The notes under the pieces are model-generated. The model was not told where the DNA came from. It was given only the letters and a program-made list of their open reading frames with translations, and made no database searches. A stretch of 64,000 bases of DNA from Candidatus Daviesbacteria bacterium RIFCSPHIGHO2_02_FULL_43_12. Its GTDB lineage: Bacteria; Patescibacteriota; Microgenomatia; Daviesbacterales; UBA10151. A program made the translations under genes and the position numbers. Below, piece by piece: positions 1 through 64,000 of this stretch. Location of the stretch: the NCBI GenBank assembly GCA_001776775.1, contig MFDD01000014.1, forward strand, positions 3,684-67,683. Reading direction: 5' to 3'. The first letter of the stretch is position 1; every line of letters begins with the position of its first letter.

Positions 1-995
1 CGAAGACTCATAAAAATGCCACCGGATATTTGCTCTGGGAGATTTGGGACAAAGAGACTTTCGACCTTTCTAAAGCTTTTGTCGGCTCCCAGGGTACATT
101 GGGAGTGGTCACCGAAGCCACTCTCAAGTTAGTTAAACCCCAAACACATTCCCGAATGCTGGTGATCTTCATGAAGAACTTAGATAATCTCTCGAACATT
201 GTGAACGCTATCCTGCGCTATAAACCCGAAAGCTTTGAATCATACGATGACTACACCATGAAGTTCGCCATGAAGTTTTTACCTGAAATCATCAAAGTCT
301 TTGGGCCAAAAAATCTTTTTTCTCTAGGCTTTCAGTTTTTACCGGAGATGTGGATGACTATGACCGGAGGGCTGCCTAAGCTTGTTTTGCTTGCAGAGTT
401 TACCGGCGAAAGCGATGCGGAGGCACTTGGTAAAGCCGCCGCCGCCAGGCAGGCGGTAGCCGGGTTTAAGCTTAACGACCGTATTACTCAAAACCCCGAA
501 GATGCCCGGAAGTATTGGGTTGTCAGAAGAGAGAGCTTTAATCTCTTAAGAAAACATTCTCCCCATCGCCGAACCGCTCCATTTATTGATGATATAATTG
601 TGCGTCCTGATGTCTTACCAGAGTTCCTGCCAAAACTGAGGGCATTAATGAGTGAGTACGAGTTAATTTATACCATGGCTGGACATATCGGAGACGGTAA
701 TTTTCATATCATCCCGCTAATGGATTTAACCGACCCTAAGTCTCGGGGGATTATTCAAGAACTAGGCAAAAAAGTTTATGATTTAGTCTTTGAATATGGC
801 GGGTCAATGAGCGCAGAGCATAATGACGGGTTAGTCCGGGGGCCGTATTTAGAAACCATGTATGGCAAAGAGGTCTATGGATTATTTAAACAGTTAAAAA
901 ATATTTTTGATCCCACAAATATCTTTAATCCTCACAAAAAAACCGATGCTACTTTTGAGTATTCCTTAGATCACATCGCCAAAGACTCTAGTTAA
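1..995 (+). CDS. FAD-linked oxidase (GlcD / D-lactate dehydrogenase family), C-terminal part; 5' end lies upstream of window
   Basis: ORF 30..995 stays open in frame back to base 3, so the gene is 5'-truncated. GSQGTLGVVTEATLKL is typical of the end of a PCMH-type FAD-binding domain followed by an FAD-oxidase C-terminal domain. Confidence 0.55.
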   Translation, partial: KTHKNATGYLLWEIWDKETFDLSKAFVGSQGTLGVVTEATLKLVKPQTHSRMLVIFMKNLDNLSNIVNAILRYKPESFESYDDYTMKFAMKFLPEIIKVFGPKNLFSLGFQFLPEMWMTMTGGLPKLVLLAEFTGESDAEALGKAAAARQAVAGFKLNDRITQNPEDARKYWVVRRESFNLLRKHSPHRRTAPFIDDIIVRPDVLPEFLPKLRALMSEYELIYTMAGHIGDGNFHIIPLMDLTDPKSRGIIQELGKKVYDLVFEYGGSMSAEHNDGLVRGPYLETMYGKEVYGLFKQLKNIFDPTNIFNPHKKTDATFEYSLDHIAKDSS

Positions 996-1809
996 ATACT
1001 TCACAAATTGTCCTAAATCGATAGGGGAGGGTTTCTTGCAAAAATTTATGCCTAGCCTCTCCCTCTAAGCTCCCAACTTCTTGCCAAACTGCCCTTCCTG
1101 CCAAAAACCCCCTGCAGCCTACACTAGCCGCCTCTCTCAACTGTTCGACAAACGTTTCGAAGGAAGCGCCCTTGGTTAAAATGATCCAGGGAGTATCTCC
1201 TACCATTTGGGTGATTTTGCTACATGCCTCTTTACTACCTGGATATTCCAATTTCCAAACATGGGGCTTAATGCCACTATCTAAAAACATCTTTACTGAA
1301 TCTAAGACTAAGCTAGTGAGGTCTCTCCCCAGCTTATCTCCTGTATCTGGCTTATAAGCTCTAATCTCTAAAAATAATGGGAAATTTTTCTTTTGACATT
1401 CTTGTAAAACCCGCTTGGCAGTATGCAGCTGGATCTTGGCGGTTAGTACATGTGGATTAAAATAGAGTAGTATCTTTGCTCCCTGAGCGCCGTCAGACTT
1501 TAAATCATCGACACTAAATTCTATCTCGGTAATTCGTTCTCCCAACTTCTCGGTATAACCCGACTCCTCTACCGGAAGTAAAAATGGTTTTGTCCTGTTT
1601 ACATAAGCGGGAAGTCCAATTGTTTGGTCAATGAGCAGAGCGCTGAATTGATCTTGGACACTGGCAATAACCTCTCTCTTTAGGGCAACTGCTTGTTGGT
1701 CGCTAACTTGATCCGGATTCTGGGGATTCATTAGTTTCTTAAAACTACCCCTGTGGTCAAAGGCCAGCATTAAGAAATTGCCGTTTTTAGTAAATTGAGC
1801 AAGATCCAT
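988..1809 (-). CDS. class I aldolase-like TIM-barrel protein (LacD/YihT/DUF2090-like)
   Basis: N-terminal FLMLAFDHRGSFKK resembles the LacD/YihT ALAFDQRG motif. 273 aa. Start overlaps the stop of the adjacent PfkB kinase. Confidence 0.45.
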   Translation of the reverse strand: MDLAQFTKNGNFLMLAFDHRGSFKKLMNPQNPDQVSDQQAVALKREVIASVQDQFSALLIDQTIGLPAYVNRTKPFLLPVEESGYTEKLGERITEIEFSVDDLKSDGAQGAKILLYFNPHVLTAKIQLHTAKRVLQECQKKNFPLFLEIRAYKPDTGDKLGRDLTSLVLDSVKMFLDSGIKPHVWKLEYPGSKEACSKITQMVGDTPWIILTKGASFETFVEQLREAASVGCRGFLAGRAVWQEVGSLEGEARHKFLQETLPYRFRTICEVFN

Positions 1810-2804
1810 TATTTTAGCTCCTTCGCGATGATCTCGGGGTTCTGCTTGAGTCTGCCTATCATCTCTTCGTAGGTGAGTAAACCCGTTTGGGCCCCAATCT
1901 GTTCAACCACCGCTGCTCCATTGGCTGCCCCCCAACGCATCGCCTCCGGCAAATCCTCACCATAAAATATCCCGGCCAAGGCACCTGTGGCATAAGCATC
2001 TCCAGCTCCGGTCATCTGTTTTAGTTTGGTGGGAAAAATACCTAGCTTCCAATAATCTTCGCCGTCAAATCCAAAAGAACCCTTATGTCCGTCAGTAATT
2101 ATTACCATTTTCGGTCCTAGGTCGGCGATTCCTTTGAGTAATTTTTTAGGTGCGATATCTTCCATTCGATTAAACCCTAAAATAAGTTTTGCCTCCTCCA
2201 GGTTAACAATAAACAGCGTCGTCGAGTTCAGTATTCGGGGGTATTTTTTTACCCCATGCTTAAGCTGAAAAGTACCCGGATTAAAAACCATTTTTGCACC
2301 TGTTTGATCCAAATACCTAACTAACTGTTCCATTAGAGGTGAGTCAATAAAGCTTGGTGCAAGTGAGGTCAGATAAACCCATTTCGTAGCATCGAGATTG
2401 GGTAAATTAAATTTCCAGGGTTGGTGATGGACCAAAATAGTCCGCTCACCTTTGTAATCTAAGATAATATTATGGTTAGATGGTAGGTCGTCTGTTTCTA
2501 CTACATATCTTAAATCGACTTTTTCTTTTTTTAATTTTAGTTTAATTCTGTCATCATCTTTATCGTCATCCAAGCGGCCGACATTGGTATAAATTGCTGT
2601 TTTTAGCTGCAAGCGGCTGGCACCAACTGCATTATTGGCTGCATTCCCAGCTACCATCGAAACAGATTGTCCGACCGGAACCTTGTCGCCACTACGCAGT
2701 CCCAATAAAGTTTCATGCGATGTTAAAGAAGTGACAATCTCTGCGTCAGTCAAAGGCACAAAAGTATCGATAACACAATCGCCAATAGAAATTAAGTCAA
2801 ACAT
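1809..2804 (-). CDS. PfkB-family carbohydrate kinase (ribokinase-like)
   Basis: C-terminal GAGDAYATG signature (DTxGAGD-type) and ribokinase-like length. Confidence 0.8.
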   Translation of the reverse strand: MFDLISIGDCVIDTFVPLTDAEIVTSLTSHETLLGLRSGDKVPVGQSVSMVAGNAANNAVGASRLQLKTAIYTNVGRLDDDKDDDRIKLKLKKEKVDLRYVVETDDLPSNHNIILDYKGERTILVHHQPWKFNLPNLDATKWVYLTSLAPSFIDSPLMEQLVRYLDQTGAKMVFNPGTFQLKHGVKKYPRILNSTTLFIVNLEEAKLILGFNRMEDIAPKKLLKGIADLGPKMVIITDGHKGSFGFDGEDYWKLGIFPTKLKQMTGAGDAYATGALAGIFYGEDLPEAMRWGAANGAAVVEQIGAQTGLLTYEEMIGRLKQNPEIIAKELK

Positions 2805-4029
2805 GTTTTCCTCGTTTAGGGTCGTGGACGGTAAATACTTTTAACCCCTTCCACCAGATTGAAAATACTGCTCTAACCGGTAAGATGGAAAACAAATAGT
2901 GTATCGTGATCAGCTGCTTTAACCACCAGACCAAAAGACCTGTCATTTCTAAACCAAAGACGTTGGTCAAGGCATACTTTCCACCTACTGCTACAACAAA
3001 AGACGGGTAGGGAGGACTGTATTTTTTTAAGGGCTTGCCTTTGATAGCGAGTTCAATATTCAAAGCTGCCACCTTTCCTTCGCTAATAGCCGACCAGGCC
3101 GCCGGAGGAACGGGAGTATTTTTGGTCTCGTCAATATATTCAGCCATATCCCCAACAACATAAACTTCCGGGTGACCTGCAAGGTTCAAACAAGCTGAGG
3201 TGTGGATCTGTCCTTTTTTGGTAAATTCTACTCCTTTAATCGCCCCATTCAAATTTGCAGCGAGCACCCCGGAGGTCCAAACTAAATAATCATATCCCAG
3301 CGGTTCCTTGTCTTGGCAGTAAATTTGCTTTTCGTCAATTTTGGTAATCATATTCCCTGTCCTTACTTGAACGCCTAGTTTTTCCAGCCGATGTAACGCC
3401 TCTGCCTGTGACCATTCCGGCATGCCGGTCAAGATACTTGGCAAAGCTTCTAAAAGAACTATTTCCGAGTGCGGATGTGGGAGTAAGCTCATCTCTGCAG
3501 CCAACTCTACTCCGCTAAACCCCCCTCCCGCCACCACCACCCGGGTCGGTTTGTCAGTTTGACTAAAAACTTTTTCTAGGTCTGACCGGCAACGCAAAGC
3601 ATCTTCTGTCGTTTTTAAGGGATGGGCATATTCTTTTGTGCCTTCAATTCCGAAAAAATTGGTGGTACTCCCCAAGCTGATAACTAAATAATTATAGCTT
3701 AGGCTTTTAGTTCCTGTCAGAACTGATTTTGTTTCCAGGTCAACCGAGTTAACTGAGTCAACCAGAAATGAAATATTTTTACGGGTGCCAAATATCTGCT
3801 CTAATGGTAAGTTGATAGCCGCTACCAGGGCCTCCTGACTTACCTTAGTGGCATCAAAAGAAGCCGTAGCTACTTCGTAGAGATCGGGGGAGTAGCAGTG
3901 AAAAGGAGATTGATTGATAATAGTGATCAGGGCGAAAGGAAGACGACTAGACAGGTCTAGCGCAGTACGTACCCCCCCAAAACCCGCTCCTAAAATGACA
4001 ATTTCTGGCTTTTCCATTTCTTTTATCAT
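2797..4029 (-). CDS. ndh: type II NADH dehydrogenase (NDH-2) / FAD-dependent pyridine nucleotide-disulfide oxidoreductase
   Basis: Two dinucleotide-binding motifs (IVILGAGFGG and VVVAGGGFSGVELAAE) and a hydrophobic C-terminal tail. Confidence 0.7.
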   Translation of the reverse strand: MIKEMEKPEIVILGAGFGGVRTALDLSSRLPFALITIINQSPFHCYSPDLYEVATASFDATKVSQEALVAAINLPLEQIFGTRKNISFLVDSVNSVDLETKSVLTGTKSLSYNYLVISLGSTTNFFGIEGTKEYAHPLKTTEDALRCRSDLEKVFSQTDKPTRVVVAGGGFSGVELAAEMSLLPHPHSEIVLLEALPSILTGMPEWSQAEALHRLEKLGVQVRTGNMITKIDEKQIYCQDKEPLGYDYLVWTSGVLAANLNGAIKGVEFTKKGQIHTSACLNLAGHPEVYVVGDMAEYIDETKNTPVPPAAWSAISEGKVAALNIELAIKGKPLKKYSPPYPSFVVAVGGKYALTNVFGLEMTGLLVWWLKQLITIHYLFSILPVRAVFSIWWKGLKVFTVHDPKRGKHV

Positions 4030-4047
4030 CGTATCACAATAGGAGGG

Positions 4048-5037
4048 TTAGGTCGGCTTCATGCGCAAAACCGTCGTAATCGCGTGTATAATCTCTTTGG
4101 TCGTTAATCCGAATTTTTCCAGCAGTTCCTCGGACTCTCCTGATTCTCCGAAGCGGTTAGCTATCCCCACAATCTTCATAGGTACTGGAAACTTTTGGCA
4201 GACCAACTCGGCCACCGCTCCGCCTAATCCACCGGTAACCTGGTGTTCCTCAACTGTCACGATTGCTCCACATTCATCTGTCGCTTCCAGAATGGTTTTT
4301 TCGTCTAAAGGCTTTAAGGTGTGGCAATTAATTACTCGAACAGAAATATTGTGCTCTTTCATTTGTTCGGCTGCCTGCAAGGCTTGATAGACCATTTGAC
4401 CACAGGCGATAATGGCTATATCCTTACCCTCAGCTAAAACTTCGGCTTTACCAATTTGAAAAGGAGTTTGTTCGGTGGAAATGACCGGAGTTTTATCTCG
4501 AGAAAGCCTGAGATAGCTAGGTTGTTTAGTGGCGGCAATAGCCATCGTTGCTTTTTTCGCTTCAATTGAATCCATCGGCACTATCACTACCATATTCGGC
4601 AGAGCCCGCATTAAAGCAATATCTTCTAGGGCCTGATGAGTAGCTCCGTCCGGACCAACAGAGATTCCAGCATGAGAACCAATGATTTTAACCGGCTGGT
4701 CGTTATAACAGATAGTCGTCCTAATTTGTTCCCAGTTTCGTCCAGGAGAGAAGGTCGCATACGAAGCACAAAAGGGGATCTTCCCGGCTGCCGCCAACCC
4801 AGAGGCGACTGTTACTAAGTTTTGTTCCGCCACACCTACTTCAATAAAACGCTCTGGGAATTTGTCTCTAAAGCTTTGCATACGGGTAGATTCGGTGAGG
4901 TCGGCACAAAGAGCGACAACATTGGGACTGCTCTCCCCTGCCAAGACTAACCCCTCTCCAAAGCCATCGCGGGTAGGTACCTTTTCGATATCTTGGTCAA
5001 ATAATTTTGGATTTAAATGAGCTTGTTGATTAATCAT
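4048..5037 (-). CDS. tkt: transketolase, C-terminal (pyrimidine-binding) subunit
   Basis: Matches the Pyr-binding and C-terminal domains of split transketolase. Start overlaps the stop of the N-terminal subunit gene. Confidence 0.85.
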   Translation of the reverse strand: MINQQAHLNPKLFDQDIEKVPTRDGFGEGLVLAGESSPNVVALCADLTESTRMQSFRDKFPERFIEVGVAEQNLVTVASGLAAAGKIPFCASYATFSPGRNWEQIRTTICYNDQPVKIIGSHAGISVGPDGATHQALEDIALMRALPNMVVIVPMDSIEAKKATMAIAATKQPSYLRLSRDKTPVISTEQTPFQIGKAEVLAEGKDIAIIACGQMVYQALQAAEQMKEHNISVRVINCHTLKPLDEKTILEATDECGAIVTVEEHQVTGGLGGAVAELVCQKFPVPMKIVGIANRFGESGESEELLEKFGLTTKEIIHAITTVLRMKPT

Positions 5038-5888
5038 TCATGCTCCGATCTGATCTTTCCTGCCAAAGTTCGTAGCTTGTGCAAGGCTATTTTAGCTTCT
5101 TTAGCGTTGGGGGGTTTACCGTGCCATTCAAACTTGTTTTCCATAAAGTCTACTCCCTTACCCGGGATGGTATGAGCAATAATCATGGTTGGTTTCTCAA
5201 AGATAACCTTAGCCCGCTCTACTCCGTCGATAATCTCCTGCATATTATGACCATTGATTTCGATGACGGTCCAGCCAAAGGCCTCGTATTTTGCCCTAAT
5301 GTTTTCTAAAGGCATGATCTCCTCGGTAAATCCATCAATCTGGATATTATTACGATCCATAATCGCAGTCAGATTATGCAGTTTGTACTTTCCCGCCAAC
5401 ATCACGGCTTCCCAGGTATTTCCTTCATCATGCTCACCATCAGACATTAAGCAATAGGTATGCCAGGAGGCCTGATCCATTCGGGCGGCCAGTGCCATAC
5501 CACTTGCCTGAGACAACCCAGAACCAAGCGGTCCGGAAGTAGTTTCAAGCCCTGGCAGCGACTCACGGTGGGGGTGTCCCTGCAACCTGGTACCTAGCTT
5601 GCGTAAGGTACTCAACTCGTCAACCGGAAAAAAACCACGGTGGGCCAAGGTTGCATATAAAACTGGACAGATATGTCCATTGGATAAAACCAATCTATCC
5701 CGATCTGGTTTTTGGGGATTATTGGGATCAATCTTTAGGATATGAAAGTACAAAGCGGTGAAGATATCCGCCATCCCCAAAGGACCAGCCGAGTGACCTG
5801 ATCCAGCTGCCAGCAACATTTTAATAACACTTTGACGGATTTGAGTTGCCTTTAGTTCGAGATCAATAAACTCCTGGGCAGTTAGCAT
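5034..5888 (-). CDS. tkt: transketolase, N-terminal (TPP-binding) subunit
   Basis: Contains a GDGE-type ThDP-binding motif region (MSDGEHDEG) and the HP..HPHRE motif of the transketolase N-terminal domain. Confidence 0.85.
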   Translation of the reverse strand: MLTAQEFIDLELKATQIRQSVIKMLLAAGSGHSAGPLGMADIFTALYFHILKIDPNNPQKPDRDRLVLSNGHICPVLYATLAHRGFFPVDELSTLRKLGTRLQGHPHRESLPGLETTSGPLGSGLSQASGMALAARMDQASWHTYCLMSDGEHDEGNTWEAVMLAGKYKLHNLTAIMDRNNIQIDGFTEEIMPLENIRAKYEAFGWTVIEINGHNMQEIIDGVERAKVIFEKPTMIIAHTIPGKGVDFMENKFEWHGKPPNAKEAKIALHKLRTLAGKIRSEHE

Positions 5889-5900
5889 ATATTAAGTGTA

Positions 5901-6593
5901 TCAAGTTTTGGTATGAATAACCTCTGGTTTAGTAGAATCAGATTCTCTGGTTGGCTCAATATTCGCGCTTTTTCCGGCTGCTAATTCTTGCTTAAACTGT
6001 TCAATAGCCTCAAGAACTTGGTCGGCGGAGCTGACAATTTTAAAGACTTTTAACTCCTCCGGCCGGAGCAGCATATTCTTGCGGAAAGCATCAGTAATTT
6101 CATGCCAGAAATCGCCATATAAAATAAGCGGCTTATGGTGACCAAAATAAAGACGCGCCAACCCCCAGGCCATGCCAAATTCCGAGATCGTGCCCGTCCC
6201 TCCATTGAAAACCACATATACCTGTCCTTGCTCCATAAGAGTCAAGGTTCGTTCGATATAAGTTGTTGTCTTGATCTCTTTGTCAAAAATATTTTTCGGA
6301 TCTCGACCCTCAAAATGGGTCATGTCTCTGGGATGAAGAGTTACCGCAAGCACCTCGCCCCCACCCTGTTTGGCCCCGACGGTAGCAGCTCTCATCACTC
6401 CTGGCCCTCCGCCATCCACCACTACATAACCGGCCTCGGCTAGTCTTTTACTAACCGCAACGACGCTTTCATAAAGCTCACCATCTTCCGGAGCATCAGC
6501 ATAACCAAAGATTGCTACTTGTTTGATAGTTACAGTTTCCGGAAGTTTATTAGGCCGAAAGAGTTCTGCGAATTTTTTTAAAATTTTCATCAA
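5901..6593 (-). CDS. LOG family protein (TIGR00730 Rossmann-fold nucleotide-binding / cytokinin riboside 5'-monophosphate phosphoribohydrolase-like)
   Basis: Contains GGGPGVMRA...GGTGTISEF motifs. Confidence 0.75.
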   Translation of the reverse strand: MMKILKKFAELFRPNKLPETVTIKQVAIFGYADAPEDGELYESVVAVSKRLAEAGYVVVDGGGPGVMRAATVGAKQGGGEVLAVTLHPRDMTHFEGRDPKNIFDKEIKTTTYIERTLTLMEQGQVYVVFNGGTGTISEFGMAWGLARLYFGHHKPLILYGDFWHEITDAFRKNMLLRPEELKVFKIVSSADQVLEAIEQFKQELAAGKSANIEPTRESDSTKPEVIHTKT

Positions 6594-7191
6594 AATCTCC
6601 TTTCAACAATCCTGAACCTATGGCTAAGTAATCCACCCCAGCTTCTTGAAGAGCTTTGCTATTCTTCGAGTTGACCCCTCCGTCATCTCCTACTTGAATA
6701 TTCCACCGTTTTTTGATCTGGCGAATTTTCTCCAAAGCAGCTACTGAAAATTCCCTACCCTGCGCACCTGGCTCAGCAGACATCACTAGCACACTATCTA
6801 TTATGTCCATAAAAGGAGCCAGAGATTCAATAGGTGTTCCTAAGTTCAGAGACAACCCTACTTGTATATGCATGGCCTTGGTTTTTTGAATAAATTGACT
6901 TATCTGTCCCTCTCCAACCTCGACTGGCGCGACAATACGGTGAACCGGAATCTTTGATAGTTTTTCTACCCAGCTGGCCGGGTCTGCTACTAATAATTGA
7001 ATCTCCTTTTTAAAGACGTTAGGATACTTGATTAGTATATCGGGGTCGATACTTTTATTGGAAACGAACTTTCCATCCATCAAATCGATTTGGATCCAAT
7101 CTCCGTCAAAAAGCTTACTTTGTATAACTTTGGTAATCTGTTCTTGGTAAATTTCTTCTGAGGTAGCAAGTATTGCGGGAAGAATTTGCAT
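6550..7191 (-). CDS. rpe: ribulose-phosphate 3-epimerase
   Basis: IQIDLMDGKFV, VLVMSAEPGAQGREF and VGDDGG match the Rpe motifs (HxDVMDGHFVPN, VLVMSVNPGFGGQ, VDGG). Confidence 0.7.
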   Translation of the reverse strand: MQILPAILATSEEIYQEQITKVIQSKLFDGDWIQIDLMDGKFVSNKSIDPDILIKYPNVFKKEIQLLVADPASWVEKLSKIPVHRIVAPVEVGEGQISQFIQKTKAMHIQVGLSLNLGTPIESLAPFMDIIDSVLVMSAEPGAQGREFSVAALEKIRQIKKRWNIQVGDDGGVNSKNSKALQEAGVDYLAIGSGLLKGDFDENFKKIRRTLSA

Positions 7192-7193
7192 AA

Positions 7194-7691
7194 TTAACGC
7201 TTTTCTATATCAGATATTTTTTGAATCCTTCGAACGTGTCTCTCTGCATTATTAAAAGAGGTTGCCAGCCATAGCTTAACAGCTTGCTTGGCCTCTTCGC
7301 TGCTGACGAAACGAGCACCAATGGATAAAATATTGGCATCGTTATGCTCCCGAGATAGTCGGACAATCTCAAGCGGATCACTACTTTCCCTGCCCCCAAT
7401 TTCCGGTGACTCCAGTGGAGCCTTTTCACCATAAAAGACAGCTGCCCTAACATGAGCAAATTTATTAGCCACAATTGCCTCGCCTTGACCCGATCCTCCA
7501 AAAATAATCCCTCTGGCGGATGGATCACGCGAGACTGCCTCAGCGGCTTTACTAATGAAATCGGGAAAGTCATCGTCAGCTTCGAACTGGGTTGCCCCGC
7601 AATCGGTGGTAGCAATTTCCCGTTCCTCCAGCCAGTTTTTTATTTGGTCTTTGAGCGCTAGCCCGGCGTGATCGGAAGCGAGATAAATCAT
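7194..7691 (-). CDS. rpiB: ribose-5-phosphate isomerase B
   Basis: N-terminal MIYLASDHAGLALK is typical of the RpiB/LacAB family. 165 aa. Confidence 0.85.
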   Translation of the reverse strand: MIYLASDHAGLALKDQIKNWLEEREIATTDCGATQFEADDDFPDFISKAAEAVSRDPSARGIIFGGSGQGEAIVANKFAHVRAAVFYGEKAPLESPEIGGRESSDPLEIVRLSREHNDANILSIGARFVSSEEAKQAVKLWLATSFNNAERHVRRIQKISDIEKR

Positions 7692-7759
7692 ATTTGTACT
7701 GTATCATGGATCAGGGGTCAGGAGTCAAGCTTGATACACTTGAATATACTTTTATCCAA

Positions 7760-7875
7760 TTGACGACTAAATCAGTTTACTGATATAAAAGAGAGGCTTA
7801 AATTTCCGTTGGGATAAAGCACTACTTACTGCAAGGTGAGTTTACAAGAAACCCCGATACGTTCGGGGTTTTTTG
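7760..7875 (+). promoter_or_regulatory. tgt leader: sigma70-like promoter plus short transcript ending in an intrinsic terminator 12 nt before the tgt ATG
   Basis: Promoter TTGACG(7760-7765)-17-ATATAA(7783-7788). Hairpin AACCCCGatacgtTCGGGGTT (7850-7870) followed by TTTT. No leader ORF found. Confidence 0.45.
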
Positions 7876-7885
7876 TTTACAAATT

Positions 7886-8944
7886 ATGCTAAAAACCTTA
7901 AAGACCAATCATGGAGATATTTCACTCCCAACTTTTTTTCCGGACGCTACTCGAGGTGTGGTCAAAGGAGGACTGGATACCGTTGACCTGAGCAATACTA
8001 AGGTCGAAGGGATTGTGATTAATACCTTACATCTTCGTGGTGCCATCAGGGAGCAATTTAATTGTCACCTCTTAATGAATTGGACTAAACCGATCATTAC
8101 GGACTCGGGTGGGTTTCAGGTCATGTCCCTTATTCATCATCACCCTAAGTTAGGCAAGCTGACCGATAATGAGGCAATTTTTATTGATGCAAGCGGGCAG
8201 AAAATAATCTTTACTCCGGAAGCTTCCATCCAGCTTCAGCTTAAATTAGGAGCCGATATTCTAATTTGCCTGGATGACTGTACCGACCCTGAATCTCCCT
8301 TAAGTCTGCAAGAAAAATCAGTTGAGCGGACAATTAACTGGGCCAGGCGATGCAAAATAGAGTTCGATAAACTTACTAGTCAAAAAAATGCCCGACCTCT
8401 TCTCTTTGCCGTTGTCCAGGGAGGAAAAGATCGGTCACTTCGGAAAAAATGTGCTCGGGCTTTAGTTGAGCTGAATTTTGATGGATATTGCTTTGGTGGC
8501 AGACCGCTGGATGGAGAAAATAAGTTTCTTAAAAGTATTCTCCAATTCACGGCCTCTTTATTACCAAATGACAAACCAAAATATGCCATGGGAGTTGGTA
8601 CTCCTCAGAATATCGTCGACTGTTTTAAAATGGGCTATAACATGTTTGACTGTGTTATCCCTACTCGGGAAGCCCGGCATAAGAAGCTCTATATCTTTAA
8701 CAAACCGCTAGAGCAAATAGATATCCTAAACCAAGAGTTTTATAGCTCGATCTATCTGCAACAAAGTCGCTTTCGAGATAATCTGCAGCCTATTTCACCC
8801 TTTTGCGACTGTTTAACTTGCCAAAATTATTCACTCGGTTATCTATATCATCTCTTTAAAATTAAGGATATCTTAGCCCTCCGACTCGCGAGTATTCATA
8901 ACCTACGTTTTTATACTATGCTGATGGAGAAACTCACCAGGTAA
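7886..8944 (+). CDS. tgt: queuine tRNA-ribosyltransferase (tRNA-guanine transglycosylase)
   Basis: Contains the LPTFFPDAT and ITDSGGFQVMSL motifs and the zinc site CDCLTCQNYSLGYLYHL. Confidence 0.85.
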   Translation: MLKTLKTNHGDISLPTFFPDATRGVVKGGLDTVDLSNTKVEGIVINTLHLRGAIREQFNCHLLMNWTKPIITDSGGFQVMSLIHHHPKLGKLTDNEAIFIDASGQKIIFTPEASIQLQLKLGADILICLDDCTDPESPLSLQEKSVERTINWARRCKIEFDKLTSQKNARPLLFAVVQGGKDRSLRKKCARALVELNFDGYCFGGRPLDGENKFLKSILQFTASLLPNDKPKYAMGVGTPQNIVDCFKMGYNMFDCVIPTREARHKKLYIFNKPLEQIDILNQEFYSSIYLQQSRFRDNLQPISPFCDCLTCQNYSLGYLYHLFKIKDILALRLASIHNLRFYTMLMEKLTR

Positions 8945-9033
8945 TAGATGAGTAATTTTATGTAAGAATTATGTAAACTTACTTGCAGAAATGTTAGAAC
9001 TAGTGTTATATTGTGTAAGCCAAGCGAAGCAAG

Positions 9034-9705
9034 ATGGTTAATACAATATTAATAGTCGAAGACGACTCGGGTCTGCAAAAATATTTAAAAGAGCTGCTTC
9101 TGGACAATGGGTATTCTACTCAAGTGGCCTCCGATGGTATTCAAGCACTTAACTCTATTGAAAAATTAGCTCCTGATTTAATCTTGCTGGATTTAGGTTT
9201 ACCCAACATGAGCGGTGAGGCTGTTTGTGCAGAACTACGCAAAAAACATTCTGAGCTACCAATTATTATTCTGACAGCCAAAGATACTACCTCAGATATT
9301 GTCCAAGGTCTAAACCTGGGAGCTGATGATTATATGACCAAACCCTTTGTCGCCGATGAGCTTTTAGCGCGCATTAAAGTCCGTTTACGAAGCAAAAATG
9401 GAACTGATCACAAGCTTCAAGTTGATGATTTAGAGTTGGATAATAATACCCTCGAAGTCCATCGTGCCAATAAACATATTCAACTAACCCCTCAGGAATT
9501 CAAACTTTTACAGTACTTAATGAGCAACAAAGGCCGCATCTTGACCCGAGAAATGATCCTCAACCGGGTCTGGCTATATTCTCCTGATATTGAAACTAGG
9601 GTGGTCGATGTCTATATGGGCTATTTACGCAAAAAAATAGATGCCGATCTCGAGAAAAAATTAATCCACTCAGTGCGTGGTTTTGGTTATATGATCAAAG
9701 ACTAG
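9034..9705 (+). CDS. OmpR-family two-component response regulator
   Basis: Receiver domain (IVEDD, LILLDLGLP) followed by a winged-helix trans_reg_C domain (LTPQEFKLLQYL...ILTREMIL). Confidence 0.85.
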   Translation: MVNTILIVEDDSGLQKYLKELLLDNGYSTQVASDGIQALNSIEKLAPDLILLDLGLPNMSGEAVCAELRKKHSELPIIILTAKDTTSDIVQGLNLGADDYMTKPFVADELLARIKVRLRSKNGTDHKLQVDDLELDNNTLEVHRANKHIQLTPQEFKLLQYLMSNKGRILTREMILNRVWLYSPDIETRVVDVYMGYLRKKIDADLEKKLIHSVRGFGYMIKD

Positions 9706-9750
9706 TCTCTTTTACTTGATATTATAGGATACCTCAGGTAAAATCCCTCT

Positions 9751-10608
9751 ATGCCTTTTAGACCCCCCGAAAACTTTAGCCGAGAGGCTTTGGTCACTAC
9801 TGTCGCTTTTGGAGCAATTATTGTTGATCCTGCTGGTGAAAATGTTTTTACTGGACTAGAGAGTATGACCGAACGTTGGCATAGACGCAAACAACTCGGT
9901 TATCCTATCGAAACCTGGCTGACAGCAGCGGGAGCTAACAAGGTTCGAAGAAATATCGAGACTAGGGCTGAGACTGTCTTACGCCGCGCCATAGGTTATG
10001 ATCGCTGGTTTAGAGTCAGTGATGGACATGGAGGACTGAGGACAGTTAAAAGGCATGTCGTAGGAGAAGAAGTAGACGGCATTCCTCTGGATCATCGGGT
10101 GCGCAGCAAATATTTAGTAAGTGTGGTATATGTCCCACCGAGTACGGAAAAGGCTAAAGTACGTGTTTGGATGGAGAACTATCTGTTTCTGGCAAAAAAG
10201 ATGGTTGAACCAAAAACTCCTTCTAAACGAGACCTCACGTCTCCCGCCTGGCGGTCTTTTCGGGATCTATTAGCACCTTTTAGTGACAGTTATCCAGCGG
10301 GCAGAAGCTATTTTGCTTCTGATTTTAGCCAATTGCCACCAGAGTTAGCCGCGGACTTGGCTCTTTATTTAAATTCAAAACAAAGTCAAATAAGCTCTCG
10401 TGAACAAACAATTTATGTCGGCGATGTGATGCGTAGACCTGGTGTACTGCAAGGTTTAAGGCATACAAGAGCGTTGCTGGATAGGTTTGACGAAGAACCT
10501 GATTTTAAAATGGCTTATCTGCGTAACCCAGAGACATCCGGCTATCAACCGCCTGTCGAACCCCTGATGTTTAGTCCACCTGCGGACTTTTTTCAGGTTT
10601 TGCCCTAA
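9751..10608 (+). CDS. hypothetical protein (Arg/Pro-rich, no recognisable domain)
   Basis: Long ORF in a low-GC genome. Its 3' end overlaps the convergent histidine kinase gene by 38 nt. Confidence 0.35.
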   Translation: MPFRPPENFSREALVTTVAFGAIIVDPAGENVFTGLESMTERWHRRKQLGYPIETWLTAAGANKVRRNIETRAETVLRRAIGYDRWFRVSDGHGGLRTVKRHVVGEEVDGIPLDHRVRSKYLVSVVYVPPSTEKAKVRVWMENYLFLAKKMVEPKTPSKRDLTSPAWRSFRDLLAPFSDSYPAGRSYFASDFSQLPPELAADLALYLNSKQSQISSREQTIYVGDVMRRPGVLQGLRHTRALLDRFDEEPDFKMAYLRNPETSGYQPPVEPLMFSPPADFFQVLP

Positions 10609-11770
10609 TACTAGTTTTGGGGAGGATAATTTCTACAGTAGTTCCTTTATTCACTTTGGATTTTATCTTTATTTCCCCATGATGTTGCTCAATAATTTCT
10701 TTAGATATATAAAGGCCCAGCCCCATTCCTTCCTTTTGGTTATTCACTCCACGATAAAAACCTTCAAGTACCTTTTGCAAGTCTTTCTTAGCAATTCCTT
10801 GACCCTGATCCTGAATAGAAACCAGCACCTCATCTTTTTTGGAATATAGCTTGATGATAATCTCCTTATCAGGAGTAGAAAATTTAGCAGCGTTATCCAA
10901 AATATTAGTAAAAACCTGCAGCAGCTTATCAAGATCACCTACTATAACATCTGAAAAATTTTGATCATCTATAAACACTGCGCTACGACTGGGATGCGTA
11001 AAAGCAAAAGCTGCGAGCGAGCGTTTAATAACCTCTCTAAGGCTACTTTCTCGCCAATGGAAGTCAAGCTTACCTGTTTTAATACGATTGACAGCTAAGA
11101 GCTCATTTACCAGTCGCAATAACCGATTTGTTTCGCCGTAAATTTCGCCAGACCATCTTTTTTCCACAGCTTGTTGGTCTGAAAACCTAAGCTTTAGCAT
11201 TTGGGCATATCCACTTATTGTGGTAATTGGAGTCCTAAATTCATGAGCCGCCATGGATAAAAACATATCTCTCGCTTCAAGGGCCTCTCTCGTTTCGTTA
11301 TAAAGTTGAGTTTTGCGAATTGCCAGACTGGCCATAGATCCGAAAAGCTTTAATATTTCCAACTCTTTATTACTGAATTTAGCTTCCTTCTTATGGGACA
11401 TGATTGATAGTACTCCGATACTTTTATTACGGTAGGACAGCGGAATAAAAAGAGATGATCTAATTCCCATCTCGGCGGCTTCCGGATGTGCATTCAAATA
11501 ATCATCTGGATAAATTACAAAAGCCTTTCTTTGGGAATATGAGGCATAGGTAAAACCCCGCCTGCGCAATTTAACAGACAACAAGGCTGCCGGGACTGCC
11601 GCGACAACCTTAAACTCTCCGTCTTCCTCCAGGGCAATCATTCCTTCGTCCCCATCAACAAGCTTTAGAGCCTCTTCAATGATTACCGCGAATGTTAACT
11701 CTGCCGTTAAAGGTTCCAGAAAACGAAGGGCGGCTTTATTTATCTTTTGCAAAATCGTTTCCGAATCCAT
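10571..11770 (-). CDS. sensor histidine kinase with N-terminal GAF-like domain
   Basis: H-box HEFRTP, N-box NILDNAAKFS and G-boxes DQGQGI / GMGLGLYISK. Confidence 0.8.
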   Translation of the reverse strand: MDSETILQKINKAALRFLEPLTAELTFAVIIEEALKLVDGDEGMIALEEDGEFKVVAAVPAALLSVKLRRRGFTYASYSQRKAFVIYPDDYLNAHPEAAEMGIRSSLFIPLSYRNKSIGVLSIMSHKKEAKFSNKELEILKLFGSMASLAIRKTQLYNETREALEARDMFLSMAAHEFRTPITTISGYAQMLKLRFSDQQAVEKRWSGEIYGETNRLLRLVNELLAVNRIKTGKLDFHWRESSLREVIKRSLAAFAFTHPSRSAVFIDDQNFSDVIVGDLDKLLQVFTNILDNAAKFSTPDKEIIIKLYSKKDEVLVSIQDQGQGIAKKDLQKVLEGFYRGVNNQKEGMGLGLYISKEIIEQHHGEIKIKSKVNKGTTVEIILPKTSIRAKPEKSPQVD

Positions 11771-11900
11771 ACTTTGAAGATATTTTAGCTATTCTTACAT
11801 AAAATCATACTATTATTGCACACTATTAGCAAAATAATGGCATTTTCTTACAGAATTATTACAAAGAGATGCTTTAATATATTCTCGTTGCCAAGAACCA

Positions 11901-12605
11901 ATGATAATAAGTACTGAATTAAGAGAGATTGACTACCAAGAGAGCACGCTTACTCCAATCGCCAAAATAGGTACAGATAGTGATGATACTTTGCGCAGGT
12001 GCGAGTCGCTGTTAGTTGCCAAAGCTAGGGCTTGTCTTGGCCGAGACTTAAAATACAAAGATCTCCATCGTGAGCTAAAACATAGCACAGATCCGGAAAT
12101 AAGAGATTTGCTAAGGGCGGTAACAGCTGATCCCACTTTTTTTCATCGACGAGGTTTTTACAAACGGACTGCCGCTGGACTGGCGCTACTTCATGAGTAT
12201 CCTCTTAATCCGGTAGTTATTACCGGACGAAGCAAAAAAATAACTCCTCGTATCGAAAACGAGTTTGACGATTTGATGCGGCTGATCACAGATATTCACC
12301 AAATTCCCCAGGATGTTGATCTCAATGCAGCAAAAGCACAAATTCTAGTTGCAGATGGTATCAGAGACCATATTGACGATAACATCACCATATTAGTTGC
12401 CGCAGCCAAAGCTGCTACAGCACGCGGGTATGTGCTACATGGACATCTGATTCGCAGGCCATGGAATAGAACTATTACTCAAAAAGGGCTCACTAGAGAG
12501 TTTGGTTTAGGAAAAACCATCGAAATCCATCCATCCTTTTATAGAGCAGCTAAATCAATTATTAATTCAGGAAGATACCCTAGGACCCAAAGGCTACTAG
12601 GCTAG
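11901..12605 (+). CDS. hypothetical protein
   Basis: ORF only; Arg-rich. Divergent from the histidine kinase. Confidence 0.35.
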   Translation: MIISTELREIDYQESTLTPIAKIGTDSDDTLRRCESLLVAKARACLGRDLKYKDLHRELKHSTDPEIRDLLRAVTADPTFFHRRGFYKRTAAGLALLHEYPLNPVVITGRSKKITPRIENEFDDLMRLITDIHQIPQDVDLNAAKAQILVADGIRDHIDDNITILVAAAKAATARGYVLHGHLIRRPWNRTITQKGLTREFGLGKTIEIHPSFYRAAKSIINSGRYPRTQRLLG

Positions 12606-12862
12606 GGAAGTTTGTTTGCTACTGAACTTTTGATCATAAACAGCACCAAAACCGAAATTAACATTGACATCACTAGCGAGGTAATATCGATACTATCTAG
12701 CCAACCACCAAAAAATAAGTTGCCTGCGATTCCTCCAGATAAAGCACCCGCAATCCCAAAGATCAGACATCTTGTTAGAGATTCCCATGATTGTTTGTCT
12801 TCCAATAAATAGGCCAAAACACCCATGGTACTTCCGAGCAGTAGCCATAATAAAAAAGACAT
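12602..12862 (-). CDS. GlsB/YeaQ/YmgE-family small membrane protein (transglycosylase-associated)
   Basis: Two or three TM helices with a GIAGALSGGIAGNLFFGG glycine-zipper motif. Confidence 0.55.
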   Translation of the reverse strand: MSFLLWLLLGSTMGVLAYLLEDKQSWESLTRCLIFGIAGALSGGIAGNLFFGGWLDSIDITSLVMSMLISVLVLFMIKSSVANKLP

Positions 12863-12983
12863 AAATAGATCTTAACTTGCTTGTTTGAGAATCTATAAAA
12901 CAAGAGGTAATAAAGGAGCAAGAGTTGCGTATAAGATTTTATTTTGCTATTATCGAAACCCGAAGGAAACCCTTCTCCTTTTT

Positions 12984-14396
12984 ATGACTCTGCCTTCCAA
13001 ACTCGCTTTTGTGGATATTGAAACAACCGGTGGTAGCGTAAACTACGATCGCATTATCGAAATCGGCATAGTCCGGGTCGAAGATGGTCAGATTACCCAA
13101 GCTTACAAAACTTTAATTAACCCTTCCCGTTATCTCCCTCCTGAGATCACCAATTTAACCGGCATCAAGCCCGAAGAGTTAGAAGATGCTCCCTCTTTTT
13201 GGGATGTACATCAGGATATCCTGGAGGCGATAGGAGACTGCATCTTTGTAGCTCATAACGTCCGTTTTGATTTTGGGTTCTTAAAATCCGAATTCAAACG
13301 CCTGAATAAATCTTTTTCTCCTAAACATTTCTGTACTGTAAAACTATCCAGATCCCTTTTCCCTCAATTTCGTCATCATAACTTAGACTCCCTGATCGAA
13401 CGTTTTTCTCTGAAATGCGCAAACCGTCATCGGGCATATGACGATGCTTTTTTACTCTGGGAGTTTTATCAGATAGTCCTTAAGCAATTTAGCCGGGAGG
13501 TTATCATCGCTGCCTTGTCTTCTGCACTTAAAAAACCTAGTCTGCCGATTAACTTAAGTAGCGACATTTTAGATAATCTGCCCGAGAGTCCTGGGATCTA
13601 TATTTTCTATGACGCGAAAGGCTCTCCCTTGTATGTGGGTAAATCGATTAATATCAAGGAACGGGTATTGTCACATTTTTCCAGTGACTACCTCTCTTCA
13701 ACCGAGATGAAAATTGCCCAGCAGATCCAAAGTATCGAAACAGTCGTTACCACGGGGGAACTGGGAGCCCTAATTAAAGAAGCTCAGTTGATTAAAAAGT
13801 TGCAACCCCTATACAACCGACGACTGCGCACACTACATAAATTAACTGTTATTAAACGAATTGAATCGACAGACACATACAAACGCGTGACTATAGAAAC
13901 ATTAAACAGCCTGGACCTAGAAACAATTCCGTTCATTGTCGGGATTTTTCGCTCTCAAAAACGGGCCAAGGAGTTTTTGATCAGGCAAGCCAAAAGGTAT
14001 CAACTTTGCGAGAAGCTTCTGGGAGTAGAGAAAACTAATGGAAGCTGTTTTGGCTACAGACTAGGACTGTGTAAAGGTGCCTGTATAGAAAAAGAGTCTC
14101 CTACTATTTATAACTTACGCCATAGTATGGCTTTTGCTGCTAGTGAATTTCAACCTTGGCCTTTCCCCGGGCCCATTTTAATAGAAGAAAAGTCGGAACT
14201 CAGAGAGCAGAAAGAACTTTTTTTAGTTGATAAATGGTGTTTTCTGGGAAGCCTTGCTTCCGGAGATGCTCCCTTGGAGCCTGTTTTCGATCTGGATACT
14301 TACAAGATACTCCATTCTTTTATGAAAGTATCGGGTAATCTTAAAAAGATCCATCTTGTCGAAAACCAAGATATTAATCTTCTAATCCCAAGCTGA
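12984..14396 (+). CDS. DnaQ-like 3'-5' exonuclease fused to GIY-YIG (UvrC N-terminal-like) nuclease domain
   Basis: Exo I motif FVDIETTG and exo III AHNVRFDFGF. GIY-YIG motif PGIYIFYD...LYVGKS. Start moved to the Met at 12984; the ORF-track start at 12885 adds an unlikely 33 aa. Confidence 0.7.
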   Translation: MTLPSKLAFVDIETTGGSVNYDRIIEIGIVRVEDGQITQAYKTLINPSRYLPPEITNLTGIKPEELEDAPSFWDVHQDILEAIGDCIFVAHNVRFDFGFLKSEFKRLNKSFSPKHFCTVKLSRSLFPQFRHHNLDSLIERFSLKCANRHRAYDDAFLLWEFYQIVLKQFSREVIIAALSSALKKPSLPINLSSDILDNLPESPGIYIFYDAKGSPLYVGKSINIKERVLSHFSSDYLSSTEMKIAQQIQSIETVVTTGELGALIKEAQLIKKLQPLYNRRLRTLHKLTVIKRIESTDTYKRVTIETLNSLDLETIPFIVGIFRSQKRAKEFLIRQAKRYQLCEKLLGVEKTNGSCFGYRLGLCKGACIEKESPTIYNLRHSMAFAASEFQPWPFPGPILIEEKSELREQKELFLVDKWCFLGSLASGDAPLEPVFDLDTYKILHSFMKVSGNLKKIHLVENQDINLLIPS

Positions 14397-15047
14397 TTAC
14401 TCCTTTAAAGCATTCTCTACTTGCTGGATTAAGTCGTTATAGCTTGATAGTTTTACAGCTCTGCCGTTTAAGTAAAAAGTTGGGGTAGCATTTAGTCCAT
14501 AGGAGTTGCCGTCATTAGTATCTTCCTGAATTAGTTGATTATATTTGTTCCCCTCAACGGCTTGTTTAACTTTTGTTCCGTCAATCCCTAAATCTGTTGC
14601 CAATTTGGCGAAATAATCACTTGGGTTAGGAAGGTTCTCCCAGTCGCTTTGTGTTTCAAAAAGCATGTCTGACATTTGCCAGAATTTACCCTGCATTGCA
14701 GCTTCTCGTCCAGCGTTGGCAGCCGCCCGGGAATTAAGGTGCTGGCTTAAAGGATAGTCTCTGTATATATATTGGATGTTTGGATTTTTTTCTGCCAAGA
14801 TACTTTTAACTGTTGGATGAGCAGCTTTACAAGCTGGACATTGAAAATCCGAAAATTCCACTAATTTTACCTTGGCACTATCTGAGCCAATTTTTTGACC
14901 CTTGGTATAATCAATTTGAAAAACAGTACCGGATTTTGTAGAAGTATCCAGCTTTGGAGAAGTTTGGCTTAAGAAAAATACCCCCCCGAAAATAAGCAGC
15001 AGAGTAATCCCAAGAATAATTCCTAATATTTTGGTTTCGGCTTTCAT
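14397..15047 (-). CDS. DsbA-like thioredoxin-fold thiol:disulfide oxidoreductase, membrane anchored
   Basis: N-terminal TM segment and active site FQCPACK (CxxC). Confidence 0.7.
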   Translation of the reverse strand: MKAETKILGIILGITLLLIFGGVFFLSQTSPKLDTSTKSGTVFQIDYTKGQKIGSDSAKVKLVEFSDFQCPACKAAHPTVKSILAEKNPNIQYIYRDYPLSQHLNSRAAANAGREAAMQGKFWQMSDMLFETQSDWENLPNPSDYFAKLATDLGIDGTKVKQAVEGNKYNQLIQEDTNDGNSYGLNATPTFYLNGRAVKLSSYNDLIQQVENALKE

Positions 15048-15064
15048 CTTACTCTTCTATTCTA

Positions 15065-15493
15065 CTACGATTTTTGTCTAGTTTGAATGAGCATAATTGA
15101 AGTGAGTATAAAAATGATTAACGTACAAATTGCTGAAAGTACACACCAAAAACACCAAGCATTAATCACAAAAGCTTCAAGATAACTAAAGTAAAAACTA
15201 ACCAATATTCCTGTTGCTCCACCAAGAAAAAGTAGGTTCTTTAGGGCCTTACTTTCTTTTTCTATCACCGCCAAAGCCAAAGTTAACATCCCGATATAAT
15301 AGCCTATCCCCCACCAGGGGACTGGGATGCCAAATATATTTGAATATATGCTCTGACGAACTGCGTCGCAGCTGGTTCCTCCGAGCGGACAATTAATTGG
15401 TGAGATTAAAGCGTATTCGTAAGCTAAAAATGAACTTATCCCCAACCCAATTAAGGAAACTAAGAAGATACCGACAAGTGTCTTTTTTATCAT
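15065..15493 (-). CDS. vitamin K epoxide reductase (VKOR) family protein
   Basis: Polytopic protein with CPLGGTSCDAV and CFWCVLSAIC cysteine pairs. Adjacent to DsbA. Confidence 0.6.
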   Translation of the reverse strand: MIKKTLVGIFLVSLIGLGISSFLAYEYALISPINCPLGGTSCDAVRQSIYSNIFGIPVPWWGIGYYIGMLTLALAVIEKESKALKNLLFLGGATGILVSFYFSYLEAFVINAWCFWCVLSAICTLIIFILTSIMLIQTRQKS

Positions 15494-15495
15494 TT

Positions 15496-15942
15496 TTACT
15501 CCCAGCCAAATTCAGAATAAAACTTACTTTCATTGATTTTTTTAAAAACAAAGGGGAGTTGAGGTAAGATATTTGAGGGCAAGGAATCTACGCTAAACCA
15601 ATTTAGGTCATCGCATTTTTCTGGCTCTCCATTTATGATTTCACCTTGAAAGGATTCCACCTTGAAGTAGAAGTCGATATAAACTAGACCTGAACCGGCA
15701 GATAAACGATGGCTTACATGGATCAGTTGTAAATCTTCTTTTTTAATATTTATTCCAATCTCCTCTTTGGCCTCACGGACCATTGACTGACTGATCGTTT
15801 CTCCTGTTTCGAGGTGTCCGGAAGGAACTGTATAGTTGCCGTCCTGCCAACCAGTATTTTGGCGCCTTAACATTACAATCCTACCTGCCTTTTCCAAAAT
15901 TAAATAAGTCGCAGCCCGTACAGTATATCTTTCGTCAGTCAT
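15496..15942 (-). CDS. NUDIX hydrolase
   Basis: Nudix box GHLETGETISQSMVREAKEEIGI. Confidence 0.7.
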   Translation of the reverse strand: MTDERYTVRAATYLILEKAGRIVMLRRQNTGWQDGNYTVPSGHLETGETISQSMVREAKEEIGINIKKEDLQLIHVSHRLSAGSGLVYIDFYFKVESFQGEIINGEPEKCDDLNWFSVDSLPSNILPQLPFVFKKINESKFYSEFGWE

Positions 15943-16414
15943 ATAGTTGAGACAATTTATCCTGATATATTAATATATAATTTCGATCATCCTCCAAGAA
16001 CTTCCATTCCGTATTTAGATCCTTACGATAATCCTCGATCAGCTGAGTAAGCTTATTTAAATGTAGCCCCAAAGTCTTTATTAAATCTGCAGCTTGAGAC
16101 TTCATGTTATTTTGTACAACTAAATCGGTTAACTCACCTGCAGTAGTAAAATATCGCTGAGTACTAGGCAAGATTATTCCATATCTTTTATTCTCAGTTA
16201 ATTTAATTACCTCTTCGAAACGTGCTTTTAATAAATTATATTGAAAATTATATTTTTCTTCAGGAGAAGACTTTAGTTTTAAAAAAAGTTTTTCCTGAAG
16301 TCGTCTCATTTGAAAAAGAAGTGGACTATCGGGTGTTGCCGAAGACGAGGCGGGGAGGATTAGGGCAAGGCCCAAAAGAGCAATTATGGTTAGGATTTTA
16401 AGTTGTCTTATCAC
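15935..16414 (-). CDS. hypothetical secreted protein
   Basis: N-terminal signal-peptide-like hydrophobic segment. No recognisable domain. Confidence 0.4.
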   Translation of the reverse strand: MIRQLKILTIIALLGLALILPASSSATPDSPLLFQMRRLQEKLFLKLKSSPEEKYNFQYNLLKARFEEVIKLTENKRYGIILPSTQRYFTTAGELTDLVVQNNMKSQAADLIKTLGLHLNKLTQLIEDYRKDLNTEWKFLEDDRNYILIYQDKLSQLYD

Positions 16415-16446
16415 CGGTTAATACTACCAGATACCAACCCTTACTT

Positions 16447-16887
16447 TCAACCTAAAGAATCATCCAGGTTATACAAAAGTTTAATACAGCTGTCCATATC
16501 TAAAACTAAATTTAAACCAAGTGCTTGTTTGGGTGTAACCCACTGATAATCTTTATGTTCATCTTTTTTTACTAAGATATTCTGTCTCTGGGATAACCTA
16601 GCTTTGTACATGTTAAAAACAAAATCGTATTCAGAATATTTTACATAGACTTTCAAAATGTGCTTGATTTTGGGTACCGTCAGTCCCGTCTCCTCTTTTA
16701 GCTCTCGACAGATGGCAATTTCAGGAGATTCATCCGAATCAACTTTACCTGCGGGAACTCCCCATTTATTGCCCTCTGACTTACCATCTTGTCTGAGTAA
16801 AAACAATATTTCCTCATTAGATTCAACGAAACAACCGACTACTTCAAAGCGAGGTGAAAATTTTGAAGGTTTAGATAGATATAACAT
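16447..16887 (-). CDS. NUDIX hydrolase
   Basis: Nudix box GKVDSDESPEIAICRELKEETGL. Confidence 0.7.
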   Translation of the reverse strand: MLYLSKPSKFSPRFEVVGCFVESNEEILFLLRQDGKSEGNKWGVPAGKVDSDESPEIAICRELKEETGLTVPKIKHILKVYVKYSEYDFVFNMYKARLSQRQNILVKKDEHKDYQWVTPKQALGLNLVLDMDSCIKLLYNLDDSLG

Positions 16888-17073
16888 TAGGTGTTGGAGA
16901 GCTTAAATCCAATATAGATTCTAATTATTCCACCTCTGCCTCACCAGGCGCTTTTTCGGCGAAGCGATGAACCGAAATACGGGGGACGTACTAGTCGCTA
17001 TCGCTCCAGTACATCCCAACGCACACCCTCTTTTGCGAAGCGGTGCATCTGAACGTTAGTGAACGGTGCGCTG

Positions 17074-17144
17074 CTGCGGGACTAGGATTTGAACCTAGAT
17101 AGATAGATCCAGAATCTATCGTCCTACCATTAGACGATCCCGCA
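17074..17144 (-). tRNA. tRNA-Gln (anticodon CUG)
   Basis: Hand-folded cloverleaf with a 7-bp acceptor stem (TGCGGGA/TCCCGCA), D-arm GTCT-AATGGTA-GGAC and anticodon stem ATAGA/TCTAT around loop TTCTGGA. T-arm CTAGG-TTCAAAT-CCTAG. No encoded CCA. Confidence 0.8.
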
Positions 17145-17147
17145 AAA

Positions 17148-17212
17148 TTAGTTATGGTTATTGGTTCATGGTTCAGGTTTAAATTTAGTTATGAGTTATT
17201 GGTTCATAGTTC
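17148..17212. repeat. two copies of a ~27-nt direct repeat (ttagttatgGttattggttcatGgttc), period 37 nt, in the tRNA-Gln upstream region
   Basis: Seen directly in sequence at 17148-17174 and 17185-17212. Confidence 0.5.
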
Positions 17213-17406
17213 TTGGTGGAACAGAAGCCATAAACTCAAGCTTTGTAATTTTAACACTCAATTACTCTATTTGTCATGCAAGATGTTTAGGGTGAGAAGA
17301 AGCCTAAGAAAAGAGTCTACACAAGGCTTAACCGAGATTGACTTTGTTAATTACAAAAACTAACTGATTTTAAAGTTGGGCAGTTTCGATTAAGCCCTGA
17401 AAAATA

Positions 17407-17841
17407 TTAAGCTTTTTTTCGAGAATTCCGAGATACAACTTTCTTTGCTTTTACCTCGGTTTTTTTAAGTTGAGCTTTTCTTTTTTTAGCAGTATTAGCT
17501 GCTTTGACACCTTCCCTGATATCTTCTTTTACTCCCTGAGCTAACTGTCCAACAACCTGCAAAGCAACGTGTGCTCTTTTATCTAATCGTTTACCGACTT
17601 CCTTGTTATATATTGCTGCATTAGCGGTAAAAGCTGCGACTTTTACCAGCACCTTACCTACTCCAATCATTAACTGTTCAGTAATAAATGATCTTGTATT
17701 TTTTATCTTCGGCTGTCTGGACTTTTTTATAGCCTTTTTTGTATGAACACTTTTCTTAGATTTTGCAGTTACATTCTGATTAACTGCTGCTTTTTTTACG
17801 ATGGTTTTTTTTGTTTGTTTTTTCAAACTTTTATTTGACAC
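17407..17841 (-). CDS. lysine-rich basic protein (possible histone H1-like nucleoid-associated protein)
   Basis: 144 aa, about 25% Lys, with KK(A/T)xKK repeats at both termini. Confidence 0.4.
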   Translation of the reverse strand: MSNKSLKKQTKKTIVKKAAVNQNVTAKSKKSVHTKKAIKKSRQPKIKNTRSFITEQLMIGVGKVLVKVAAFTANAAIYNKEVGKRLDKRAHVALQVVGQLAQGVKEDIREGVKAANTAKKRKAQLKKTEVKAKKVVSRNSRKKA

Positions 17842-17931
17842 TTAAATCACCTCCCAGAGAGCAGTTACTTTGAGGTAAATATAGTACTAACCTAATAAAC
17901 TTGCAAGAAGCAAAGTGAAGATATATTTTAA

Positions 17932-19374
17932 CTATTTATCAAAACTATCAAAACGTAATATTAAATCATTAATTCTCTCTAGGGTTTTTATGTTTCCTAA
18001 TATTTCAATACTTTCAAAAAGTGGTGGGGTCACAAGCTTCCCGGAAACCGCTATTCTTATCAACTGAAAACAACTGACGACTGGCAAGCTTAACTCCTCT
18101 GCAAGGTCTCTAAAAGTTTGCTCGAATAATTTTGCACTCCAAGGTTTTGGCAATGACTCCATTTTATTTTTTATTTCTATCAAAACATCCCTAATGTTTT
18201 CAATCTTTAGCTTCTTTAAAATTTCAAAATCATACTCTGGTTTCTCAAAGAAAAAATCTGTTAGGGGAATAAAGTCCGACAGTTTCTTTATCCGTTCTTT
18301 GATTAAAGGAACTATTTGCGCAATTGCTTGCTTGTCTGGATGATCGACCAAATACTCTTGTAATCTCTGTGTTAGCTCGTCATCAGTAAACTTTCGAATA
18401 TACTCGCCGTTTAACCATTCTAATTTCTCCATATTAAAGGCTGCACCCGAAAGTCTCATCTTAGAAAGATCGAAAGTTTCTTCCATCTCTTGCAAGCTTA
18501 TAATCTCTTGATCATCGGGCATTGTCCATCCCAGTAGTGAAAAGTAATTTAAAATCGTTTCTGGCAAAAAACCATCCTTACGGAAATCTTCGATGGATGT
18601 CGCATTAGCTCTTTTGGAAAGTTTGCCAATTCGATCTGGATTTAAAATCATTGGCCAATGAGCAAACTTAGGGATATCAGCATCTAAAGCTTCAAAAATA
18701 AGAATTTGCTTAGGGGTATTGGATATATGGTCGTCCCCCCTTAATACATGCGAAATATTCATATCGATATCATCTACCACAACAGCAAAATTATACAAAG
18801 GAACCCCGCTACCTCTCATAATCACCATATCCCCCAGCAAATTTGAGTCAAACGATATTTCTCCGTGTAATAAATCGTTAAATTTAACTACCCCTCTACC
18901 TTCGGGCACTCTTAACCGCACTACAAATTTAACATTTTCCGCTAATTTTTTGGCCACTTCTTGATTAGTTAGACTTCGACATTTTCCTGAATAAACGATG
19001 GGTCGCTTACCCTCTTGCTGCTTCTTCTTTTCTACTTCCAATTCTGCTGATGTACAAAAGCAATAATAAGCTTTACCGCTCTTAATCAATCTTTCAGATG
19101 CTGATTTGTAAGAGGGGAGGCGATCAATTTGATGAAAGGGACCTTCATCCCAGTTCAACCCTAACCACTTTAGCCCCTCAATAATATTCTTTTCAAATTC
19201 AGGATTTGATCTTGCCTGATCGGTATCTTCAATTCGTAATATAAAACTTCCGCCCATCCGGCGAGCATAGAGATAGTTAAATAGGGTAGTATACGCCGTT
19301 CCCAGATGAAGATTTCCGGTCGGAGAGGGGGCCATCCTAACCCTAACCCCTGCTTGCATCGTAGTTTCTGACAT
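17932..19374 (-). CDS. gltX: glutamyl-tRNA synthetase
   Basis: HIGH-region PSPTGNLHLGTAYT and KMSKS motif KLSKR. Confidence 0.9.
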   Translation of the reverse strand: MSETTMQAGVRVRMAPSPTGNLHLGTAYTTLFNYLYARRMGGSFILRIEDTDQARSNPEFEKNIIEGLKWLGLNWDEGPFHQIDRLPSYKSASERLIKSGKAYYCFCTSAELEVEKKKQQEGKRPIVYSGKCRSLTNQEVAKKLAENVKFVVRLRVPEGRGVVKFNDLLHGEISFDSNLLGDMVIMRGSGVPLYNFAVVVDDIDMNISHVLRGDDHISNTPKQILIFEALDADIPKFAHWPMILNPDRIGKLSKRANATSIEDFRKDGFLPETILNYFSLLGWTMPDDQEIISLQEMEETFDLSKMRLSGAAFNMEKLEWLNGEYIRKFTDDELTQRLQEYLVDHPDKQAIAQIVPLIKERIKKLSDFIPLTDFFFEKPEYDFEILKKLKIENIRDVLIEIKNKMESLPKPWSAKLFEQTFRDLAEELSLPVVSCFQLIRIAVSGKLVTPPLFESIEILGNIKTLERINDLILRFDSFDK

Positions 19375-19434
19375 TGAGAAGTATTATATCTTAAAAAGAT
19401 GCTGAAGGTATACTATACTTAAAGAAGAAACTAG

Positions 19435-20451
19435 ATGACACTCACTGAAACTGCCCGCATAACAAAAATATCTATCTTGGCCTTAGCAATTCTAGTTGTA
19501 ATTGGAATTTCTGGATGGGCAAGTTTTCAGTTCTGGTATCACCGCTACTATCTACCCAGTCGGCCAGTCCAGGTCGAGGTTCCGGAGGTAAAATTTGGTG
19601 TATTACCTAGACCTCTTTTTCCAAAGAGCAATGTATCTTCCTCCAACTTTTCGTATTCTATCGACACAGAGACAGGCGAGCTTCCTACAAAAATTACTCA
19701 ACTAATGAAAGTGTACTTCATTCCCCAACTCGGAACTACCTTGCTTGCCCCTAACAAGGCCCGCATTCTGGCTGAGAGTCTAAACTTTAATACTAATCCC
19801 GAGGTAGTAAATTCTAGTACATACCAGTTTAAAAACGGGGACGGAGGAACTCTGCTGATAGATTTAAATAACAGCAACTTTACTATACGTTATCCGCAAG
19901 CTTCCAGTTCTGCCATCTTACAATCAGTACCACTCCCTGACGAAGACAGTCTGATTGATTATTTTCAGAACTTTCTAAAACAACGCGGACTTTTTAGTAA
20001 CTCTTTACAAAAAGGCACCCCTCTTGTCACCTATGACAAGTTTCCCCAAAAGACAAGCCTTGTTGCTACGGTAAGCATCATACCAGCAGACCTTGATGGA
20101 ACTAGGGTGGTGACTCCTTCTTTTAAAAACGGATTGGTGCAGGCAACCATTACTCAAAACAAAGACTCTCTTAAACTCCTGGACGTGATTTTTACCATCT
20201 GGGAACCAGATAACCAGAATACTTCAACTTATCCTCTGAAGACAATCCAGACAGCTTTCGATGAACTAAAAGCCGGAAAAGGAACAGTCATTGTTGAACC
20301 ACCTAAACCAAGAGTTTCTTTGGCAACGGTTTATCTGGCCTACTTTGAAGCGAATGAATATGCTCAGTATATTCAACCAGTCTATGTCTTTGAAGGTGAA
20401 GAGTTTGTGGCATATGTGCCCGCAATCACTGATCAATACCTAGAAAAATAA
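19435..20451 (+). CDS. hypothetical membrane-anchored exported protein
   Basis: N-terminal TM helix. No recognisable domain. Confidence 0.4.
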   Translation: MTLTETARITKISILALAILVVIGISGWASFQFWYHRYYLPSRPVQVEVPEVKFGVLPRPLFPKSNVSSSNFSYSIDTETGELPTKITQLMKVYFIPQLGTTLLAPNKARILAESLNFNTNPEVVNSSTYQFKNGDGGTLLIDLNNSNFTIRYPQASSSAILQSVPLPDEDSLIDYFQNFLKQRGLFSNSLQKGTPLVTYDKFPQKTSLVATVSIIPADLDGTRVVTPSFKNGLVQATITQNKDSLKLLDVIFTIWEPDNQNTSTYPLKTIQTAFDELKAGKGTVIVEPPKPRVSLATVYLAYFEANEYAQYIQPVYVFEGEEFVAYVPAITDQYLEK

Positions 20452-20463
20452 CGGAAATAAGAT

Positions 20464-21453
20464 CTACTGGTAAATTTTCTCCCATTTATAATTTGCATAA
20501 ACCCAATCCATCAGTCTTTTTGTCTCCCCAAAACGATCTCGGCTATTTAAGACAACTGTAATAACTTTATGCTCAGATCTTTCTACCAGCCCCACAAAAT
20601 TTTCACCAGCCTTTTCGGTGGAACCGGTTTTAATACCGAGTACACCATCAGCTGAAAGCAGTTCATTTAAGTTCTTGAGGCTATGTAGATATGATTTATC
20701 CCAAGCAGAGACAAATGTCTCTTTTGTTGCCACTACCTTAGCCAGCTGGGGATTTTCTACAGCTAGTTTGGCAATTATTGCCAAATCATAAGCGCTACTG
20801 AAGTGATTATCCGAATCAAAACCTGCGGGATTATCAAAATGAGTATCAGCTAGCTTCATTTCCGAAACCTTACTATTCATCGCCGCTACAAAGGCAGGTA
20901 AACCTCCGGGAAAGTTGCTGGCGATCGTAAAAGCTGCATCGTTTCCAGAATTCAGTAACATCCCATAAAGCAAGCTTCTAAAGGATAGCTTCTCACCTAT
21001 TTTCAGACCCATATTAGAGCCACCAACATTATCTATCGGATAAACTGTCAGGACGTCTGCTGGCCTAAAATAATTTGTGGCGATTATTCCGGTCATAATT
21101 TTGGTAGTTGAGGCCGGAGCTAACCTTTCATGAATATTTTCTTCGAAAAGGATCTGTCCTGTCTCTACATCCATCGCCAAAACGGATTGAGATTGAAAAA
21201 CAGGAGCAGGAATTTTCTGATCAGTTATCTGCAGTTTTAACTGTCTGGTCTCTCCTAATATATCTGCTGTCAGCTGAGATTGGTTAGCACCATACGCAGT
21301 AACTGCGATTAGATCCCTCTCGGTTAAACGGATTAATTTAGGAAATGCCACTAGCCCTAAAGTAGTTAATCCAAAAATAGCCAATAGAAAAATAGATAAA
21401 AGAAAAACCCTCATATAAGTTTTGGCTAAGAACAGTTGTATTTTTTTACGCAT
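20464..21453 (-). CDS. dacA: D-alanyl-D-alanine carboxypeptidase (peptidase S11, PBP5 family)
   Basis: SxxK (ASTTK), SxN (LNSGND) and KTG (IKTGST) motifs. N-terminal TM anchor. Confidence 0.8.
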   Translation of the reverse strand: MRKKIQLFLAKTYMRVFLLSIFLLAIFGLTTLGLVAFPKLIRLTERDLIAVTAYGANQSQLTADILGETRQLKLQITDQKIPAPVFQSQSVLAMDVETGQILFEENIHERLAPASTTKIMTGIIATNYFRPADVLTVYPIDNVGGSNMGLKIGEKLSFRSLLYGMLLNSGNDAAFTIASNFPGGLPAFVAAMNSKVSEMKLADTHFDNPAGFDSDNHFSSAYDLAIIAKLAVENPQLAKVVATKETFVSAWDKSYLHSLKNLNELLSADGVLGIKTGSTEKAGENFVGLVERSEHKVITVVLNSRDRFGETKRLMDWVYANYKWEKIYQ

Positions 21454-21496
21454 AAAAGTATTCTCTCAGAAAAGGACGGTTTCGCCAAGCAGAAAC

Positions 21497-22882
21497 TTAA
21501 GATGACTTTTTGGGTTTAAGAGTTAACCCGAGCTCATCAAGCTGCTCAGGCTCAGCCGGAGTTGGAGCATTCATAACCGCTGTCACCCCTGTTGAAGAAG
21601 CTGGGAAGGCAATCACTTCCCGGATAGTTGTTTCATGACATAAGATAGCTACCAGTCTATCCAAGCCCCAAGCGATACCTCCATGTGGAGGAGTTCCAAA
21701 AGAAAAAGCTTTAAGCATATGTCCAAAATTTTTGGAAATATCCTCTTTACTAAATCCCATTATCTCAAAGACCTTTTCGAGATCCTCGGCTTTGTGATTT
21801 CGGATACTACCTCCGCCTATTTCAAATCCATTGAGAACCACATCGTATTGAGTGGTCAGAATTTGATCAATATTTTCGCCCCTTTCTAGCCATTCTTGAT
21901 GTTCTGGTTTGGCAGCAGAGAACGGATTATGAGTAAAGGTCCAACCTCCAGAATCGGCTTTTTCAAAGAAAGGAAAGTCCGTTACCCAGCAAAAAGCTAA
22001 AAGATTTGGGTCCTTCTTATCAGTGCGGATATCCGGCCTATCTGTACCGTACTTTTGCATCGCTTCTTTATAAGATATTCTCGGGAAGGGAATTTCTTGA
22101 ATCTTTTTTTCTGGACAAAGTTTTTCTACCAAACTAATTAATAATTTTTCATTCAAGGCCATCACGTCTTCTTGCTCCACAAAGGATAGCTCCATGTCCA
22201 ACTGAGTAAACTCTAGCTGCCTGTCCTTACGAGTATCTTCGTCTCGGAAACAGCGAGCTATTTGAAAATATCTCTCGAACCCCGCAACCATTAGTAGTTG
22301 TTTGTACTGCTGAGGGCTTTGCGGAAGGGCATAAAAATTACCGCTATGCATTCTGGAAGGGACCAAGAAGTCTCTCGCTCCCTCGGGTGTAGCTTTGGTT
22401 AAAATAGGTGTTTCTATTTCTATAAATTCATCGTCTGTTAGCCAGTTGCGTAGAAAAGAAATTATTTTGTGTCTTTGGCGAATATTACTTGTGAGTCTGT
22501 TTCGGCGAAGATCTAAATAGCGATACTCAAGTCTTGTTTCTTCTCCAATATCATAGCCTTCTCCTTCGAGAGGAAATGGAGATGTTTGAGAAGGGGAGAC
22601 TAGCTCAACTTTTTGGGCAGAAAGTTCTATTTCCCCGGTGGGAATATTTGGATTAATTAATTTTTCCGGACGTTTATTTATTTGTCCGGTGATTTTGACC
22701 ACACTTTCTGGGGTAATCCCTTGTAACATCTCACCGGTTACAAAAATTTGGATGAATCCTGACCTATCTCGCAGATCAATAAAGCCGATCTTGCCGTGAC
22801 TACGAATAGTCTGCACCCAACCCAAAAGAGTTGCTTGCTGACCTACTTTTTGCAGACAATCAAGGGCGAGAGTACGCTCCAT
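21497..22882 (-). CDS. aspS: aspartyl-tRNA synthetase (short form lacking GAD insertion domain)
   Basis: QSPQQYKQLLMV, class II motif 2 FRDEDTRKDRQLEFTQLD and motif 3 GLDRLV. 461 aa. Confidence 0.85.
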   Translation of the reverse strand: MERTLALDCLQKVGQQATLLGWVQTIRSHGKIGFIDLRDRSGFIQIFVTGEMLQGITPESVVKITGQINKRPEKLINPNIPTGEIELSAQKVELVSPSQTSPFPLEGEGYDIGEETRLEYRYLDLRRNRLTSNIRQRHKIISFLRNWLTDDEFIEIETPILTKATPEGARDFLVPSRMHSGNFYALPQSPQQYKQLLMVAGFERYFQIARCFRDEDTRKDRQLEFTQLDMELSFVEQEDVMALNEKLLISLVEKLCPEKKIQEIPFPRISYKEAMQKYGTDRPDIRTDKKDPNLLAFCWVTDFPFFEKADSGGWTFTHNPFSAAKPEHQEWLERGENIDQILTTQYDVVLNGFEIGGGSIRNHKAEDLEKVFEIMGFSKEDISKNFGHMLKAFSFGTPPHGGIAWGLDRLVAILCHETTIREVIAFPASSTGVTAVMNAPTPAEPEQLDELGLTLKPKKSS

Positions 22883-22886
22883 AAAA

Positions 22887-23813
22887 TTATTTTGGATTAA
22901 CTTTCGTTACCCAATCCGAGTATTTTTCCAATTCACCGTGTACCAATTTATAAAATAGATCTTTTAATTTTGTCCCTACTTCTCTACTCTCACCCAAAGG
23001 CCGATGGTCAATCTCGGCAATGGGAGTTACTTCTGCGGCAGTGCCAGTCAAAAAAGCTTCATCAGCACTATATATTTCAGAGCGGTCTATGCTTCTTTCT
23101 ATAGCCTGTAGCCCCAGCTCTTTGGTGCAAAGCTTAATCACCGTATCCCTGGTTATACCGACTAAAGTATCGTCTGAGACGGGAGGTGTAATAACCACGC
23201 CATCTTTAATCATAAAAATATTTGATGAGCTACTTTCCACAACATGTCCTCTGTCGTCTAGTACCAGCGCGTCATCATATCCATTTAGCTGAGCTTCTGT
23301 TTTTGTTAAACAGGTATTAATGTAAGCTCCTGTAATTTTACCTCGAGGTGGTATAGCATTATCCGATACTCTTCTCCATGAGCTAATACCCAATCTTACC
23401 CCTTTTTCAGAGTCCAAATACTTACCCATCGGGACATTATACATAATGATACTATCTTGCAGAGTTGGTAGTTTAAAGTTGCCAACAGCCGGGTCGGATT
23501 TGAAAGCTAGGGGTCGAACATACATATCTGTTTCGGTGAAATTTCTTTGCAATAGTTCAACTACAAAACCGCACATCTCATCTACTGTATAGGGAATATC
23601 AATAAAAACAATTTTGGCTGATTGTTTCATTCTTTTAAAATGATCTTCCAGCCGAAAGGCGAAAAAGCACTTATCTTTCTCGCTATAATAAGCTCTAATC
23701 CCTTCAAAAACGCCCGTTCCATAATGCAGGGCATGCGCAGTTACCGGAATAACCGCTTTGGCTTCTGGTACAAATTTTCCATTTACAAAAAAGGTCCTAG
23801 TCATGTTTTGCAC
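22887..23813 (-). CDS. ilvE: class IV (branched-chain / D-amino acid) PLP aminotransferase
   Basis: Length and N-terminal FVNGKFVPEAKAVIP...GTGVFEGIRAY are typical of the BCAT/DAAT fold IV. Confidence 0.7.
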   Translation of the reverse strand: MQNMTRTFFVNGKFVPEAKAVIPVTAHALHYGTGVFEGIRAYYSEKDKCFFAFRLEDHFKRMKQSAKIVFIDIPYTVDEMCGFVVELLQRNFTETDMYVRPLAFKSDPAVGNFKLPTLQDSIIMYNVPMGKYLDSEKGVRLGISSWRRVSDNAIPPRGKITGAYINTCLTKTEAQLNGYDDALVLDDRGHVVESSSSNIFMIKDGVVITPPVSDDTLVGITRDTVIKLCTKELGLQAIERSIDRSEIYSADEAFLTGTAAEVTPIAEIDHRPLGESREVGTKLKDLFYKLVHGELEKYSDWVTKVNPK

Positions 23814-24078
23814 CCTCCTGTTCCTCTATTGTATAAGCAATACTAAAAAAAGTCATCCAGATCTTTGCAATAATCTCTTTGGTTAAGCCAAGGGCTTTTC
23901 CTTGGACAGCCAAGCTATCTATTCTTTCCTGCTCGCGAGCTGGATCTTTAATCGGTTTACCTACCAACTTTTTATATTCCCCAACTTTTTTCACCACTTC
24001 AATCCTTTGACTAATTAAGTCTAATAATTTGGCGTCTATTTGATCAATCGCTTTTCTCAGTTGATTTAAGTCTTCCAT
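23797..24078 (-). CDS. chorismate mutase (AroQ class)
   Basis: 93 aa with LRKAIDQIDAKLLDLISQRIEVVKKVGEYK, an AroQ-type helix-bundle signature. Confidence 0.7.
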   Translation of the reverse strand: MEDLNQLRKAIDQIDAKLLDLISQRIEVVKKVGEYKKLVGKPIKDPAREQERIDSLAVQGKALGLTKEIIAKIWMTFFSIAYTIEEQEGAKHD

Positions 24079-24833
24079 TAAATCCCTCTTAGTGCAGTTA
24101 CTAAACCTGCATCTGGATTTGTAGTATATCTTGCTTGAAAGTTTAGAGCAAGATAATCCTGCTCAGAAGGCGGGAGCTGCACTCCTACAGCTCGGAATCT
24201 TTCTATACCTCTACCAAAGTTTGGATTAAGCATCACTCCCCTCCTTGTGAGCTCAGTCACACCCCTCCATGAGTCATTTAAAAAGCTTAACCCTGATCGC
24301 AGAATCTGACCATAAGCTACTACCTTGTATGCGCCTTGTTCAGTCTGTTGTGCCAAAAAAATATCCACTCCGGTGATTTTAGTCAGCCCATCAGAAAGAG
24401 GCTTATTCGTTGGAACATATAAGGCCTCCAATGCTCTAAGTAGTCCTCTAGTTGGTTCGGTTGTTGCAGTCAGGGCCTGTCTAACTTTTGAATGCCTTAA
24501 AGTATGTTCTCCTAGTTGGCTTAGATGAGCTATGGCATCACTTTGCCCTTCCAAAGCTCGGGTCACTAAACTATCTAAGAATCCTGTTAGGATTAACTGA
24601 TTTTCCGGAGAGCACTGAAACCCAACACAGGCTGCTGGTTGACCTTTTCCATGAACGGTACATATAGCTCCCTCCCTTTCCATTTTCAACAAAGGACATG
24701 CTACATTTGCTGATTTATCTATCTCGTAGATCGTTAATAATTTGCAACAAAGTCCACAGTCGCAATCTCCCCCATGAATTGTTTGGCTTGATCTTTCTTG
24801 TGCAGCGCTATTTAACATTTTATACTCCTCCAA
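24078..24833 (-). CDS. hypothetical protein with N-terminal CxCxxCC metal-binding (YkgJ/UPF0153-like) domain
   Basis: GGDCDCGLCCK...CPLL...CTVHG...CVGFQC cysteine pattern; the rest is unrecognised. Confidence 0.4.
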   Translation of the reverse strand: MEEYKMLNSAAQERSSQTIHGGDCDCGLCCKLLTIYEIDKSANVACPLLKMEREGAICTVHGKGQPAACVGFQCSPENQLILTGFLDSLVTRALEGQSDAIAHLSQLGEHTLRHSKVRQALTATTEPTRGLLRALEALYVPTNKPLSDGLTKITGVDIFLAQQTEQGAYKVVAYGQILRSGLSFLNDSWRGVTELTRRGVMLNPNFGRGIERFRAVGVQLPPSEQDYLALNFQARYTTNPDAGLVTALRGI

Positions 24834-26451
24834 TCACTTTGATTACTGGACAATATTGTTTAAGAATATTTAGTGCTTGATCCATCCGTTCATCGTTAGT
24901 AGAAACTTCTACTTCAATGAAGAAGTGGTAATCCCAAACTTTTTCTCTGCTCGGCCGGGATTCAATTTTAGATAAATTAATATTGCTGCTGGCAAAAACA
25001 TTGAGAATATCTCGTAAAATACCTACCCTATTAAATACTGTTAAAAAAAGCAGTGTCCGGGAAGTGGGGATAGATAATTTATTAATATCCTTGGAGATAA
25101 CATAAAACTTTGTAACGTTACTTTTATTATCCTCAATACCTTTTCGCAAAACAGGAATATTATTTAACTTGGCAGCAAGTAGTGGACTTATAAAGGCTAC
25201 GCCTAGCTCATTTCTGTGCTCTTTGATACTAGAAACAGTACTAGAGGCAGTCTCCATGTTGACATTTGGTAAATGTTCCCTGAGCCAGTTTCTACATTGA
25301 GCCAAAGCCTGGGGATGAGAATATACTTTAGTAATATTTTTTAGAGATTTTTCTTCGGAAAGTAAGTTTTGTTGAATCGGTAAGTTCAGCGAACCATTTG
25401 TTCTCATATCAAAATCTATCAAAAAGTCCAGCGTTTCTCTGACGGTTCCTTCGGTGGAATTCTCTGCCGGAACTATTCCAAAATCGGCTTGTAAACTTTT
25501 GACTGCTTCAAAGATTTTTAAGAAATTCTCACAAGGGAGAAGCTGGCTCTCTTTGGCAACAGTTAAGGAAATCTGATGAGAGAATGTTCCCTGGGGACCA
25601 AGGTAAGCTATTTTTCCTTTGAGTTTCTGGGGTAGGTCTTTTTGTTTTATGCTTGTCGCTTGTTGCTTGTTGCTTGTTCCTTTAGGAGTCGAGTCGATAC
25701 TCCTATGAATTTTTTCAATTAATTTATGAAGTTTTTCTCTATCACCATTTTTTAGTTCCTGAAGAAACTCTTGCTGAGTTTTGATGAAATCATTTAGTAC
25801 AGATAGCCCTTCACTATTTCCCAATTGAATTTCTGTCAATAGCTCTGGTGGTTGCGAAATTACTCGACTAAGGGTAGCCATTTGCGCGAGGAAAGGTGGG
25901 GTAGAAACTTTTCCCCCCAAGTCTATTTTATTTTTCAGTAAAACCTTGGCTAAGTTTAGATTTACAAAATGAGTTAGATTTTGCAGGTGAGCCATATATA
26001 GATCATGACTTTTTGACGACATTTCAATAATTTCGGCTCCAGCATTTTTAAGCACCACTTTAAGTTTGTCCAGTAGAGTGCTTTTTTTAATAACACTTAA
26101 AACAACTTTTTGGTTTTGGATGGACGATACTGTTGGACCAAAAAGTAAATGTAAACCTGCTGCGGGTTGGGGTATTTGCGATAGGGTTTTTGCGACTGCC
26201 TGTTGAACAGAAGAAAGATCAACAATTAAAGTATTTCTTTTAGCTCTTTTAGAAATATCCAAAATTACATCTTTGGCTTTGGAAATAGGGACCGAGACAA
26301 AAATAATCTCACTAGATTTTAGAGTACTATCTTCAACACCTTTAGAACCACTGACACTAACCAAAACCCTTTGGCTTTCTAAAAAGTTTCTTAGCCAATT
26401 CCCCATCTGTCCAGTCCCTCCAATAATATGTACTTTTAGATTTCTATTCAT
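24820..26451 (-). CDS. fusion protein: prephenate dehydrogenase (TyrA) N-terminal + prephenate dehydratase (PheA PDT domain) + ACT domain
   Basis: N-terminal Rossmann motif IIGGTGQMG and SHDLYMAHLQNLTHF (TyrA). C-terminal YLGPQGTFSHQ...ENSTEG...ESRPSR (PDT with ESRP motif) plus ACT. Confidence 0.7.
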   Translation of the reverse strand: MNRNLKVHIIGGTGQMGNWLRNFLESQRVLVSVSGSKGVEDSTLKSSEIIFVSVPISKAKDVILDISKRAKRNTLIVDLSSVQQAVAKTLSQIPQPAAGLHLLFGPTVSSIQNQKVVLSVIKKSTLLDKLKVVLKNAGAEIIEMSSKSHDLYMAHLQNLTHFVNLNLAKVLLKNKIDLGGKVSTPPFLAQMATLSRVISQPPELLTEIQLGNSEGLSVLNDFIKTQQEFLQELKNGDREKLHKLIEKIHRSIDSTPKGTSNKQQATSIKQKDLPQKLKGKIAYLGPQGTFSHQISLTVAKESQLLPCENFLKIFEAVKSLQADFGIVPAENSTEGTVRETLDFLIDFDMRTNGSLNLPIQQNLLSEEKSLKNITKVYSHPQALAQCRNWLREHLPNVNMETASSTVSSIKEHRNELGVAFISPLLAAKLNNIPVLRKGIEDNKSNVTKFYVISKDINKLSIPTSRTLLFLTVFNRVGILRDILNVFASSNINLSKIESRPSREKVWDYHFFIEVEVSTNDERMDQALNILKQYCPVIKVIGGV

Positions 26452-26939
26452 TTTATTCTTTCTCGGCTAGCTCCTATTCCTCTTGAAAACCTGCTACATC
26501 TAACTTCTAAAAGATTGCTTTTATTTATCCTAAAGGATCCTCTTCTGGCACTGGGATCTATCGGTACCAAATAATCATGTCCATGCGGAGTATTCCCTTC
26601 TTCTTGTCCGAAGAGTGTTAACGCTTCTTGAACAGCTCTCTTTGCATCGCTGATCTGTTTTGCTAATGGGACATCTGCTGTATTCTGTATTAAAGGTGCT
26701 AATGGATCCATTTGAACAAGAGCAAAATATTGTCCATCTATTTTCATGATCCTTACACCTATCACTAAATCAGACGGAAGTCTCATTAGTCTTCCTGACC
26801 CATGGTAGCCTATCGGATCTCCAACTCGAAGACATTGCGCCGGAGCAAGATCTTTAAGAAATTGAAAGACAGATAATTTTTCACCCGTCCTTTTAGATGC
26901 TTTTCCTTCTCTGACTGTTCTATGAATTAAAATTTCCAT
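26448..26939 (-). CDS. hypothetical protein (first gene of the Phe/Tyr operon)
   Basis: ORF only. ATGA overlap with the downstream TyrA-PheA gene. Confidence 0.4.
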   Translation of the reverse strand: MEILIHRTVREGKASKRTGEKLSVFQFLKDLAPAQCLRVGDPIGYHGSGRLMRLPSDLVIGVRIMKIDGQYFALVQMDPLAPLIQNTADVPLAKQISDAKRAVQEALTLFGQEEGNTPHGHDYLVPIDPSARRGSFRINKSNLLEVRCSRFSRGIGASRERIK

Positions 26940-26950
26940 ATTTTTCCAAT

Positions 26951-26972
26951 AAAAAACCCCGCATCTGCGGGG
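26951..26972 (-). terminator. intrinsic terminator of the aromatic leader (attenuator), 9 nt upstream of the operon ATG
   Basis: Minus strand reads CCCCGCagatGCGGGG followed by TTTTTT. Confidence 0.65.
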
Positions 26973-27001
26973 CCTCTTTGAGTCTTGGTCTTTTTAAAAG
27001 A

Positions 27002-27073
27002 CTACGACAGATGCCCCTCCTTTCGGAAGTTAAAGTTAAAGTAAAACCAAAAATTATTTACAATCTGTTTCAT
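27002..27073 (-). CDS. leader peptide MKQIVNNFWFYFNFNFRKEGHLS (aromatic-codon-rich attenuator peptide)
   Basis: 23-aa ORF between a canonical promoter and an intrinsic terminator. Seven of nine consecutive codons are Phe/Trp/Tyr. Confidence 0.55.
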   Translation of the reverse strand: MKQIVNNFWFYFNFNFRKEGHLS

Positions 27074-27101
27074 AACTAAAGTGTAGCTTAGCAAATAAAG
27101 G

Positions 27102-27129
27102 ATTATATGTCAAATAATACAGCATTCAA
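27102..27129 (-). promoter_or_regulatory. sigma70-like promoter TTGAAT-16-TATAAT driving the aromatic leader
   Basis: Reverse complement of 27124-27129 is TTGAAT and of 27102-27107 is TATAAT. Spacer is 16 nt. Confidence 0.55.
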
Positions 27130-27160
27130 ATAACTTGGCTTGCGTTGTATAATCAGTATA

Positions 27161-27532
27161 ATGAAATTCATTAATAGCTCGAAAGCTCCAGCAGTTGTAG
27201 GACCATATTCCCATGCTATAGTTAGCAATGGAATGGTTTACCTTTCTGGGTCGATAGGAGTAGATCCACAAACTGGAGATTTGGCAGAAGGAATAGAGAA
27301 TCAAACGAAACAGGTATTAGCCAATTTAAAAGCAGTCTTGAAAGATGCAGGGAGTTCTGTAGATAAAATTGTTTCAGCAAATTGCTATTTGCAAAGCATG
27401 GAAGATTATGCAAAGTTTAACCATGTATATGGTGAATTTTTCGGAAATCACAAACCCGCTCGAACAACGATTGAAGTAGCAGCATTACCAAGAAAAGCGC
27501 TTGTCGAAATATCTTTTATCGCCGAGATTTAA
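27161..27532 (+). CDS. ridA: RidA/YjgF/TdcF family reactive-intermediate (enamine/imine) deaminase
   Basis: PAVVGPYSHAIVSNGMVYLSGSIG...ARTTIEVAALP are RidA motifs. Start set at ATG 27161. A TATAAT at 27148-27153 suggests a leaderless mRNA. Confidence 0.8.
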   Translation: MKFINSSKAPAVVGPYSHAIVSNGMVYLSGSIGVDPQTGDLAEGIENQTKQVLANLKAVLKDAGSSVDKIVSANCYLQSMEDYAKFNHVYGEFFGNHKPARTTIEVAALPRKALVEISFIAEI

Positions 27533-27539
27533 CTAATAT

Positions 27540-27568
27540 TTGACAAATTTAATCGCTTTGCTTAAAAT
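27540..27568 (+). promoter_or_regulatory. sigma70-like promoter TTGACA-17-TAAAAT immediately after ridA
   Basis: TTGACA at 27540-27545 and TAAAAT at 27563-27568. Confidence 0.55.
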
Positions 27569-27575
27569 ACATTTT

Positions 27576-27650
27576 ATGTTTAGAAAGATTTTAAATCTTA
27601 ACCTCATTATAGAGCTCCTTAGCAGGAGCAAATCAGGGAGGTTTGTTTAA
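27576..27650 (+). CDS. leader peptide MFRKILNLNLIIELLSRSKSGRFV (Leu/Ile-codon-rich attenuator peptide)
   Basis: 24-aa ORF whose stop codon lies inside the antiterminator 5' strand. Codons run ILNLNLIIELL. Confidence 0.45.
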   Translation: MFRKILNLNLIIELLSRSKSGRFV

Positions 27651-27681
27651 GTATTTTTAAAAATACTTAAGAAAGGAATAA

Positions 27682-27704
27682 CCTCCCACTCGGGAGGTTT
27701 TTTT
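27682..27704 (+). terminator. intrinsic terminator of the Leu/Ile-type leader, 8 nt upstream of the downstream ATG
   Basis: CCTCCCactcGGGAGG followed by TTTTTTT. The 5' strand is shared with the alternative pairing GGGAGGTT(27636-27643)/AACCTCCC(27680-27687). Confidence 0.65.
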
Positions 27705-27712
27705 ATACCAAA

Positions 27713-29296
27713 ATGACAGCAATTATAAACGAGCGACAGGGTGCAAGACCCAGCACTCCCCAACAAAGAGCTGCAACGGTTTTTCTGAGGGATAGATTCA
27801 ATGCCTTTGATGAGAGATGGCTTGTTGGACACAAAGGGGACCATGCTTCTAACCTGCATGACCTGGGAATCATTGGTCAGAGAGTTCATGTTGCCCATGT
27901 ACATAGTACTCTTGGTGTTGATGCAGATCGGACTTACAAACCGCCAGAAGAAACCTCTGATTCCTATGAGGGACTCCTGACAGGAGCTAATCCCGGATTG
28001 TCCGGAGAGGTAAGCAGAGTAAGAGCTGCACAAATGAGGGTTGTAGTTCTAATGCCTTTTCCCAACTCCGACTTTGAGGGTATGATTGCAAGAGCAAAGG
28101 CAGGAAGATATTTCGTTTCAACAGCGCCGATAGAAAGTTTCGAAACTTTTGAACCAATCGAGAACAAGATATCCTTTGCCAGAATACTTCAGGCAGCTTT
28201 ACAAGGAACTCCTCATACGAGAAATCTAATTCCCTGGACCATACATCAACCTCATTGGGGATTAGATGACGTTAGGCGGAATATGGGAGTAGACCCAGGG
28301 AGTGCAATTTTCTTTCAAAAAGCTATCTCAGGTGGAGGAGATGGGACAGCAAGGGTGAATGATCGATCCAACTTTAATGAACTTTTAAGTAACCCCTCTT
28401 GGATGCAGGCAGCTCGACGAGGGAAACTAAAGGCCTCAATGGCAGTAGAAGGTGCTTATCCAGCAAATGGAACCGGATGTATCGTACCTACCCCGGATGG
28501 CGGTTGCAAAGTTTTGGTTGATCCATTATCTCATAAGCCTGTTGGGTTAGAGAGTGTTGGAGCAAAACCAGGTAGCGGAGCCGGTAATGACTGGGGTACG
28601 CCTTTCCCTAGAGCTGTTACCGATCAATATATTGCAATGGTTTCTCGTCTAGGAAAGTATTTTTATACTACTTTTGGCTACACTGGTATTTTTGGTCCAG
28701 ATGGATTAGTTGGAGCAGATTCAACCTATCGTATGACGGAAAGTAACTCCAGATGGCAAGGTACTACTCCATATCAAACTCAAAATGCTTTGATGAATGG
28801 ACGTTTGCCGATCGAGCTGATACATTACATGGTTAAACTTTCAGTAAATGACTCTCACTTACTTGGACAAGTCAATGATATCGTTGGAGATGCAGACTCT
28901 TATAATCAAAGAGCCTTCACAGAAAGAGGAGGGTTTTATATTAAAGTTGGAGGGCCTAAAACCAAGAAGGAAGTTAGGGAGGACTTAAATGGACCATGGC
29001 GGTGGGATGGAGATCGGTTACATAGACTAAAAAGAGATGGATATTTAACACCTATGCGAATTTATACGAGAGATTACGCAGGAGCTCAAGACCTAACTAA
29101 AGATGATAAAACCGTCTGGATTAAGGCACCTAAGGTAGGCGAGGTTGTAGGAGGAGGATTAGTGGCTGTCGGATACATAACAGGTAGCGATATAAATGTC
29201 TTTGATGCAAATAAGCCAGAGGTTACTTCGGACGGGCATAAGTTATATACTCAAATGAACCAGTTGATGTATAGCCAACGGAGTTCATGGAAATAA
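27713..29296 (+). CDS. hypothetical 527-aa protein, no recognisable family
   Basis: Long ORF whose GC content and codon usage look somewhat higher than neighbouring genes. No signal peptide. Overlaps the downstream AstE/AspA-like gene by 10 nt. Confidence 0.5.
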   Translation: MTAIINERQGARPSTPQQRAATVFLRDRFNAFDERWLVGHKGDHASNLHDLGIIGQRVHVAHVHSTLGVDADRTYKPPEETSDSYEGLLTGANPGLSGEVSRVRAAQMRVVVLMPFPNSDFEGMIARAKAGRYFVSTAPIESFETFEPIENKISFARILQAALQGTPHTRNLIPWTIHQPHWGLDDVRRNMGVDPGSAIFFQKAISGGGDGTARVNDRSNFNELLSNPSWMQAARRGKLKASMAVEGAYPANGTGCIVPTPDGGCKVLVDPLSHKPVGLESVGAKPGSGAGNDWGTPFPRAVTDQYIAMVSRLGKYFYTTFGYTGIFGPDGLVGADSTYRMTESNSRWQGTTPYQTQNALMNGRLPIELIHYMVKLSVNDSHLLGQVNDIVGDADSYNQRAFTERGGFYIKVGGPKTKKEVREDLNGPWRWDGDRLHRLKRDGYLTPMRIYTRDYAGAQDLTKDDKTVWIKAPKVGEVVGGGLVAVGYITGSDINVFDANKPEVTSDGHKLYTQMNQLMYSQRSSWK

Positions 29297-30237
29297 CAGA
29301 GATAAAAACCAACATTGGAAATACAGCCTCAGGGACACCTCTGCTAATCAACGGCTACCATCTTAAGGGTTCTCATCCCGGGAAAAAGATATATATACAA
29401 GGAGGTATTCATGGAGGTGAAGTTACTATTTGGATTTTTCAAGAATTATTTAAATACTTTTCTGAACATGAGATCCAGGGTGAGGTTTTTTTAATCCCCG
29501 TAGCTAACCCTGTTGCTTGGAATCAGCGTATTTACTTTAGTACTTTAGGTAAATTTGATTTCTATATGGGTAAAGACTGGAATCGAAACTTTCCAGGAAA
29601 TGAAGATGGCACTCTTGGAGAAAGGATTGCTAAAAAACTTTTTGATATTGCTTCAAGAGCAGATTTTATTATCGATCTTCATACATCGAGAGATAGTTTC
29701 CCATTTGCAATATTATCTTCTAAAAATGATCTCGCATACGCGCAGAAGATTGGACTTGAATATAACCTTCTATTAGATCTCGACGATCCTAAGTTTAGTA
29801 GCTATAGAAGTACACTAACAGGTCAGGGAAGCTTATCAAATGCTCCTAGTATTGCCATAGAGTGCGGGAGGCATGACTCCTATAATGAAGAATACTGCAA
29901 AGAAGTTACCAACGGTTTACTTCGCTTAATGAGCCACCTCGGCATTATCAATGACAAAAAGATTCCTCCTACAACTAAAAAGGTAAAATATTATTCAAGG
30001 TTAAAAACCTATAGATCCCCCAATGGTGGGTTCATAAAATTCAATAAGCATGCGGGAGATGAATACAAGAAAGGGGAAATTTTATTTGAGCTTATTAACC
30101 CGTCTGATCTAGGTTCTGCAACTGTAGTGTTCGCCGAAGAAGATGGAATTCTGCAAAAGAAGTCCCCAACTTTTATCTATATGCCAGGTGATGACGTCCT
30201 TGAAGTATTACCGCTTACTAATATAAAGTTCATATAA
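29287..30237 (+). CDS. succinylglutamate desuccinylase/aspartoacylase (AstE/AspA) family zinc hydrolase (M14-like)
   Basis: N-terminal zinc-site GGIHGGE (H-x-x-E), second His in IDLHTS, and ECGRHDS; about 316 aa. Confidence 0.6.
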   Translation: MEITEIKTNIGNTASGTPLLINGYHLKGSHPGKKIYIQGGIHGGEVTIWIFQELFKYFSEHEIQGEVFLIPVANPVAWNQRIYFSTLGKFDFYMGKDWNRNFPGNEDGTLGERIAKKLFDIASRADFIIDLHTSRDSFPFAILSSKNDLAYAQKIGLEYNLLLDLDDPKFSSYRSTLTGQGSLSNAPSIAIECGRHDSYNEEYCKEVTNGLLRLMSHLGIINDKKIPPTTKKVKYYSRLKTYRSPNGGFIKFNKHAGDEYKKGEILFELINPSDLGSATVVFAEEDGILQKKSPTFIYMPGDDVLEVLPLTNIKFI

Positions 30238-30282
30238 CGACCGCATCTTAACAAACTTATCTGATTTTGAAACAATTGAGTG

Positions 30283-31899
30283 TTAGATAGTAGCCTTTAT
30301 ATCTTTCAACTTTAACTGCAGAGACTCTCGACCATTAAAAGAATTAATCTCCATATAATAGGCTACATCAACAACTTGGCCTTCTTGAAGATCTTTAATC
30401 TGTTCTCCCATTCCAAAACCGATCGCATCTATGCCATCTAATTTTAATTTCAAGTGTTTACCCTCTCCGACAGTGCGAATATCCGAGGCTTGAAGATTCA
30501 TTGTCGCCAAGACGGGTCGATTATTGCCATTGCCAAATGGTTCAAAGGCTTGAAGCATGAAAACTGTTTCTTTGGTCAGCTCTTTTTTATCGACTTTGGC
30601 TTCGATAGTTAGAGATGGCCCCAAATCGGCGATCTGCAAGGTCAGGAAATGGTCTTGTAGGCTTTTTTTAAATTTCGCAATTTTTTCTGTTTCAATTGTA
30701 AACCCAGCTGCTCCGGCATGACCTCCAAAAGCGATCAACAGACTAGAAAACTGTCTTATACTCTCGGTAATATTGATTCCATCAATCGAGCGAGCAGATC
30801 CTTTAGAAAATTCTTCACCCATGGAGATTGCAATTGTGGGTTTTCGGGAATCTTCACAGACTTTAGCGGCAACTAAACCAATAATTCCCGGCTGCCAAGA
30901 TTTACTCGATAAGACATGAATTTTATCGGCCATGGTTATCTGCAACCTAGCCTCTTCATAAGCTGTCGCAGTTAGCCTTTGTCGAAGAGAATTAATATCA
31001 CACAGCAAATGAGCCAGCTGAGTGGCTTTTAGCAAGCTTGTGGTACATAGTAAACGCAAAGCGTCAATGGCATGCTCCAACCGACCAATGGCATTCAACC
31101 GAGGAGCCAGTACAAAACCTATCTCAAAGGCTCCCAGGGTTCCCCGAGTTAGTCCTGATTCCTGAATCAGAGCCCGAAGCCCAACATTGGTAGTCGTATT
31201 TAGTTCATCGAGCCCTTCCACAACTAGCGCTCTACCTAAACCGGTTAGCGGAATCATATCCGCAATTGTGCCCAAGGCTACAAACTGCAACAATTGATGA
31301 GATAGCTTATCATCAATCAAATCTTTGACCAGCGACCAGGCAACTGCTGCTCCACACATAGCGATAGAGTGGACTATGGCAACTGCTTCTGGGCGATCCT
31401 TATCCAGCGGAGTGTGATGGTCTGTAATAATCAGGTCAAGTCCAAGCTCCTTGGCGTATAAGGCTTGTTCCAAGGCGACGATACCATGATCGACGGTGAT
31501 TATTAACTGTCCACCCTGCCTTTTTATTTCATCTAAACCAATTTTAGATAATCCATATCCTTCTTTTTCCCGGTGAGGAATATAAGGCAAGATCAAGGCC
31601 CCCAAAGATTTTAGCCCGTGATAAACTACTGCCGAAGCAGTTACCCCGTCAACATCATAGTCTCCATAAACAAAAATTGTCTCTTTTTTTTCTAAAGCTT
31701 GGACAATTCTTTTTTTAGCTTGGGATTGCCCGGGTATTTTCAGAAGATTTTCGTAGTCTGAGATTTTGGGGTGAAAAAATCGTTGCTTATCTGCAGAGGT
31801 TTTGATCCCTCGGCTAAAAAGCAGCTGACTTTTAAGAATCTTAGAGTGTTCGGGCAGAAAATTCCAAAGCTTTGGCATGCGTGTCCAAAATTGTAACAC
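30283..31899 (-). CDS. recJ: single-stranded-DNA-specific exonuclease RecJ
   Basis: DHH motifs VYGDYDVDGVTASA and ITDHH, plus a DHHA1 region. Confidence 0.85.
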   Translation of the reverse strand: MLQFWTRMPKLWNFLPEHSKILKSQLLFSRGIKTSADKQRFFHPKISDYENLLKIPGQSQAKKRIVQALEKKETIFVYGDYDVDGVTASAVVYHGLKSLGALILPYIPHREKEGYGLSKIGLDEIKRQGGQLIITVDHGIVALEQALYAKELGLDLIITDHHTPLDKDRPEAVAIVHSIAMCGAAVAWSLVKDLIDDKLSHQLLQFVALGTIADMIPLTGLGRALVVEGLDELNTTTNVGLRALIQESGLTRGTLGAFEIGFVLAPRLNAIGRLEHAIDALRLLCTTSLLKATQLAHLLCDINSLRQRLTATAYEEARLQITMADKIHVLSSKSWQPGIIGLVAAKVCEDSRKPTIAISMGEEFSKGSARSIDGINITESIRQFSSLLIAFGGHAGAAGFTIETEKIAKFKKSLQDHFLTLQIADLGPSLTIEAKVDKKELTKETVFMLQAFEPFGNGNNRPVLATMNLQASDIRTVGEGKHLKLKLDGIDAIGFGMGEQIKDLQEGQVVDVAYYMEINSFNGRESLQLKLKDIKATI

Positions 31900-31925
31900 A
31901 ACCCCTAATGTGAGAAAATCACTAT

Positions 31926-33290
31926 ATGGAAATTTCTATCCCCAGCGAGCTTAAACCGCTGATAGGCAAATTTAAAGATTGCTCTTTCCAACTCTTTCTA
32001 GTAGGAGGAGCAGTTCGTGATCTGATTTTAGAAACAGTAGTCAAAGACTACGATTTTACAACTGACGCTAAACCCGAAGAAATCCTCAAGCTTTTTCCGG
32101 ATGGATTTTATAATAATACCTTTGGAACCGTCGGGGTAAATACTCCACTGGGAGTAGTGGAGATCACCACTATGCGTAAGGAATCCGGTTACGGTGACTC
32201 CCGACATCCCCAGGAGGTTGTCTGGACCAACAAAATCGAAGAGGATCTAAAGCGCCGAGATTTTACGATTAATGCCATGGCATTAAGTAGTGAGTCGTGG
32301 GTAGTGAGTTGTGGGTCGAAGGAAAAACTACAGTTGGTTGATCCTTTTGGAGGGCAGGGAGATTTGAAACAAAAACTTATTCGGGCAGTGGGAGATCCAA
32401 GTATCCGTTTTCAGGAAGATGCTCTGCGTTTAATGAGGGCAGTTCGTTTTGCAACCCAGCTTGGGTTTGCTATCGAAGAGCAGACTGCTATGGCTATTCA
32501 AAAACATAGCCAGAAACTAAGAAACATTTCCTGGGAAAGAATCCGAGATGAGTTACTAAAAATTCTCTCCAATGATAACCCTTACGAAGGAATGGTGATG
32601 TTAAGAAGTAGTACGCTATTGCAAATTATTTTACCGGAGGTTGAGGCCTGTTTTGGAATTATCCAGGAAGGACCCAAACACGACCGAGTTTATGATATCG
32701 GAGAACACTCTTTTCTCTCGCTAAAGTTTTGCAGTTCAACCGATCCCTTTGTGCGTTTTGCTTGTCTGATACATGACACGGGTAAAGTACCGACTCATAA
32801 AATCGACGCCGAGGGGAATGTTACCTTTTATGGACATGACGTGGTGGGTGGAAAAGTCGCTGAGGTGATCTGCCAAAGATTAAAGTTTTCTAAAAAACAA
32901 ACTGAGCTAGTAGTCCGATTAGTGAAATATCATCTATTTACTGTTGATGAACATCAAACAGATTCTGCCTTAAGACGATTTATTCGAAATGTTGGCGAAG
33001 ATAATTTAGAGAATATGTTTATCTTAAGAGAAGCCGATAGGTTAGGTGGATCCTCCAATCCTACTTCTTGGCGAACAGAAAGTTTTAAGAAGAGAACTAA
33101 GGAACTTTTAATCAAGCCGTTTTCCATAACCGATTTAAAAGTAACCGGCAAAGATGTGATGGAGGTCTTAAATATTCCTCCAAGTCGCAAAGTAGGAGAG
33201 ATATTAGATAAGCTTTTTGCCGAGGTTGAAGAAGATAAAACTAAAAATGATCGAGACTATTTATTGGATAGAATAAAGCAGATAGCTTAA
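31926..33290 (+). CDS. cca: CCA-adding tRNA nucleotidyltransferase with HD domain
   Basis: LFLVGGAVRDLIL and DFT (Pol-beta NTase head), then an HD domain (HD..K). Confidence 0.8.
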   Translation: MEISIPSELKPLIGKFKDCSFQLFLVGGAVRDLILETVVKDYDFTTDAKPEEILKLFPDGFYNNTFGTVGVNTPLGVVEITTMRKESGYGDSRHPQEVVWTNKIEEDLKRRDFTINAMALSSESWVVSCGSKEKLQLVDPFGGQGDLKQKLIRAVGDPSIRFQEDALRLMRAVRFATQLGFAIEEQTAMAIQKHSQKLRNISWERIRDELLKILSNDNPYEGMVMLRSSTLLQIILPEVEACFGIIQEGPKHDRVYDIGEHSFLSLKFCSSTDPFVRFACLIHDTGKVPTHKIDAEGNVTFYGHDVVGGKVAEVICQRLKFSKKQTELVVRLVKYHLFTVDEHQTDSALRRFIRNVGEDNLENMFILREADRLGGSSNPTSWRTESFKKRTKELLIKPFSITDLKVTGKDVMEVLNIPPSRKVGEILDKLFAEVEEDKTKNDRDYLLDRIKQIA

Positions 33291-33297
33291 TAATAAA

Positions 33298-34161
33298 TTA
33301 GTGGCCTAGCTTTTCTTCCCACCAGCAGAGCAGAGCTGTCGCGTTAAAGATAGATGAATAGGTTCCGGAAATAATACCTATTAGTAAGGCGACTACAAAC
33401 CAACGAATACTCTCTCCTCCAAAAAGCACCAAGGCTAGCAGCACAATAACTACTGTCAGCGATGTATTCAAAGACCGAGCTAATGTTTGTACTATTGAAA
33501 TATCTGCTATATCCGAAAACTTTACATTCAAATGTTTGGGCATATTTTCCCGAATACGATCAAAAACCACAATGGTATCATGAACCGAAAACCCAATTAC
33601 CGTTAAGAGGGCTGTCACAAATAATGTGTCTATCTCGACATGTAGAAACTTTCCAAAAATCGCAAAAACCCCTACCAGCACCAGTACATCGTGTATCAAA
33701 GCTACTACTGCTGCAATTCCAAAACGAAAAGAACTGGCCGGTTTGGGAACTTTCCGGAAAGAATATGTAATATATAAAATAATCATCAGACAAGCAACCA
33801 TTGTCCCAACCACAGCTTTTTGCTTGAGTTCGGCTCCGATAATAGGTCCGACATTTTCTTCTCTACTCGCTTCGAACTTACCATATTTATCCGACAGCTC
33901 CTTTTTTAAAGTATTCAGTTGGTTATGATCCTGAGGTTTTGTGCGAATAATAAAAGCGTTGTCCCCAGTTTTCGTAACTGTTCCATATTGTTGTAGTTCC
34001 TCTTTGGTTATAGTCTTTTCAAACTTATACTCAAGCAAAGACCCTCCTGTAAAATCAATCCCAAATTTTAGCCCTCCAGTCAGGAGGAAAAAAAGTCCCG
34101 GTAAAATTACCAGACTAGAGAGTATAAAAAATAATAATTTTCGACGCATTAAATGCAACAT
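33298..34161 (-). CDS. secF: protein-export membrane protein SecF
   Basis: Six TM helices and a SecD/SecF C-terminal domain pattern. 287 aa. Confidence 0.8.
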   Translation of the reverse strand: MLHLMRRKLLFFILSSLVILPGLFFLLTGGLKFGIDFTGGSLLEYKFEKTITKEELQQYGTVTKTGDNAFIIRTKPQDHNQLNTLKKELSDKYGKFEASREENVGPIIGAELKQKAVVGTMVACLMIILYITYSFRKVPKPASSFRFGIAAVVALIHDVLVLVGVFAIFGKFLHVEIDTLFVTALLTVIGFSVHDTIVVFDRIRENMPKHLNVKFSDIADISIVQTLARSLNTSLTVVIVLLALVLFGGESIRWFVVALLIGIISGTYSSIFNATALLCWWEEKLGH

Positions 34162-34165
34162 AAAC

Positions 34166-34498
34166 TCAGACCTTTTTTAAGCCTTTCGCTTCCTTGATAT
34201 CTTTATGCAGTTCTTTGGTAAGCTGTGCTGCTGCGCTTTTAATTTTATCTTCGATATTATCAACTTTTTTATTTAAAAACTCCCAAAACTTTTTGCTGTC
34301 ATTTTCGGCATGTAGCTTGACAAAGATCGTCTTATCTTCTTCGTTTAGTTCCCTTAAAATGGCATCCAAGATCGTATGATGGAAAGTTGAATCTAACAAG
34401 TTGGCAAGATGAAGTTTTTCCTTGTCGGACAGATCCATTTGATCAAGTTCGATGATCAAAGACTGAACAGTTACAATATGGGAATAAAACTTAATCAT
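34166..34498 (-). CDS. hypothetical charged alpha-helical protein (110 aa)
   Basis: ORF only. 4-nt overlap with the upstream gene. Confidence 0.4.
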   Translation of the reverse strand: MIKFYSHIVTVQSLIIELDQMDLSDKEKLHLANLLDSTFHHTILDAILRELNEEDKTIFVKLHAENDSKKFWEFLNKKVDNIEDKIKSAAAQLTKELHKDIKEAKGLKKV

Positions 34499-35379
34499 AT
34501 CTTTTGAGCTAGCTCCTCGTTGATGTGCACAGGACCTAAGGGAATATCTTTGCTTGAATCATCTAAAAAGTAGTACAGCACTGCCCCTTTTCGTGGTCCG
34601 GTAGCCAACCCTAATTCCTGCATCACTTCTGGAGACCCACCTAAGTGTTTACCCGTATATTCCGAAGGACCGGCATCTGCGATATCGGCAACAACCGCTT
34701 GCCCCGTCTTAGGATTAACTACTAACATCTTACGATATTTATAAAAATCCCGATACTCGGCTACTCTTTCCGAAAATCCTGGTGATAAAAAGGTTTGGAC
34801 CGCGATATAATAACGCTCCCTCTGTTCGACCTCTGGGGTAAAAGCCCCTTTACTACTTGCAAAATATCCCCAGGCACCCAGTCCTGGGGCAATCCCCGCT
34901 CCTCCATACATCGCCCAGTCTGAGGCGTCTTTGGCGTGTTCGAAAACCGCATCCCCAGGATAGCGATAGAGATGCTGCTCACCTCCGATTAGTCCGAAAG
35001 TCCGGTTAAGTCGTTTATTATCTATTTCAGATTTAACCTTAATCCCTAAATCTTTCGCAATGAGCTGAATGATCTTGGTATCTTCTGCTTCCGTCAGCTT
35101 GCGTGTATCAGTTGGCATTTTATCTACCAGCTCTGCGGCAAGCAGGGCATTTTTAGACATAGCCATTTCGATATTTGTTTGGTTGCCAGCATTGGTAATT
35201 TGTATGGGTTGATGATGATTTAATCCTGGTGTCCCAAAGAGCACTAACCCTCCTAACCCCCCCAGCGCCACATGTCGCAAGTGTTTGTCCAAGACTCCCT
35301 CGACTACGCCGTTACGGCGCGCTGTCCACTTCTTGTGTAAAAATTCGAAGTGAGGCTTTTTCTTTTTGAATTGTTTCAT
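34495..35379 (-). CDS. hypothetical membrane-anchored protein with RlpA/3D-like double-psi beta-barrel-type C-terminal motif
   Basis: N-terminal TM segment. C-terminal VVNPKTGQAVVADIADAGP...VMQELGL resembles the DPBB signature of RlpA/expansin-like proteins (recollection only). Confidence 0.35.
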   Translation of the reverse strand: MKQFKKKKPHFEFLHKKWTARRNGVVEGVLDKHLRHVALGGLGGLVLFGTPGLNHHQPIQITNAGNQTNIEMAMSKNALLAAELVDKMPTDTRKLTEAEDTKIIQLIAKDLGIKVKSEIDNKRLNRTFGLIGGEQHLYRYPGDAVFEHAKDASDWAMYGGAGIAPGLGAWGYFASSKGAFTPEVEQRERYYIAVQTFLSPGFSERVAEYRDFYKYRKMLVVNPKTGQAVVADIADAGPSEYTGKHLGGSPEVMQELGLATGPRKGAVLYYFLDDSSKDIPLGPVHINEELAQKI

Positions 35380-35381
35380 AG

Positions 35382-36695
35382 CTACTTTCTAATCATCAAT
35401 CTAAGCAGTGTTCTAGTAATAGTGATCGCCGTAAACATGGAAACTAATACTCCGATTGCCAGTGTCAGAGCAAAGCCACGGATTAGACCAGTTCCAAAAA
35501 AATAGAGTATGGCGGCAGTCATTAGTGATGAGATATTTGAATCCCGAATCGAAGACCAGGCTCTTTTAAACCCCAGCTCCAAGGATGTTCGTGGGCTATT
35601 ACCAGCTCTTCTTTCTTCCTTCATCCGTTCAAAGATCAAAATATTTGCATCCACCGCCATACCGATCGATAAAATAAATCCGGCAATTCCCGCCAGGGTC
35701 AAAGTAATTGGAGGCAGCAAAAAGAGACCGGTTTTAAAAATCGCCAAAACAAAAAGTGAGTAGATAATCAGTGCCGCATCAGCGATTAGTCCATAGAAAC
35801 CATAATAAGCGGCCATATAAATTATCACTAGCGACAGGCCAATAATTCCAGCAAAGATACTCCGATTAATGGACTCGTTCCCCAAACTAGCTCCGATCAA
35901 ACGCTGTTCAATCACAGAAACTGGTACAGGTAGGGCTCCGGCATTTAGTTGAATACTTAAAGATTTCGCTTCTTCTACAGTATAATTACCCGTGATAACC
36001 GCACTACCTCCCAGAATCTCAGTTTGCACTACCGGAGCCTGAATCGGCTGGTCATCTAAAAAGATGGGCAGTGGCTTACCAATATTTCGTTTGGTCAGAT
36101 CAGCAAACTTTTTTGCTCCGTCTGCAGTAAACTCCAGACTTACTTGTGGACCAGACTGATTACCTTTAGCCCCGCTGAAGGTAACTTCAGCTTTTTTAAG
36201 GTCTGCCCCAGTTAACCCGGTAGGTTGTGCAAAAAAGATAGCTGGTAGCCCAGATGCACTTGCTTCTGCGGAAAGAGTAGCTGGCATCTCCCTAAATTCC
36301 AACTGGGCAGTTTTTCCGACAAGTTCACCAGCTTTTGAAGCATCACTTACTCCCGGCAGCTCGACTAGAATTCGTCTCTGTTCGCCTAATTTTGAACTTT
36401 GGACCACTGACTCGGACACTCCATAAAGATTAACTCGTTTTTCAATTACTTGCCTGGCTGCCTCTAAGGCGCTGTCTTTTTGGGAATTATCAATTTTGGA
36501 TACATCGGCGAGCAGCACTAACTCCGTCCCACCTTGTAAATCTAAGCCTAGTTTTAAGGGAAATTTGTTAAAAAGTTCGGAAAGTTTAATCTTGGTCAGT
36601 GGGACTGTCTGCTCCAGTGGTAATTTTGGCAGATCAATCCACAAGGAAACCATGATCGCCAGAATAATGACCCATAAAAATTTTCTTGATTTCAT
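35382..36695 (-). CDS. secD: protein-export membrane protein SecD
   Basis: N-terminal TM helix, a large periplasmic domain and six C-terminal TM helices. Confidence 0.85.
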   Translation of the reverse strand: MKSRKFLWVIILAIMVSLWIDLPKLPLEQTVPLTKIKLSELFNKFPLKLGLDLQGGTELVLLADVSKIDNSQKDSALEAARQVIEKRVNLYGVSESVVQSSKLGEQRRILVELPGVSDASKAGELVGKTAQLEFREMPATLSAEASASGLPAIFFAQPTGLTGADLKKAEVTFSGAKGNQSGPQVSLEFTADGAKKFADLTKRNIGKPLPIFLDDQPIQAPVVQTEILGGSAVITGNYTVEEAKSLSIQLNAGALPVPVSVIEQRLIGASLGNESINRSIFAGIIGLSLVIIYMAAYYGFYGLIADAALIIYSLFVLAIFKTGLFLLPPITLTLAGIAGFILSIGMAVDANILIFERMKEERRAGNSPRTSLELGFKRAWSSIRDSNISSLMTAAILYFFGTGLIRGFALTLAIGVLVSMFTAITITRTLLRLMIRK

Positions 36696-36705
36696 GACAG
36701 AGGTG

Positions 36706-37284
36706 CTAGAACTGGGACATTAAATCTGCTTCATCTCCGATTAACATAATCTTTGGCTGAGTTAGAACCCCGAGTATAAAAGGATCTCTTCTGCGGATCC
36801 GAAAATTGAACTCAGCTTCATCCATGAAGGAGTAGTTAATCTCATGCTCTCTCTTGGTTTGTTCATCTGAAACTAGCGCTTGTAATTCGGGTAGAACAAT
36901 CTGTCCGATTATCAAAAGATCAACGTCCTCGGGTCCGGAAAGTTCATGTCTGGCAAAACGCAAAGCCATCATCGCATACTTAATCCGTCCGATTTTGGCT
37001 TTATTTCTAACAATCGCCCCACCCAGGTGAGTTGATTTCACTACTAACCCCAAAAGTTCATGATAGTATTTATAATCCCTGCGAAAACGGTAGAGCCTTC
37101 GGTTGGCTCTCCATTCAGAAGTCACCATATTGAATTTTTCCATCCGGGCCAGTTCACGCCGGACAGCGTTAATCTCTTCATCAACTCGGCGGACAATTTC
37201 CCGAACATGGAACATCGACTCTTCTGAGGATAAAAAGAGCTGCAATATTTTAACCCGAACTTTTGAAACAAAGAGTTCTTCCAA
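36706..37284 (-). CDS. hypothetical winged-helix domain protein (possible transcriptional regulator)
   Basis: N-terminal wHTH-like segment VRVKILQLFL...FHVREIVRRV. Confidence 0.35.
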   Translation of the reverse strand: MEELFVSKVRVKILQLFLSSEESMFHVREIVRRVDEEINAVRRELARMEKFNMVTSEWRANRRLYRFRRDYKYYHELLGLVVKSTHLGGAIVRNKAKIGRIKYAMMALRFARHELSGPEDVDLLIIGQIVLPELQALVSDEQTKREHEINYSFMDEAEFNFRIRRRDPFILGVLTQPKIMLIGDEADLMSQF

Positions 37285-37344
37285 TGTACTGTAAATGTAC
37301 TCTAAACAGACAATTTGGTCAATGGGGGTAGTAGACTAAATTAA

Positions 37345-38511
37345 CTAGTAAGTGACAGTGCTACCTTCAGGAACTGTTTGAATCCAAATCACCCCTCTGT
37401 CCAAGGCAATTTCTTTGCCCTTGGCATCCAGGAAAACTTCCCGAGACTGTCGGGTCTTTTTATTCCAGGTTCCGGTAATGACACTTCCATCCATAAAGAT
37501 TAGGGCCTTGCCTTGTCCCTTGTTTCCATAAAGCAGATGGGCATTATTTTCATAGCCATCATTAGCATGAGATTCCTTCATAAACTGAACGATAATATTT
37601 TTGGCAGAGAGCTGCTCGTTTGTATTTAAATCAACTTGAGTTTGTCCACCATTGGTACGTTTATAACAGTTACAAGAGGCTTCATATTTCCAATCGACAG
37701 CATAATCTTTATACCCATCCCAAAAATTGACATTGATGGCAGTGGTGGTACCACTAGGCTGATCATCTTTAAAAGTCCACGGCACAAAACTTTTATCCCA
37801 CCTTAATCCCGCCGAATCGCTAGCAGTCCAACCACGCTTTTCTCCGGCTGTCCAGAGCTTGTCGATGGTTGAATACATGGTATGTTCGGTGGCTACAGCA
37901 CGACCCAGACGTTGATAATCTCGCCAATAAGTTGGAAAACCGATACCAAACTGATTTAAGTCTTTAATTTTGTAGTCAATGATCTGGCCCAAAGCATTGG
38001 CCGGACCTGGGCTGTTAGCACCTCCAACATGGGCGTAGAGAGCATCATACTCAGACAGCCAATCAAGAAAGTAGGTTCTGGCTGATCGCACAGGACCAAC
38101 CTGAACATCACTTAAATGACAAAGAAAAACGGCCATAAACCGAGTAATTCCACCCTCGGCGACGACCTCATAAACTACATCTGCAGATGATAAACCAGAT
38201 TGAGGTCGGGCTTCAGTATGGTTTTCGATCATTACCGCCAAAGGTCGTCTAAGCTTCCAGGCATCAAGAGCTTTTTGGGTATGCATTGACCCGTTTAAAG
38301 GGCACTCTTCGGTCTTTGGCTCTGAAGGATCTTCTCCATCTTTATTAGCAACTCCAGGAAGGGTGCTGGCTAGCTGAGAGGTGTCAGTTTTGATCGCTCG
38401 AGTCGAAAAGAGAGAGTAGCTAATACTGGTTGAAGCTGCATAAAGCAGGATCGACAAGATCGCCACAACTAGACTTTTTTGAAAGTTACTTAAATTTGCG
38501 AAAAGGTTCAT
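37345..38511 (-). CDS. DUF3048 (YerB-like) secreted protein
   Basis: Signal peptide or anchor; PLAVMIENH...GLSSADVVYE motif recalled from the DUF3048 N-terminal domain. Confidence 0.45.
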   Translation of the reverse strand: MNLFANLSNFQKSLVVAILSILLYAASTSISYSLFSTRAIKTDTSQLASTLPGVANKDGEDPSEPKTEECPLNGSMHTQKALDAWKLRRPLAVMIENHTEARPQSGLSSADVVYEVVAEGGITRFMAVFLCHLSDVQVGPVRSARTYFLDWLSEYDALYAHVGGANSPGPANALGQIIDYKIKDLNQFGIGFPTYWRDYQRLGRAVATEHTMYSTIDKLWTAGEKRGWTASDSAGLRWDKSFVPWTFKDDQPSGTTTAINVNFWDGYKDYAVDWKYEASCNCYKRTNGGQTQVDLNTNEQLSAKNIIVQFMKESHANDGYENNAHLLYGNKGQGKALIFMDGSVITGTWNKKTRQSREVFLDAKGKEIALDRGVIWIQTVPEGSTVTY

Positions 38512-38576
38512 TTTAAAGCGACTTTCTCTATTATTCTACATGCAGAGCGAAGAAATCAATTACCTATTTTAAAAAG

Positions 38577-39059
38577 CTAGGAAAGCATACTCTCTAAAAG
38601 TTGTTGCTCTTCTCCTGAAAGCTCTATTTGGGCAATGCCTTCACGAATCTCTTTGGCATAAACCCTGGTACCGGAACGGGTATGTAAACTCGTAAGAAGT
38701 ATCCCCGTTTGTTTTCCATCTAACCAGATCGCAGAGAAACTTTGTTCTCCTCCTGTATCTCCATAAGGATTATAGCGCAGGAGCGAGACATTCTGAGTGC
38801 TGTTAAGTCCGGTTAGGGCAGCATCTCGAATATTTTTTTGGAGAACCTGTTCTCTTCTGGATACTTCTTGCAAAGCTTTTAAAACCTCATTGAACTTATT
38901 AACCAAGCCTTTTTTATTATCCTCACCATCCAGTTCCGGCAAGAGTGCCTTCATATACTGAATGTGCCGAAGCAGCAGAAAGGTCAACCCACCTAACCAA
39001 ATAACCAGCAAACTTAATCCGACAATAAAAAAAGATTCCATAAAATATCCTTCGAGCAT
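38577..39059 (-). CDS. DUF4446-family membrane protein
   Basis: N-terminal TM helix and RYNPYGDTGGEQSF motif. Confidence 0.45.
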   Translation of the reverse strand: MLEGYFMESFFIVGLSLLVIWLGGLTFLLLRHIQYMKALLPELDGEDNKKGLVNKFNEVLKALQEVSRREQVLQKNIRDAALTGLNSTQNVSLLRYNPYGDTGGEQSFSAIWLDGKQTGILLTSLHTRSGTRVYAKEIREGIAQIELSGEEQQLLESMLS

Positions 39060-39195
39060 GATTATACTTCAAGATGGTTATTCTCGAATAGGGTGACTCG
39101 CTAAAAGATTAAAGTTTATCTGGCACATGCTTGACAGGCATAGTAATAAGTGCTAGGCTCAATTAGGCTCAAAATCTTAAGTTTAGCTTAGTCCA

Positions 39196-39462
39196 ATGGC
39201 TCAACAAAAATCCACCGCAAAAAGACTTAGTAACATCCGTAGACAGCTTTCCGGTCGAGAATTTAGTTTGCAGGCAAAGCCAGAGGCTTTAAATTATAGC
39301 CTGTCTACTAACTTGACTCTTAAACAATCAGAAAACAACTCTGAGCTATCCTATCTTAAGACAGACCTTTTGAAAATAGCGCTTTTAATGAGTTTTGCCA
39401 TTGGTTTTCAGCTGGTTCTTTTTGTCTTAAAAAATCATGGTCTAAAAGTTATGGGTTTTTAG
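39196..39462 (+). CDS. hypothetical small protein with C-terminal TM helix
   Basis: ORF only; weak promoter-like TTGACA at 39131. Confidence 0.25.
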   Translation: MAQQKSTAKRLSNIRRQLSGREFSLQAKPEALNYSLSTNLTLKQSENNSELSYLKTDLLKIALLMSFAIGFQLVLFVLKNHGLKVMGF

Positions 39463-39549
39463 TACTGAGTTCTGAGTAAAAAATATTTTTCTTACTCACG
39501 ACACTATGCTCATAACTCAAAACTAATTTGGAAGGAGGTGAATTTATAA

Positions 39550-39693
39550 ATGCAAATGTATTGTGTAAAATGTCGCGCCAAAAGAGACGCTAATAATGTT
39601 CAAGAAGTTACTATGAAAAATGGTAAAAAAGCTGCTAAAGGTGTTTGTTCAGTTTGCGGTACCGGAATGTACAAAATAGGTGCAGTGGTATAA
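39550..39693 (+). CDS. 47-aa zinc-ribbon protein (DUF5679-like), MQMYCVKCRAKRDANNVQEVTMKNGKKAAKGVCSVCGTGMYKIGAVV
   Basis: Not in the ORF track (<60 aa). Strong SD GGAGGTG 7 nt upstream, two CxxC pairs, and an intrinsic terminator directly downstream. Confidence 0.6.
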   Translation: MQMYCVKCRAKRDANNVQEVTMKNGKKAAKGVCSVCGTGMYKIGAVV

Positions 39694-39728
39694 AGAAAAG
39701 TTGAAATGATGGATTCACCATCTTGAGA

Positions 39729-39763
39729 AAAACCCCGTTTTTTTTAAAATTACGGGGTTTTTC
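39729..39763. terminator. bidirectional intrinsic terminator
   Basis: AACCCCG-T8-aaaat-CGGGGTTTTT has a hairpin with U-runs on both strands. It terminates the + strand zinc-ribbon gene and the - strand ABC operon. Confidence 0.6.
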
Positions 39764-39775
39764 TATGGACAAATT

Positions 39776-39955
39776 TTACCCATCGTCACGAATTCGATAC
39801 TGCAAGGACTCAGTCACACGTTTTTCTTCGATAGCCCGATCGGCTAACCCCACAATGGTAAAAGAGGGCAGTCCTAAAGAGGCAATATCCGCTTCGATGA
39901 CAACAACTGTACCCTCTAGCCCATTTAACGCTCCAGACAACACTTTCGCCAGCAT
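39776..39955 (-). pseudogene. 59-aa remnant of comM/yifB (Mg-chelatase-like ATPase) N-terminal domain
   Basis: Translation MLAKVLSGALNGLEGTVVVIEADIASLGLPSFTIVGLADRAIEEKRVTESLQYRIRDDG matches the ComM/YifB N-terminal ChlI-like domain, then a stop. Full-length proteins are about 500 aa. Confidence 0.55.
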
Positions 39956-39959
39956 AGTT

Positions 39960-40694
39960 TTATCTGATTAAGTCTTTGATTTTAGTAACTGCTACTACAA
40001 AACCGACTTGACTTACCTGTCTTGGTCGAGAAAAAATAATCGGAATAGATTTTTTGATAGTATTTTCGGTCATCACAATCACTCTGTCCGATAAAGATAT
40101 TGCTTCTTCAATTGAGTGTGAAACCATGATCACGGTCGGCTTAAACTGGCTCCAAATCTCTAGCAGATCGGCGTGCAGGTCATCAACGGTAATAGTATCC
40201 AGCGAAGCAAAGGGTTCGTCTAGTAGCAGCACATCCGGCTTCACAGACAAGGCTCTGGCAATCCCGACTCTTTGCCGTTGCCCTCCGGAAAGCTCCCTGG
40301 GTAATTTTTGTAAGAATTTTTGCAATCCAACCAGGTGTAAATAAAAATCTGCTTGTTTTCTGGCCTCTTTAGCAGAAAGTCCTTTCATCTTCAGCGGTAA
40401 ACTAACATTTTCTTCAACCGTCAGCCATGGCAGCAGTCCGGCTGATTGAAAAACCATGGCAATGTTTTCCGGCCTTTGAATCTCTCCACTGGTGGGCTTT
40501 TCTAAGCCGGCGATGATCTTTAGTAATGTAGATTTCCCACAGCCCGAAGGACCAACAATACAGACAAACTCACCGGACGAGACTTTTAAATCAATATCCT
40601 GCAAAGCCCAGATTTGGGAAAACTTCCGGCGGCGAAATAACCTACTCCCGGAATCATAGCTTTTAGTAATACTTTCAAGGATGATATCAGTCAA
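39960..40694 (-). CDS. ABC transporter ATP-binding protein (NitT/TauT-like)
   Basis: Walker A GPSGCGKST, signature LSGGQRQRVGIARAL and Walker B LLLDEP. Confidence 0.85.
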   Translation of the reverse strand: MTDIILESITKSYDSGSRLFRRRKFSQIWALQDIDLKVSSGEFVCIVGPSGCGKSTLLKIIAGLEKPTSGEIQRPENIAMVFQSAGLLPWLTVEENVSLPLKMKGLSAKEARKQADFYLHLVGLQKFLQKLPRELSGGQRQRVGIARALSVKPDVLLLDEPFASLDTITVDDLHADLLEIWSQFKPTVIMVSHSIEEAISLSDRVIVMTENTIKKSIPIIFSRPRQVSQVGFVVAVTKIKDLIR

Positions 40695-41496
40695 ATTTGT
40701 ACCTCTGGACTAAGTGTAATAACCTTTGCCAAATAAGTACGTTCATCAAGCTGATGATGATTATCATAACCAGGAGGGTAGCCAAAAATAGCAGGTTATT
40801 ATTATAAAACGCTGAGTTAACTAGTAAACTTCCCAGTCCAAAAAGATCCTGTGATATGGTGCCACCTGGAATATAGGTATGTAGCACCTCTGCAACGATG
40901 ACGATACTCCAACTCGCCCCCCAAGCGAGCAGGGCACCGGTAACAATCTGCGGAAAAATTGCCGGAAGAAGAATATACCAAATCTCATTTAAGCCGGTAA
41001 TTTTATAGATCGATGCGACATTTTTGATATCGTCTGGGATAGTTTTTAAGCCTCCGATCATACTAAAGACTAATATCCAAACCATCTCCATAAATAAAAT
41101 AAAGATCGCTGCACTCTCCAGCAGATTAAATTTAATGAAAAAAAGCACCAGAACCGGGAAAAAAGCCAGTGGAGGTATTGACTGTAAAATATCAAAAACA
41201 GGCAGCAGTATCTTTTCTACTTTTGGGTGACTGGTGGAGATAATCACCAGGGGCACTGCTACAATAATGGACAGGACAAAGGCCATTATCATCCGAAAAA
41301 GAGTCAAGGTTGTGGCAAGCAATATGTCGTAAATGGAAACATTCTTATAGTCTGACAGGTTCACCGGATGTAAAAAGTTAAAGATTACTAGCAGCCCAAA
41401 GGAGAGTAGCACTAAGGTAAAAATAAGAGCGCTTAAATGATGCAAGATAGAAGTTCGATAGCTAAAGTGATACCGTGAGTGGTAAGTTTTCAACAT
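40687..41496 (-). CDS. ABC transporter permease (NitT/TauT family-like)
   Basis: Six TM helices and an EAA-like loop region. Translationally coupled to the ATPase. Confidence 0.7.
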   Translation of the reverse strand: MLKTYHSRYHFSYRTSILHHLSALIFTLVLLSFGLLVIFNFLHPVNLSDYKNVSIYDILLATTLTLFRMIMAFVLSIIVAVPLVIISTSHPKVEKILLPVFDILQSIPPLAFFPVLVLFFIKFNLLESAAIFILFMEMVWILVFSMIGGLKTIPDDIKNVASIYKITGLNEIWYILLPAIFPQIVTGALLAWGASWSIVIVAEVLHTYIPGGTISQDLFGLGSLLVNSAFYNNNLLFLATLLVMIIIISLMNVLIWQRLLHLVQRYKFD

Positions 41497-41539
41497 AATA
41501 TTATTATACCCAAAACCTAAGTCCGAAAACTTGAGGGAT

Positions 41540-41568
41540 TTGAGGCTAAGTGCAAATTGCGGTATAAT
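41540..41568 (+). promoter_or_regulatory. sigma70-like promoter TTGAGG-17-TATAAT for rnpB
   Basis: TTGAGG at 41540-41545 and TATAAT at 41563-41568. Confidence 0.55.
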
Positions 41569-41577
41569 ACAGGGGCG

Positions 41578-41934
41578 TTTAGGAAGATGGACAGTTACCC
41601 CGCCTTTGGCGGGGAGGAAAGTCCAGACAGCGCAAAGCAGGGTGGTCGTCGTAAGGCGATACGGGTACCCTTCGGCTGGCTCAGGGTAGCCTGAGTGAAA
41701 TCGAAGACCAACCGCTAGTATAGAGCAACAGAAACGATCCTATTAAGTTAGGCTGAAACGCCCTCCTACACCAAAAGGCTTCAGAGGGTCGTTCGGAGCT
41801 CGCAAGAGCGAAGGACGAGGCAATCCTCCCCGCTGCAATCCAAGAACGAGTCGAGCTGCTTGCTCTTTGACTCAAATATGGAGCATAGATAAATTACTGT
41901 CTTAAAACAGAATCTGGCTTACAAGCTTCCTAAG
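41578..41934 (+). ncRNA. rnpB: RNase P RNA (bacterial type)
   Basis: P1 AGGAAG(41581-86)/CUUCCU(41926-31). P2 GGACAGU/ACUGUC. P3 hairpin CCCCGCCuuuGGCGGGG. P4 5' strand GGAGGAAAGUCCAGAC and 3' strand ACAGAAucuGGCUUA, matching the E. coli M1 GGAGGAAAGUCCGGGC / ACAGAAcccGGCUUA elements. Confidence 0.7.
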
Positions 41935-41940
41935 CGCAAA

Positions 41941-42933
41941 TTATTTTTTATCTGAATAGGTATCCAAGTCAATATTCAAGAAATCTTCTAATATAATTTG
42001 GATAACCACAGTAATGGGTACTGCCAAAAGACCTCCGGCGATCCCTAAAAGTTTACCCCCAATAGCAATTGCCAGGATAACGATTAAAGGATTTAATCCA
42101 ACTGCTCGTTTCATCACCTGCGGGACAATAAAATGATTTTCCAATTGCTGGATAGCAAAGAATCCCAGTCCTACAAAAAGAGCTAGTGCGGGAGACTCAA
42201 CATAGGCAATTAAAATAGCCGGAATTGCGGAAACGATCGGACCGATTACCGGCACTACCTCCATCAGTCCGGCTAGGATAGAGAGGGGCAATGCGTACTG
42301 TATGTGAAGCAAAAAAAGTAAGGTGTAAGACATCGTGCCGATTACTAAACTCAAGATAACCTGTCCCCGTAGCCAAGCTCCAAGCTTATTTTCAATCTTT
42401 AGTACCAGTTTTTCGGTCCTTTCTTTTTGGTTCGGAGATAAAGAGATAATTAATTTATAAAGTCTGTCTCTATCTATTATTAAGTAAAATGTCAAAACGG
42501 CAATAGAGATTAAAGTTAAGAAGTTAGAAAAAACAGCCAAAGTCAAAGACAGTACATGCTGAGAAGCATTACTCAATTCCTGCTGGATAACTGCTTTATC
42601 TACCCCCAAAGTAGGTGCCAGCTTTTGAATAGTTTGCGGTAGGCTAAAAAGTAGATTCGAAGTCTCGGCGGTTAGGGGAGTGATTATTAAGGTTAAAAGT
42701 CCTACGATAATACCGATCAGTACCACATAAGCTAAGGCAATAGCCATTCCTTTTGGAACGCTTCTTTTTGTTAAACTCTCGACAATAGGATTCAGTGCAG
42801 ACATAAAAATTATCGCCACAAATAATATCAGGATAACCTCTTTTATTTGGAAAAGGAGCCACAAAATTCCTAAGAAAGTGGCAATAAAAAATATGGTTTT
42901 ATGGGATATATCGATACTTGTTTGTGTTTTCAT
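41941..42933 (-). CDS. AI-2E family transporter (PerM/YdiK-like, UPF0118)
   Basis: About 330 aa with eight TM helices in the arrangement typical of this family. Confidence 0.55.
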   Translation of the reverse strand: MKTQTSIDISHKTIFFIATFLGILWLLFQIKEVILILFVAIIFMSALNPIVESLTKRSVPKGMAIALAYVVLIGIIVGLLTLIITPLTAETSNLLFSLPQTIQKLAPTLGVDKAVIQQELSNASQHVLSLTLAVFSNFLTLISIAVLTFYLIIDRDRLYKLIISLSPNQKERTEKLVLKIENKLGAWLRGQVILSLVIGTMSYTLLFLLHIQYALPLSILAGLMEVVPVIGPIVSAIPAILIAYVESPALALFVGLGFFAIQQLENHFIVPQVMKRAVGLNPLIVILAIAIGGKLLGIAGGLLAVPITVVIQIILEDFLNIDLDTYSDKK

Positions 42934-43881
42934 TTAAGCTTTAGTATCGTACCATTTACCAACTAGTTTTTCTACCCGATCAAGATAACCTTTGCTAATA
43001 TCCACCCATAAGCCTTCTTTTTCCTTTTTAAACCAAGTCTGCTGCCGTTTTACAAAATGCCTAATCTTGAGTTTCAAGATACCTTCTAGTTGGGTCGGGG
43101 TGGTAATTACCCCACTCAAATAGTCTGCCATTATCCCATATTCTAACCCCAGCTGCTTCATGCGAGGGAGGCTTAAGATCTTTTCATTTAACTCTCTTGC
43201 CTCAGCAAGCATCCCCTGTTCCATCCTGCTGGCAACTCGCTTGTCCACTCTTTCATAAAGATATGCTAAGGGTGCTGTAAGAATTATTTTAAAAACATCG
43301 TAATCTTTCTCGATACCTAAAATCTTCGTTTGAGTGTTTCCATCCAAGGCTTTTTCGATCGCACGAGCCAGCCTCCGAGGATTCTTGGAATCAGATTCAT
43401 TCATTAAAACCAACGCTTCTTTATTTAGAGTTTTGAGCTTCTCTTGGAGTTGCTCTATATTTAAAGTAGCGAGATCCTGGCGAAGCTTAAGGTCTGGTGG
43501 ACTACTATCTTCTATCCCGCTAAGTAAGGCTTTTAGATAAAGACCTGTTCCTCCCACTATAATAGGTAATTTATTTTTATCCGTAATATTGCGTAAAACT
43601 TTTTTAACAAAGGCTACATAACGCACAACATTATAACTTGAAGTTGGATTAATTAAGTCGTACCCATGGATAGAAACTCCATCAACTATCCATTGGCCCG
43701 GAAGTTTCTGTAGAGACTCAAATCTTTCCGGATACTTGCCAGTACCTAAGTCAAGTCCCAGGTAAACTTGTCGCGAATCGCAGGCGATCAACTCACCGTT
43801 AAATCTTTTAGCCAGCTTAATTCCTAGGTCTGTCTTACCGGTTGCCGTTGGTCCGGTGATTATTAGCAATTTAGGAGTCAT
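42934..43881 (-). CDS. miaA: tRNA dimethylallyltransferase
   Basis: P-loop ITGPTATGKT and CDSRQVYLGLDLGTGK. Confidence 0.85.
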   Translation of the reverse strand: MTPKLLIITGPTATGKTDLGIKLAKRFNGELIACDSRQVYLGLDLGTGKYPERFESLQKLPGQWIVDGVSIHGYDLINPTSSYNVVRYVAFVKKVLRNITDKNKLPIIVGGTGLYLKALLSGIEDSSPPDLKLRQDLATLNIEQLQEKLKTLNKEALVLMNESDSKNPRRLARAIEKALDGNTQTKILGIEKDYDVFKIILTAPLAYLYERVDKRVASRMEQGMLAEARELNEKILSLPRMKQLGLEYGIMADYLSGVITTPTQLEGILKLKIRHFVKRQQTWFKKEKEGLWVDISKGYLDRVEKLVGKWYDTKA

Positions 43882-45797
43882 ATATTTGTTTGATAAATTT
43901 CATACTCCTTGCTTTCAAAAATGAGAGGAAATGTTTGTCTTATATAATTTCGGTTTATTGAGCCGTCGGTATCATACTTGGACAATAAAATGTAACGGAT
44001 ATTATATTCCCGAAAAAGTGGATCAGTTTCTTGTCCAGCTAACATTTTAATTAGATCAGCCTGTTGTCTTTGGTAATCTAATCCATAGCTCCATAACCAA
44101 CCGTTAAAACCAACGACTACTTTTCTTCCGGCAATTGAAACAGCTGGGTTATTAAAGACGTCCTTAGATAGAAAGGTTCCGTCATTTGGTAGGGTTTTAA
44201 TAAAGTTACCTGTCTTTAGTGCGTCCAATGAATATAGTTGATAACTTATTCCAGGAGTATTAAAAACCGGTTGGGTAATCAGACGCCAGTTGTCAATGAA
44301 ACCAGTTATTGTGCAAAGAATTAATATTCCTCCTGCCAATATTTTTATAGAGTCCCTGGGAACTCGAAGCATTTTTACTAAAGAGGCTACAACTAAAGGC
44401 AGGGTGAAGATATACCAGTAAATAAAGATTTTTATATTATCGAAATCCCAGGGTTGAAAAATAAATAGACTCCCTACAAAAAACCAAAATAATCCAACTA
44501 ACGCGAGTAGATATACATTGTCTCGTCTTTTTATATTCCATAAACAAAAAATTACAGTCAAAATCGGCAGAATATTAAAATTCTTCAGGTAAAAAAAGAT
44601 TGGATTTTCTCCGTGAGCCATCCACCATGGTTGAAACTTAATTAGAGAAAACATGTTGTCTGTTTGGGCTAAAAAGGATTTGGAAAGAAAGACAATTAAC
44701 AGACTCCCTATTAATCCAATGGGCGCCAGGAGGACTATCTTTTTAGGACTTTTAACTAGTAGCATTAATCCGATAAATAAAATAAACGGCGCCAGAATCA
44801 TTAAAGTATGAGTATGTACAAGCGGTAGCAGAGAAATCAGTAAGCTGCCGAAGATAAATTTAGGTAACAAGAATTTAGATTTTAATTCTAAAAAAACTCC
44901 GATAATGACCAGAGCAAAAGGAAGCCCTAGCAAAAAACTTCGCTGAGGTAGAAGCATCGATATCACTACGTTAATCCACCAAAACCCGATGTCTTTGAGG
45001 GCAGTATAGTCGTGAGGGATATGCTGGATAAATTGCCAGAAATGTTCGCCGGAGGAATAATAGTCTCGGAAAAAATGTACAAACCCAAACCCCCCATTAA
45101 AGAAAAAGAGGCTCAGTCCCAAGATACTGGCTAATTTACTTTTTGTTAAGCGATATAGAAAAAAGGTCAGGATTAAAATTAAACAGATCATAAAAATAGA
45201 TCCTGTCACTCCCACTGCCAAATCCACCCGTAATCCCAGGGGGTTAACAAACTGCGCCGTGATAAAATCTACCAAAAAGGGGTAGGATATCAGGGCTTTA
45301 GCCAAGTTGGGGTTTTCGACCGGAAAGTTATGACCCTCGGCAAAAGAATTAATAATCCCTAAATGTAAAAACATATCCCCATAAGCATGTAACAAGGCAA
45401 TATATAAGCCGTCCTTTGCATAGGTTAAGAGTCGCCAGGCTAAACCAGAATAAAGAAGTAAGAATAAGCAGTTAAGGCCGGCGAAAAGTTGCCATGATCT
45501 TTGTCGATACCTGGCTACAAAGTCCTGCAGATCCTCTTGAAGCACCCTACGGGTAGACTTTAAAAATAAAGCAAGTAGTAGCACTTCCAAGATGAGTAAA
45601 GAAATTAAAAAACTCCCCCAATTTAGTCCGAAAAGGTATGCAAATCCTAGGTTGATATATCCTAAAAAAATAAGCGAAATGAGCAGTCCGACAGCGCATT
45701 TTTCTTCTAGGAAAAACTTTAACCTAAAAAGTGTAGTCAAGGACACCCCAATTAAGATAAGATTAATCAACAGACTTGCGACAATAACTGCAGTCAT
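43878..45797 (-). CDS. large polytopic membrane protein (possible GT-C-type glycosyltransferase), hypothetical
   Basis: 639 aa with more than 12 TM helices and a C-terminal soluble domain. Confidence 0.5.
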   Translation of the reverse strand: MTAVIVASLLINLILIGVSLTTLFRLKFFLEEKCAVGLLISLIFLGYINLGFAYLFGLNWGSFLISLLILEVLLLALFLKSTRRVLQEDLQDFVARYRQRSWQLFAGLNCLFLLLYSGLAWRLLTYAKDGLYIALLHAYGDMFLHLGIINSFAEGHNFPVENPNLAKALISYPFLVDFITAQFVNPLGLRVDLAVGVTGSIFMICLILILTFFLYRLTKSKLASILGLSLFFFNGGFGFVHFFRDYYSSGEHFWQFIQHIPHDYTALKDIGFWWINVVISMLLPQRSFLLGLPFALVIIGVFLELKSKFLLPKFIFGSLLISLLPLVHTHTLMILAPFILFIGLMLLVKSPKKIVLLAPIGLIGSLLIVFLSKSFLAQTDNMFSLIKFQPWWMAHGENPIFFYLKNFNILPILTVIFCLWNIKRRDNVYLLALVGLFWFFVGSLFIFQPWDFDNIKIFIYWYIFTLPLVVASLVKMLRVPRDSIKILAGGILILCTITGFIDNWRLITQPVFNTPGISYQLYSLDALKTGNFIKTLPNDGTFLSKDVFNNPAVSIAGRKVVVGFNGWLWSYGLDYQRQQADLIKMLAGQETDPLFREYNIRYILLSKYDTDGSINRNYIRQTFPLIFESKEYEIYQTNI

Positions 45798-45822
45798 AAT
45801 TTATAAGTGTATCAGATTCAAT

Positions 45823-47277
45823 ATGAACAAAGAGACAAATATATTTTTGTTTGGGTTTTCTATCAGACAGGCGCTTATTATATTATTGATAGTTACATTC
45901 TTTCTGAGATTTTTCCGAATCTCTTATCCGACAACCTTTGTTTTTGACGAAGTCTATCACGGGTTCACTGCGGTGCAATATTCTCTGGGATCTAAAGAAG
46001 CTTGGGAATGGTGGACTACCCCACCCAAAGGAGTGGCCTTTGAATGGACCCATCCTCCTCTGGCCAAAGAGATCATGGCCTCTTCCTTAGTTTTATTCCG
46101 GACGGAGGAGCCGTGGGGATGGCGAATCCCAGGGGCTTTACTTGGCACAATTTGTGTTTACCTAGTTTTTCTTCTTGGGAAAATGATCTTTAAAAACGAG
46201 TCAGTTGGACTGTTCTCTAGCTTTGCGTTTGCCTTTGACGGTTTAAATTTTGTACAGTCCAGGACAGGGATGAATGACATCTATCTCGTAACCTTTATAC
46301 TGGCTAGTCTAGTACTCTTTTTGAGAAAAAAGTTTGTATTATCGGCGATCCTGTTTGGATTTGCCCTAGCATCCAAGTGGGCAGCAATTTATCTTCTCGG
46401 AGTATATGGCGTATTACTGATACTAGATTTAAAAAACTTCTGGAAGATTATATATTTTCTTATCTTTCCCATAAGTGTCTATCTTTTTTCCTATTTACCC
46501 TTCTTTTGGCTGGGACATACCTTTGATCAATTTTTAGAATTACAAAGACAGATGTGGTATTACCATACCCATCTTAAGGCTAGTCACGATTACGCCTCTC
46601 CCTGGTGGTCTTGGCCCTTTAACCTTGCTCCAGTTTGGTTTCATGTTGACTATTATAAAGATGCGATGGCCAATATCTTTACCTCGGGAAACCCGCTGCT
46701 TTTCTGGTCGGGATTTGTAAGCATGATTTTTTTGATTAAAGGTTTTATACTTTCAAAAAAAGGACAGATTATATATCTAGTCTTAACCGCCTTAACTTTT
46801 ACAATTTTTGCCGGTATTCTAGTAACCCATCCCCAGATAATATATTATCTAAATTTAAATGACCCAAAAGAATCGGTGCAGGTAGTATCCAGTAAAAAAC
46901 TCTCATCTTTACTCACTTACTTACTTCTAGCTTGGGGGGTGATTAGCGGCCTGTTAGCTCTTTTTTTTACTTTAAAACAAGGTGCTCATCATCAATTTTT
47001 AATTATTGCCGGGTACTTTGCTTTTTTACTTCCCTGGTCTGTATCTCCCCGGATTATGTTTCTTTATCATTATAGCGCCTGCGTACCATTTATGGCGATT
47101 GCCCTAGGCTATTTTCTTGCTCATTGGTATAAAAAGCAAAAGGATATGGTGATAGTTTTTTGTTTGATGATCTTGGTCAGTTTTTTCTGGGTCTATCCGT
47201 TCCTAACAGGTCTTCCTTTACCCAAAAACTTAATTTCGCTCTTCTTTGGAACCAATCTCACCAAAAACCCATTTTAG
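45823..47277 (+). CDS. GT39/PMT-like (ArnT-like) dolichyl/undecaprenyl-phosphate-sugar dependent glycosyltransferase
   Basis: FVFDEVYHGFTA...WTHPPLAKEIMA matches the N-terminal DE-loop of the PMT/GT39 family. Start moved to Met 45823 because the ORF-track start overlaps the divergent gene by 206 nt. Confidence 0.6.
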   Translation: MNKETNIFLFGFSIRQALIILLIVTFFLRFFRISYPTTFVFDEVYHGFTAVQYSLGSKEAWEWWTTPPKGVAFEWTHPPLAKEIMASSLVLFRTEEPWGWRIPGALLGTICVYLVFLLGKMIFKNESVGLFSSFAFAFDGLNFVQSRTGMNDIYLVTFILASLVLFLRKKFVLSAILFGFALASKWAAIYLLGVYGVLLILDLKNFWKIIYFLIFPISVYLFSYLPFFWLGHTFDQFLELQRQMWYYHTHLKASHDYASPWWSWPFNLAPVWFHVDYYKDAMANIFTSGNPLLFWSGFVSMIFLIKGFILSKKGQIIYLVLTALTFTIFAGILVTHPQIIYYLNLNDPKESVQVVSSKKLSSLLTYLLLAWGVISGLLALFFTLKQGAHHQFLIIAGYFAFLLPWSVSPRIMFLYHYSACVPFMAIALGYFLAHWYKKQKDMVIVFCLMILVSFFWVYPFLTGLPLPKNLISLFFGTNLTKNPF

Positions 47278-47529
47278 AGATGTCTTCTGGATAGGCTCGG
47301 TAAAAAACTTTTTTAAGGCTGAATTTTTAGCGATCTGTTTGATAGTTCTCATTACTGTATCTGTACCTACTCCAAGCTCCAAAGCGATTGATCGGACAGA
47401 CATTCCATGCTGTCGTAATTTACCGATCATCACCCGACGTTGCATCATCTTAATTTCAGACTCAGAAAGTAGTTCTTTAATCAGCGAAAGAGGGATATCC
47501 ACAGAAAGCTTCTGTCGGGGTTTGGACAT
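47230..47529 (-). CDS. small HTH DNA-binding protein (TrpR/YerC-like)
   Basis: HTH segment MSVRSIALELGVGTDTVMRT. 99 aa. Confidence 0.4.
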   Translation of the reverse strand: MSKPRQKLSVDIPLSLIKELLSESEIKMMQRRVMIGKLRQHGMSVRSIALELGVGTDTVMRTIKQIAKNSALKKFFTEPIQKTSLKWVFGEIGSKEERN

Positions 47530-47532
47530 AAC

Positions 47533-47805
47533 CTATCTAACCAAACGTTTAATGGTCTTGCCTGCTGCAAAACTGGGTAGTTTTTTACCAGGAATCTGAA
47601 TAGTTGCTCCGGTTTGGGGATTCCGTCCTCTCCGGGCTGCTCGGGAACGCACTAAAAAAGTGCCAAATCCGGTGATGATAGTTTTTTCTCCACGAGTTAA
47701 GTTGTCTCTGATAGTATCAAAAACTGCATTGACAGCATCAGCAGAGGCTCTTTTGGTCAGATTAGATTTTTTGGCAACCTTTTCGATTAATTGATTCTTT
47801 GTCAT
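47533..47805 (-). CDS. hup: DNA-binding protein HU
   Basis: FGTFLVRSRAARRGRNPQTGATIQIPGKKLPSFAAGK is the HU arm signature. Confidence 0.85.
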   Translation of the reverse strand: MTKNQLIEKVAKKSNLTKRASADAVNAVFDTIRDNLTRGEKTIITGFGTFLVRSRAARRGRNPQTGATIQIPGKKLPSFAAGKTIKRLVR

Positions 47806-47848
47806 ACGTCTTGTTATAGCAGACCCAATCGAGCTTGTAAAGAGACCT

Positions 47849-49204
47849 TTAAGATCCCGAGGTGAGAAACGAATCCGAATACCGACTTTCGCGGATGGCG
47901 GTAATTTTGACTGCTCCAGGAACCATCACTTCCCGCTGGATCTGTTCACCTATATCGTGAACTAATTTTGGTAGATCATCATCGGAGATTTTATCGGGGG
48001 TAACGATTACGCGTACCTCTCGACCAGCTTGGACGGCAAAAGCTTTTTCGACGGCATCAAAGGAAGTCGCGATTCGCTCGATGTCTTTGAGTCTTTTGAT
48101 ATAATCCTGGACGTTTTCGTGGCGGGCTCCGGGCCTAGCCCCAGAGATACCGTCAGCGATATAACAGATGATCGACTCCACACAAGAAAATGGCTCATCT
48201 TCATGGTGTTGGGCGATACAATCCACAACTTTTTGAGGAAAACCAAACTTTTTGGCAAATTGTACACCTCTCTCGACATGGGTACCTTCATCCCAGTCGG
48301 TTAATATTTTGCCGATATCATGCAGTAAGCAACCTAGACGAACAATATTGACATCAGCCCCCAGCTCTCTAGCTAACTCAACTCCAATTCTGGTTTCTTC
48401 CAAGGTATGTTGAATCATATTTTGCCCATAGGAATAGCGGTACTTAAACCGACCCAGCGTACACATTGCTTCTCGAGGCATATTAAAAACTTCGACATCA
48501 TGACAGAGCTTTTCTCCAGCCTGACACATCAGTTTTTCAACATCTTCCTGGGATTTTTGGACGATCTCTTCAATTCTTTGGGGCTGAATACGACCATCAG
48601 CAATTAGTCTTTCCAAAGAGATCTTGGCAATCTCGCGGCGGACAGGATCGAAAGAAGAAAGAGTCAGGGTATTTGGACTTTCTTCGTCCATGACTACATC
48701 TACTCCTGTTGCTTGCTCGAATGATTTAACATTGCGGCCTTCTCTCCCGATAATGCGGCCCTTCATCTCTTCATCGGGAAGTTGAATCCGAGAGGTAGTG
48801 AATTCACTAATATAATCGGTAACTCCATGAAGCATGGCATCGGCTAGTATCTCTTTTGCTTTTTCGTCAGCGATTAACTTTATTTCGTCTTCAGATTCCC
48901 GAATTTTTTTAGAGATTTCACTGGCTAACTCATGTTCCAGATTTTCTAACAAGACTTTTTTCGCTTCTTCCCTAGACATTTCAGCAGAATTTTCTAGTTT
49001 ACTGACTAAATCCTTACGCAATTTTTCTAACTGGTCAATTTTTTCGCTAGACAACTGCAGCTTTTCGGCGAGTAAACGTTCCCGTTCTTCGAGAATACCT
49101 TCTCTTTTAGCCAGCTCTGATTCTTTAGACACCACATTAATTGTTGGCTCTGAGGCCACAGGAGCAGAGGCGTTTGAGTTTATGGATCCAAAACTTTTTT
49201 TCAT
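47849..49204 (-). CDS. rny: ribonuclease Y
   Basis: Coiled-coil N-terminus, KH domain GRIIGREGRNVKSFEQATGV and HD domain LLHDIGK. Confidence 0.8.
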   Translation of the reverse strand: MKKSFGSINSNASAPVASEPTINVVSKESELAKREGILEERERLLAEKLQLSSEKIDQLEKLRKDLVSKLENSAEMSREEAKKVLLENLEHELASEISKKIRESEDEIKLIADEKAKEILADAMLHGVTDYISEFTTSRIQLPDEEMKGRIIGREGRNVKSFEQATGVDVVMDEESPNTLTLSSFDPVRREIAKISLERLIADGRIQPQRIEEIVQKSQEDVEKLMCQAGEKLCHDVEVFNMPREAMCTLGRFKYRYSYGQNMIQHTLEETRIGVELARELGADVNIVRLGCLLHDIGKILTDWDEGTHVERGVQFAKKFGFPQKVVDCIAQHHEDEPFSCVESIICYIADGISGARPGARHENVQDYIKRLKDIERIATSFDAVEKAFAVQAGREVRVIVTPDKISDDDLPKLVHDIGEQIQREVMVPGAVKITAIRESRYSDSFLTSGS

Positions 49205-49307
49205 CTTAAGTTATAAAGGAATTAGGAATAGAACATTTTAGATGTTCTTGAAGAGGGGACGCGCTGATACAACTAATTTAATCCTCATTCTTATCCTTTG
49301 GCTTATC

Positions 49308-49961
49308 TTACTCTTTTTTTAGGAGATTTTCAATAACAGTCTTAGCAATATCATAACTAAAACCTCGACGCAGTAAAAACTCGATCGCCTTTTTCTTTCT
49401 TTCTATAGGAGGTAAATTATTAAACCTCGGCCATTTTTTTTCGAGTAAGGATTGGGCGATCTTGGTTTGGTCTGTCACGCCTTCTTCGCTTAAGACCTGT
49501 TCAATGATCTCTCTGCTGACGCCCTTTTTAATCAGCTCTCCTCTGACGACCATTAAACTTTTTTTACTCCCTCGAGAGAGAACCCAAGCCTTAGTAAACT
49601 CCAGGTCGTTTAAGAGTCCCTTGGTTTTCAGCCTAGCGATTAAAGCATCCTGGACTATCTCACTTAGCTGCTCCTGATCTTTAATCTTCTTTTTGAAATT
49701 AAGTCTTTTTAAATAGCCCCTGATCTCTTTTTCCGTCCTAGCCCGAAACGAGAGGAGGTTATACATCCGATCCATTAGTTTGCCAACAGCGGTTTCAAAA
49801 ATGACTTTTTCTAAATCCTCTGCCGGAATCTCTTTTCCGGAAATTAATCGGAAACGGACGACGGTGTCTTCGTCCGCTCCAAAGCCAAACTGACCATCGA
49901 GAAAAACATTGAATCGCCTTTTGGACGACTTCTGGGGCTCAACCGAAGTTATTTTGGGCAT
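49308..49961 (-). CDS. recX: regulatory protein RecX
   Basis: Gene sits immediately downstream of recA. RecX-like repeated helical modules (ARTEKEIRGYLKR...). Confidence 0.65.
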   Translation of the reverse strand: MPKITSVEPQKSSKRRFNVFLDGQFGFGADEDTVVRFRLISGKEIPAEDLEKVIFETAVGKLMDRMYNLLSFRARTEKEIRGYLKRLNFKKKIKDQEQLSEIVQDALIARLKTKGLLNDLEFTKAWVLSRGSKKSLMVVRGELIKKGVSREIIEQVLSEEGVTDQTKIAQSLLEKKWPRFNNLPPIERKKKAIEFLLRRGFSYDIAKTVIENLLKKE

Positions 49962-51058
49962 CAGCTTAGCTGCTCTTCTATCACCGCAATGTCACCGTCT
50001 GGTTCCTCTTCTTTACCAATCTCCAAATCTTTTCCGGACTTACGTTTTTCCCATAGATCCCGAATCTCTTTTTCTAAACTGGCTGCTTCTTTTTTATTTT
50101 CTTTTAAGTAAATTATTGCCGCTTGTCTACCCTGACCAAGCATTTTTTCTCCCCAGCGCAGGAAAGCTCCCGCTTTATTAATAACTTCCAACTCTATTCC
50201 TACATCAAGCAACTCACCTTCGTGAACAATCCCATCCGAATTCATATCAAATTCTGCTGTTCTAAAAGGTGGTGCTACTTTGTTTTTGACTACCTTGACC
50301 CGATGTCTTGAACCAATCACCACATCCCCTTGTTTAATGTTTTCTATTTTACGAACATCCAAACGGACAGAGGCATAGAATTTTAGGGCTAAGCCTCCGG
50401 TAGTGGTTTCAGGATTTCCAAACATGACCCCAATTTTTTGGCGGAGTTGGTTGGTAAAGATAACAATGGTGTTGGTGCTGGAAATCGCCCCGGTCAGTTT
50501 ACGCAAGGCCTGTGACATTAAACGAGCCTGTACTCCTATCGAAGACTCCCCCATTTCTCCCTCTAGCTCCGACTTGGGGACGAGGGCAGCCACGGAGTCT
50601 ATCACAATAACATCAATACCCCCTGAACGGATTAAGGCATCGGCAATCTCCAGAGCCTGCTCGCCAGTATCCGGCTGAGAGATAAGTAGTTCATCAAGAT
50701 TGACTCCAATATTTTGCGCTCTTTGGGGGTCCAGCGCATGCTCGGCATCGATAAAAGCTGCTACTCCTCCCAATTTTTGAGCTTCGGCAATAACATGCAG
50801 ACAAACTGTGGTTTTACCGGACGCTTCCGGACCATAGATTTCGATAATTCGACCCTTGGGTAAACCCCCTACGCCAAGTGCTAAGTCAGTAGCCAAAGAA
50901 CCTGTCGAGACTATTTCTATGGCATATTTCTCTGTTCTTTCACCGAGTTTCATAATCGAACCAGTCCCGTATTGTTTTTGAATCTGGGCCATGGCCATGG
51001 CGACTGCGGCTTTTTTAGCGTCAGTTGCATTATTTGAAGAGTCTGAGGGTTTTGCCAT
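49961..51058 (-). CDS. recA: recombinase RecA
   Basis: [10 protein letters not shown]-loop and the canonical RecA core throughout. Confidence 0.95.
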
Positions 51059-51154
51059 TATATAGATTTATTATACAGTTCCCCTTCACTTTTGCAAGTC
51101 AGAAAAATATGTATTTACGTATGGATACATGACTACAGATAATCTTTTTTACAT

Positions 51155-51406
51155 TCATATCTGATTCGTCCTAGCTGCCTTCTTGGGGTGGGTTAAAGTA
51201 GGTTTCACGAAGTCTTCGATCATTACTTGATAGTGACTATCCTTATATAGATCTTTGGGATAAATTTCAAGCAGAGGCAGCTTATACTTCTTGACTAGAT
51301 TGAGCTTAATTTCTCGCAGTTCGTCATATCGAGTGTGCTCGCCTGCTAGCCCGAAGAATTCAATTAGTTTATCACCTATTCTAAAATCAGCAGAATATTG
51401 TTTCAT
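51155..51406 (-). CDS. hypothetical protein (83 aa)
   Basis: ORF only. Confidence 0.3.
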   Translation of the reverse strand: MKQYSADFRIGDKLIEFFGLAGEHTRYDELREIKLNLVKKYKLPLLEIYPKDLYKDSHYQVMIEDFVKPTLTHPKKAARTNQI

Positions 51407-51500
51407 TGGATATTGGATAAGGAACGTTTCTTAGATGCTCAATCCCTCTTTCGCTGAGGAAGTCATCGATTACTTTTTCTGCCATTGAATCACAAATATG

Positions 51501-52112
51501 TCAGTCTTTAGCTATTTGATGATTCGAGAACAAAACTGGATTAGGTATAAAACCTGCTTCCTGAATGGCACTATTCCACGTACCATAAAACTTTCTCGCT
51601 GGTTTATAATATCTATTCAATTCCTTTTTTACAGGCACTCGTTGATTGTTTTTAACAAAAAGTTTAATAGCAGATATAACTCCCTCTGCTGTATGAATCG
51701 TTTGGTGCTTTTCTAAATAATCTTTACGTGAATCTTCACGGCAGTGCATCGAACAAAACTTACTTTTTCTATTGAGTATCGCCTTACTACACCAAGCACA
51801 TAGTTTCGATTCTTTTCTGTTAATCCTACCTCGATTAGTTATGCTGGCTGCACAATGATGAGAGCAGAAGTTACGAGAGGACAAGTGTGAAAGTATTCTA
51901 TTAAATCCTTTACCGCAATTTTCGCATTTGGTTTGAATCTGCTTACTTTTAGCTATTCTTTGACAGCTTAATGAACAATAGAATTTGTGTCCAAGTTTTA
52001 TATTCTCATTAATATGGCGACTATCCTTACAGAATTTTTCTGAACAGATAAAGCAAGCAACAAAGGAGGAGGGCATTGCCAAGATAATACCCGAATAAAA
52101 CCCTAATGTCAA
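51501..52112 (-). CDS. zinc-ribbon repeat protein with C-terminal homing-endonuclease-associated-repeat-like motif
   Basis: At least four CxxC...C(S)xxC units. C-terminal YKPARKFYGTWNSAIQEAGF resembles the FGSWnnAlreAGL motif recalled from HNH/GIY-YIG homing-endonuclease accessory repeats. Confidence 0.4.
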   Translation of the reverse strand: MTLGFYSGIILAMPSSFVACFICSEKFCKDSRHINENIKLGHKFYCSLSCQRIAKSKQIQTKCENCGKGFNRILSHLSSRNFCSHHCAASITNRGRINRKESKLCAWCSKAILNRKSKFCSMHCREDSRKDYLEKHQTIHTAEGVISAIKLFVKNNQRVPVKKELNRYYKPARKFYGTWNSAIQEAGFIPNPVLFSNHQIAKD

Positions 52113-52134
52113 GAAATTTAGATATATCCTATAG

Positions 52135-52208
52135 TCGGGGTGACTGGGCTTGAACCAGCGAAACCTCTCGACCCCCAGCCGAGCGCTCTACCACTGAGCT
52201 ACACCCCG
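52135..52208 (-). tRNA. tRNA-Pro (anticodon GGG)
   Basis: Hand-folded with acceptor stem CGGGGTG/CACCCCG and D-arm GCTC-AGTGGTA-GAGC. Anticodon stem CTCGG/TCGAG with loop CTGGGGG; G37 fits Pro. T-arm GCTGG-TTCAAGC-CCAGT. Variable region appears to be 7 nt. Confidence 0.7.
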
Positions 52209-52263
52209 AGAACTGTTGTATTTTATCATGGTAGAATAGGTATTACCAACTAAAAAGTTGAGT

Positions 52264-52869
52264 TTACTTAATCTCTAAACTTTTCCAGAGAATTCGGCAG
52301 GCGTAGGTTTTAAAAGGACTCCATTTCGAAACAATCTTTTCAATCTCTTCTTTGGTTGGACTGTCTAGTTGGTATATCTTTTTAATCGCATTTTTAAGCC
52401 CTAAATCTCCATGGGAAAAAATATCTTCTCTGCCCAGAGTAAACATCAGAAACATTTCAGCAGTCCAAGGTCCAATTCCTTTGACTTTAGTTAGTTGTTC
52501 TACTACCTGGGAATTTTCCAAAGCGATGATATTCACTAAATCTAATTCCCCACTTAATACCTTCTCACTTAAATCTTTGATAAATCTGGCCTTGGCATTG
52601 GACATGCCGGTCGATCTCAGTTGTTCATGAGATAGTTTCAAGACCAGGTATGGGGTAATGACTTCCCCTTTAAACAGATTTTTAAAACGTTCGAAAATTA
52701 CTGTTGCAACTTTTCCAGAAAGCTGTTGAGAAATTATTTCATCACATAAAGAAACAAAAAATTGGCTGGATTCTCGACTAAGTAAGTCTTCTATTTCACT
52801 AACTTGATCAATCAGCTTACTCAAGACTGGGTCAGCCTGAGAAAAATGCTCGCGTATTTGTTGCCGCAT
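52264..52869 (-). CDS. HhH-GPD family DNA glycosylase (AlkA / 3-methyladenine glycosylase II-like)
   Basis: HhH motif LTKVKGIGPWTAEMF plus a downstream Asp. Confidence 0.65.
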   Translation of the reverse strand: MRQQIREHFSQADPVLSKLIDQVSEIEDLLSRESSQFFVSLCDEIISQQLSGKVATVIFERFKNLFKGEVITPYLVLKLSHEQLRSTGMSNAKARFIKDLSEKVLSGELDLVNIIALENSQVVEQLTKVKGIGPWTAEMFLMFTLGREDIFSHGDLGLKNAIKKIYQLDSPTKEEIEKIVSKWSPFKTYACRILWKSLEIK

Positions 52870-52878
52870 TCAAACAAA

Positions 52879-53373
52879 CTAGAATGATAGCTCGCCGCAA
52901 GAAACATAGGTTGCCGGCTCTGAGGTGGACTTATGAATATTAATAGCCAAAGGAAGGGCAGCTTTTAGGGAAGCTAATGTGGTCTCGATCGTAGTCTCTG
53001 ACTTTCCAGCGGAAACACTTGTTAAAGGATACTTAACCTCACCAACTCCGGGACATATACCGACATGAATATGGGCCGGCTGAGTCACTGCCGCCGGAGC
53101 ACCTGTCAACATGACAGATACTTGGACCTTACCATTTACTTCTGTCAAAGTTGCAATGCCAGATTCTGACGACTCGTTTTCAGCCTGTAAGGCTACCGTC
53201 ACTGGCTTTGTCATCGCAGCACCAGTGGTACTTTCCTCCGTAGCAGATACGGCAGGTGACTGTGTTGGATAACTAGTGGGTGAGGGGGTATTGGCACTCT
53301 TACCCGCCAACATAAAGTAAGCCAGAAGAGCTATAACCACTACTGCACCAATAACTAACCATTGTTTTGACAC
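52879..53373 (-). CDS. membrane-anchored CHRD-domain protein
   Basis: PAHIHVGICPGVGEV resembles the CHRD motif aHIHxGxxGxxGpv. N-terminal TM helix. Confidence 0.4.
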   Translation of the reverse strand: MSKQWLVIGAVVVIALLAYFMLAGKSANTPSPTSYPTQSPAVSATEESTTGAAMTKPVTVALQAENESSESGIATLTEVNGKVQVSVMLTGAPAAVTQPAHIHVGICPGVGEVKYPLTSVSAGKSETTIETTLASLKAALPLAINIHKSTSEPATYVSCGELSF

Positions 53374-53441
53374 TGTATAATTATTTTCTGCTGGGGCTAG
53401 CTGTTTGTCAAGATTCCAATATTTTTCTGTTAAAATAAGGT

Positions 53442-53930
53442 GTGAGAAAGGCTACTCTAGTTTTTTTAATACGAGGCAAAGAGCTACTTTTAGCGATGAA
53501 AAAGACAGGCTTTGGTAAGGGTAAATGGAATGGTGTCGGAGGTAAAGTAGAACCGGGTGAATCCGTTGAGCAAGCAGCCAAGAGAGAAGCCCTCGAGGAG
53601 ATTGGGGTTACGATTACAATCTCCGATCTTCTAAAAGTTGCCGATATTCAGTTTTTGTTTCCTCAAGGTTTAGATAAAAACAACAATCAACAGGTCAGTG
53701 TCTTTTTGGTTAATAATTGGCAGGGAGAACCAACAGAGTCTAGCGAAATGAAACCCAAATGGTTTAAGACCAGTGAGATCCCTTACCAACAAATGTGGTC
53801 CGATGATAAGTTATGGTTACCTGAAGTGTTAAGAGGTCGTAAGATCTCTGCGGAGTTTACTTTTGATAAAAAAGAAGAGATAAGTAAATTTCTAATTACA
53901 GATTTAGCGCTGAAGCCAGTTACTGCTTAA
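53442..53930 (+). CDS. NUDIX hydrolase (MutT-like)
   Basis: Nudix box GGKVEPGESVEQAAKREALEEIGV. Confidence 0.75.
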   Translation: MRKATLVFLIRGKELLLAMKKTGFGKGKWNGVGGKVEPGESVEQAAKREALEEIGVTITISDLLKVADIQFLFPQGLDKNNNQQVSVFLVNNWQGEPTESSEMKPKWFKTSEIPYQQMWSDDKLWLPEVLRGRKISAEFTFDKKEEISKFLITDLALKPVTA

Positions 53931-55038
53931 CCACTTTTTCCCAGGAGAATTCATCGCGACCGAAATGTCCGTAAGAAGAGGTTGCAAGATAGACCGGTTT
54001 ACGCAAATCTAGTCCACTTAAAATTCCTTCAACTGAAGTATCCAGAATTTTGGACATAAAGTCTTGAATCGCTTCCGACGAAACTTTGGCCGTTCCGAAG
54101 GTCTCAACCTCTTGCATTAAAGGTTTTTTAGCTCCGATAAAAAAAGCTAAGCGAACTTCGGCTTTGCTGGCTAAGCCATTGGCGACAATATTTTTAGCTA
54201 AAAACCTGGCCGCATATGCCCCGGACCGATCGACTTTGGTTGGGTCTTTACCGGAAAAACATCCACCACCAACCCGAGCATACCCGCCATACCCATCAAC
54301 GACAATCTTCCTACCAGTTAGTCCTGTATCGGCCGAGGGACCACCGTTATGCCAAACTCCGGTGCCATTAACGATCAAATCCTCCATCGACACCTCAAAG
54401 CCGTATTTTTTTAGAACCTCGGTCACGATCTTTTCATAAACGTCATTTTTGACTTGCTCAAGGGTAATTTCTTCTTTATGTGGAACAGCGATCACTACTT
54501 TGGAAACGCTGACTGGCTTACCATCTTGGTAGTCAACAGTTACCTGAGTTTTACCGTCCGGACGTAAATAATCTAGGATACTTTTTTCTCTAACCTCGTC
54601 AATTCGGCGGGCTAACTGGTGGGCGATCATAATTGGCATGGGCATAAGCTCGGGGGTCTCATTACAAGCAAAACCAAACATCATCCCCTGATCTCCTGCT
54701 CCCCGCTCTTCCATCACCCCAACGGCGATCTCCGGAGACTGAGCGTGGACATAGACATCGATGGGGGACTGGTCGGTAAATTCAAATTTAGGGTCGGTAT
54801 AGCCCAAGCGGACAACCTGCTCCTGGGCAGTTTTTAGAATATCTATTTTAGCAGTACTGGTAGTTTCCCCAGCAATCACCAAACGTCCATAAGTGGCAAG
54901 TGATTCGATAGCTACTCGACCCCGGGGATCTTGGGTTAAAATAGCGTCAACGACAGCGTCAGAGATGGCATCGCAGACTTTATCGGGATGACCGGCACAA
55001 ACTGATTCGGATGTAAAGGTAGTGTTATTATTTGGCAT
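53920..55038 (-). CDS. metK: S-adenosylmethionine synthetase
   Basis: FTSESV...GHPDKVCDAISDAVVDAIL and the rest of the MAT core. Start moved to Met 55038; the 14-aa ORF-track extension is the riboswitch terminator read in frame. Confidence 0.9.
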   Translation of the reverse strand: MPNNNTTFTSESVCAGHPDKVCDAISDAVVDAILTQDPRGRVAIESLATYGRLVIAGETTSTAKIDILKTAQEQVVRLGYTDPKFEFTDQSPIDVYVHAQSPEIAVGVMEERGAGDQGMMFGFACNETPELMPMPIMIAHQLARRIDEVREKSILDYLRPDGKTQVTVDYQDGKPVSVSKVVIAVPHKEEITLEQVKNDVYEKIVTEVLKKYGFEVSMEDLIVNGTGVWHNGGPSADTGLTGRKIVVDGYGGYARVGGGCFSGKDPTKVDRSGAYAARFLAKNIVANGLASKAEVRLAFFIGAKKPLMQEVETFGTAKVSSEAIQDFMSKILDTSVEGILSGLDLRKPVYLATSSYGHFGRDEFSWEKVVKQ

Positions 55039-55040
55039 TA

Positions 55041-55192
55041 AAAAACCTCTGATCAAGAGGCTAAAGATTTCCCGTACCATGCGATACAGGACACATCTTC
55101 CCCGCCTGGGCGAGGATCTGGCACCTTACTTAATATATTAAGAAGGTTGCCGCCATGTATCAATCAATACATGATCTCTTGATGACTTAGAT
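55041..55192 (-). promoter_or_regulatory. SAM-I-like riboswitch with terminator expression platform (metK leader)
   Basis: On the minus strand: P1 UCAUC...GAUG; J1/2 AAGAGA; a P2 hairpin; P3 GGCAACC...GGUGCC; AUCC; GAAGAUG closing. Then terminator CCUCUugaucAGAGG+U6 ending 2 nt before the metK ATG. The B. subtilis yitJ SAM-I riboswitch has P3 GGCAACCagaaauGGUGCC. Confidence 0.6.
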
Positions 55193-55270
55193 ATTCAAAC
55201 ACAATTTTACCCTGTTTGCAATAGCAAATCTCAGTTCAATTTTGATTGAAGCATTCTTTTTTGATACTAT

Positions 55271-56113
55271 ATGGCTAAACTTATGGAAGGACCTGAAACA
55301 TCAGCTAATTTAGTAGAATCACTCCAGAATGGTTACATAAATATTGTCGATAGATCTCCTCAAACTCCAAAAACCCCGGTACCTGTATTTATATCTCCTG
55401 GGTGGAGCGAAACCCCGCAGGTGTTCGAAGATACAATCCAAGAATTTTTAGATGCTGGTCGCCGAGTAATAGCACTTAGCTATTCTGGCACACGCAAAAG
55501 CGACAATGAGACTAATTATCCAAACTTAGAAGTCGCTAAAGGAGAGGCAATTTTAGAGGTAATAAGACTTAAGGGCATTAAACAAGCTGACGTAGTCGGT
55601 CACTCAGAAGGAGCAATTGGAGCAGTGATCGCAGCGTCCCTGGAGCCTGGCAGCATTAGAAATCTTATTTTGGTATCGCCGGCCGGTTTTATCGGAAAAG
55701 ATAGCTTTCCTAAGCTGCTAGGAAGATTCTCCAGAAAAGTTATACAAGATCATTACCGACTGCTGACAGATAGACAATCAAGAAAACCGATGTCTCGCTT
55801 CCTGAAGCAAGGTCTTCGATTTGCAGTTTCACACCCGATCCAAGGGTTAAAAGAGGCGGTAGCTATTTCTCAGGTACAGTTGGGAGAGACCTTAAAAGAG
55901 TTACACGATTTAGGGGTAGGGACAGCAATTATTGCTGGTACTAATGACCCATTGTTTCATATGGCGAAATTGCAACGAACCGTAAAGTCAAGCATGATTG
56001 ATGGTTTTATATCAACTAAAGCTGGGCATGACGAGCTTCATCTCCAGCACAGCTACGCCAGAGCTATGGAACGAGTGCTAACAAGTTTAGAAAATAAAGC
56101 ATCAAGGCATTAA
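55271..56113 (+). CDS. alpha/beta-fold hydrolase
   Basis: Nucleophile elbow VVGHSEGA (GHSxG) and a plausible catalytic triad. Confidence 0.7.
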   Translation: MAKLMEGPETSANLVESLQNGYINIVDRSPQTPKTPVPVFISPGWSETPQVFEDTIQEFLDAGRRVIALSYSGTRKSDNETNYPNLEVAKGEAILEVIRLKGIKQADVVGHSEGAIGAVIAASLEPGSIRNLILVSPAGFIGKDSFPKLLGRFSRKVIQDHYRLLTDRQSRKPMSRFLKQGLRFAVSHPIQGLKEAVAISQVQLGETLKELHDLGVGTAIIAGTNDPLFHMAKLQRTVKSSMIDGFISTKAGHDELHLQHSYARAMERVLTSLENKASRH

Positions 56114-56529
56114 CCCCACTTAACTAGAATAATCGCCATGACTATCACGGATACAACTTGATAACCGTTATTAATAAAGTAAAGCGCCTTGGAGCGCTTC
56201 AAAAAAAGATAATCTCCCAGGCTACCCATCATCATAAACCCAACCCCAATCCATAAAGCCGTCAGAGTAGCATCAGTTAAAGTTTTGACTTGAAAAGCTA
56301 CTAAAACGCGTTCTAAAACATAGGCCATTAGCAGAGATGCTCCGGCTTCGAGCAGATACATTTTCTTTGCGCTTTCTTGATTGATCTCGGACTGGCTCTT
56401 ATTGATCAAAGCCATCCATTTTTTCCCAAAAAGGAGGCGAGAGTACCACAACATTCCAATGCCTATTCGAGCTATCACTGCAATAAATAAAGCTAAACTA
56501 ATTTCTATTCCGTTTTCCAAATGACACAC
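56110..56529 (-). CDS. DUF1761-like membrane protein
   Basis: Four TM helices. The WYSRLLFGKKWMAL motif is recalled for DUF1761. Confidence 0.4.
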   Translation of the reverse strand: MCHLENGIEISLALFIAVIARIGIGMLWYSRLLFGKKWMALINKSQSEINQESAKKMYLLEAGASLLMAYVLERVLVAFQVKTLTDATLTALWIGVGFMMMGSLGDYLFLKRSKALYFINNGYQVVSVIVMAIILVKWG

Positions 56530-56589
56530 CTCCTTGATCTACATAGACTGTAATATATTCTATCTCTCAGCACAAGCCTTATTCCTATT

Positions 56590-58091
56590 TTGCTTGACTC
56601 AATATATATTTATCCTATAATGTTTGTTATGTTCGAGCTTTTCGGTAAATTTTATCCTAATCAAAAGTTGGCAGAGTTGCATGCGCATTCGAGTTTATCC
56701 AAAGATACGGTTAATGGTCTCAGTCCGGAACGGTTGGTAAGGATTGCTGTGGAAGTTGCAAAAATAGATGCTTTGGCTATTACTGATCACGACTCGATAG
56801 TTGGTTCACGAAGAGCTCGTAACTATGCCCGAAGGAGACAGTTACCCATAGAAATCATCCTGCTTCAGAGATTTCAACATCAGGTGGCCATGTGGTGGCT
56901 TTATATATTAAGCAAGATATCGAACCGGATCTGACTTCGGCAGAAACAGTAAAAAGAATCCATCGCCAAAGGGGTCTAGCTATTGCTCCTCATCCACTGT
57001 TTCAAAGAATACATGATTCCTTAGGGGAAGAAGGCGTATTGTCTGTTGCTAAGAGTATTGATCCCGAGGTGTACTGGGATGGTTTTGACATATTTAACGC
57101 TGGTGCAGCAGCTGTAACAAGAGGATTCCCCAACGAAAAAGCCTTAGCCTTTTATCTCCAACATCAAGATGAACTAGGAGCTCCAATTGGCAGCACTGAC
57201 TCCCATGGTGGATTAATTGGTCAAGCAGTAACTTCTTATGTAGATAATTTACCAGACGCTATTAAGAGCAAGGATACCGGAATATTACTGCTTGATCCGG
57301 AAGAGTTTACTGCTCGTTTGGCTACCCTTTTAGAAACACTCTGCCCAAAAAGACTTCGTCCTGGAATTATTGCTCGAGGAGAACGGATACAAAGACTACA
57401 TCGCAGTAGGATTAAACAACCACTGGGGGTGGCTGTTGTCCAAGGAGGGAGACACGAAGAAGCAGATTTATCCTTTTTGAGCCTAAGAGAATTAGGTAGA
57501 TATAATTTACTAACAGAAGGTCAAAAAACCGGCTGGCTAGCATCCCGGCTTGCCTTGAAGTTAGCCTATGGTAATGTTACAGGTTTACCAGCTGATTTGT
57601 TTCCAATGATCTCTGTTGATAATAAAATACAACCTGGCTCTTACAGTGGACCTCCGTTTATTAGCGCTAACCCTAATCTTCATTACTCCTTATCTCACTC
57701 AGAAACTGTAGGGATGGGCGGTGTCTCTAGTCATCCAGTGGGCGTGGATATTGAAAAGGTTATCGCCAGAAGTCATCGATTGTTAGATTATATTGCTACA
57801 CCTGGGGAGCAAGCCCAAGAAGAAGGTGGATTAGATAGACATCAACTGGTTACACGAATCTGGACCTTAAAAGAGGCTATCGCCAAGGGTACACAAATTG
57901 GTATTTCTATGCGGGATTTAGTTGTTCAACTATCGCGACAAAGAGGAGACACTTACGCTGCCAAAGTTTACTATAGAGGAAAGCACCTTTCTGATTGGAG
58001 AGCTGAAGTTTTTCACCGAGGAGATTACTACCTTAGTATAGCCCATCAGCTAGAAGATACTCCTCAGGATTTTGCAATCCATTGGCAATAA
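56590..58091 (+). pseudogene. PHP-domain phosphoesterase fused to Sfp-type 4'-phosphopantetheinyl transferase, interrupted by a -1 frameshift at ~56859
   Basis: Frame 1 (56590..56934) carries PHP motif 1 ELHAHSSLSKD...ITDHD. Frame 2 (open from 56823) continues PASEISTSGGHVVAL, IHRQRGLAIAPHP and STDSHGG, then PPTase motifs SLSHS...GVDIE and WTLKEAIAKGTQIG. Joining IEII|PASEIS needs one extra C at the CC run 56859-60. The likely true start is Met 56629, not 56590. Confidence 0.55.
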
Positions 58092-58092
58092 A

Positions 58093-58500
58093 TTACCTCT
58101 TTGGAGATTGTTTCTTGGCCCGAGCTTTACCGGCTTGACCAAATTTTCGGCGTTCTTTAGCCCGAGGATCACGAGTCAGTAGTCCGGCACTTTTTAGAGA
58201 CGGTCGGTATTTTTCTTTGTCTACCTGCTCCAAAGCTCTAGCAAGACCGTGAACAATTGCCCCAACTTGGGCAGCAAACCCACCACCTTCAACTTTAATA
58301 GTTCCGGTGTATTGACCGAGGGTTGCAGTAACCTCAAAAGGTCTTTGATAAAGCTTTTGCAGAAGAGGTCCGCGGAAGTATTCGGAGATAGGCTTACCAT
58401 TCACTGTTAACTGCCCGTTACCTTTCAGAATACGGACTCTGGCAACGGCTTCTTTTCGTCTACCGACTGCATGAGAGAAATTTGTAACAGGAGTAGGCAT
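58093..58500 (-). CDS. rpsI: 30S ribosomal protein S9
   Basis: Typical S9 sequence, including the conserved basic C-terminus ...RRKFGQAGKARAKKQSPKR. Confidence 0.9.
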   Translation of the reverse strand: MPTPVTNFSHAVGRRKEAVARVRILKGNGQLTVNGKPISEYFRGPLLQKLYQRPFEVTATLGQYTGTIKVEGGGFAAQVGAIVHGLARALEQVDKEKYRPSLKSAGLLTRDPRAKERRKFGQAGKARAKKQSPKR

Positions 58501-58922
58501 TAGACTTTGGCTCCTAGCTGTTTTTCAAAAGGATGTTTCTCGCCTGAATAGATATGTAGCTTTTTAACCATCTCTTTGCCTAGCTTGGATTTCGGCAACA
58601 TTCCGGACACAGCGTATTTGATTATATCGTTGGGACGGCGAAGATTTAATTTTTCAAAAGATTCTTGCTTGTCGCCTCCGGGAAATCCGGAGTGGCGGAA
58701 ATATACTTTTTGCTTAGCTTTGCGACCGGTTACTTTGACAAGAGCGGAGTTCGTGACGATGACAAAATCTCCGTTGTCGAGAAATGGCACAAAGCTAGGC
58801 TTATTTTTACCCATGAGTTTAGTGGCAATATCGGTAGCTATTCGGCCAAGGATCTGACCCTTAGCGTCAACATGATGCCAATTTCTTTTAATATCTTTCG
58901 CGGACATGGAATTAGTAGACAT
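58500..58922 (-). CDS. rplM: 50S ribosomal protein L13
   Basis: WHVVDAKGQILGRIAT is the L13 N-terminal signature. Confidence 0.9.
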   Translation of the reverse strand: MSTNSMSAKDIKRNWHHVDAKGQILGRIATDIATKLMGKNKPSFVPFLDNGDFVIVTNSALVKVTGRKAKQKVYFRHSGFPGGDKQESFEKLNLRRPNDIIKYAVSGMLPKSKLGKEMVKKLHIYSGEKHPFEKQLGAKV

Positions 58923-58983
58923 GAATAAAATTTAAAAGTCAAAATTTAAAATTCAAAAATACAATTCAAAAGTAAAAAAGTAT

Positions 58984-59478
58984 TTAAACTTTTGCCTTTT
59001 TACTTGCACTTTTAACTTTTGCCTTTTGAGTTTTAACCTCCTTTTGTTTTGGTAATTCTTGTGCAGCTTCCAACTTTTCTGTCTTGGTATCTTGTTTTGA
59101 TTTGCTTGTCTCTTGTCCCTTGTCACTTGAGCCCAGCAGCAGGCTCATCTGCACCATCAGAGCCCCATCGCCTTGTCTGTAACCTAGCTTAACAACAGAG
59201 GTATACCCCGAGTTACGATCTTTCATTCTGGGTGTTAAGTCGTTGATTAATTTCTCGTAAACTTCTTTTCTAGTTAGAAACTGAGCAACTAAACGCTTGG
59301 TGGTGGGAGATTTTGCCTGAGTGATTAACCGATCAACGAGTCCTTTAATAGCTGCAGCTTTAGCCTGAGTTGTTTGGATTTTTTCGGAAAGAATCAAAGA
59401 CGAGACTAACGCTTTGAAGAGCGCAGTTCTTTGGTTGGTGTCTCTTGAGAGTTTTTTACCATAAATACTATGCCTCAC
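58984..59478 (-). CDS. rplQ: 50S ribosomal protein L17 with Lys-rich C-terminal extension
   Basis: L17 core (RHSIYGKKLSRDTNQRTALFKAL...) plus a 40-aa K/A/Q tail. Confidence 0.85.
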   Translation of the reverse strand: MRHSIYGKKLSRDTNQRTALFKALVSSLILSEKIQTTQAKAAAIKGLVDRLITQAKSPTTKRLVAQFLTRKEVYEKLINDLTPRMKDRNSGYTSVVKLGYRQGDGALMVQMSLLLGSSDKGQETSKSKQDTKTEKLEAAQELPKQKEVKTQKAKVKSASKKAKV

Positions 59479-60385
59479 CTAAAGACAGCCCCCTCTCTGT
59501 TAACTTCTCTGAGATAAGTCCTAAGGATTTTGTACCGAGGTTTTTCGCCTTCATTAGTTGGATCTTTGGAACTGATACTAATTTGCCGATGGTATCGATT
59601 TCGATAGCTTTTAAGGCATTGGTGATACGGACAGGAAGATCTAGCTCTTCAACTGATGATTTAAGCAGGTCCTCGGAAATGGTTGAAGAGGGTTTGACTA
59701 CTTCCGTTTCTTCAGCGGCCATCGGTTCGTATACTTGTTTAAAATACCCTGTTAATACTTCGGCAGCTTTATTGACAGCGTCAAGGGGAGCAATAGTTCC
59801 ATCAGTGGTGATCTCCAGTAGTAATTTGTCAAAATTGGTATTTCGACCAACCCGAGTTTGATCAACGGTGTAATTTACGGATATCACTGGACTATATAAA
59901 GCATCGACTGCCAGAGTTCCAATTTCGTTAATTTTTTTCTCTTCTGAGGGAACATAGCCAACACCGGTTTCGGCAGTCAACTCAACGACAAATTTTACTT
60001 TACTATCGGTGAGTGTTGCTATATGGACATCGGGAGTAACGATCTCTGCCACACCCTGAGTATCAATATCTGAAGCCTTAACCTCTCCAGCACCGCTTTT
60101 ATTGATAGTCAAACGAACAGCCTTATCTCCGTAAATTCTGACTCTAACCTTTTTTAAATTAAGGATAATTTGAATAGCATCTTCAACGACACCTTTCAAG
60201 GTAGAAAATTGATGTGATACTCCGTTAATTTTGACGGAAGTAATAGCACTTCCGGGGATAGAGCTAAGTAAGCATCGCCTTAGACTATTGCCTAAAGTGT
60301 GACCATAGCCTTGTTCCAAAGGTTCGATAGCCACAATGCTGGTGTTGCCATTCTCTTTTTCAAGTGTTACTGTAAATCTTTGCAT
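59468..60385 (-). CDS. rpoA: DNA-directed RNA polymerase subunit alpha
   Basis: N-terminal dimerisation domain and C-terminal alphaCTD (ELDLPVRITNALK). Confidence 0.9.
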   Translation of the reverse strand: MQRFTVTLEKENGNTSIVAIEPLEQGYGHTLGNSLRRCLLSSIPGSAITSVKINGVSHQFSTLKGVVEDAIQIILNLKKVRVRIYGDKAVRLTINKSGAGEVKASDIDTQGVAEIVTPDVHIATLTDSKVKFVVELTAETGVGYVPSEEKKINEIGTLAVDALYSPVISVNYTVDQTRVGRNTNFDKLLLEITTDGTIAPLDAVNKAAEVLTGYFKQVYEPMAAEETEVVKPSSTISEDLLKSSVEELDLPVRITNALKAIEIDTIGKLVSVPKIQLMKAKNLGTKSLGLISEKLTERGLSLGEA

Positions 60386-60395
60386 TTTTATATTT

Positions 60396-60998
60396 CTATC
60401 TTGAATAGTACTCTACAATCAGCTGTTCATTAACAATCTTTTCCATCTCGTCGCGGCGTGGAATCCGGATCACTTTACCAACCGCTCCTTTTCTCTCTAA
60501 CCACTCCGGAAGATCCGTGTGCGTAGCTAAATTCTTTTTAACTTGTGTATTATCTACGAATTTGGCTGAAATTGCAATCACCATTTCCGGTTTAACCCAA
60601 AATGACGGGATGGTCACTTTTTTGCCGTCGACTGTCACATGTCCATGGGAAACGACCTGGCGAGCCTCAGCCCTTGAAGAAGTTAACCCTAAACGATAAA
60701 CCACATTATCCAAGCGAGTTTCCAGAATTTCCAGCATAGTTTGTCCAGTTGAACCTTTCGCTTTTGAAGCCCGCTGATAAATGCCGTTAAACTGTTTTTC
60801 AAGTAACCCAAAGAGTCGTTTGGCCTTTTGTTTCTCCCGAAGTTGAACACCATATTCAGAGCTGCGTCTTCTCATCTTAGTCCCCCTCATCCCTGGTGGA
60901 ATAGCCCCTTTGCGTTCAATAGACTTAAGATCCTTGGTGGACAGGGCAACTCCTTCTCGACGGCTTAATCTTCGTTTCGGACCAGTGTATCTACTCAT
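60396..60998 (-). CDS. rpsD: 30S ribosomal protein S4
   Basis: MSRYTGPKRRLSRREG N-terminus and an S4 domain. Confidence 0.9.
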   Translation of the reverse strand: MSRYTGPKRRLSRREGVALSTKDLKSIERKGAIPPGMRGTKMRRRSSEYGVQLREKQKAKRLFGLLEKQFNGIYQRASKAKGSTGQTMLEILETRLDNVVYRLGLTSSRAEARQVVSHGHVTVDGKKVTIPSFWVKPEMVIAISAKFVDNTQVKKNLATHTDLPEWLERKGAVGKVIRIPRRDEMEKIVNEQLIVEYYSR

Positions 60999-61078
60999 AA
61001 GTTTATAGTTCGCTGCGCTTATAGTTTATAGTTTATAGTTTTAATCCCATAAACCATTTACCATAAACTATCTACCAG

Positions 61079-61477
61079 CTATACTCTTCTCCTTTTCTTT
61101 GCTCTCGGACCATTATGGGGCACTGGAGTAATATCAGCGATCAAATTTATATTCAAACCGGCATTTTTGAGAGCTCTAATCGCGGAATCCCTACCAGGAC
61201 CAGGACCTTTGATAAATAGCTCACAAGCGGTCATACCCATTAATTTAGCTTTATTAGCCACCGTTTCAACAGCACTAATCGCAGCAAAAGGAGTAGCTTT
61301 ACGAGCCCCTTTAAAACCAGATGCTCCTGATGAACTCCAGGCCAGAGTATCTCCTTTGGGATTAGTCAGGGTCACTAAAGTATTGTTAAAGGTCGCAGTT
61401 ACATAAACCTTTCCACTCGGAATATGTCTCTGAGAGTCGACTTTTTTCTTTGATTTAATCTCTGTTTTCTTAGCCAT
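61079..61477 (-). CDS. rpsK: 30S ribosomal protein S11
   Basis: GKVYVTATFNNTLVTLT and the S11 core. Confidence 0.9.
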   Translation of the reverse strand: MAKKTEIKSKKKVDSQRHIPSGKVYVTATFNNTLVTLTNPKGDTLAWSSSGASGFKGARKATPFAAISAVETVANKAKLMGMTACELFIKGPGPGRDSAIRALKNAGLNINLIADITPVPHNGPRAKKRRRV

Positions 61478-61494
61478 AATTAGTTGCTAGTGAA

Positions 61495-61890
61495 CTACTT
61501 TGGTGGTGCGGTTTTAGCCACAACATCCTTACGTACAGTACCGACAGTTTTTCTTTTACCTTTTTTAGTCCGAGCATTAGAGCGGGTTCTCTGTCCTCTA
61601 GCAGGCAAACCTTTTTTATGTCTGCTGCCCCGGTAAGACCCGATCTCTTCCAGTCTCTTAATATTTTGACCTACTTCACGACGCAAGTCTCCCTCGACCA
61701 TAAACTTATCGACTGCTTTCTGCAGGCGAGTCAACTCGTCCTCGGACAACTCCTGAAGACGCTTGGATGGATCTACTTTAGACTCTGCTAAAACTTTCAG
61801 TACATTCGATCGTCCGATACCATAAATATAGGTCAGTCCGATATCTGTTCTTTTATGTTCCGGTAAATCAACTCCTGCTATGCGTGCCAT
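61495..61890 (-). CDS. rpsM: 30S ribosomal protein S13
   Basis: [10 protein letters not shown] and IYGIGRS motifs. Confidence 0.9.
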
Positions 61891-61974
61891 ATCTAATTTA
61901 AGTATCCAAGTAACAAGTTCTAAGTATGCAAATTAAGTTTGTATCTTGTTTCTTGTATCTTGGTTATTGACCTC

Positions 61975-62091
61975 CTATCCCTGTCTCTGCTTGTGTTTAG
62001 GATCTCGTGAGCAGATCACAAATAACACACCCTCGCGTTTAACGAACGTGCAAAATTTACATCTAGGTTTAATACTTGCTTGTACTTTCAT
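61975..62091 (-). CDS. rpmJ: 50S ribosomal protein L36 ([38 protein letters not shown])
   Basis: 38-aa ORF absent from the ORF track. C-x2-C-x12-C-x4-H zinc ribbon identical in pattern to L36. Confidence 0.85.
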
Positions 62092-62175
62092 TTTTTTATA
62101 GTTACTAGTCTCAAGAGTCCAGAGTCAAGTAAAACTTGGCTTTATGATTCCTTGACTCTTGCCACTTGTCTCTCG

Positions 62176-62463
62176 TTACCTGATCCTGTAGGTGATCCTA
62201 CCCTTATCTAAATCATACTTCGGGCTCATCTCTATCTTCACTTTATCTCCCGTAAATAACTTAATATAGTTACGGCGCATTTTACCAGATATATGACACA
62301 AAATAACCCGTCCGAGCAACTCTGGTACCTCTATACATCTGGTTATCTCGACCCGAAACAAGGTATTAGGTAAAACTTCGGTTATTTTACCTTCTACTTC
62401 AATTTGATCCTGCATAAGCTTTCGCGCTTTAGGTATTCTACCAGAGTCAGCTTCATTTGACAA
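62176..62463 (-). CDS. infA: translation initiation factor IF-1
   Basis: [17 protein letters not shown]...[20 protein letters not shown] matches the IF-1 S1-like fold. The true start may be Met at 62415. Confidence 0.85.
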
Positions 62464-62478
62464 CCTATAATTTAGAAA

Positions 62479-63279
62479 CTAGACGGTTCTCCAATCGGTC
62501 AAGACTTCGGCAGACTCTTTACCTACGATCAGCGTCATCTCGAATAATCCCCCCATTGACCCATCAGCGGTAACTAATGTCCATTTATCCGGAGCCAAGA
62601 CTACTTCGGCAGATTTCTCGGCGAAAATAACCTCAATAGCTATAGTCATTCCAGCTTTTAAGACTAGTCCCGTCCCTTGCGTACCAAATCCAGGTACTTC
62701 TGGAGCCTCGTGAAGTTTACGTCCAATTCCATGCCCAATTAGGGTCCGGGAAACGGAATATCCGGACTGATTCTCTACTATTTCCTGGATAACACCGCCG
62801 ATATCTCCGATCCTTCCCCCTTCTATGGCCAAGTCAACAGCCGCCCATAAAGCTCTTTCCCCAACCTCTAAAAAAGAACTTTTAGCTCCACCCACAATCA
62901 CACTCCAGGCAGTATCGGTATTCCATCCCTTAAAACAAGCCCCCAGGTCAATACTGACCTTGTCTCCTTGTTTTAAAATAATGTTGCGCGGAATCCCATG
63001 GACTAGCTCGTCGTTAACCGTTAAGCAGCAGGTGTAGCTATACCCAGGAACCTTTTTAAAGGCTGCTTCGGCCCCGTGTCTTAAGATTTCAGCCTCAGCA
63101 ATCCGTTCTAAATCCCAAAGACTAACCCCAACTGCTACAGCCTCAATCGTTTTTTTAAGCGCCTGAGCAGAGATCCAGCCGCTTTTACGCATTAGCTGTA
63201 ACTCTTCTTCTGTCCGAATATTAACGGCTGCCATGTCTCCTCCTAAGCTCTGCTTTGATATCCTTAAAATGTTCTTCAA
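62479..63279 (-). CDS. map: methionine aminopeptidase type I
   Basis: Pita-bread fold with metal ligands D..D..H..E..E. The probable start is Met at 63234, which avoids overlap with adk. Confidence 0.9.
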   Translation of the reverse strand: MKNILRISKQSLGGDMAAVNIRTEEELQLMRKSGWISAQALKKTIEAVAVGVSLWDLERIAEAEILRHGAEAAFKKVPGYSYTCCLTVNDELVHGIPRNIILKQGDKVSIDLGACFKGWNTDTAWSVIVGGAKSSFLEVGERALWAAVDLAIEGGRIGDIGGVIQEIVENQSGYSVSRTLIGHGIGRKLHEAPEVPGFGTQGTGLVLKAGMTIAIEVIFAEKSAEVVLAPDKWTLVTADGSMGGLFEMTLIVGKESAEVLTDWRTV

Positions 63280-63793
63280 TATTTTTGGTCACTTCTTCAA
63301 CTGTTCCGGAAGCATCAATGACAGTTAATTTACCTTGATCCCGGTAATAAGTAATTACAGGTTCGGTTAATTCATGATAAACTTTTAAACGCTGCTCAAT
63401 GATTTCCGGGGTGTCATCACTCCTCTCGCGACCGAGCAGACGTTCTTTCACTATTCTTTGAGGTACTTCTAAAAAAACCACCATATCATACTGAGGATCG
63501 AACTTTTCCAACTGGGAGATCCGCCTAATATACCCATCAAAAATAAATCCTTTGGCCCCGTGTTCGACTTCTGCCTGGATCTTCTTCTTGACCATAGGTA
63601 TCACTATCTCATCTGGGACTAGTTGACCGGAATTGGACATCTCAAGGCAGATTCTTCCTTCTTCTGAATCTTCCAAAGCTTTTTCCCTAACCAGGTCTCC
63701 AGAGCGAATTAAACGAAGTCCCAAACTATCTGCTAAAATTTGAGCCTGAGTAGACTTACCTGAACCGATAGAGCCAAGTAGGAGAATTTTCAT
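63221..63793 (-). CDS. adk: adenylate kinase
   Basis: P-loop GSIGSGKSTQ. Short form with lid. Confidence 0.9.
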   Translation of the reverse strand: MKILLLGSIGSGKSTQAQILADSLGLRLIRSGDLVREKALEDSEEGRICLEMSNSGQLVPDEIVIPMVKKKIQAEVEHGAKGFIFDGYIRRISQLEKFDPQYDMVVFLEVPQRIVKERLLGRERSDDTPEIIEQRLKVYHELTEPVITYYRDQGKLTVIDASGTVEEVTKNIEEHFKDIKAELRRRHGSR

Positions 63794-64000
63794 CGGTGCA
63801 AAAAGCCTTCGTAGTTACGCTCAATAAGTTTACTTTCAAACTGCTTAGCCGTATCCAAAATAACGGAAACTACAATCAAAATACTTGTTCCGCCAAGTAC
63901 CAAAGTCGAGATGCCGGTCATCTGAGAAATAACCGATGGTAAAACCGCCATACTACCAAGAAACAAGGCTCCCGCTAAAGTAATTCTGAGCATAATGTAG
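63790..64000 (-). CDS. secY: preprotein translocase SecY, C-terminal part (gene continues beyond window end)
   Basis: LGGTSILIVVSVILDTAKQFESKLIERNYEGF matches the SecY C-terminus. The ORF is open to the window edge. Confidence 0.85.
   Translation of the reverse strand, partial: YIMLRITLAGALFLGSMAVLPSVISQMTGISTLVLGGTSILIVVSVILDTAKQFESKLIERNYEGFLHR

Follow-up and report, generated by a model that had tools for sequence, protein, structure and literature searches.

Candidatus Daviesbacteria, a CPR bacterium with a tiny genome, probably encodes the steps of phenylalanine and tyrosine biosynthesis that follow chorismate in one transcription unit under the control of a ribosome-mediated attenuator. 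The operon consists of five tightly coupled minus-strand ORFs within 26939..22887 of the window, the 64-kb stretch of DNA that was analysed (Table 1), and all of its junctions overlap, by 1 to 17 nt. This sequence was recovered with 100% identity from three independent assemblies, and the operon and its fusion gene are not an artefact. The original prediction had placed five ORFs here and read them as a chorismate-to-Phe/Tyr operon; the ORFs were found at these coordinates and on this strand, and the reading is backed by synteny, with the fusion, chorismate mutase (CM) and aminotransferase genes of relatives forming a block inside a complete shikimate operon.

Two further genes lie 3' of the operon, with gaps of 4 nt between the aminotransferase stop and the aspS start and of 43 nt between aspS and the S11 peptidase gene. 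Because they are on the same strand and so closely spaced, both may be co-transcribed with the operon, and the same two genes follow it in the sister locus L005. A housekeeping aspS gene under a Phe attenuator would be odd, unless an internal promoter exists.

Table 1. Features of the operon, its leader and its 3' neighbours (positions in the window).
Feature	Coordinates	Strand	Description
Alternative candidate promoter	27129..27102	-	TTGAAT-16-TATAAT (consensus scan)
Promoter-like site	27085..27113	-	consensus match; TTGACA 27113..27108, 17-nt spacer, TAAGCT 27090..27085
Leader region	27113..26951	-	encodes MKQIVNNFWFYFNFNFRKEGHLS, then 1:2, 2:3 and 3:4 alternative hairpins and U-run
Leader peptide ORF	27002..27073	-	23 codons and stop; MKQIVNNFWFYFNFNFRKEGHLS
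Hairpin 1:2	27016..27029	-	CUUCC-GAAA-GGAGG (minimum-free-energy fold)
Region 2, antiterminator 5' strand	27006..27020	-	GGGGC...UCU; pairs with region 3 (26979..26969)
Middle hairpin	26988..27002	-	GUCUUU-UAA-AAAGAC, directly after leader stop codon
Intrinsic terminator 3:4	26951..26972	-	CCCCGC-AGAU-GCGGGG and U6; ends 11 nt before ORF163 start
ORF163	26939..26448	-	163 aa
tyrA-pheA fusion	26451..24820	-	543 aa; dehydrogenase, dehydratase and ACT
TyrA domain	25687..26451	-	residues 1-255; Pfam PDH_N and PDH_C, 2pv7 alignment
Inter-domain linker	25615..25686	-	residues 256-279; low-complexity, columns variable in alignment A1
PheA catalytic domain	25087..25614	-	residues 280-455; Pfam PDT
ACT regulatory domain	24823..25053	-	residues 467-543; Pfam ACT
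ORF251	24833..24078	-	251 aa
aroQ chorismate mutase	24078..23797	-	93 aa; AroQ class, monofunctional
Class IV (IlvE-like) aminotransferase	23813..22887	-	308 aa; CM gene upstream
aspS	22882..21497	-	461 aa; outside pathway
S11 peptidase	21453..20464	-	outside pathway

The second gene encodes the TyrA-PheA-ACT fusion of 543 aa with an ESRPSR motif that had been predicted, and all four of its Pfam domains score above their cut-offs: PDH_N (residues 42-142, 36.8 bits versus 26.5), PDH_C (residues 146-245, 46 versus 22), PDT (residues 281-455, 193 versus 25.2) and ACT (residues 467-530, 48.3 versus 27). The prephenate dehydratase equivalog NF008865 of NCBIfam matches with 237.9 against a cut-off of 219, and NCBIfam prephenate dehydrogenase models also match the N-terminal domain. 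The assignment of that domain to TyrA is borne out by the domain search, which returned PDH_N and PDH_C, together with a match to the H. influenzae TyrA structure 2pv7 (E = 1.7e-22). The PheA part matches PDB entries 4lub, 3mwb and 2qmx, and the linker at residues 256-279 has no CM_2 match in Pfam that would mark a chorismate mutase domain.

Residue conservation was assessed in alignment A1, of 15 diverse relatives of the fusion, and the TyrA active site was mapped by alignment to 2pv7, with residue roles taken from PMC2954222. The TyrA domain carries GGTGQMG plus the Ser/His/His-Asp/Arg active-site set: S81, H101 and H149/D150 (H. influenzae Ser179, His200 and His248/Asp249) are invariant in the 15 relatives, H161 (His260) is nearly invariant, and R197 (Arg297) is arginine in 13 of the 15, lysine in one and serine in one. 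Q201 (Gln301) occupies the 'position 222' specificity site, where a non-acidic residue is associated with prephenate preference (PMC5681985). In the 2pv7 alignment the fusion does not retain E. coli Lys178 or H. influenzae Asp131, Asp206 and Tyr306. The TRF triad of prephenate dehydratases, described together with the roles of the ESRP and GALV motifs in ACT (PMC13217925), reads TKF in the 543-aa protein (T447-K-F), with T447 invariant in A1; in the ACT domain ESRPSR is E497-R502, its ESRP invariant in 15/15 sequences, and G477-I-L stands at the GALV position. By these alignments the catalytic residues of both fused enzymes are conserved.

The fusion is one of a large family that spans CPR and DPANN, and is common rather than a one-off. 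With clustering at 50% identity, a TyrA-PheA architecture lacking CM is found in at least 77 clusters, with a linker shorter than 70 aa in the 77 census representatives; with clustering at 90%, more than 120 clusters share it (41-64% identity). It is present in about 25 species-level Microgenomates-type CPR genomes and one DPANN archaeon. The earlier description of the fusion as unusual thus stands against textbook arrangements but not against this family, nor against a published CM-containing archaeal cousin, the TyrA-AroQ-PheA-ACT enzyme that PMC1173090 describes in Archaeoglobus fulgidus and PMC11237513 reports for Archaeoglobus and Ca. Huberarchaea. The relatives identified in this analysis also include proteins of this CM-containing form (P0169, P0175, P0176 and P0215). 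The enzymes of A. fulgidus and Nanoarchaeum equitans have reportedly been characterised biochemically as PD-CM-PDT. Like the window fusion, the archaeal enzyme is one polypeptide with TyrA first and PheA-ACT last, and the TyrA domain of both is of the E. coli/archaeal type; however, it has a CM_2 domain where the window fusion has a linker of about 25 aa, whereas in the window chorismate mutase is a separate downstream gene and the host is a CPR bacterium. In the literature searched, only these archaeal forms were found described.

Both halves can also be set beside the classical bifunctional enzymes. The dehydrogenase aligns to 2pv7 of the E. coli/H. influenzae T-protein type (AroQ-TyrA) with all key residues, and the P-protein (AroQ-PheA) model NF007910 matches the PDT-ACT half over its PDT-ACT part, but neither half has an N-terminal chorismate mutase, the branch enzymes being fused to each other and not to CM, and the extra C-terminal helix of the T-protein (Arg365') has no counterpart in the fusion. 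The Saccharibacteria arrangement tyrA > aroQ-pheA > class IV aminotransferase (L030, L040) resembles the window in gene order, aminotransferase class and CPR host, but its TyrA is separate (241 aa) and its CM is fused to PheA as in a classical P-protein; the two Saccharibacteria TyrA proteins cluster apart from the TyrA domain of the fusion in a rough NJ tree.

Downstream of the fusion gene are, as predicted, a separate AroQ mutase and a class IV aminotransferase, with Pfam scores of 75.1 bits for CM_2 on the 93-aa ORF and 170.9 bits for Aminotran_4; the IlvE equivalog NF005146 matches the aminotransferase with 350 against a cut-off of 279, and the likely start of the aminotransferase is ATG 23804 (305 aa). 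The order fusion > CM (> aminotransferase) is kept in more than 20 genomes, aroQ is next after the fusion gene in nearly all related loci, and Daviesbacteria, Levyibacteria and Saccharibacteria all keep the aminotransferase in their aromatic operon. The Levyibacteria order is DAHP synthase-aroB-aroQ(DHQase)-aroA-aroK-aroE-aroC-fusion-CM-AT-pheS-pheT, and that of Daviesbacteria is leader-DAHP synthase-fusion-CM-... No shikimate-pathway genes were found in the 64-kb window, nor in about 5.7 kb and 10 kb beyond its ends.

The two uncharacterised proteins of the original prediction are present, and ORF251 does carry a CxCxxCC motif (CDCGLCC, which matches no family), but both are species-specific orphans inserted in the operon and not conserved parts of the system. 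The start of ORF251 also moves, most likely to ATG 24818 (246 aa), which has a Shine-Dalgarno sequence, GGAGGAG, 5' of it at 24831..24825. Among 5.8 billion proteins ORF163 has no homologue other than a 95%-identical strain copy and ORF251 matches only itself; ORF163 has no Pfam, PHROG or PADLOC match, ORF251 has no family match even at E = 10, and their AF2 pLDDT values are 39 and 34, respectively. Codon usage of both is host-like in frame. ORF251 separates the fusion gene from the CM gene, two genes that directly adjoin in relatives, and the ORF163 slot holds DAHP synthase in other Daviesbacteria; ORF163 is not a remnant of DAHP synthase. In the sister species unrelated ORFs fill both slots.

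A probable leader-peptide attenuator lies just upstream of the interval covered by the original prediction, which did not include it. Aromatic-rich leader peptides are encoded 5' of the operon in the window and in 10 related loci, and in the window the 9-codon run FWFYFNFNF contains 5 Phe codons and one codon each for Trp and Tyr; the TTGACA of the promoter-like site is conserved in L005. Hairpin 1:2 overlaps the codons for the last Phe and for R-K-E in the leader, and all 5 of its pairs are nucleotide-invariant, wobble positions included, in 8/8 aligned leaders. With region 1 masked and region 4 unmade, 2:3 is the minimum-free-energy fold (-20.1 kcal/mol), and cognate 2:3 duplexes have -14.3 versus -11.1 kcal/mol for cross-species ones, a value as low being reached in only 6/20000 permutations. 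The position of the middle hairpin is filled by a hairpin of different sequence in every related leader. Terminator 3:4 is conserved in 11/11 leaders and shows two compensatory base-pair changes; 94.3% of cells are paired, a value that 0/500 shuffles reached, and no upstream same-strand gene able to own the terminator was found. Covariation across the related loci supports the leader pairing; the folding z-score of the whole leader is only -1.9. Among Rfam families the leader matches RF01859 Phe_leader best (full model, E = 6e-4), and because its score of 33.6 is below the gathering score of 55 the leader falls outside Phe_leader by the Rfam criterion. Like this enterobacterial pheA attenuator and leader-peptide transcription attenuators in general, it combines a short ORF holding a Phe-codon run with overlapping 1:2/2:3/3:4 hairpins and a terminator directly before a biosynthetic gene, but its peptide has Trp and Tyr codons among those for Phe, its hosts are Patescibacteria, and in relatives it precedes DAHP synthase and the whole pathway, which it would putatively control.

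The leader could instead be a constitutive, protein-controlled or RNA-controlled terminator, with a fortuitous small ORF and no ribosome-mediated attenuation. No Shine-Dalgarno sequence was found for the leader ORF, the Rfam score is low, and a transcribed region 4 favours the terminator over the antiterminator fold by 4.6 kcal/mol, so that read-through would need kinetic trapping; nevertheless this alternative seems rather unlikely, because the aromatic-rich small ORF is kept in 11 genomes despite diverged surrounding nucleotides, the 2:3 complementarity co-varies, and the leader has no T-box or riboswitch family match. An arogenate route, with the aminotransferase acting as a prephenate aminotransferase and the fusion as arogenate dehydrogenase plus arogenate dehydratase, is likewise improbable. 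The branched-chain type is among the aminotransferase classes with prephenate aminotransferase function, and the gene stays in the operon across three CPR lineages. This function evolved in several aminotransferase classes (Graindorge et al. 2014), and PDT and ADT are inseparable by sequence alone (PMC13217925); but Q201 is non-acidic, as in prephenate-preferring clade II TyrA (PMC5681985), among solved and modelled relatives the closest are prephenate enzymes, and Synechocystis branched-chain-type enzymes have very little prephenate aminotransferase activity (PMC10875765).

An orphan ORF takes the place of DAHP synthase in both the window and L005, the aminotransferase of L005 is broken into two ORFs, and the aro genes are absent from the window and the extra end DNA, which could mean that both loci lost the operon DAHP synthase, and perhaps the shikimate pathway, and that the module is decaying or works on chorismate, prephenate or aromatic keto acids taken up from outside. 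We regard this as unlikely, since the catalytic residues, leader peptide and terminator are all intact and identical in three assemblies and relatives retain the full pathway; the view is also limited to about 80 kb of the genome. That ORF163 or ORF251, or both, act in the pathway, for example as a non-homologous stand-in for DAHP synthase or as an accessory protein that binds metal, would fit their translational coupling and codon usage, the slot occupied by ORF163 and the Cys cluster of ORF251, but it is very improbable given the lack of homologues among the proteins searched, of a family or fold signal and of related ORFs in the sister species, and given that the second slot is empty in more than 20 relatives.

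We therefore favour a Phe/Tyr branch under leader-peptide attenuation, and infer its steps from domain families and conserved residues. The stand-alone AroQ mutase would convert chorismate to prephenate, which the N-terminal domain of the fusion would oxidatively decarboxylate with NAD(P)+ to 4-hydroxyphenylpyruvate and the C-terminal domain would dehydrate and decarboxylate to phenylpyruvate; the IlvE-like class IV aminotransferase would turn both keto acids into Tyr and Phe. Phe would bind the ACT domain via the ESRP and GALV-type motifs, and Tyr would compete at the dehydrogenase active site, with H161 as the predicted Tyr-inhibition His. The anatomy of the attenuator is observed, and from it we infer its function: when charged tRNA for Phe, Tyr or Trp runs short, a ribosome stalled on FWFYFNFNF would mask region 1, leaving region 2 to pair with region 3, so that no terminator forms and the operon is read, whereas a ribosome at the leader stop codon would cover region 2 and allow the 3:4 terminator to form before the first gene. 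The operon design is real and little studied, and it joins in one protein two enzymes that compete for prephenate.

Five minus-strand open reading frames lie between 26939 and 22887, their neighbouring ends overlapping by 1–17 nt, and aspS starts 4 nt past the end of this operon, followed by an S11 peptidase gene. Contigs of Candidatus Daviesbacteria from three independent assemblies match the window at 100% identity, and the fusion is therefore not an assembly artefact. Pfam searches place PDH_N (residues 42–142; 36.8 bits against a cut-off of 26.5), PDH_C (residues 146–245; 46 bits against 22), PDT (residues 281–455; 193 bits against 25.2) and ACT (residues 467–530; 48.3 bits) above their curated cut-offs on one 543-aa protein, bearing out the original prediction that a dehydrogenase, a dehydratase and an ACT domain are joined in a single polypeptide; the N-terminal half, being PDH_N plus PDH_C, is TyrA. 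The separate AroQ mutase and the class IV aminotransferase proposed downstream were also recovered, the 93-aa product matching CM_2 at 75.1 bits (cut-off 27) and the 308-aa product exceeding the IlvE equivalog cut-offs (NF005146, 350.1 against 279; TIGR01122, 313 against 245). The operon context of the aminotransferase points to a role in aromatic transamination.

Features of the operon, its leader and the dehydrogenase active site
Feature	Position	Strand	Remark
Promoter-like TTGACA-17-TAAGCT	upstream of ORF163	-	first leader element
Leader ORF encoding MKQIVNNFWFYFNFNFRKEGHLS	27073..27002	-	read from sequence
Hairpin 1:2, CUUCC-GAAA-GGAGG	leader	-	third element in order
Second hairpin	leader, between hairpin 1:2 and terminator	-	fourth element in order
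Terminator CCCCGC-AGAU-GCGGGG + U6	ends 11 nt before ORF163 start	-	fifth element
ORF163	26939..26448	-	first of five ORFs
tyrA-pheA fusion, 543 aa	26451..24820	-	Pfam domains
ORF251	24833..24078	-	third of five ORFs
AroQ chorismate mutase, 93 aa	24078..23797	-	Pfam CM_2
Class IV aminotransferase, 308 aa	23813..22887	-	IlvE equivalog
Active-site Ser	fusion S81		Ser179 of H. influenzae TyrA; orients substrate and NAD
Catalytic His	fusion H101		His200 of H. influenzae TyrA
Relay pair	fusion H149-D150		His248-Asp249 of H. influenzae TyrA
Counterpart of Tyr-inhibition His	fusion H161		His260 of H. influenzae TyrA
Carboxylate binding	fusion R197		Arg297 of H. influenzae TyrA

The TyrA half contains a GGTGQMG motif at residues 11–17 and aligns with the solved H. 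influenzae TyrA (2pv7) at E = 1.7e-22; the residue roles in the table are those described in PMC2954222, transferred through this alignment. All of the tabulated columns are invariant or nearly so across 15 relatives of 40–64% identity. Reading H161 as the catalytic His was ruled out by residue-by-residue alignment to 2pv7, which puts the catalytic His at H101; in the E. coli and A. aeolicus enzymes, inhibition by Tyr requires a His at the H161 position (PMC2954222). Residue Q201 aligns with Gln301 of the H. influenzae enzyme and Gln227 of that of M. harundinacea, the 'position 222' site at which a non-acidic residue, as here, goes with a preference for prephenate under what is a statistical rule (PMC5681985). 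The fusion has a Gly at the position of the adenosine-ribose-binding Asp131, and it is thus possible that its dehydrogenase uses NADP+.

The dehydratase half also exceeds the NCBIfam prephenate dehydratase equivalog cut-off (NF008865, 237.9 against 219). Using the motif roles given in PMC13217925, we find that the position of the catalytic TRF triad reads T447-K448-F449, with the Thr invariant and the middle residue R or K among the 15 relatives; of the regulatory motifs in the ACT domain, ESRP (E497-S-R-P) is invariant among them and GALV is partly kept, as G477-I-L.

In studied organisms the prephenate branch enzymes are free-standing or are fused to chorismate mutase, and no CM_2 domain was matched by Pfam in the 543-aa protein. 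T-proteins and P-proteins have an N-terminal AroQ, whereas this fusion begins directly with a Rossmann fold at residue 6, and the models NF008400 and NF007910 match it over non-mutase parts only and far below cut-off. The trifunctional TyrA-AroQ-PheA-ACT protein described in Archaeoglobus (PMC1173090), a multi-fusion called unique to Archaeoglobus and Huberarchaea (PMC11237513), has CM_2 between dehydrogenase and dehydratase, where the window fusion has a low-complexity linker of about 25 aa (residues 256–279); the mutase-containing relatives have gaps of 104–114 aa there. On these sequence features the fusion is a member of none of the trifunctional archaeal, T-protein and P-protein classes. 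For a natural TyrA-PheA fusion lacking chorismate mutase, the searchable literature yielded no paper, only E. coli deletion strains.

At 90% identity, over 120 clusters have the four-domain architecture. Among the best 150 matches (50%-identity representatives), 77 proteins have PDH followed by PDT with a short linker, five have an insert of at least 70 aa (four of these carrying CM_2, the Archaeoglobus type) and seven have the reversed order PDT-ACT-PDH. About 25 genomes among the GTDB species representatives encode the fusion, their hosts including Daviesbacteria, Levyibacteriota, Microgenomates, and one MAG each labelled 'Parcubacteria' and 'Saccharibacteria'. Eleven fusion-bearing MAGs are labelled 'uncultured Gammaproteobacteria' but share the synteny of Daviesbacteria and Levyibacteria. 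One locus is truly archaeal, the fusion being followed by the ADH synthase and DHQ synthase II of the archaeal dehydroquinate route. The fusion family is large, uncharacterised and typical of Microgenomates-type CPR bacteria, and occurs in at least one DPANN archaeon. In a rough neighbour-joining analysis, which is indicative only, the TyrA and PheA domains of the fusion cluster congruently, and most mutase-containing and reversed forms cluster apart from it.

In the archaeal locus (L020 7926–10788, from an Aenigmatarchaeota MAG) the order is fusion, a 518-aa protein, DHQ synthase II and chorismate mutase, and the 518-aa protein is an aspartate-kinase-like N-terminus joined to ADH synthase. 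If this is a true aspartate-kinase/ADH-synthase fusion, it would link aspartate semialdehyde supply to the entry step of the archaeal shikimate pathway.

The genomic context in relatives supports a biosynthetic role for the fusion. Chorismate mutase follows it directly in nearly all loci, often with a class IV aminotransferase next. Levyibacteria have the order DAHP synthase-aroB-DHQase II-aroA-aroK-aroE-aroC-fusion-mutase-aminotransferase-pheS-pheT, and in other Daviesbacteria RecJ is followed by leader-DAHP synthase-fusion-mutase-(aminotransferase or aroB)-aroA-aroK-aroE. The Levyibacteria loci (L012–L019; for example L019 155–11934) thus carry the entire route, with DAHP synthase, the other six shikimate steps, the fusion, mutase and aminotransferase, in one string that pheS-pheT follow, preceded in L019 by an aromatic leader peptide, MKQFNNRKITFWFYFTS. 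Two Saccharibacteria loci, which tblastn had suggested to encode trifunctional fusions, proved to have separate adjacent genes, tyrA, then aroQ-pheA, and an aminotransferase.

The window and its sister-species locus, whose fusion is 64% identical, are unlike the rest in that the operon has no DAHP synthase and there are no aro genes nearby. Searches with tblastn and profiles found no shikimate genes in the 64-kb window, and none were found in flanking DNA of about 5.7 kb at one end and 10 kb at the other, where a weak 'shikimate kinase' match is adenylate kinase. Precomputed Pfam matches of the same contig identify a pentose-phosphate cluster at 4048–7691 on the minus strand, with ribose-5-phosphate isomerase B, ribulose-phosphate 3-epimerase and a transketolase whose N- and C-terminal parts are separate genes, and this cluster could supply erythrose 4-phosphate. 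The sister species has its class IV aminotransferase divided between two overlapping ORFs (L005 6097–7247), which reflects a frameshift, pseudogene formation or an error in sequencing. Downstream of the operon, aspS (21497–22882, minus strand) encodes an aspartyl-tRNA synthetase of only 461 aa that bacterial AspRS models match in two separate stretches, suggesting that it lacks the bacterial enzyme's large insertion domain.

The original prediction also placed two uncharacterised proteins in the operon. Both ORFs are present; we regard ORF163 and ORF251 as lineage-specific orphans rather than conserved elements of the system. Their in-frame codon usage is host-like (+0.08 and +0.12 per codon, compared to about -0.5 out of frame) and both are translationally coupled, the last codons of the fusion forming a GGAGGAG Shine-Dalgarno sequence ahead of ATG 24818, which is most likely the true start of ORF251. 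Homology searches found no homologues outside this species, and there were no matches in Pfam at E = 10, PHROGs or PADLOC; single-sequence AlphaFold gave no usable structure model (pLDDT 34 for ORF251 and 39 for ORF163). The two corresponding slots in the sister species hold ORFs of 70 and 154 aa with no similarity to them, and no flanking repeats that might signal a mobile element were seen at either orphan. ORF163 occupies the DAHP synthase slot; a decayed DAHP synthase was rejected, the relatives' DAHP synthase profile matching none of the six frames. Assigning ORF251, with its CDCGLCC motif, to the YkgJ / CxxCxxCC zinc- or iron-chelating domain was also rejected, the likeness being by eye only, with no Pfam match at E = 10. 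In a different genome, a 117-aa ORF at a distance of 1.1 kb from the fusion (L027 532–885, minus strand) contains CIQCGACC and is likewise YkgJ-like by eye, with no NCBIfam match; its likeness to ORF251 is probably a coincidence. A metagenome contig (L082 1–3752) is 99.8% identical to window 27343–26506, ending inside the 3' end of ORF163, and continues past the point matching 26506 with an unrelated phosphodiesterase-family gene; the junction is due to rearrangement at the strain level or to chimeric assembly.

Upstream of ORF163, beyond the coordinates given in the original prediction, lies a leader with the sequence features of the attenuator class: a short ORF rich in end-product codons, and a terminator before the first gene with an alternative pairing for its 5' arm. 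Seven of nine consecutive codons in the leader ORF specify Phe, Trp or Tyr, a feature kept in 11 genomes, and leaders built in the same way stand ahead of the first operon gene in 10 related genomes (for example MDRKISKWFSYFSFYFRKEGVF and MKTLANSFWFYFTS). Hairpin 1:2 is invariant at the nucleotide level in the aligned leaders, and the terminator has two compensatory pair changes, with 94.3% of cells paired, a value reached by none of 500 shuffles. Region 2 is complementary to the terminator 5' arm in every species despite differing sequences, the 2:3 duplex averaging -14.3 kcal/mol for cognate pairs, -11.1 kcal/mol across species and -6.5 kcal/mol with a shuffled region 2, and only 6 of 20000 permutations matched the cognate pairing. 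The minimum-free-energy fold is 2:3 if region 1 is masked and region 4 absent; the presence of region 4 makes the terminator the more stable by 4.6 kcal/mol, and read-through would then depend on kinetic trapping, as it does in classical attenuators. From the coordinates, a ribosome stalled at F8–F14 would cover region 1 and leave region 2 free, and one at the leader stop codon would cover region 2.

The best Rfam match to the leader is RF01859 Phe_leader (full model, 27074..26948, minus strand; E = 6e-4), with 33.6 bits against a gathering score of 55, and the leader is thus not a member of that family; no Rfam family, T-boxes and riboswitches included, reached its threshold. In the leader start region (window 27085–27073; columns 9–30 of the leader alignment) we found no Shine-Dalgarno sequence for the leader ORF, and a conserved extended -10-like element lies only 8–11 nt before the leader ATG, reading TGnTATACT in five related loci (L003, L004, L006, L007 and L009) and TAAGCT in the window, so translation of the leader peptide may start on an mRNA that is nearly leaderless. 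Genes for RidA, a 527-aa protein without a family match and an AstE/AspA-like protein (27140–30237, plus strand) separate RecJ from the leader; this trio looks like a lineage-specific insertion, because RecJ directly adjoins the leader in other Daviesbacteria.

Both the observation and the interpretation in the original prediction hold, and the locus is, as far as its sequence tells, an attenuator-controlled operon for the terminal Phe/Tyr branch built around a bifunctional TyrA-PheA-ACT protein. We infer by similarity that the fusion works like the known enzymes and the leader like the known Phe attenuator. A more ambitious proposal, to which we give little credence, is that the fusion is a self-contained Phe/Tyr flux switch, in which Phe bound to the single ACT domain would shut the dehydratase and simultaneously alter dehydrogenase activity in the same polypeptide, directing prephenate towards one product or the other. 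In this proposal the fusion would also be a streamlined ancient module shared through inter-domain transfer by two radiations of ultra-small cells, the CPR bacteria and the DPANN archaea, and brought in CPR under the control of an attenuator with a leader peptide, one that would govern the entire ten-step pathway in relatives.

Phe and Tyr synthesis diverge at prephenate, and two competing branch enzymes under one ACT domain are a natural test of flux partitioning and cross-regulation; TyrA-PheA-ACT also offers a ready-made part for the engineering of aromatic amino acids. Known biochemistry is not overturned by the fusion, its CPR distribution or the attenuator. The fusion is widespread in Microgenomates-type CPR, with relatives that have a complete shikimate-to-Phe/Tyr operon, which argues against the general view of CPR, with their reduced genomes, as uniformly auxotrophic for amino acids. 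To our knowledge classical ribosome-mediated attenuation has not been described before in CPR, and the conserved leader would be the first example; a leader-peptide attenuator implies that transcription and translation are coupled in these bacteria.

Follow-up and report, generated by a model that had tools for sequence, protein, structure and literature searches.

The genome of Candidatus Daviesbacteria, an uncultivated member of the CPR (CPR/Microgenomates), carries an operon for phenylalanine and tyrosine biosynthesis on the minus strand of the window, that is, of the whole 64,000-nucleotide stretch of DNA analysed here. A CPR-like lineage had been suspected in the initial annotation, made from the letters alone, and the identity of the host bears this out. 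The first ORF of the operon (26448-26939, ATG at 26939) encodes 163 aa and is a near-orphan, with no family match in Pfam or NCBIfam and a position that is not kept in relatives. It is followed by the gene of a TyrA-PheA fusion (24820-26451), which combines prephenate dehydrogenase, prephenate dehydratase and ACT domains (Pfam PDH_N, PDH_C, PDT and ACT; NCBIfam) and has 183 relatives, by a Cys-rich ORF of 251 aa (24078-24833) with neither a Pfam or NCBIfam match nor a homologue at the other loci compared, by a chorismate mutase gene (CM_2 in Pfam, 23797-24078) and by a class IV aminotransferase gene of the IlvE type (22887-23813; Pfam, NCBIfam). These family matches to the fusion, the mutase and the aminotransferase agree with the operon content first read from the translations. 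The gene for aspartyl-tRNA synthetase (21497-22882) begins 4 nt downstream of the aminotransferase ORF and, judging by this spacing, is probably co-transcribed with the aromatic operon; the same aspS gene order is repeated in L010 and in L002/L007. The 163-aa ORF was tried as an anchor for homologous loci and discarded: its sole relative lies on L001, an almost identical contig that stems from the same population, whose leader is identical and which departs from the window at position 26505, within this ORF.

Upstream of the operon, a minus-strand promoter with a -35 hexamer TTGAAT (27124-27129) and a -10 hexamer TATAAT (27102-27107), 16 nt apart, scores 10 of 12 matches in a promoter scan, and homologous loci have TTGACA in the equivalent place, 17 nt from their -10 hexamer. 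Transcription is predicted to start at about 27095, given that initiation commonly falls ~7 nt downstream of a -10 hexamer. The leader-peptide ORF (27002-27094, minus strand) ends at a UAG codon (27004-27002) and can be read from two in-frame starts: a UUG at 27094, 7 nt after the -10 hexamer, which gives a leader of 30 aa, and an AUG at 27073, 21 nt further on, which gives the 23-aa peptide MKQIVNNFWFYFNFNFRKEGHLS. Neither codon is preceded by a Shine-Dalgarno sequence. In relatives, the slot of the UUG is occupied by an AUG, encoding M-L-S, and 10 of 11 aromatic leaders in Daviesbacteria start 7-11 nt after the -10 hexamer, so that their mRNAs would be leaderless. Daviesbacteria leaders thus appear to be mostly leaderless, with the start in the window uncertain between UUG 27094 and AUG 27073. 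Since the AUG slot holds a UUG here and AUG 27073 comes without a Shine-Dalgarno sequence, leader translation may be inefficient in this genome. An alternative promoter for AUG 27073 (TTGACA 27113-27108 with TACACT 27085-27080) was rejected for its 22-nt spacer.

The leader contains the codon run FWFYFNFNF (27026-27052, minus strand), made up of five Phe, one Trp, one Tyr and two Asn, in which seven of nine consecutive codons specify F, W or Y. The run is a mixture of Phe, Tyr and Trp codons and not of Phe codons alone. Elsewhere in the 64 kb, aromatic runs of seven in nine occur twice, both in out-of-frame sequence. Among the 228 leader residues of 11 loci, F, Y and W together account for 29.8%, versus 9.1% in the long ORFs of the window (binomial P = 6.5e-19). 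The three residues swap at individual leader positions, while the aromatic class is kept in 13 distinct loci. The Asn codons were considered as a tRNA-Asn sensor for the co-transcribed aspS gene, and this was dropped, Asn counts tracking the presence of aspS poorly.

Three hairpins follow the codon run before the tyrA-pheA operon is reached. The first (CUUCC-GAAA-GGAGG, 27016-27029, -5.1 kcal/mol in the minimum free energy (MFE) fold) pairs segment 1, which overlaps the last Phe codon, with segment 2 and would act as an anti-antiterminator; the segment GGAGGGGC, at 27020-27013, falls in this region. The middle hairpin (GUCUUU-UAA-AAAGAC, 26988-27002, ViennaRNA fold) is enclosed by the antiterminator helix described below, and a hairpin of different sequence occupies its position in every relative. 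The third is an intrinsic terminator, AGGCCCCGC-AGAU-GCGGGGUUU followed by a U-run (26951-26975, minus strand; hairpin 26975-26954, U-run ending at 26951), in which segments 3 and 4 pair. It folds cleanly in ViennaRNA and, at -14.7 kcal/mol, is the strongest hairpin with a U-run in all 64 kb; its exact motif occurs once in the window, against 0 expected. A generic terminator scan of the window missed this hairpin, probably because the scan extends the stem into the A/U flanks. A second complementarity across the terminator loop (GCAUCUG:CAGAUGC) is absent from L002 and was set aside as coincidence. Promoter, aromatic leader and terminator are thus all present on the minus strand where the initial annotation had placed them; only its gap of 9 nt between terminator and ATG needs a trivial adjustment, 11 nt being measured from the end of the U-run (26951) to the ATG (26939).

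The terminator competes with an alternative pairing. Segment 2, GGGGCAUCU (27009-27017), which the footprint of a ribosome terminating on the leader would cover, is complementary to segment 3, AGAGGCCCC (26969-26977), which is the 5′ arm of the terminator. Duplex computation gives -14.6 kcal/mol for GGGGCAUCU:AGAGGCCCC, with 8 bp and one A.G mismatch. An antiterminator between the segment preceding the stop codon and the GCCCC arm had been proposed initially; the pairing exists, but its 5 bp were too short a description of an 8-bp helix. Both of the mutually exclusive pairings then anticipated, 2:3 and 3:4, are recovered by folding in silico. The register of this pairing differs from locus to locus, so counting 2:3 pairs by alignment column was given up for a register-free comparison of cognate and non-cognate duplexes. 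For 11 loci, this comparison gives p = 1e-4. Across 23 elements, whose loci are phylogenetically related, cognate segment 2:segment 3 duplexes average -14.2 kcal/mol, versus -11.6 kcal/mol for non-cognate ones, and the permutation p is 2e-5 overall and 7e-4 within terminator-core type. The complementarity of G-runs and C-runs is partly generic, and the within-type permutation serves as the control for it.

The geometry of the leader would place this switch under the control of a ribosome. In 13/13 loci, the start of segment 2 falls in the interval from 19 nt upstream to 6 nt downstream of the first stop-codon base, and all 13 form the terminator in footprint-constrained folds where a ribosome occupies the stop codon. 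When the ribosome is instead modelled as stalled on the aromatic codons, the MFE structure at equilibrium loses the terminator fully in seven loci and partly in L012 (8/13). Equilibrium MFE folding with ribosome masks reveals no switch in the window, L002, L010 and L011, and the window terminator wins at equilibrium for every modelled ribosome position, so antitermination there would need kinetic trapping of the 8-bp helix. When transcripts ending before segment 4 are folded (window, L002, L010, L011 and L012), the 2:3 helix forms unless the ribosome is at the stop codon. In the window, segment 2 is free while segment 1 is covered only if the stall falls within roughly the final three or four codons, and a stall on the last Phe codon leaves just three of the five G:C pairs available. 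Segment 4 of the window also has a free CGC toehold, which counts against antitermination there.

Conservation across related loci, sought in the initial annotation as an alignment of leader ORF and terminator, is extensive. In each of the 13 distinct loci whose operon start can be seen (the window, L002, L006, L010-L017, L019 and L020), the module stands in front of the aromatic operon; the Levyibacteriota loci L003-L005, whose operon start lies outside the DNA examined, are left out of this count. Leader ORF, 1:2 hairpin, 2:3 antiterminator and 3:4 terminator are all present in 13/13, with covariation, and every locus combines a start codon in frame with an aromatic run and a stop codon at which a terminating ribosome would cover segment 2. 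The TyrA-PheA proteins of these relatives are 42-64% identical to that of the window, and the surroundings vary on both sides: the upstream neighbour is ridA, aspS, rplT or an ilvB-like gene, and the first downstream gene may be a small ORF, DAHP synthase, EPSP synthase or tyrA-pheA itself. A metagenome scan with an alignment of the fusion enzyme yielded three loci, one truncated and two duplicates of L002. The 1:2 hairpin is conserved with GNRA loops and compensatory pairs; relative to the ORF it occurs in all three frames across loci, whereas the aromatic run always shares the frame of the start codon, which points to conservation at the RNA level. In the 1:2 and 3:4 helices, both partners vary in seven of 15 base pairs, counts that lie above 500 shuffles and all slid controls, and RNAalifold recovers the same helices from an unfitted alignment. 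Against the family model the window element scores 95.4 bits, in the middle of the range. The parts of the element, their conservation and covariation and the mutually exclusive pairings are established in silico.

Such a combination of an operon-matched codon run, an intrinsic terminator, an exclusive 2:3 pairing and ribosome-footprint geometry characterizes ribosome-mediated attenuators. Very probably the element is such an attenuator, acting on transcription through its leader peptide and tying expression of the Phe/Tyr operon to the availability of charged aromatic tRNAs. In the proposed mechanism, the RNA would start ~7 nt past TATAAT and a ribosome would translate the short leader ORF. 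With an ample supply of Phe-, Tyr- and Trp-tRNAs, translation would proceed as far as the UAG codon, where the ribosome would halt and its footprint would cover segment 2, leaving segment 3 to pair with segment 4, and transcription would terminate at the U-run, 11 nt before the operon. When they are scarce, the ribosome would stall in FWFYFNFNF, covering segment 1 (CUUCC) and freeing segment 2, which could pair with the 5′ arm of the terminator as soon as this is transcribed, enclosing the middle hairpin. The antiterminator so formed would block the terminator and allow transcription of the operon. If the leader is not translated at all, the 1:2 hairpin would form and termination would be the default. 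We infer from sequence and folding models where transcription starts, that the leader is translated, that the antiterminator is kinetically trapped and how the cell would respond.

Other explanations can be envisaged for the same features. The scaffold of the window could be decaying or constitutive, with the AUG mutated to UUG, a poorly translated leader and a hairpin that serves as a fixed partial terminator or as an insulator from the divergent ridA promoter region. The UUG in the AUG slot of relatives, the downstream AUG without a Shine-Dalgarno sequence, a 2:3 helix that is among the weaker ones and loses at equilibrium, and a leader followed by a near-orphan ORF with an internal strain-level breakpoint would all fit such decay, which we nevertheless consider improbable. 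The ORF, the aromatic run, the position of the stop codon and all four segments are intact, the score against the family model is mid-range and the 2:3 duplex (-14.6 kcal/mol) is specific to its own terminator. Moreover, GUG starts on leaderless mRNAs are reported from other phyla (10.1101/834739); the use of UUG is less certain.

The switch could also be real and yet be driven by a trans-acting factor, such as an RNA-binding protein, an uncharged tRNA in the manner of a T-box, or a metabolite, the ORF being incidental. The CUUCC-GNRA-GGAGG hairpin is indeed the most conserved piece, is common to the non-aromatic sister elements and could dock a protein or an RNA. Nevertheless, the element matches no T-box or riboswitch family even at permissive thresholds (for T-boxes, no match at E <= 10 in 26850-27250 and none at gathering threshold in the window), is only ~120 nt long without a specifier-like domain, and has an in-frame start, an aromatic run and a well-placed stop in every locus. 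Sister elements, furthermore, swap the codon run to suit the regulated gene and keep the scaffold, and a codon run matched to the gene on a constant scaffold is readable only by a translating ribosome, which leaves control by such a factor very improbable. Least credible, and likewise very improbable, is a functional hydrophobic micropeptide, or a small RNA of ~145 nt whose small gene is simply ended by the terminator. Precedents for trans-acting attenuator RNAs and leader peptides are reported, for example rnTrpL/peTrpL of Sinorhizobium (PMC6614838, PMC7298713), but a role in trans would supplement attenuation and not replace it. Here the peptides vary in length (15-23 aa from AUG) and in sequence beyond the aromatic class, their C-terminal residues are set by an RNA hairpin read in different frames, and the module always adjoins the 5′ end of an aromatic biosynthesis operon and shares its strand. 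Ribosome-mediated attenuation remains the preferred reading of the locus.

The same scaffold carries other codon runs. Sister elements have Thr-, Met-, Leu- and Ile/Val-rich leaders: a TTTTTT peptide run precedes thrS in two loci, and an Ile/Val/Leu-rich leader precedes an acetolactate-synthase-like gene. One such element lies in the window at 27541-27712. Because the scaffold is shared, a single covariance model finds these elements whatever their codon run, at 30-57 bits. The evidence tips slightly towards a lineage-wide Daviesbacteria network of modular, mostly leaderless leader-peptide attenuators built on one scaffold, in which only the codon run (aromatic, Thr, Met, Leu, Ile/Val) is exchanged. 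In this network the scaffold would combine a segment 1 rich in pyrimidines with a segment 2 resembling GGAGG, a middle hairpin and a terminator of CCUCCC or CCCCGC type. In aromatic leaders, a GNRA loop usually closes segment 2. If the network exists, transcription-translation coupling and regulation based on tRNA charging would operate in CPR, and the codon run would be a readable label giving the amino-acid specificity of orphan genes. Candidates for such labelling would be the 527-aa protein and AstE-like pair at 27713-30237 and four paralogues of ~436-512 aa in L011, two of them with GCS2 matches. The 527-aa protein behind the 27541-27712 attenuator has no sequence match in Pfam, NCBIfam or PDB and no homologue at the other loci.

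The usual picture of CPR/Patescibacteria is one of minimal biosynthetic and regulatory capacity. A full-text search of one literature collection found no report of leader-peptide attenuation in these bacteria, and we know of no demonstration of transcription-translation coupling in CPR. With a conserved Phe/Tyr attenuator, CPR cells would sense tRNA charging by way of coupling between RNA polymerase and a translating ribosome. CPR genomes would gain a regulatory gene and an RNA that are missing from their annotation, and the known phylogenetic range of Phe-type attenuation would widen. Since the scaffold recurs with other codon runs, it would also offer a simple guess at the substrate of unknown genes. 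The mechanism itself is a textbook one, so that the advance lies in distribution and usage and not in principle.

Among the closest known systems are the Phe attenuators of E. coli, and the likeness to pheA/pheST attenuation pointed out in the initial annotation is borne out by covariance models in both directions and is specific to Phe. The Rfam Phe_leader model (RF01859) aligns to the window element over its full length, beginning at the leader AUG, with 33.6 bits (E = 6e-4, 401-nt search); this is below the gathering score of 55, so the element is not a Phe_leader member by Rfam's criterion. At gathering threshold the model has no match in the window, L013, L015 or L017. Conversely, the Daviesbacteria leader model gives 35.8 bits to E. 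coli pheL and 32.5 bits to pheM. With pheA (pheL) the element shares a Phe-rich short ORF, alternative 1:2, 2:3 and 3:4 pairings and a terminator before the prephenate dehydratase gene. It differs from pheL in a mixed run of Phe, Tyr and Trp codons with Asn codons in between, in the additional middle hairpin inside the antiterminator and in a start that is probably leaderless; in contrast to pheA, the enzyme is a TyrA-PheA fusion and not CM-PDT, and the host belongs to the CPR and not to the Gammaproteobacteria.

The pheM leader also mixes Phe and Tyr, and its GGAGGC/GCCUCC pairing of segments 2 and 3 and its terminator GCCUCC...GGAGGC-U7 resemble those of the Daviesbacteria leaders. In E. coli, pheM directly follows thrS-infC-rpmI-rplT, and the Daviesbacteria leader sits in the equivalent slot in L014, L015, L016, L018 and L020, where pheS/pheT close the operon. 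Unlike E. coli pheST, the module of the window adjoins ridA and not rplT, and the rplT-linked loci place aromatic biosynthesis genes between leader and pheST. A common ancestry of pheM and the aromatic member found at rplT-[leader]-...-pheST is conceivable, but much less likely than the consequences for coupling and codon-run labels considered above. Homology is not demonstrable from synteny, and it is inseparable from convergence since pheL, which belongs to another locus, obtains an equally good score.

Classical attenuators sensing several amino acids, such as E. coli thr, ilvGMEDA and ilvBN and the actinobacterial trp/leu/ilv leaders (PMC1262725), resemble the Daviesbacteria elements in their parallel use for several amino acids and in their mixed codon runs. 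The Daviesbacteria elements differ in being built on one recognizable scaffold, whose model misses the thr, his, trp, ilv and leu attenuators of E. coli (no match to trpL, thrL, hisL, ilvL or leuL). Reuse across operons has a counterpart in mycobacteria, where, according to Canestrari et al. (10.1101/834739), leaderless poly-Cys sORFs recur across operons and stalling provides regulon-level control in a 'ribulon'. As described there, these elements act on translation by unmasking a downstream ribosome-binding site, whereas the window has a terminator hairpin with U6 and a downstream start region (26950-26937) outside the structure. The amino acids sensed also differ from those of the mycobacterial elements so described, and what the two systems would have in common is the reuse of leaderless sensory short ORFs across operons.

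Sequence comparison and RNA folding make it very probable that a classical leader-peptide transcription attenuator lies on the minus strand in the 224 nt that separate a divergent RidA-family gene (27164-27532, plus strand; Pfam match Ribonuc_L-PSP) from the first ORF of the aromatic operon (ATG 26939). A promoter (−35 TTGAAT, 27129-27124; 16-nt spacer; −10 TATAAT, 27107-27102; 10/12 in the promoter scan) precedes a leader ORF that ends at UAG 27004-27002 and, read from AUG 27073, encodes MKQIVNNFWFYFNFNFRKEGHLS. Folding of this strand yields a 1:2 hairpin, CUUCC-GAAA-GGAGG (27029-27016), a middle hairpin, GUCUUU-UAA-AAAGAC (27002-26988), and the 3:4 intrinsic terminator, AGGCCCCGC-AGAU-GCGGGGUUU, with further U to 26951. 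The initial annotation placed and spelled promoter, leader and terminator correctly on this strand, its sole slip being a distance of 9 nt between U-run and operon ATG that is actually 11 nt. The whole leader folds more stably than its shuffled versions (z = -2.46), and its terminator is the most stable hairpin-plus-U-run of the 64-kb window, where the motif is found once. Aromatic runs of at least 7 in 9 codons occur twice more in the window, in non-coding frames; such a run is not rare by itself in AT-rich DNA, so that the argument depends on context and conservation.

The operon begins with a 163-aa protein without family match (26448-26939, minus strand), followed by a 543-aa protein in which prephenate dehydrogenase, prephenate dehydratase and an ACT domain are fused (24820-26451, minus strand), a 251-aa Cys-rich protein without match, a type II chorismate mutase and an IlvE-type class IV aminotransferase, 4 nt beyond which lies aspS. 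The TyrA-PheA fusion shares its full sequence (100% identity) with a protein of a Candidatus Daviesbacteria bacterium whose strain name begins RIFCSPHIGHO2_01_FULL_44 (Patescibacteria/Microgenomates), which bears out the guess that the genome is CPR-like; among the 183 relatives of the fusion at E < 1e-60, every source-given organism name is Daviesbacteria or Patescibacteria. In many loci the shikimate pathway, full or partial, stands beside the fusion gene, a biosynthetic repertoire that is notable in CPR genomes. The 163-aa ORF has a sole relative, on a contig from another sample (L001). Between 27343 and 26506, a stretch that takes in the leader, this contig matches the window at 99.8% identity; past a breakpoint inside the ORF (26505/26506) the two are unrelated, and on the contig the ORF has another C-terminus, followed by a convergent phosphodiesterase-like gene where the window has tyrA-pheA. 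The breakpoint reflects a rearrangement at strain level or else a chimeric assembly.

Since this ORF is nearly an orphan, conservation was searched for with the fusion enzyme as anchor, through a genome scan, a metagenome scan and eleven contig look-ups. The same leader module is present in every distinct locus that shows the 5′ end of the aromatic operon (13 of 13). Besides MKQIVNNFWFYFNFNFRKEGHLS of the window, the leaders (with TyrA-PheA identity to the window) are MLSMLNNFWYNFYFNFRKEGRI in L002 (64%), MLSNLINYWFNYFPSARREV in L010 (58%), MVSLKQPVNIYYIYFTFRKEEAS in L011 (56%), MNKNWNNYFYFYFTFRKEGTL in L012 (54%), MLSVGNFRYYFNFNFL in L006 and MKTNQVNKWFFAYFAFRKEGVC in L013 (51% each), MNHSVNYYWFYFTSLRGGSLMV in L014 (49%), MDRKISKWFSYFSFYFRKEGVF in L017 (48%), MTQTSRFFYFYFASLTGRFAAV in L015 and its near-identical L018 (45%), MRLCVFFSNFNFTPSGR in L019 (44%), and MKTNKMSLYFKFTSL in L016 and MTQYRSFHFYFITQLGR in L020 (42% each). 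The flanking genes vary, both upstream (ridA, aspS, an ilvB-like gene or rplT) and directly downstream (a small ORF, DAHP synthase, EPSP synthase, a 616-aa protein or tyrA-pheA itself), which indicates that the module travels with the aromatic operon. Phe, Tyr and Trp make up 29.8% of the 228 leader residues as against 9.1% in the long ORFs of the window (P = 6.5e-19). The CUUCC/GGAGG hairpin uses all three reading frames among the loci, so that the 'FRKEG' tail is a constraint on RNA and not on peptide, while the aromatic run is always in the frame of the start codon. Asn codons are mixed among the aromatic ones in the window (27058-27029, minus strand), L002, L006, L010 and L012 (each leader has 3-4, the background being 3.8%); their correlation with the nearby or co-transcribed aspS of several of these loci is unclean, L017 having aspS nearby and zero Asn codons.

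A covariance model built from 12 aromatic leaders, with the 1:2 hairpin and terminator as structure, recovers its training elements at 66-106 bits. In the model-guided alignment of 23 elements, 83% of cells are paired and both partners have changed in 7 of 15 pairs; examples are U-A replaced by C-G, in both helices, and C-G replaced by G-C, in the terminator. The paired percentage, the both-side-change cells and the covariation score lie above all 500 shuffles; the count of seven both-side-changed pairs is reached in 2/500 and that of further pair types in 48/500, and every measure exceeds every slid control. RNAalifold predicts the same two helices from a plain MAFFT alignment. As the 2:3 register shifts among loci, the antiterminator was tested free of register, by pairing segment 2 and its 3′ flank with the terminator 5′ arm and its 5′ flank. 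Cognate duplexes average -14.2 kcal/mol and mismatched ones -11.6 (permutation p = 2e-5; p = 7e-4 within the same terminator core; p = 1e-4 for the 11 aromatic loci alone). In the window, GGGGC-A-UCU (27017-27009) pairs with AGA-G-GCCCC (26977-26969), over 8 bp around one A.G mismatch rather than the 5 bp of the initial annotation.

A ribosome was mimicked by keeping 28 nt unpaired during folding. Placed at the stop codon, it leaves the terminator formed in 13/13 loci. When stalled on the aromatic codons, it removes the terminator from the minimum free energy fold in seven loci (L006, L013, L014, L015, L016, L017 and L018) and in part in L012; at equilibrium the terminator persists in the window, L002, L010 and L011. 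Transcripts cut off ahead of segment 4 form the 2:3 helix, with the middle hairpin inside it, in each locus modelled (window, L002, L010, L011 and L012); a ribosome at the stop codon covers segment 2 and abolishes this helix. Stalls near the end of the window's run, at about its last three or four codons, mask segment 1 and free segment 2, a stall on the last Phe codon leaving three of five G:C pairs available. The modelled behaviour is that of classical attenuation, with a kinetic step that we infer: a stall in the aromatic run would free segment 2 and let the 2:3 helix trap before segment 4 emerges, while a ribosome reaching the stop codon would mask segment 2 and give the terminator.

Other codon runs are found on this scaffold too. 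Searched with filters off, the window yields a single further match to the model (27565-27706, plus strand; 42.2 bits). This attenuator-like region (27541-27712) has a TTGACA-17-TAAAAT promoter, AUG 27576 after 7 nt, a Leu/Ile-rich leader MFRKILNLNLIIELLSRSKSGRFV (stop 27648-27650), hairpins and a terminator, AACCUCCC-ACUC-GGGAGGUU + U7 (27680-27705), directly before a 527-aa ORF (27713-29296) without Pfam, NCBIfam or PDB match and an AstE/AspA-like gene (29287-30237). Elsewhere, a TTTTTT run precedes thrS in L015 and L020, one of several Ile/Val/Leu-rich leaders precedes an acetolactate-synthase-like gene, in L013, and Met-rich leaders occur in L002 and L014; SMMYMM, SMMSM and MSFSMSM are among the Met-rich runs seen. 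In L011, four paralogous genes of ~436-512 aa, two with GCS2 matches, each follow their own leader (Leu-, aromatic-, Met- or Ile/Val-rich). These sister elements map to L015 4469-4532, L020 6836-6932, L013 4083-4199 and 3487-3629, and L011 1873-1978, 3468-3608, 5010-5133 and 6623-6761 (minus strand); L002 1731-1879 (minus), 1986-2107 and 2764-2881; L012 6374-6511 (minus); L014 2084-2178; and L019 911-1067. For the otherwise unassigned genes behind them, the codon run could serve as a label of the substrate.

This family of elements also bears on whether a protein or a metabolite, instead of the ribosome, drives the switch. A codon run that matches the regulated gene, as TTTTTT matches thrS, is legible only to a translating ribosome, which argues strongly against such a switch. 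Ribosome-mediated attenuation, as first read from the window, is supported by the module in 13/13 loci, covariation, cognate 2:3 pairing and the footprint folds. Strong canonical intrinsic terminators are rare in the 64 kb (seven candidates on both strands), and each of the three strongest stands shortly before a gene start, not at a gene end. The third such 5′ terminator, second in strength (AAACCCCGA-UACGU-UCGGGGUUU + U-run, -13.7 kcal/mol; element 7760-7885, plus strand), sits between divergent genes, behind a TTGACG promoter-like site, and ends ~10 nt before the queuine tRNA-ribosyltransferase (TGT) gene at 7886. This element, in which neither a leader ORF nor an above-chance Rfam match was found, may be an unrecognised riboswitch or attenuator.

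Most of the leaders are probably translated from leaderless mRNAs. Of 11 distinct aromatic leaders examined, 10 have their start codon 7-11 nt past a −10 hexamer, itself 16-17 nt from a TTGACA-like −35, so these mRNAs should be leaderless or nearly so (promoter-to-start examples: L006 1987-2026, L015 7590-7627). In L012, the exception, a GAGGA Shine-Dalgarno sequence is found. A −10-like hexamer stands 6-13 nt ahead of the start in several sister elements (for example window 27540-27578); the structural genes of the same loci have GGAGG Shine-Dalgarno sequences. In the window's aromatic leader, no Shine-Dalgarno sequence precedes AUG 27073, and the leaderless slot is occupied by an in-frame UUG (27094), which would add seven residues and is followed by CUA AGC, in alignment with the M-L-S with which the leaders of L002, L006 and L010 begin. 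The choice and efficiency of the start are the weakest point for the window copy.

In the comparison with known systems, every Rfam family stayed below its gathering score; Phe_leader aligns with the window over its full length at 33.6 bits, below its gathering score of 55. On E. coli, the Daviesbacteria model scores pheL at 35.8 and pheM at 32.5 bits, with no match to trpL, thrL, hisL, ilvL or leuL. E. coli has the order thrS-infC-rpmI-rplT-pheM-pheS-pheT (comparison region 3944-4750 of L021), and five loci have thrS-infC-(rpmI)-rplT-[leader]-(aro/tyrA-pheA genes)-pheS-pheT, the regions concerned being L014 5695-6216, L015 7261-7765, L016 3907-4385, L018 3884-4387 and L020 9537-10003. This thrS-rplT synteny is suggestive, and pheM has a GGAGGC:GCCUCC pairing too. 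Homology with pheM cannot be claimed: pheL, at an unrelated locus, scores equally, and shared constraints (Phe codons and terminator) explain the similarity.

A literature search on leader peptides or attenuation in Patescibacteria, CPR, Daviesbacteria and Microgenomates returned nothing relevant; the element is very probably an attenuator in a lineage for which no earlier report was found. Its local peculiarities are a predicted mixed sensing of Phe, Tyr and Trp, an extra enclosed hairpin, a scaffold common to the putative sister attenuators and, probably, a leaderless start. The leaderless, regulon-wide idea is in common with the leaderless poly-Cys ORFs of mycobacteria, which reportedly act on translation (10.1101/834739).

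Follow-up and report, generated by a model that had tools for sequence, protein, structure and literature searches.

Ribosome-mediated attenuation through amino-acid-rich leader peptides is represented in the enterobacteria by the leaders of ilvGMEDA (ilvL), ilvBN (ivbL) and the leu operon (leuL), and by the trp, phe, his and thr leaders. Short ORFs rich in Ile and Leu codons, combined with a terminator and an antiterminator, also precede ilvD in Staphylococcus aureus (PMC5794164), ilvB and leuA in Actinobacteria (predicted; PMC1262725) and, as an upstream ORF, ilvB in Corynebacterium (PMC10272879). The S. aureus ilvD attenuator peptide has a ribosome-binding site and a terminator 52 nt past its stop codon, and a response to uncharged tRNA-Ile and tRNA-Leu has been proposed for it (PMC5794164). 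In mycobacteria, ribosomes that stall on leaderless polycysteine short ORFs cause the RNA further downstream to refold, which switches the operon on (bioRxiv 10.1101/834739).

The locus described here belongs to Candidatus Daviesbacteria, a CPR bacterium, and lies within a 64-kb stretch of DNA that was analysed as a whole (the window). It shares with the enterobacterial leaders a promoter-proximal, codon-enriched ORF, mutually exclusive 1:2, 2:3 and 3:4 pairings, a terminator before the first gene, and a stop codon placed so that a finishing ribosome would mask segment 2; as in ilvL, several amino acids would be sensed together (Ile and Leu, with or without Val). It differs from them in having no Rfam family membership, no Shine-Dalgarno sequence and an apparently leaderless start, in targets that are not ilv or leu genes, and in its CPR host. 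The Ile/Leu-rich ORF with terminator and antiterminator is common to this site and to the S. aureus, Actinobacteria and Corynebacterium elements, but those elements control biosynthetic operons for branched-chain amino acids (BCAA), whereas an ATP-grasp ligase and a hydrolase are encoded here. With the mycobacterial polycysteine ORFs it shares a 5' short ORF rich in one kind of codon, probably leaderless here, on which a stalled ribosome would turn the operon on; it differs from them in that Ile/Leu takes the place of Cys and that the switch is an intrinsic U-tract terminator. We conclude, with a probability of about 0.8, that transcription here is attenuated through a ribosome translating the leader ORF (leader-peptide attenuation), with the supply of charged tRNA-Ile and tRNA-Leu as the signal. 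Attenuation of this kind is known; what appears new is the lineage in which it occurs, the genes that it targets and a leader ORF that looks leaderless.

Promoter and leader ORF

The leader begins just past the ridA gene, and its 5' part comprises the following features.

27161..27532, + strand: ridA, given for context only (matches to Pfam Ribonuc_L-PSP and the NCBIfam Rid family)
27540..27568, + strand: sigma-70-type promoter TTGACA-17-TAAAAT, the best match (11/12) in the 24-32 kb stretch
27576..27650, + strand: leader ORF MFRKILNLNLIIELLSRSKSGRFV, 24 codons and a stop codon, from translation; equivalents occupy the same position in nine other loci
27588..27620, + strand: regulatory codon run ILNLNLIIELL (codons 5-15), with 8 Ile/Leu in 11 codons; proposed stalling zone

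The promoter, the 24-codon ORF and its Leu/Ile run had all been proposed in a sequence-only reading of this DNA, and each was recovered where that reading had placed it. The same reading had pointed to the interleaving of Asn (LNLNL), which is indeed present here; interleaved Asn codons recur in a few of the other leaders, most clearly in L037, and are therefore not a defining feature. In A+T-rich DNA, codons for Ile and Leu are frequent. A density of 6 Ile/Leu in 8 codons is reached by just 0.5% of the window's 389 ATG-started small ORFs, the leader ORF included, and a blind scan for an Ile/Leu-rich small ORF followed by a terminator returned the leader site as its sole match in the 64 kb. 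It is possible that part of the Leu enrichment reflects RNA pairing rather than sensing, because the C/U-rich Leu codons (CUU/CUC) double as segment 1 of the structure described below.

Seven nucleotides separate the end of the -10 hexamer from the leader ATG, and the AUG is preceded by no Shine-Dalgarno sequence. Twelve leader units in ten loci make up the comparative set, two of the loci carrying tandem pairs. The distance from -10 to ATG is 6-12 nt in 7/9 promoter-proximal (first) units: in L012, L013, L014, L036 and L037 a promoter matching at 11-12 of 12 positions precedes the leader ATG by 6-12 nt, and in L035a an 8/12 match stands 6 nt ahead of it. In the tandem pairs, the second unit lacks both a promoter and a Shine-Dalgarno sequence. 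Promoter spacing is the feature from which we infer leaderless initiation, and the comparative spacing backs the suggestion that the leader mRNA is probably leaderless or nearly so. The start of ridA likewise looks leaderless, since its ATG (27161) is only 7 nt 3' of a TATAAT.

Predicted alternative RNA structures

The pairing segments and the palindrome between them are arranged as follows.

27600..27605, + strand: segment 1, AACCUC, in codons Asn9-Leu10; pairs with segment 2 in the minimum-free-energy fold when the RNA is ribosome-free (1:2 'protector' helix)
27614..27629, + strand: inner hairpin GCUCCU-UAGC-AGGAGC, inside the 1:2 helix, in the minimum-free-energy and centroid folds
27636..27643, + strand: segment 2, GGGAGGUU (GGGAGGTT), codons 21-23; 5' strand of the antiterminator, with 8 perfect base pairs to 27680-87
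27647..27670, + strand: perfect 24-nt palindrome TTAAGTATTTTTAAAAATACTTAA, an A/U hairpin nested in the antiterminator loop
27680..27687, + strand: segment 3, AACCUCCC (AACCTCCC), a shared strand that pairs either with segment 2, as antiterminator, or with segment 4, as terminator
27692..27704, + strand: segment 4, GGGAGGUU (GGGAGGTT at 27692-99), and the U-tract; an intrinsic terminator with segment 3, found by the terminator scan

The three-way complementarity of GGGAGGTT, AACCTCCC and GGGAGGTT, read earlier as competing antiterminator and terminator stems, was confirmed at these coordinates, as was the U-tract terminator itself (AACCTCCC-ACTC-GGGAGGTT followed by T7); 8 nt separate the terminator from the ATG at 27713. 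The T7 spans 27698-27704, so the last two U of segment 4 begin the 7-U tract. The leader stop codon lies 5 nt past segment 2. The pairing of segment 1 with segment 2 completes the classical 1:2 / 2:3 / 3:4 layout; in isolation, the 1:2 helix with its inner hairpin has a folding energy of -16.0 kcal/mol. The inner hairpin is a possible RNA-polymerase pause hairpin. Neither segment 1 nor this hairpin (27614-29) figured in the sequence-only reading. A GGAGG sits inside segment 4, 14 nt from the ATG, an arrangement that is not general across loci.

The leader RNA folds far more stably than its shuffled versions (z = -5.0, 0/200 as good), and its minimum-free-energy fold contains the 1:2 helix, the palindrome hairpin and the 3:4 stem. 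The predicted energy of the antiterminator is -18.8 kcal/mol; against this stand the terminator, at -13.0, and the palindrome hairpin, which adds -5.8. In constrained nascent-RNA folds, a ribosome footprint at I5, L10, I11, I12 or L15 gave the antiterminator with 8/8 pairs. With the footprint on the stop codon, the terminator 5' arm had no pairing to segment 2, and 3/8 of the arm bases paired locally at 27675-77. The predicted states thus switch with the position of the ribosome, and the predicted masking of segment 2 by a ribosome on the stop codon agrees with the earlier proposal that finishing the peptide would favour termination.

Under a lenient criterion, and for this window alone, the switch was reproduced by 34/300 dinucleotide shuffles (11%). 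By this measure a switch is not very rare, and it is the comparison between loci that gives the pattern its significance. For half of the units, an ungapped longest-complement test between segments 2 and 3 was individually weak (p 0.15-0.54); constrained folding and a cross-unit duplex test took its place.

The palindrome folds as a hairpin in every predicted state except that with the ribosome on the stop codon, where its 5' half is covered. It is perfect and lies in the antiterminator loop, as originally described; the operator role that had been raised for it did not hold up. No second copy occurs in the window even with 3 mismatches allowed, a tolerance at which 0/100 shuffles matched it, half-site counts are marginally above chance, and the sequence is not conserved at the other leader loci. 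For this last reason we reject a palindrome operator as the main mechanism. Its most plausible role is that of a nested hairpin by which the antiterminator loop is made shorter.

Conservation of the leader across loci

Nine other loci encode homologues of the downstream protein (41-52% identical), and all nine have, directly upstream, a short ORF rich in Ile/Leu/Val/Phe whose stop codon abuts the antiterminator strand, followed by a terminator. The leader peptides at these loci include MLQSNSFIIVLLITH, MNQAFLLIALFVLFIGDRAHAGGLTN and MSNRNSAFIIVLLSHA in a first set; MYKKIAQKKGAPAKTIAIASFIIIVIFIL, MNHISIFLRSLPLPQSFIIFIGFILLL, ...LVLVNLLAIVLIMVATG, MNNLNKLTIITLILVFN, MTSFVANILIALLISV and MYQVQHTNLIILLAAFRGGG in a second; and MLRNSVIFGLVILGSKELG and MKNSIQQVQLNTLLIINLIPLYSKEGT in a third. 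The enrichment in Ile/Leu/Val/Phe holds in the 10 tabulated units and in two further leaders, and the leaders of the relatives would probably sense Val and Phe as well. A terminator is present in 12/12 units, and in the 10 units measured the stop codon falls between 15 nt inside and 8 nt before segment 2. The sequence-only reading would have failed had the leader ORF not been conserved; it passes, as the nine orthologous loci keep the ORF, the antiterminator and the terminator despite nucleotide divergence.

The stems co-vary between loci while their sequences differ (GGGAGG, GGCGGG, GAGAGG, GAGCCCGGG, GTGGGTA). Predicted duplexes between the stop-codon zone of a unit and that unit's own terminator arm score -13.0 kcal/mol, versus -9.3 +/- 0.8 kcal/mol with the arms of other units, and 0/20,000 permutations were as good. 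Across the 12 attenuators the mean column identity of the RNA is 45% in a MAFFT alignment too poor for a formal pair-count or covariance model. All twelve units are predicted to switch alike: with a stalled ribosome the terminator 5' arm is paired to upstream sequence through at least 5 of its bases, and with the ribosome on the stop codon none of its bases pair with segment 2. Shuffles reproduced this in 2-11% of cases per unit, giving Fisher's combined p = 6e-6 for units that are not fully independent, as tandem duplicates are included and L012 resembles L014.

These informative leader loci came from exact-protein look-ups of closer homologues. Protein-alignment scans of a genome collection and metagenomes yielded 28 more distant loci (27-41% identity), in Saccharibacteria, Taylorbacteria, Moraniibacteriota and one 'Gammaproteobacteria' MAG, and neither a leader nor a terminator lies upstream of the homologue in any of the 28. 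Gene callers had placed several homologue starts wrongly, across the terminator (for example in L012), and the attenuator model corrects these.

The comparative set bears on whether the short ORF acts as a leader at all. Were its product a hydrophobic micro-protein with a function of its own, for instance in the membrane, and the hairpin the terminator of that small gene, one would understand why the peptides are hydrophobic and conserved in character. Their sequences are unconserved, however, tandem duplicates exist, and the hydrophobic runs (6-11 residues in peptides of 15-29 aa) are in several loci too short for a membrane span; the co-variation between stop-codon zone and terminator arm would also be left unexplained. 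We find this account barely credible.

It is also conceivable that the switch is real but responds to a factor acting in trans, for example an RNA-binding protein, a tRNA or a small ligand, in which case the ORF would be incidental. The alternative pairings alone need no ribosome, the leader AUG has no Shine-Dalgarno sequence, and the unique 24-nt palindrome could bind a dimeric protein. Yet outside the stems and the U-tract there is almost no conserved primary sequence (the 45% identity above), so a common ligand or protein site is unlikely, and the palindrome is missing at the other loci. Conservation is seen instead in the ORF, in its I/L/V/F run and in where its stop codon lies relative to segment 2. 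Nor did Rfam return any T-box or riboswitch match between 26900 and 27760, even at E <= 10. We therefore regard a trans-acting factor as improbable.

The leader is short, at about 125 nt, and its primary sequence is not conserved; the other Rfam comparisons place it outside described families. At gathering thresholds nothing matched at the leader site, the Trp, His and Thr leader families included, and there was no match to Leu_leader (RF00512). The best sub-threshold match at the leader was Phe_leader (RF01859; 35.0 bits against a gathering threshold of 55), a model whose sub-threshold structural matches to both the Ile/Leu leader and the neighbouring aromatic leader we count in favour of attenuation. 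The matches of the E-value scan (Phe_leader, RNAI and similar) are all sub-threshold and hairpin-driven.

Genomic context

The leader had been described as lying directly after ridA. The position is correct here (the ridA stop codon, TAA, is at 27530-27532), but ridA was not found upstream of any other leader locus examined. Different loci have different genes 5' of the leader, which in L037 is flanked by the AstE gene on one side and the ATP-grasp gene on the other; we therefore assign the element to the ATP-grasp gene and not to ridA. No terminator of its own separates ridA from the leader promoter, so ridA transcripts would enter the attenuator and end there. That the hairpin is simply a constitutive ridA terminator, with the ORF and the complementarity arising by chance, would accord with this lack of another terminator, with the location of the hairpin 148 nt past the ridA stop codon and with the weak window-only shuffle test (11%). 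Against it, ridA is separated from the hairpin by a near-consensus promoter, the downstream gene lacks a promoter of its own and starts 8 nt past the U-tract, and the module recurs, with co-variation, in nine loci that lack ridA upstream. The comparative data have largely refuted this account already, and we hold it to be highly improbable.

Pfam scans of 40 window proteins revealed no ilv or leu genes and no BCAA transporter genes. About 500 nt away, on the opposite strand, an aromatic-rich leader (FWFYFNFNF) with a terminator lies ahead of a prephenate dehydrogenase/dehydratase operon; leader composition thus tracks the pathway in this organism.

This neighbour is pertinent to the possibility that the Ile/Leu-rich leader senses general translation stress (an antibiotic or toxin, as in erm/cat-type leaders), with the operon serving in stress or resistance. 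Any slowing of the ribosome inside the ORF gives the same antiterminator in our folds, and the regulated genes are not biosynthetic. Drug-sensing leaders, however, conserve a specific arrest motif, whereas these sequences vary freely and keep only their Ile/Leu/Val/Phe richness; the match of the aromatic leader to its aromatic operon argues for amino-acid-specific sensing in this genome. A general stress sensor is in our judgement distinctly improbable.

Genes under the proposed control

Two genes follow the terminator, overlapping by 10 nt.

27713..29296, + strand: first regulated gene, a 527-aa divergent ATP-grasp carboxylate-amine ligase (ATP-grasp fold, Mg/ATP-binding E-x-N motif)
29287..30237, + strand: second regulated gene, a 316-aa AstE/AspA-family metallohydrolase (Pfam AstE_AspA_cat, E 1.8e-23)

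The sequence-only reading had named the targets as an unknown protein and a deacylase rather than BCAA biosynthesis genes, and this description can now be made more precise: they encode a divergent ATP-grasp ligase and an AstE/AspA-family hydrolase. The 527-aa protein has no Pfam or NCBIfam match, a sequence-profile search of the PDB with it gave no match, and its identity to any solved structure is at most 16%. The family is rare, with 39 close representatives among 1.84 billion. The hydrolase scores 83.5 bits against PF24827 (cut-off 25) but falls well short of the equivalog thresholds of DoeB and aspartoacylase; its closest solved structures are 3FMC and 3LWU.

An AstE/AspA-family gene adjoins the ATP-grasp gene in 8/8 other leader loci that have a neighbouring gene on the contig, directly downstream in seven and upstream in L037 (the L036 contig stops at the ATP-grasp gene). 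Distant ATP-grasp homologues adjoin glycosyltransferases in place of the hydrolase. The closest described enzymes are ATP-grasp ligases of the PurK/PurT/PylC/L-amino-acid-ligase group and AstE/AspA (CphZ-like) hydrolases, although the ligase here, unlike that group, has no family-database hit. We know of no link between the regulated genes and branched-chain amino acids. With low confidence, we suggest that the pair comprises an amino-acid or isopeptide ligase and a matching hydrolase that help an auxotrophic CPR cell obtain or spare Ile and Leu.

Proposed mechanism and implications

The classical geometry of the predicted fold, the predicted ribosome-dependent states and the conservation of the leader across loci support the original proposal of a Leu/Ile leader-peptide attenuator over the downstream pair. 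In the model that follows, we infer translation of the ORF, its leaderless start, the amino acids sensed and the kinetic coupling. Transcription would start at or beside the leader AUG, and a ribosome would translate the 24-codon ORF as RNA polymerase approaches the terminator. When charged tRNA-Ile and tRNA-Leu are plentiful, the ribosome would reach the stop codon and mask segment 2, allowing 3:4 to pair and transcription to stop at the U-tract, 8 nt short of the ATP-grasp gene. When Ile or Leu is scarce, the ribosome would stall within ILNLNLIIELL, covering segment 1 and leaving segment 2 free; 2:3 would then pair, with the palindrome hairpin nested inside, the terminator would be blocked, and the genes for the ATP-grasp ligase and the AstE/AspA hydrolase would be transcribed. 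If the ORF were left untranslated, as on RNA reading through from ridA, 1:2 and 3:4 would form and transcription would terminate.

It is tempting to speculate that the attenuator marks the pair as a new Ile/Leu-starvation response of CPR bacteria (Microgenomates), and as the first documented case there of leaderless leader-peptide attenuation, a tentative proposal that we ourselves consider rather doubtful. One possibility is a route in which an amino-acid conjugate or isopeptide is formed and broken down again, so that cells unable to synthesise BCAA could acquire, store or spare them. The attenuator would also serve as a functional label, tying a rare, unannotated ATP-grasp family and a hydrolase to Ile/Leu availability and giving enzymologists a concrete substrate class to try.

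To our knowledge, little is known of gene regulation in CPR/Patescibacteria, and our full-text literature search found no paper linking leader-peptide attenuation with them. Together, the Ile/Leu and aromatic leaders argue that these bacteria, reduced and for the most part uncultured, rely on the translating ribosome, apparently by way of leaderless leader ORFs, to sense amino acids in the classical manner.

Anatomy of the leader downstream of ridA

The sequence-only reading placed a Leu/Ile-type leader-peptide attenuator directly after ridA, and its promoter, ORF, three-way complementarity, terminator and palindrome were all found in the window sequence exactly as described.

Features of the leader region
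ends 27532, +: ridA, Rid family (Pfam Ribonuc_L-PSP)
27540-27568, +: promoter TTGACA-17-TAAAAT, scoring 11/12 and ranking top among sigma-70-like sites in the scanned 8 kb
27576-27650, +: leader ORF, 24 codons, translation MFRKILNLNLIIELLSRSKSGRFV*; ATG 7 nt past the -10 hexamer
27600-27605, +: segment 1, AACCUC, within the Asn9-Leu10 codons; predicted to pair with GAGGUU of segment 2 (1:2 helix)
27614-27629, +: predicted hairpin nested within the 1:2 helix
27636-27643, +: segment 2, GGGAGGTT, antiterminator partner of segment 3
27647-27670, +: perfect 24-nt palindrome, single copy in the window
27680-27687, +: segment 3, AACCTCCC, common to antiterminator and terminator
27692-27699, +: segment 4 strand, GGGAGGTT, then T7; terminator with segment 3
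27713, +: ATG of the 527-codon gene, 8 nt after the end of the U-tract

The leader RNA folds at -42.1 kcal/mol (z = -5.0 against shuffled versions), and the fold contains two elements absent from the earlier list, segment 1 and the hairpin at 27614-29. With the 1:2 helix and its nested hairpin, the modelled layout is that of a full classical four-segment attenuator. Isolated energies are -16.0 kcal/mol for 1:2, -18.8 for the antiterminator, -13.0 for the terminator and -5.8 for the palindrome hairpin. We modelled the ribosome as a 30-nt footprint on a nascent transcript stopping short of segment 4. In these constrained folds, a ribosome on Ile11 or Leu15 leaves all 8 nt of segment 3 paired with segment 2, the palindrome forming a nested hairpin, while a ribosome on the stop codon masks segment 2 together with one half of the palindrome. 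Segment 3 would then lack its segment 2 partner and be free for segment 4.

The module in homologous loci

An identical copy of the 527-aa protein, annotated as hypothetical, occurs in four Candidatus Daviesbacteria MAGs. Exact-protein look-ups of homologues at 41-52% identity gave nine further loci (L012-L014 and L032-L037), and in all nine a module lies directly 5' of the ATP-grasp gene: a short Ile/Leu/Val/Phe-rich ORF, a purine-rich strand at or beside the ORF's stop codon, and lastly a U-tract terminator. Most have a near-consensus promoter ahead of the leader ORF.

Leader peptides at the nine further loci
Single: MLQSNSFIIVLLITH; MNQAFLLIALFVLFIGDRAHAGGLTN; MSNRNSAFIIVLLSHA; ...LVLVNLLAIVLIMVATG; MNNLNKLTIITLILVFN; MLRNSVIFGLVILGSKELG; MKNSIQQVQLNTLLIINLIPLYSKEGT
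Tandem in L032: MYKKIAQKKGAPAKTIAIASFIIIVIFIL and MNHISIFLRSLPLPQSFIIFIGFILLL
Tandem in L035: MTSFVANILIALLISV and MYQVQHTNLIILLAAFRGGG

The tandem loci (L032 3654-3980; L035 262-491) carry two complete ORF-plus-terminator units ahead of the ATP-grasp gene, the second without recognisable promoter or Shine-Dalgarno sequence. Database models of several homologues appear too long at the 5' end (P0002, 565 aa; probably also P0005, 597 aa): the called GTG start in L012 (4001) lies 5' of the terminator and overlaps the leader stop codon, and called starts in L032 and elsewhere appear similarly affected.

That the hairpin is a plain ridA terminator is highly improbable, since the gene upstream of the module varies by locus (methyltransferase, PIN protein, glutamine amidotransferase, others). 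In L037 the leader separates the hydrolase gene, here the first of the two, from the ATP-grasp gene, an order indicating that the module belongs to the ATP-grasp gene, not ridA.

Pooled over 10 leaders, residue shares are Leu 18%, Ile 16%, Phe 8% and Val 6%; six I/L/V in eight codons is reached by only 2-9% of ATG small ORFs per source sequence. We give very little credence to a sensor of general translation stress, or to a functional micro-peptide encoded by the short ORF. When the window and the whole set of 38 loci were scanned blind for I/L-rich ORFs with a terminator behind them, the leader site was the window's sole match, and 11 of 17 distinct matches overall were leader units.

Stem sequences also vary by locus (GGGAGG, GGCGGG, GAGAGG, GAGCCCGGG, GTGGGTA), in step between strands. 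The 40-nt stop-codon zone pairs with the terminator 5' arm of its own unit at a mean of -13.0 kcal/mol, against -9.3 +/- 0.8 for permuted pairings (equalled in 0/20,000 permutations). In the 10 units measured, stop-codon positions relative to segment 2 range between 15 nt inside it and 8 nt ahead of it. Constrained folding predicts the ribosome-dependent switch in 12/12 units; 2-11% of dinucleotide shuffles match it per unit (11% for the window unit; Fisher's combined p 6e-6). A switch set instead by a trans-acting factor, the short ORF being incidental, we consider very unlikely.

The folds and the homologous loci with the same module thus support the proposed attenuator, the comparison of sequences across loci being decisive. 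We put the probability that the window element is an Ile/Leu-responsive ribosome-mediated attenuator at roughly 80%.

A putative leaderless start

Of the nine promoter-proximal units, seven place the leader ATG 7, 7, 9, 9, 6, 10 and 12 nt after the -10 hexamer, and two place it 20 and 31 nt away; no Shine-Dalgarno sequence was found before the leader ATG. The short spacing and missing Shine-Dalgarno sequence support the original suggestion that the leader ORF may be translated from a leaderless mRNA. Mycobacterial polycysteine short ORFs are a precedent for a leaderless sensory ORF, although they act on translation rather than termination (bioRxiv 10.1101/834739). In the ridA start region (27125-27163), TTCAAA-17-TATAAT ends 7 nt before the ATG at 27161, without a Shine-Dalgarno sequence, so leaderless starts may be frequent in this organism.

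Other leaders in the window

An aromatic leader, MKQIVNNFWFYFNFNFRKEGHLS*, lies on the minus strand at 27071-26940, about 500 nt from the Ile/Leu leader, its terminator (CCCCGC-AGAT-GCGGGG plus T6) just 5' of the ATG at 26939. The operon behind it encodes 163-aa and 251-aa proteins, neither with a Pfam match, a prephenate dehydrogenase-dehydratase-ACT fusion and a class IV aminotransferase. With an aromatic-rich leader before prephenate enzymes, putative leader composition follows pathway in this genome. Rfam Phe_leader scores both below its gathering score of 55 (Ile/Leu leader 35.0 bits, aromatic leader 33.6).

Separately, metK (S-adenosylmethionine synthetase; 55038..53920, minus) has a terminator, AGCCTCT-TGATC-AGAGGTT plus a T run, 6 nt upstream. 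The RNA before it (55190-55044, minus) scores 36.6 bits against SAM-I/IV riboswitch RF01725 (gathering 41.1; E 1.5e-4), and is probably a divergent SAM riboswitch missed at the standard Rfam threshold.

The putatively regulated gene pair

Searches of Pfam, NCBIfam and PDB sequences gave no match for the 527-aa protein. Its predicted structure (pLDDT 90.5) is confidently modelled as an ATP-grasp ligase; biotin carboxylases and YwfE lead the Foldseek ranking, and E343, N345 and R347 (EINPR) are invariant. The family is rare: 39 representatives among 1.84 billion fall below E 1e-30. For the 316-aa partner, Pfam gives a match to AstE_AspA_cat; its nearest solved structures, 3FMC and 3LWU, are treated as possible cyanophycin-dipeptide (beta-Asp-Arg) hydrolases (PMC9974463). 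Ile/Leu control of a ligase together with a hydrolase of (iso)peptides or N-acyl amino acids would suggest that the pair may help to obtain or spare branched-chain amino acids. The scan of 40 window proteins found no ilv/leu genes.

Homologues at 27-41% identity, mostly from Saccharibacteria and often beside glycosyltransferases, had no leader found upstream. At L004-L011, L026-L031, L038 and L003 (27-39%, mostly Saccharibacteria) the homologue adjoins a GT4 glycosyltransferase and no AstE/AspA hydrolase, a neighbourhood that suggests a different function for this branch. In L004, the Saccharibacteria locus with scanned neighbours, the next genes encode a nucleotidyltransferase and a NUDIX hydrolase, and sibling loci have ORFs of equal size. 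Saccharibacteria loci L008-L011 and L027-L030 share a conserved ~180-nt stretch before the homologue, with a TTGACA-17-TA(A/T)AAT promoter and no long ORF, leader ORF or terminator.

Relation to known attenuators

In mechanism the window element resembles enterobacterial ilv/leu/trp-type attenuators. Leader peptides have reportedly been predicted in Actinobacteria too. The Ile/Leu-rich S. aureus ilvD leader is likewise similar (PMC5794164). The element belongs to no Rfam leader family, and differs from known attenuators in its CPR lineage, apparently leaderless start, non-biosynthetic targets and, at some loci, tandem duplication of the unit. Our literature search found no paper tying leader-peptide attenuation to CPR/Patescibacteria. 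The attenuator would document such control among CPR bacteria, and would give the first hint of what an uncharacterised ATP-grasp/hydrolase pair does.
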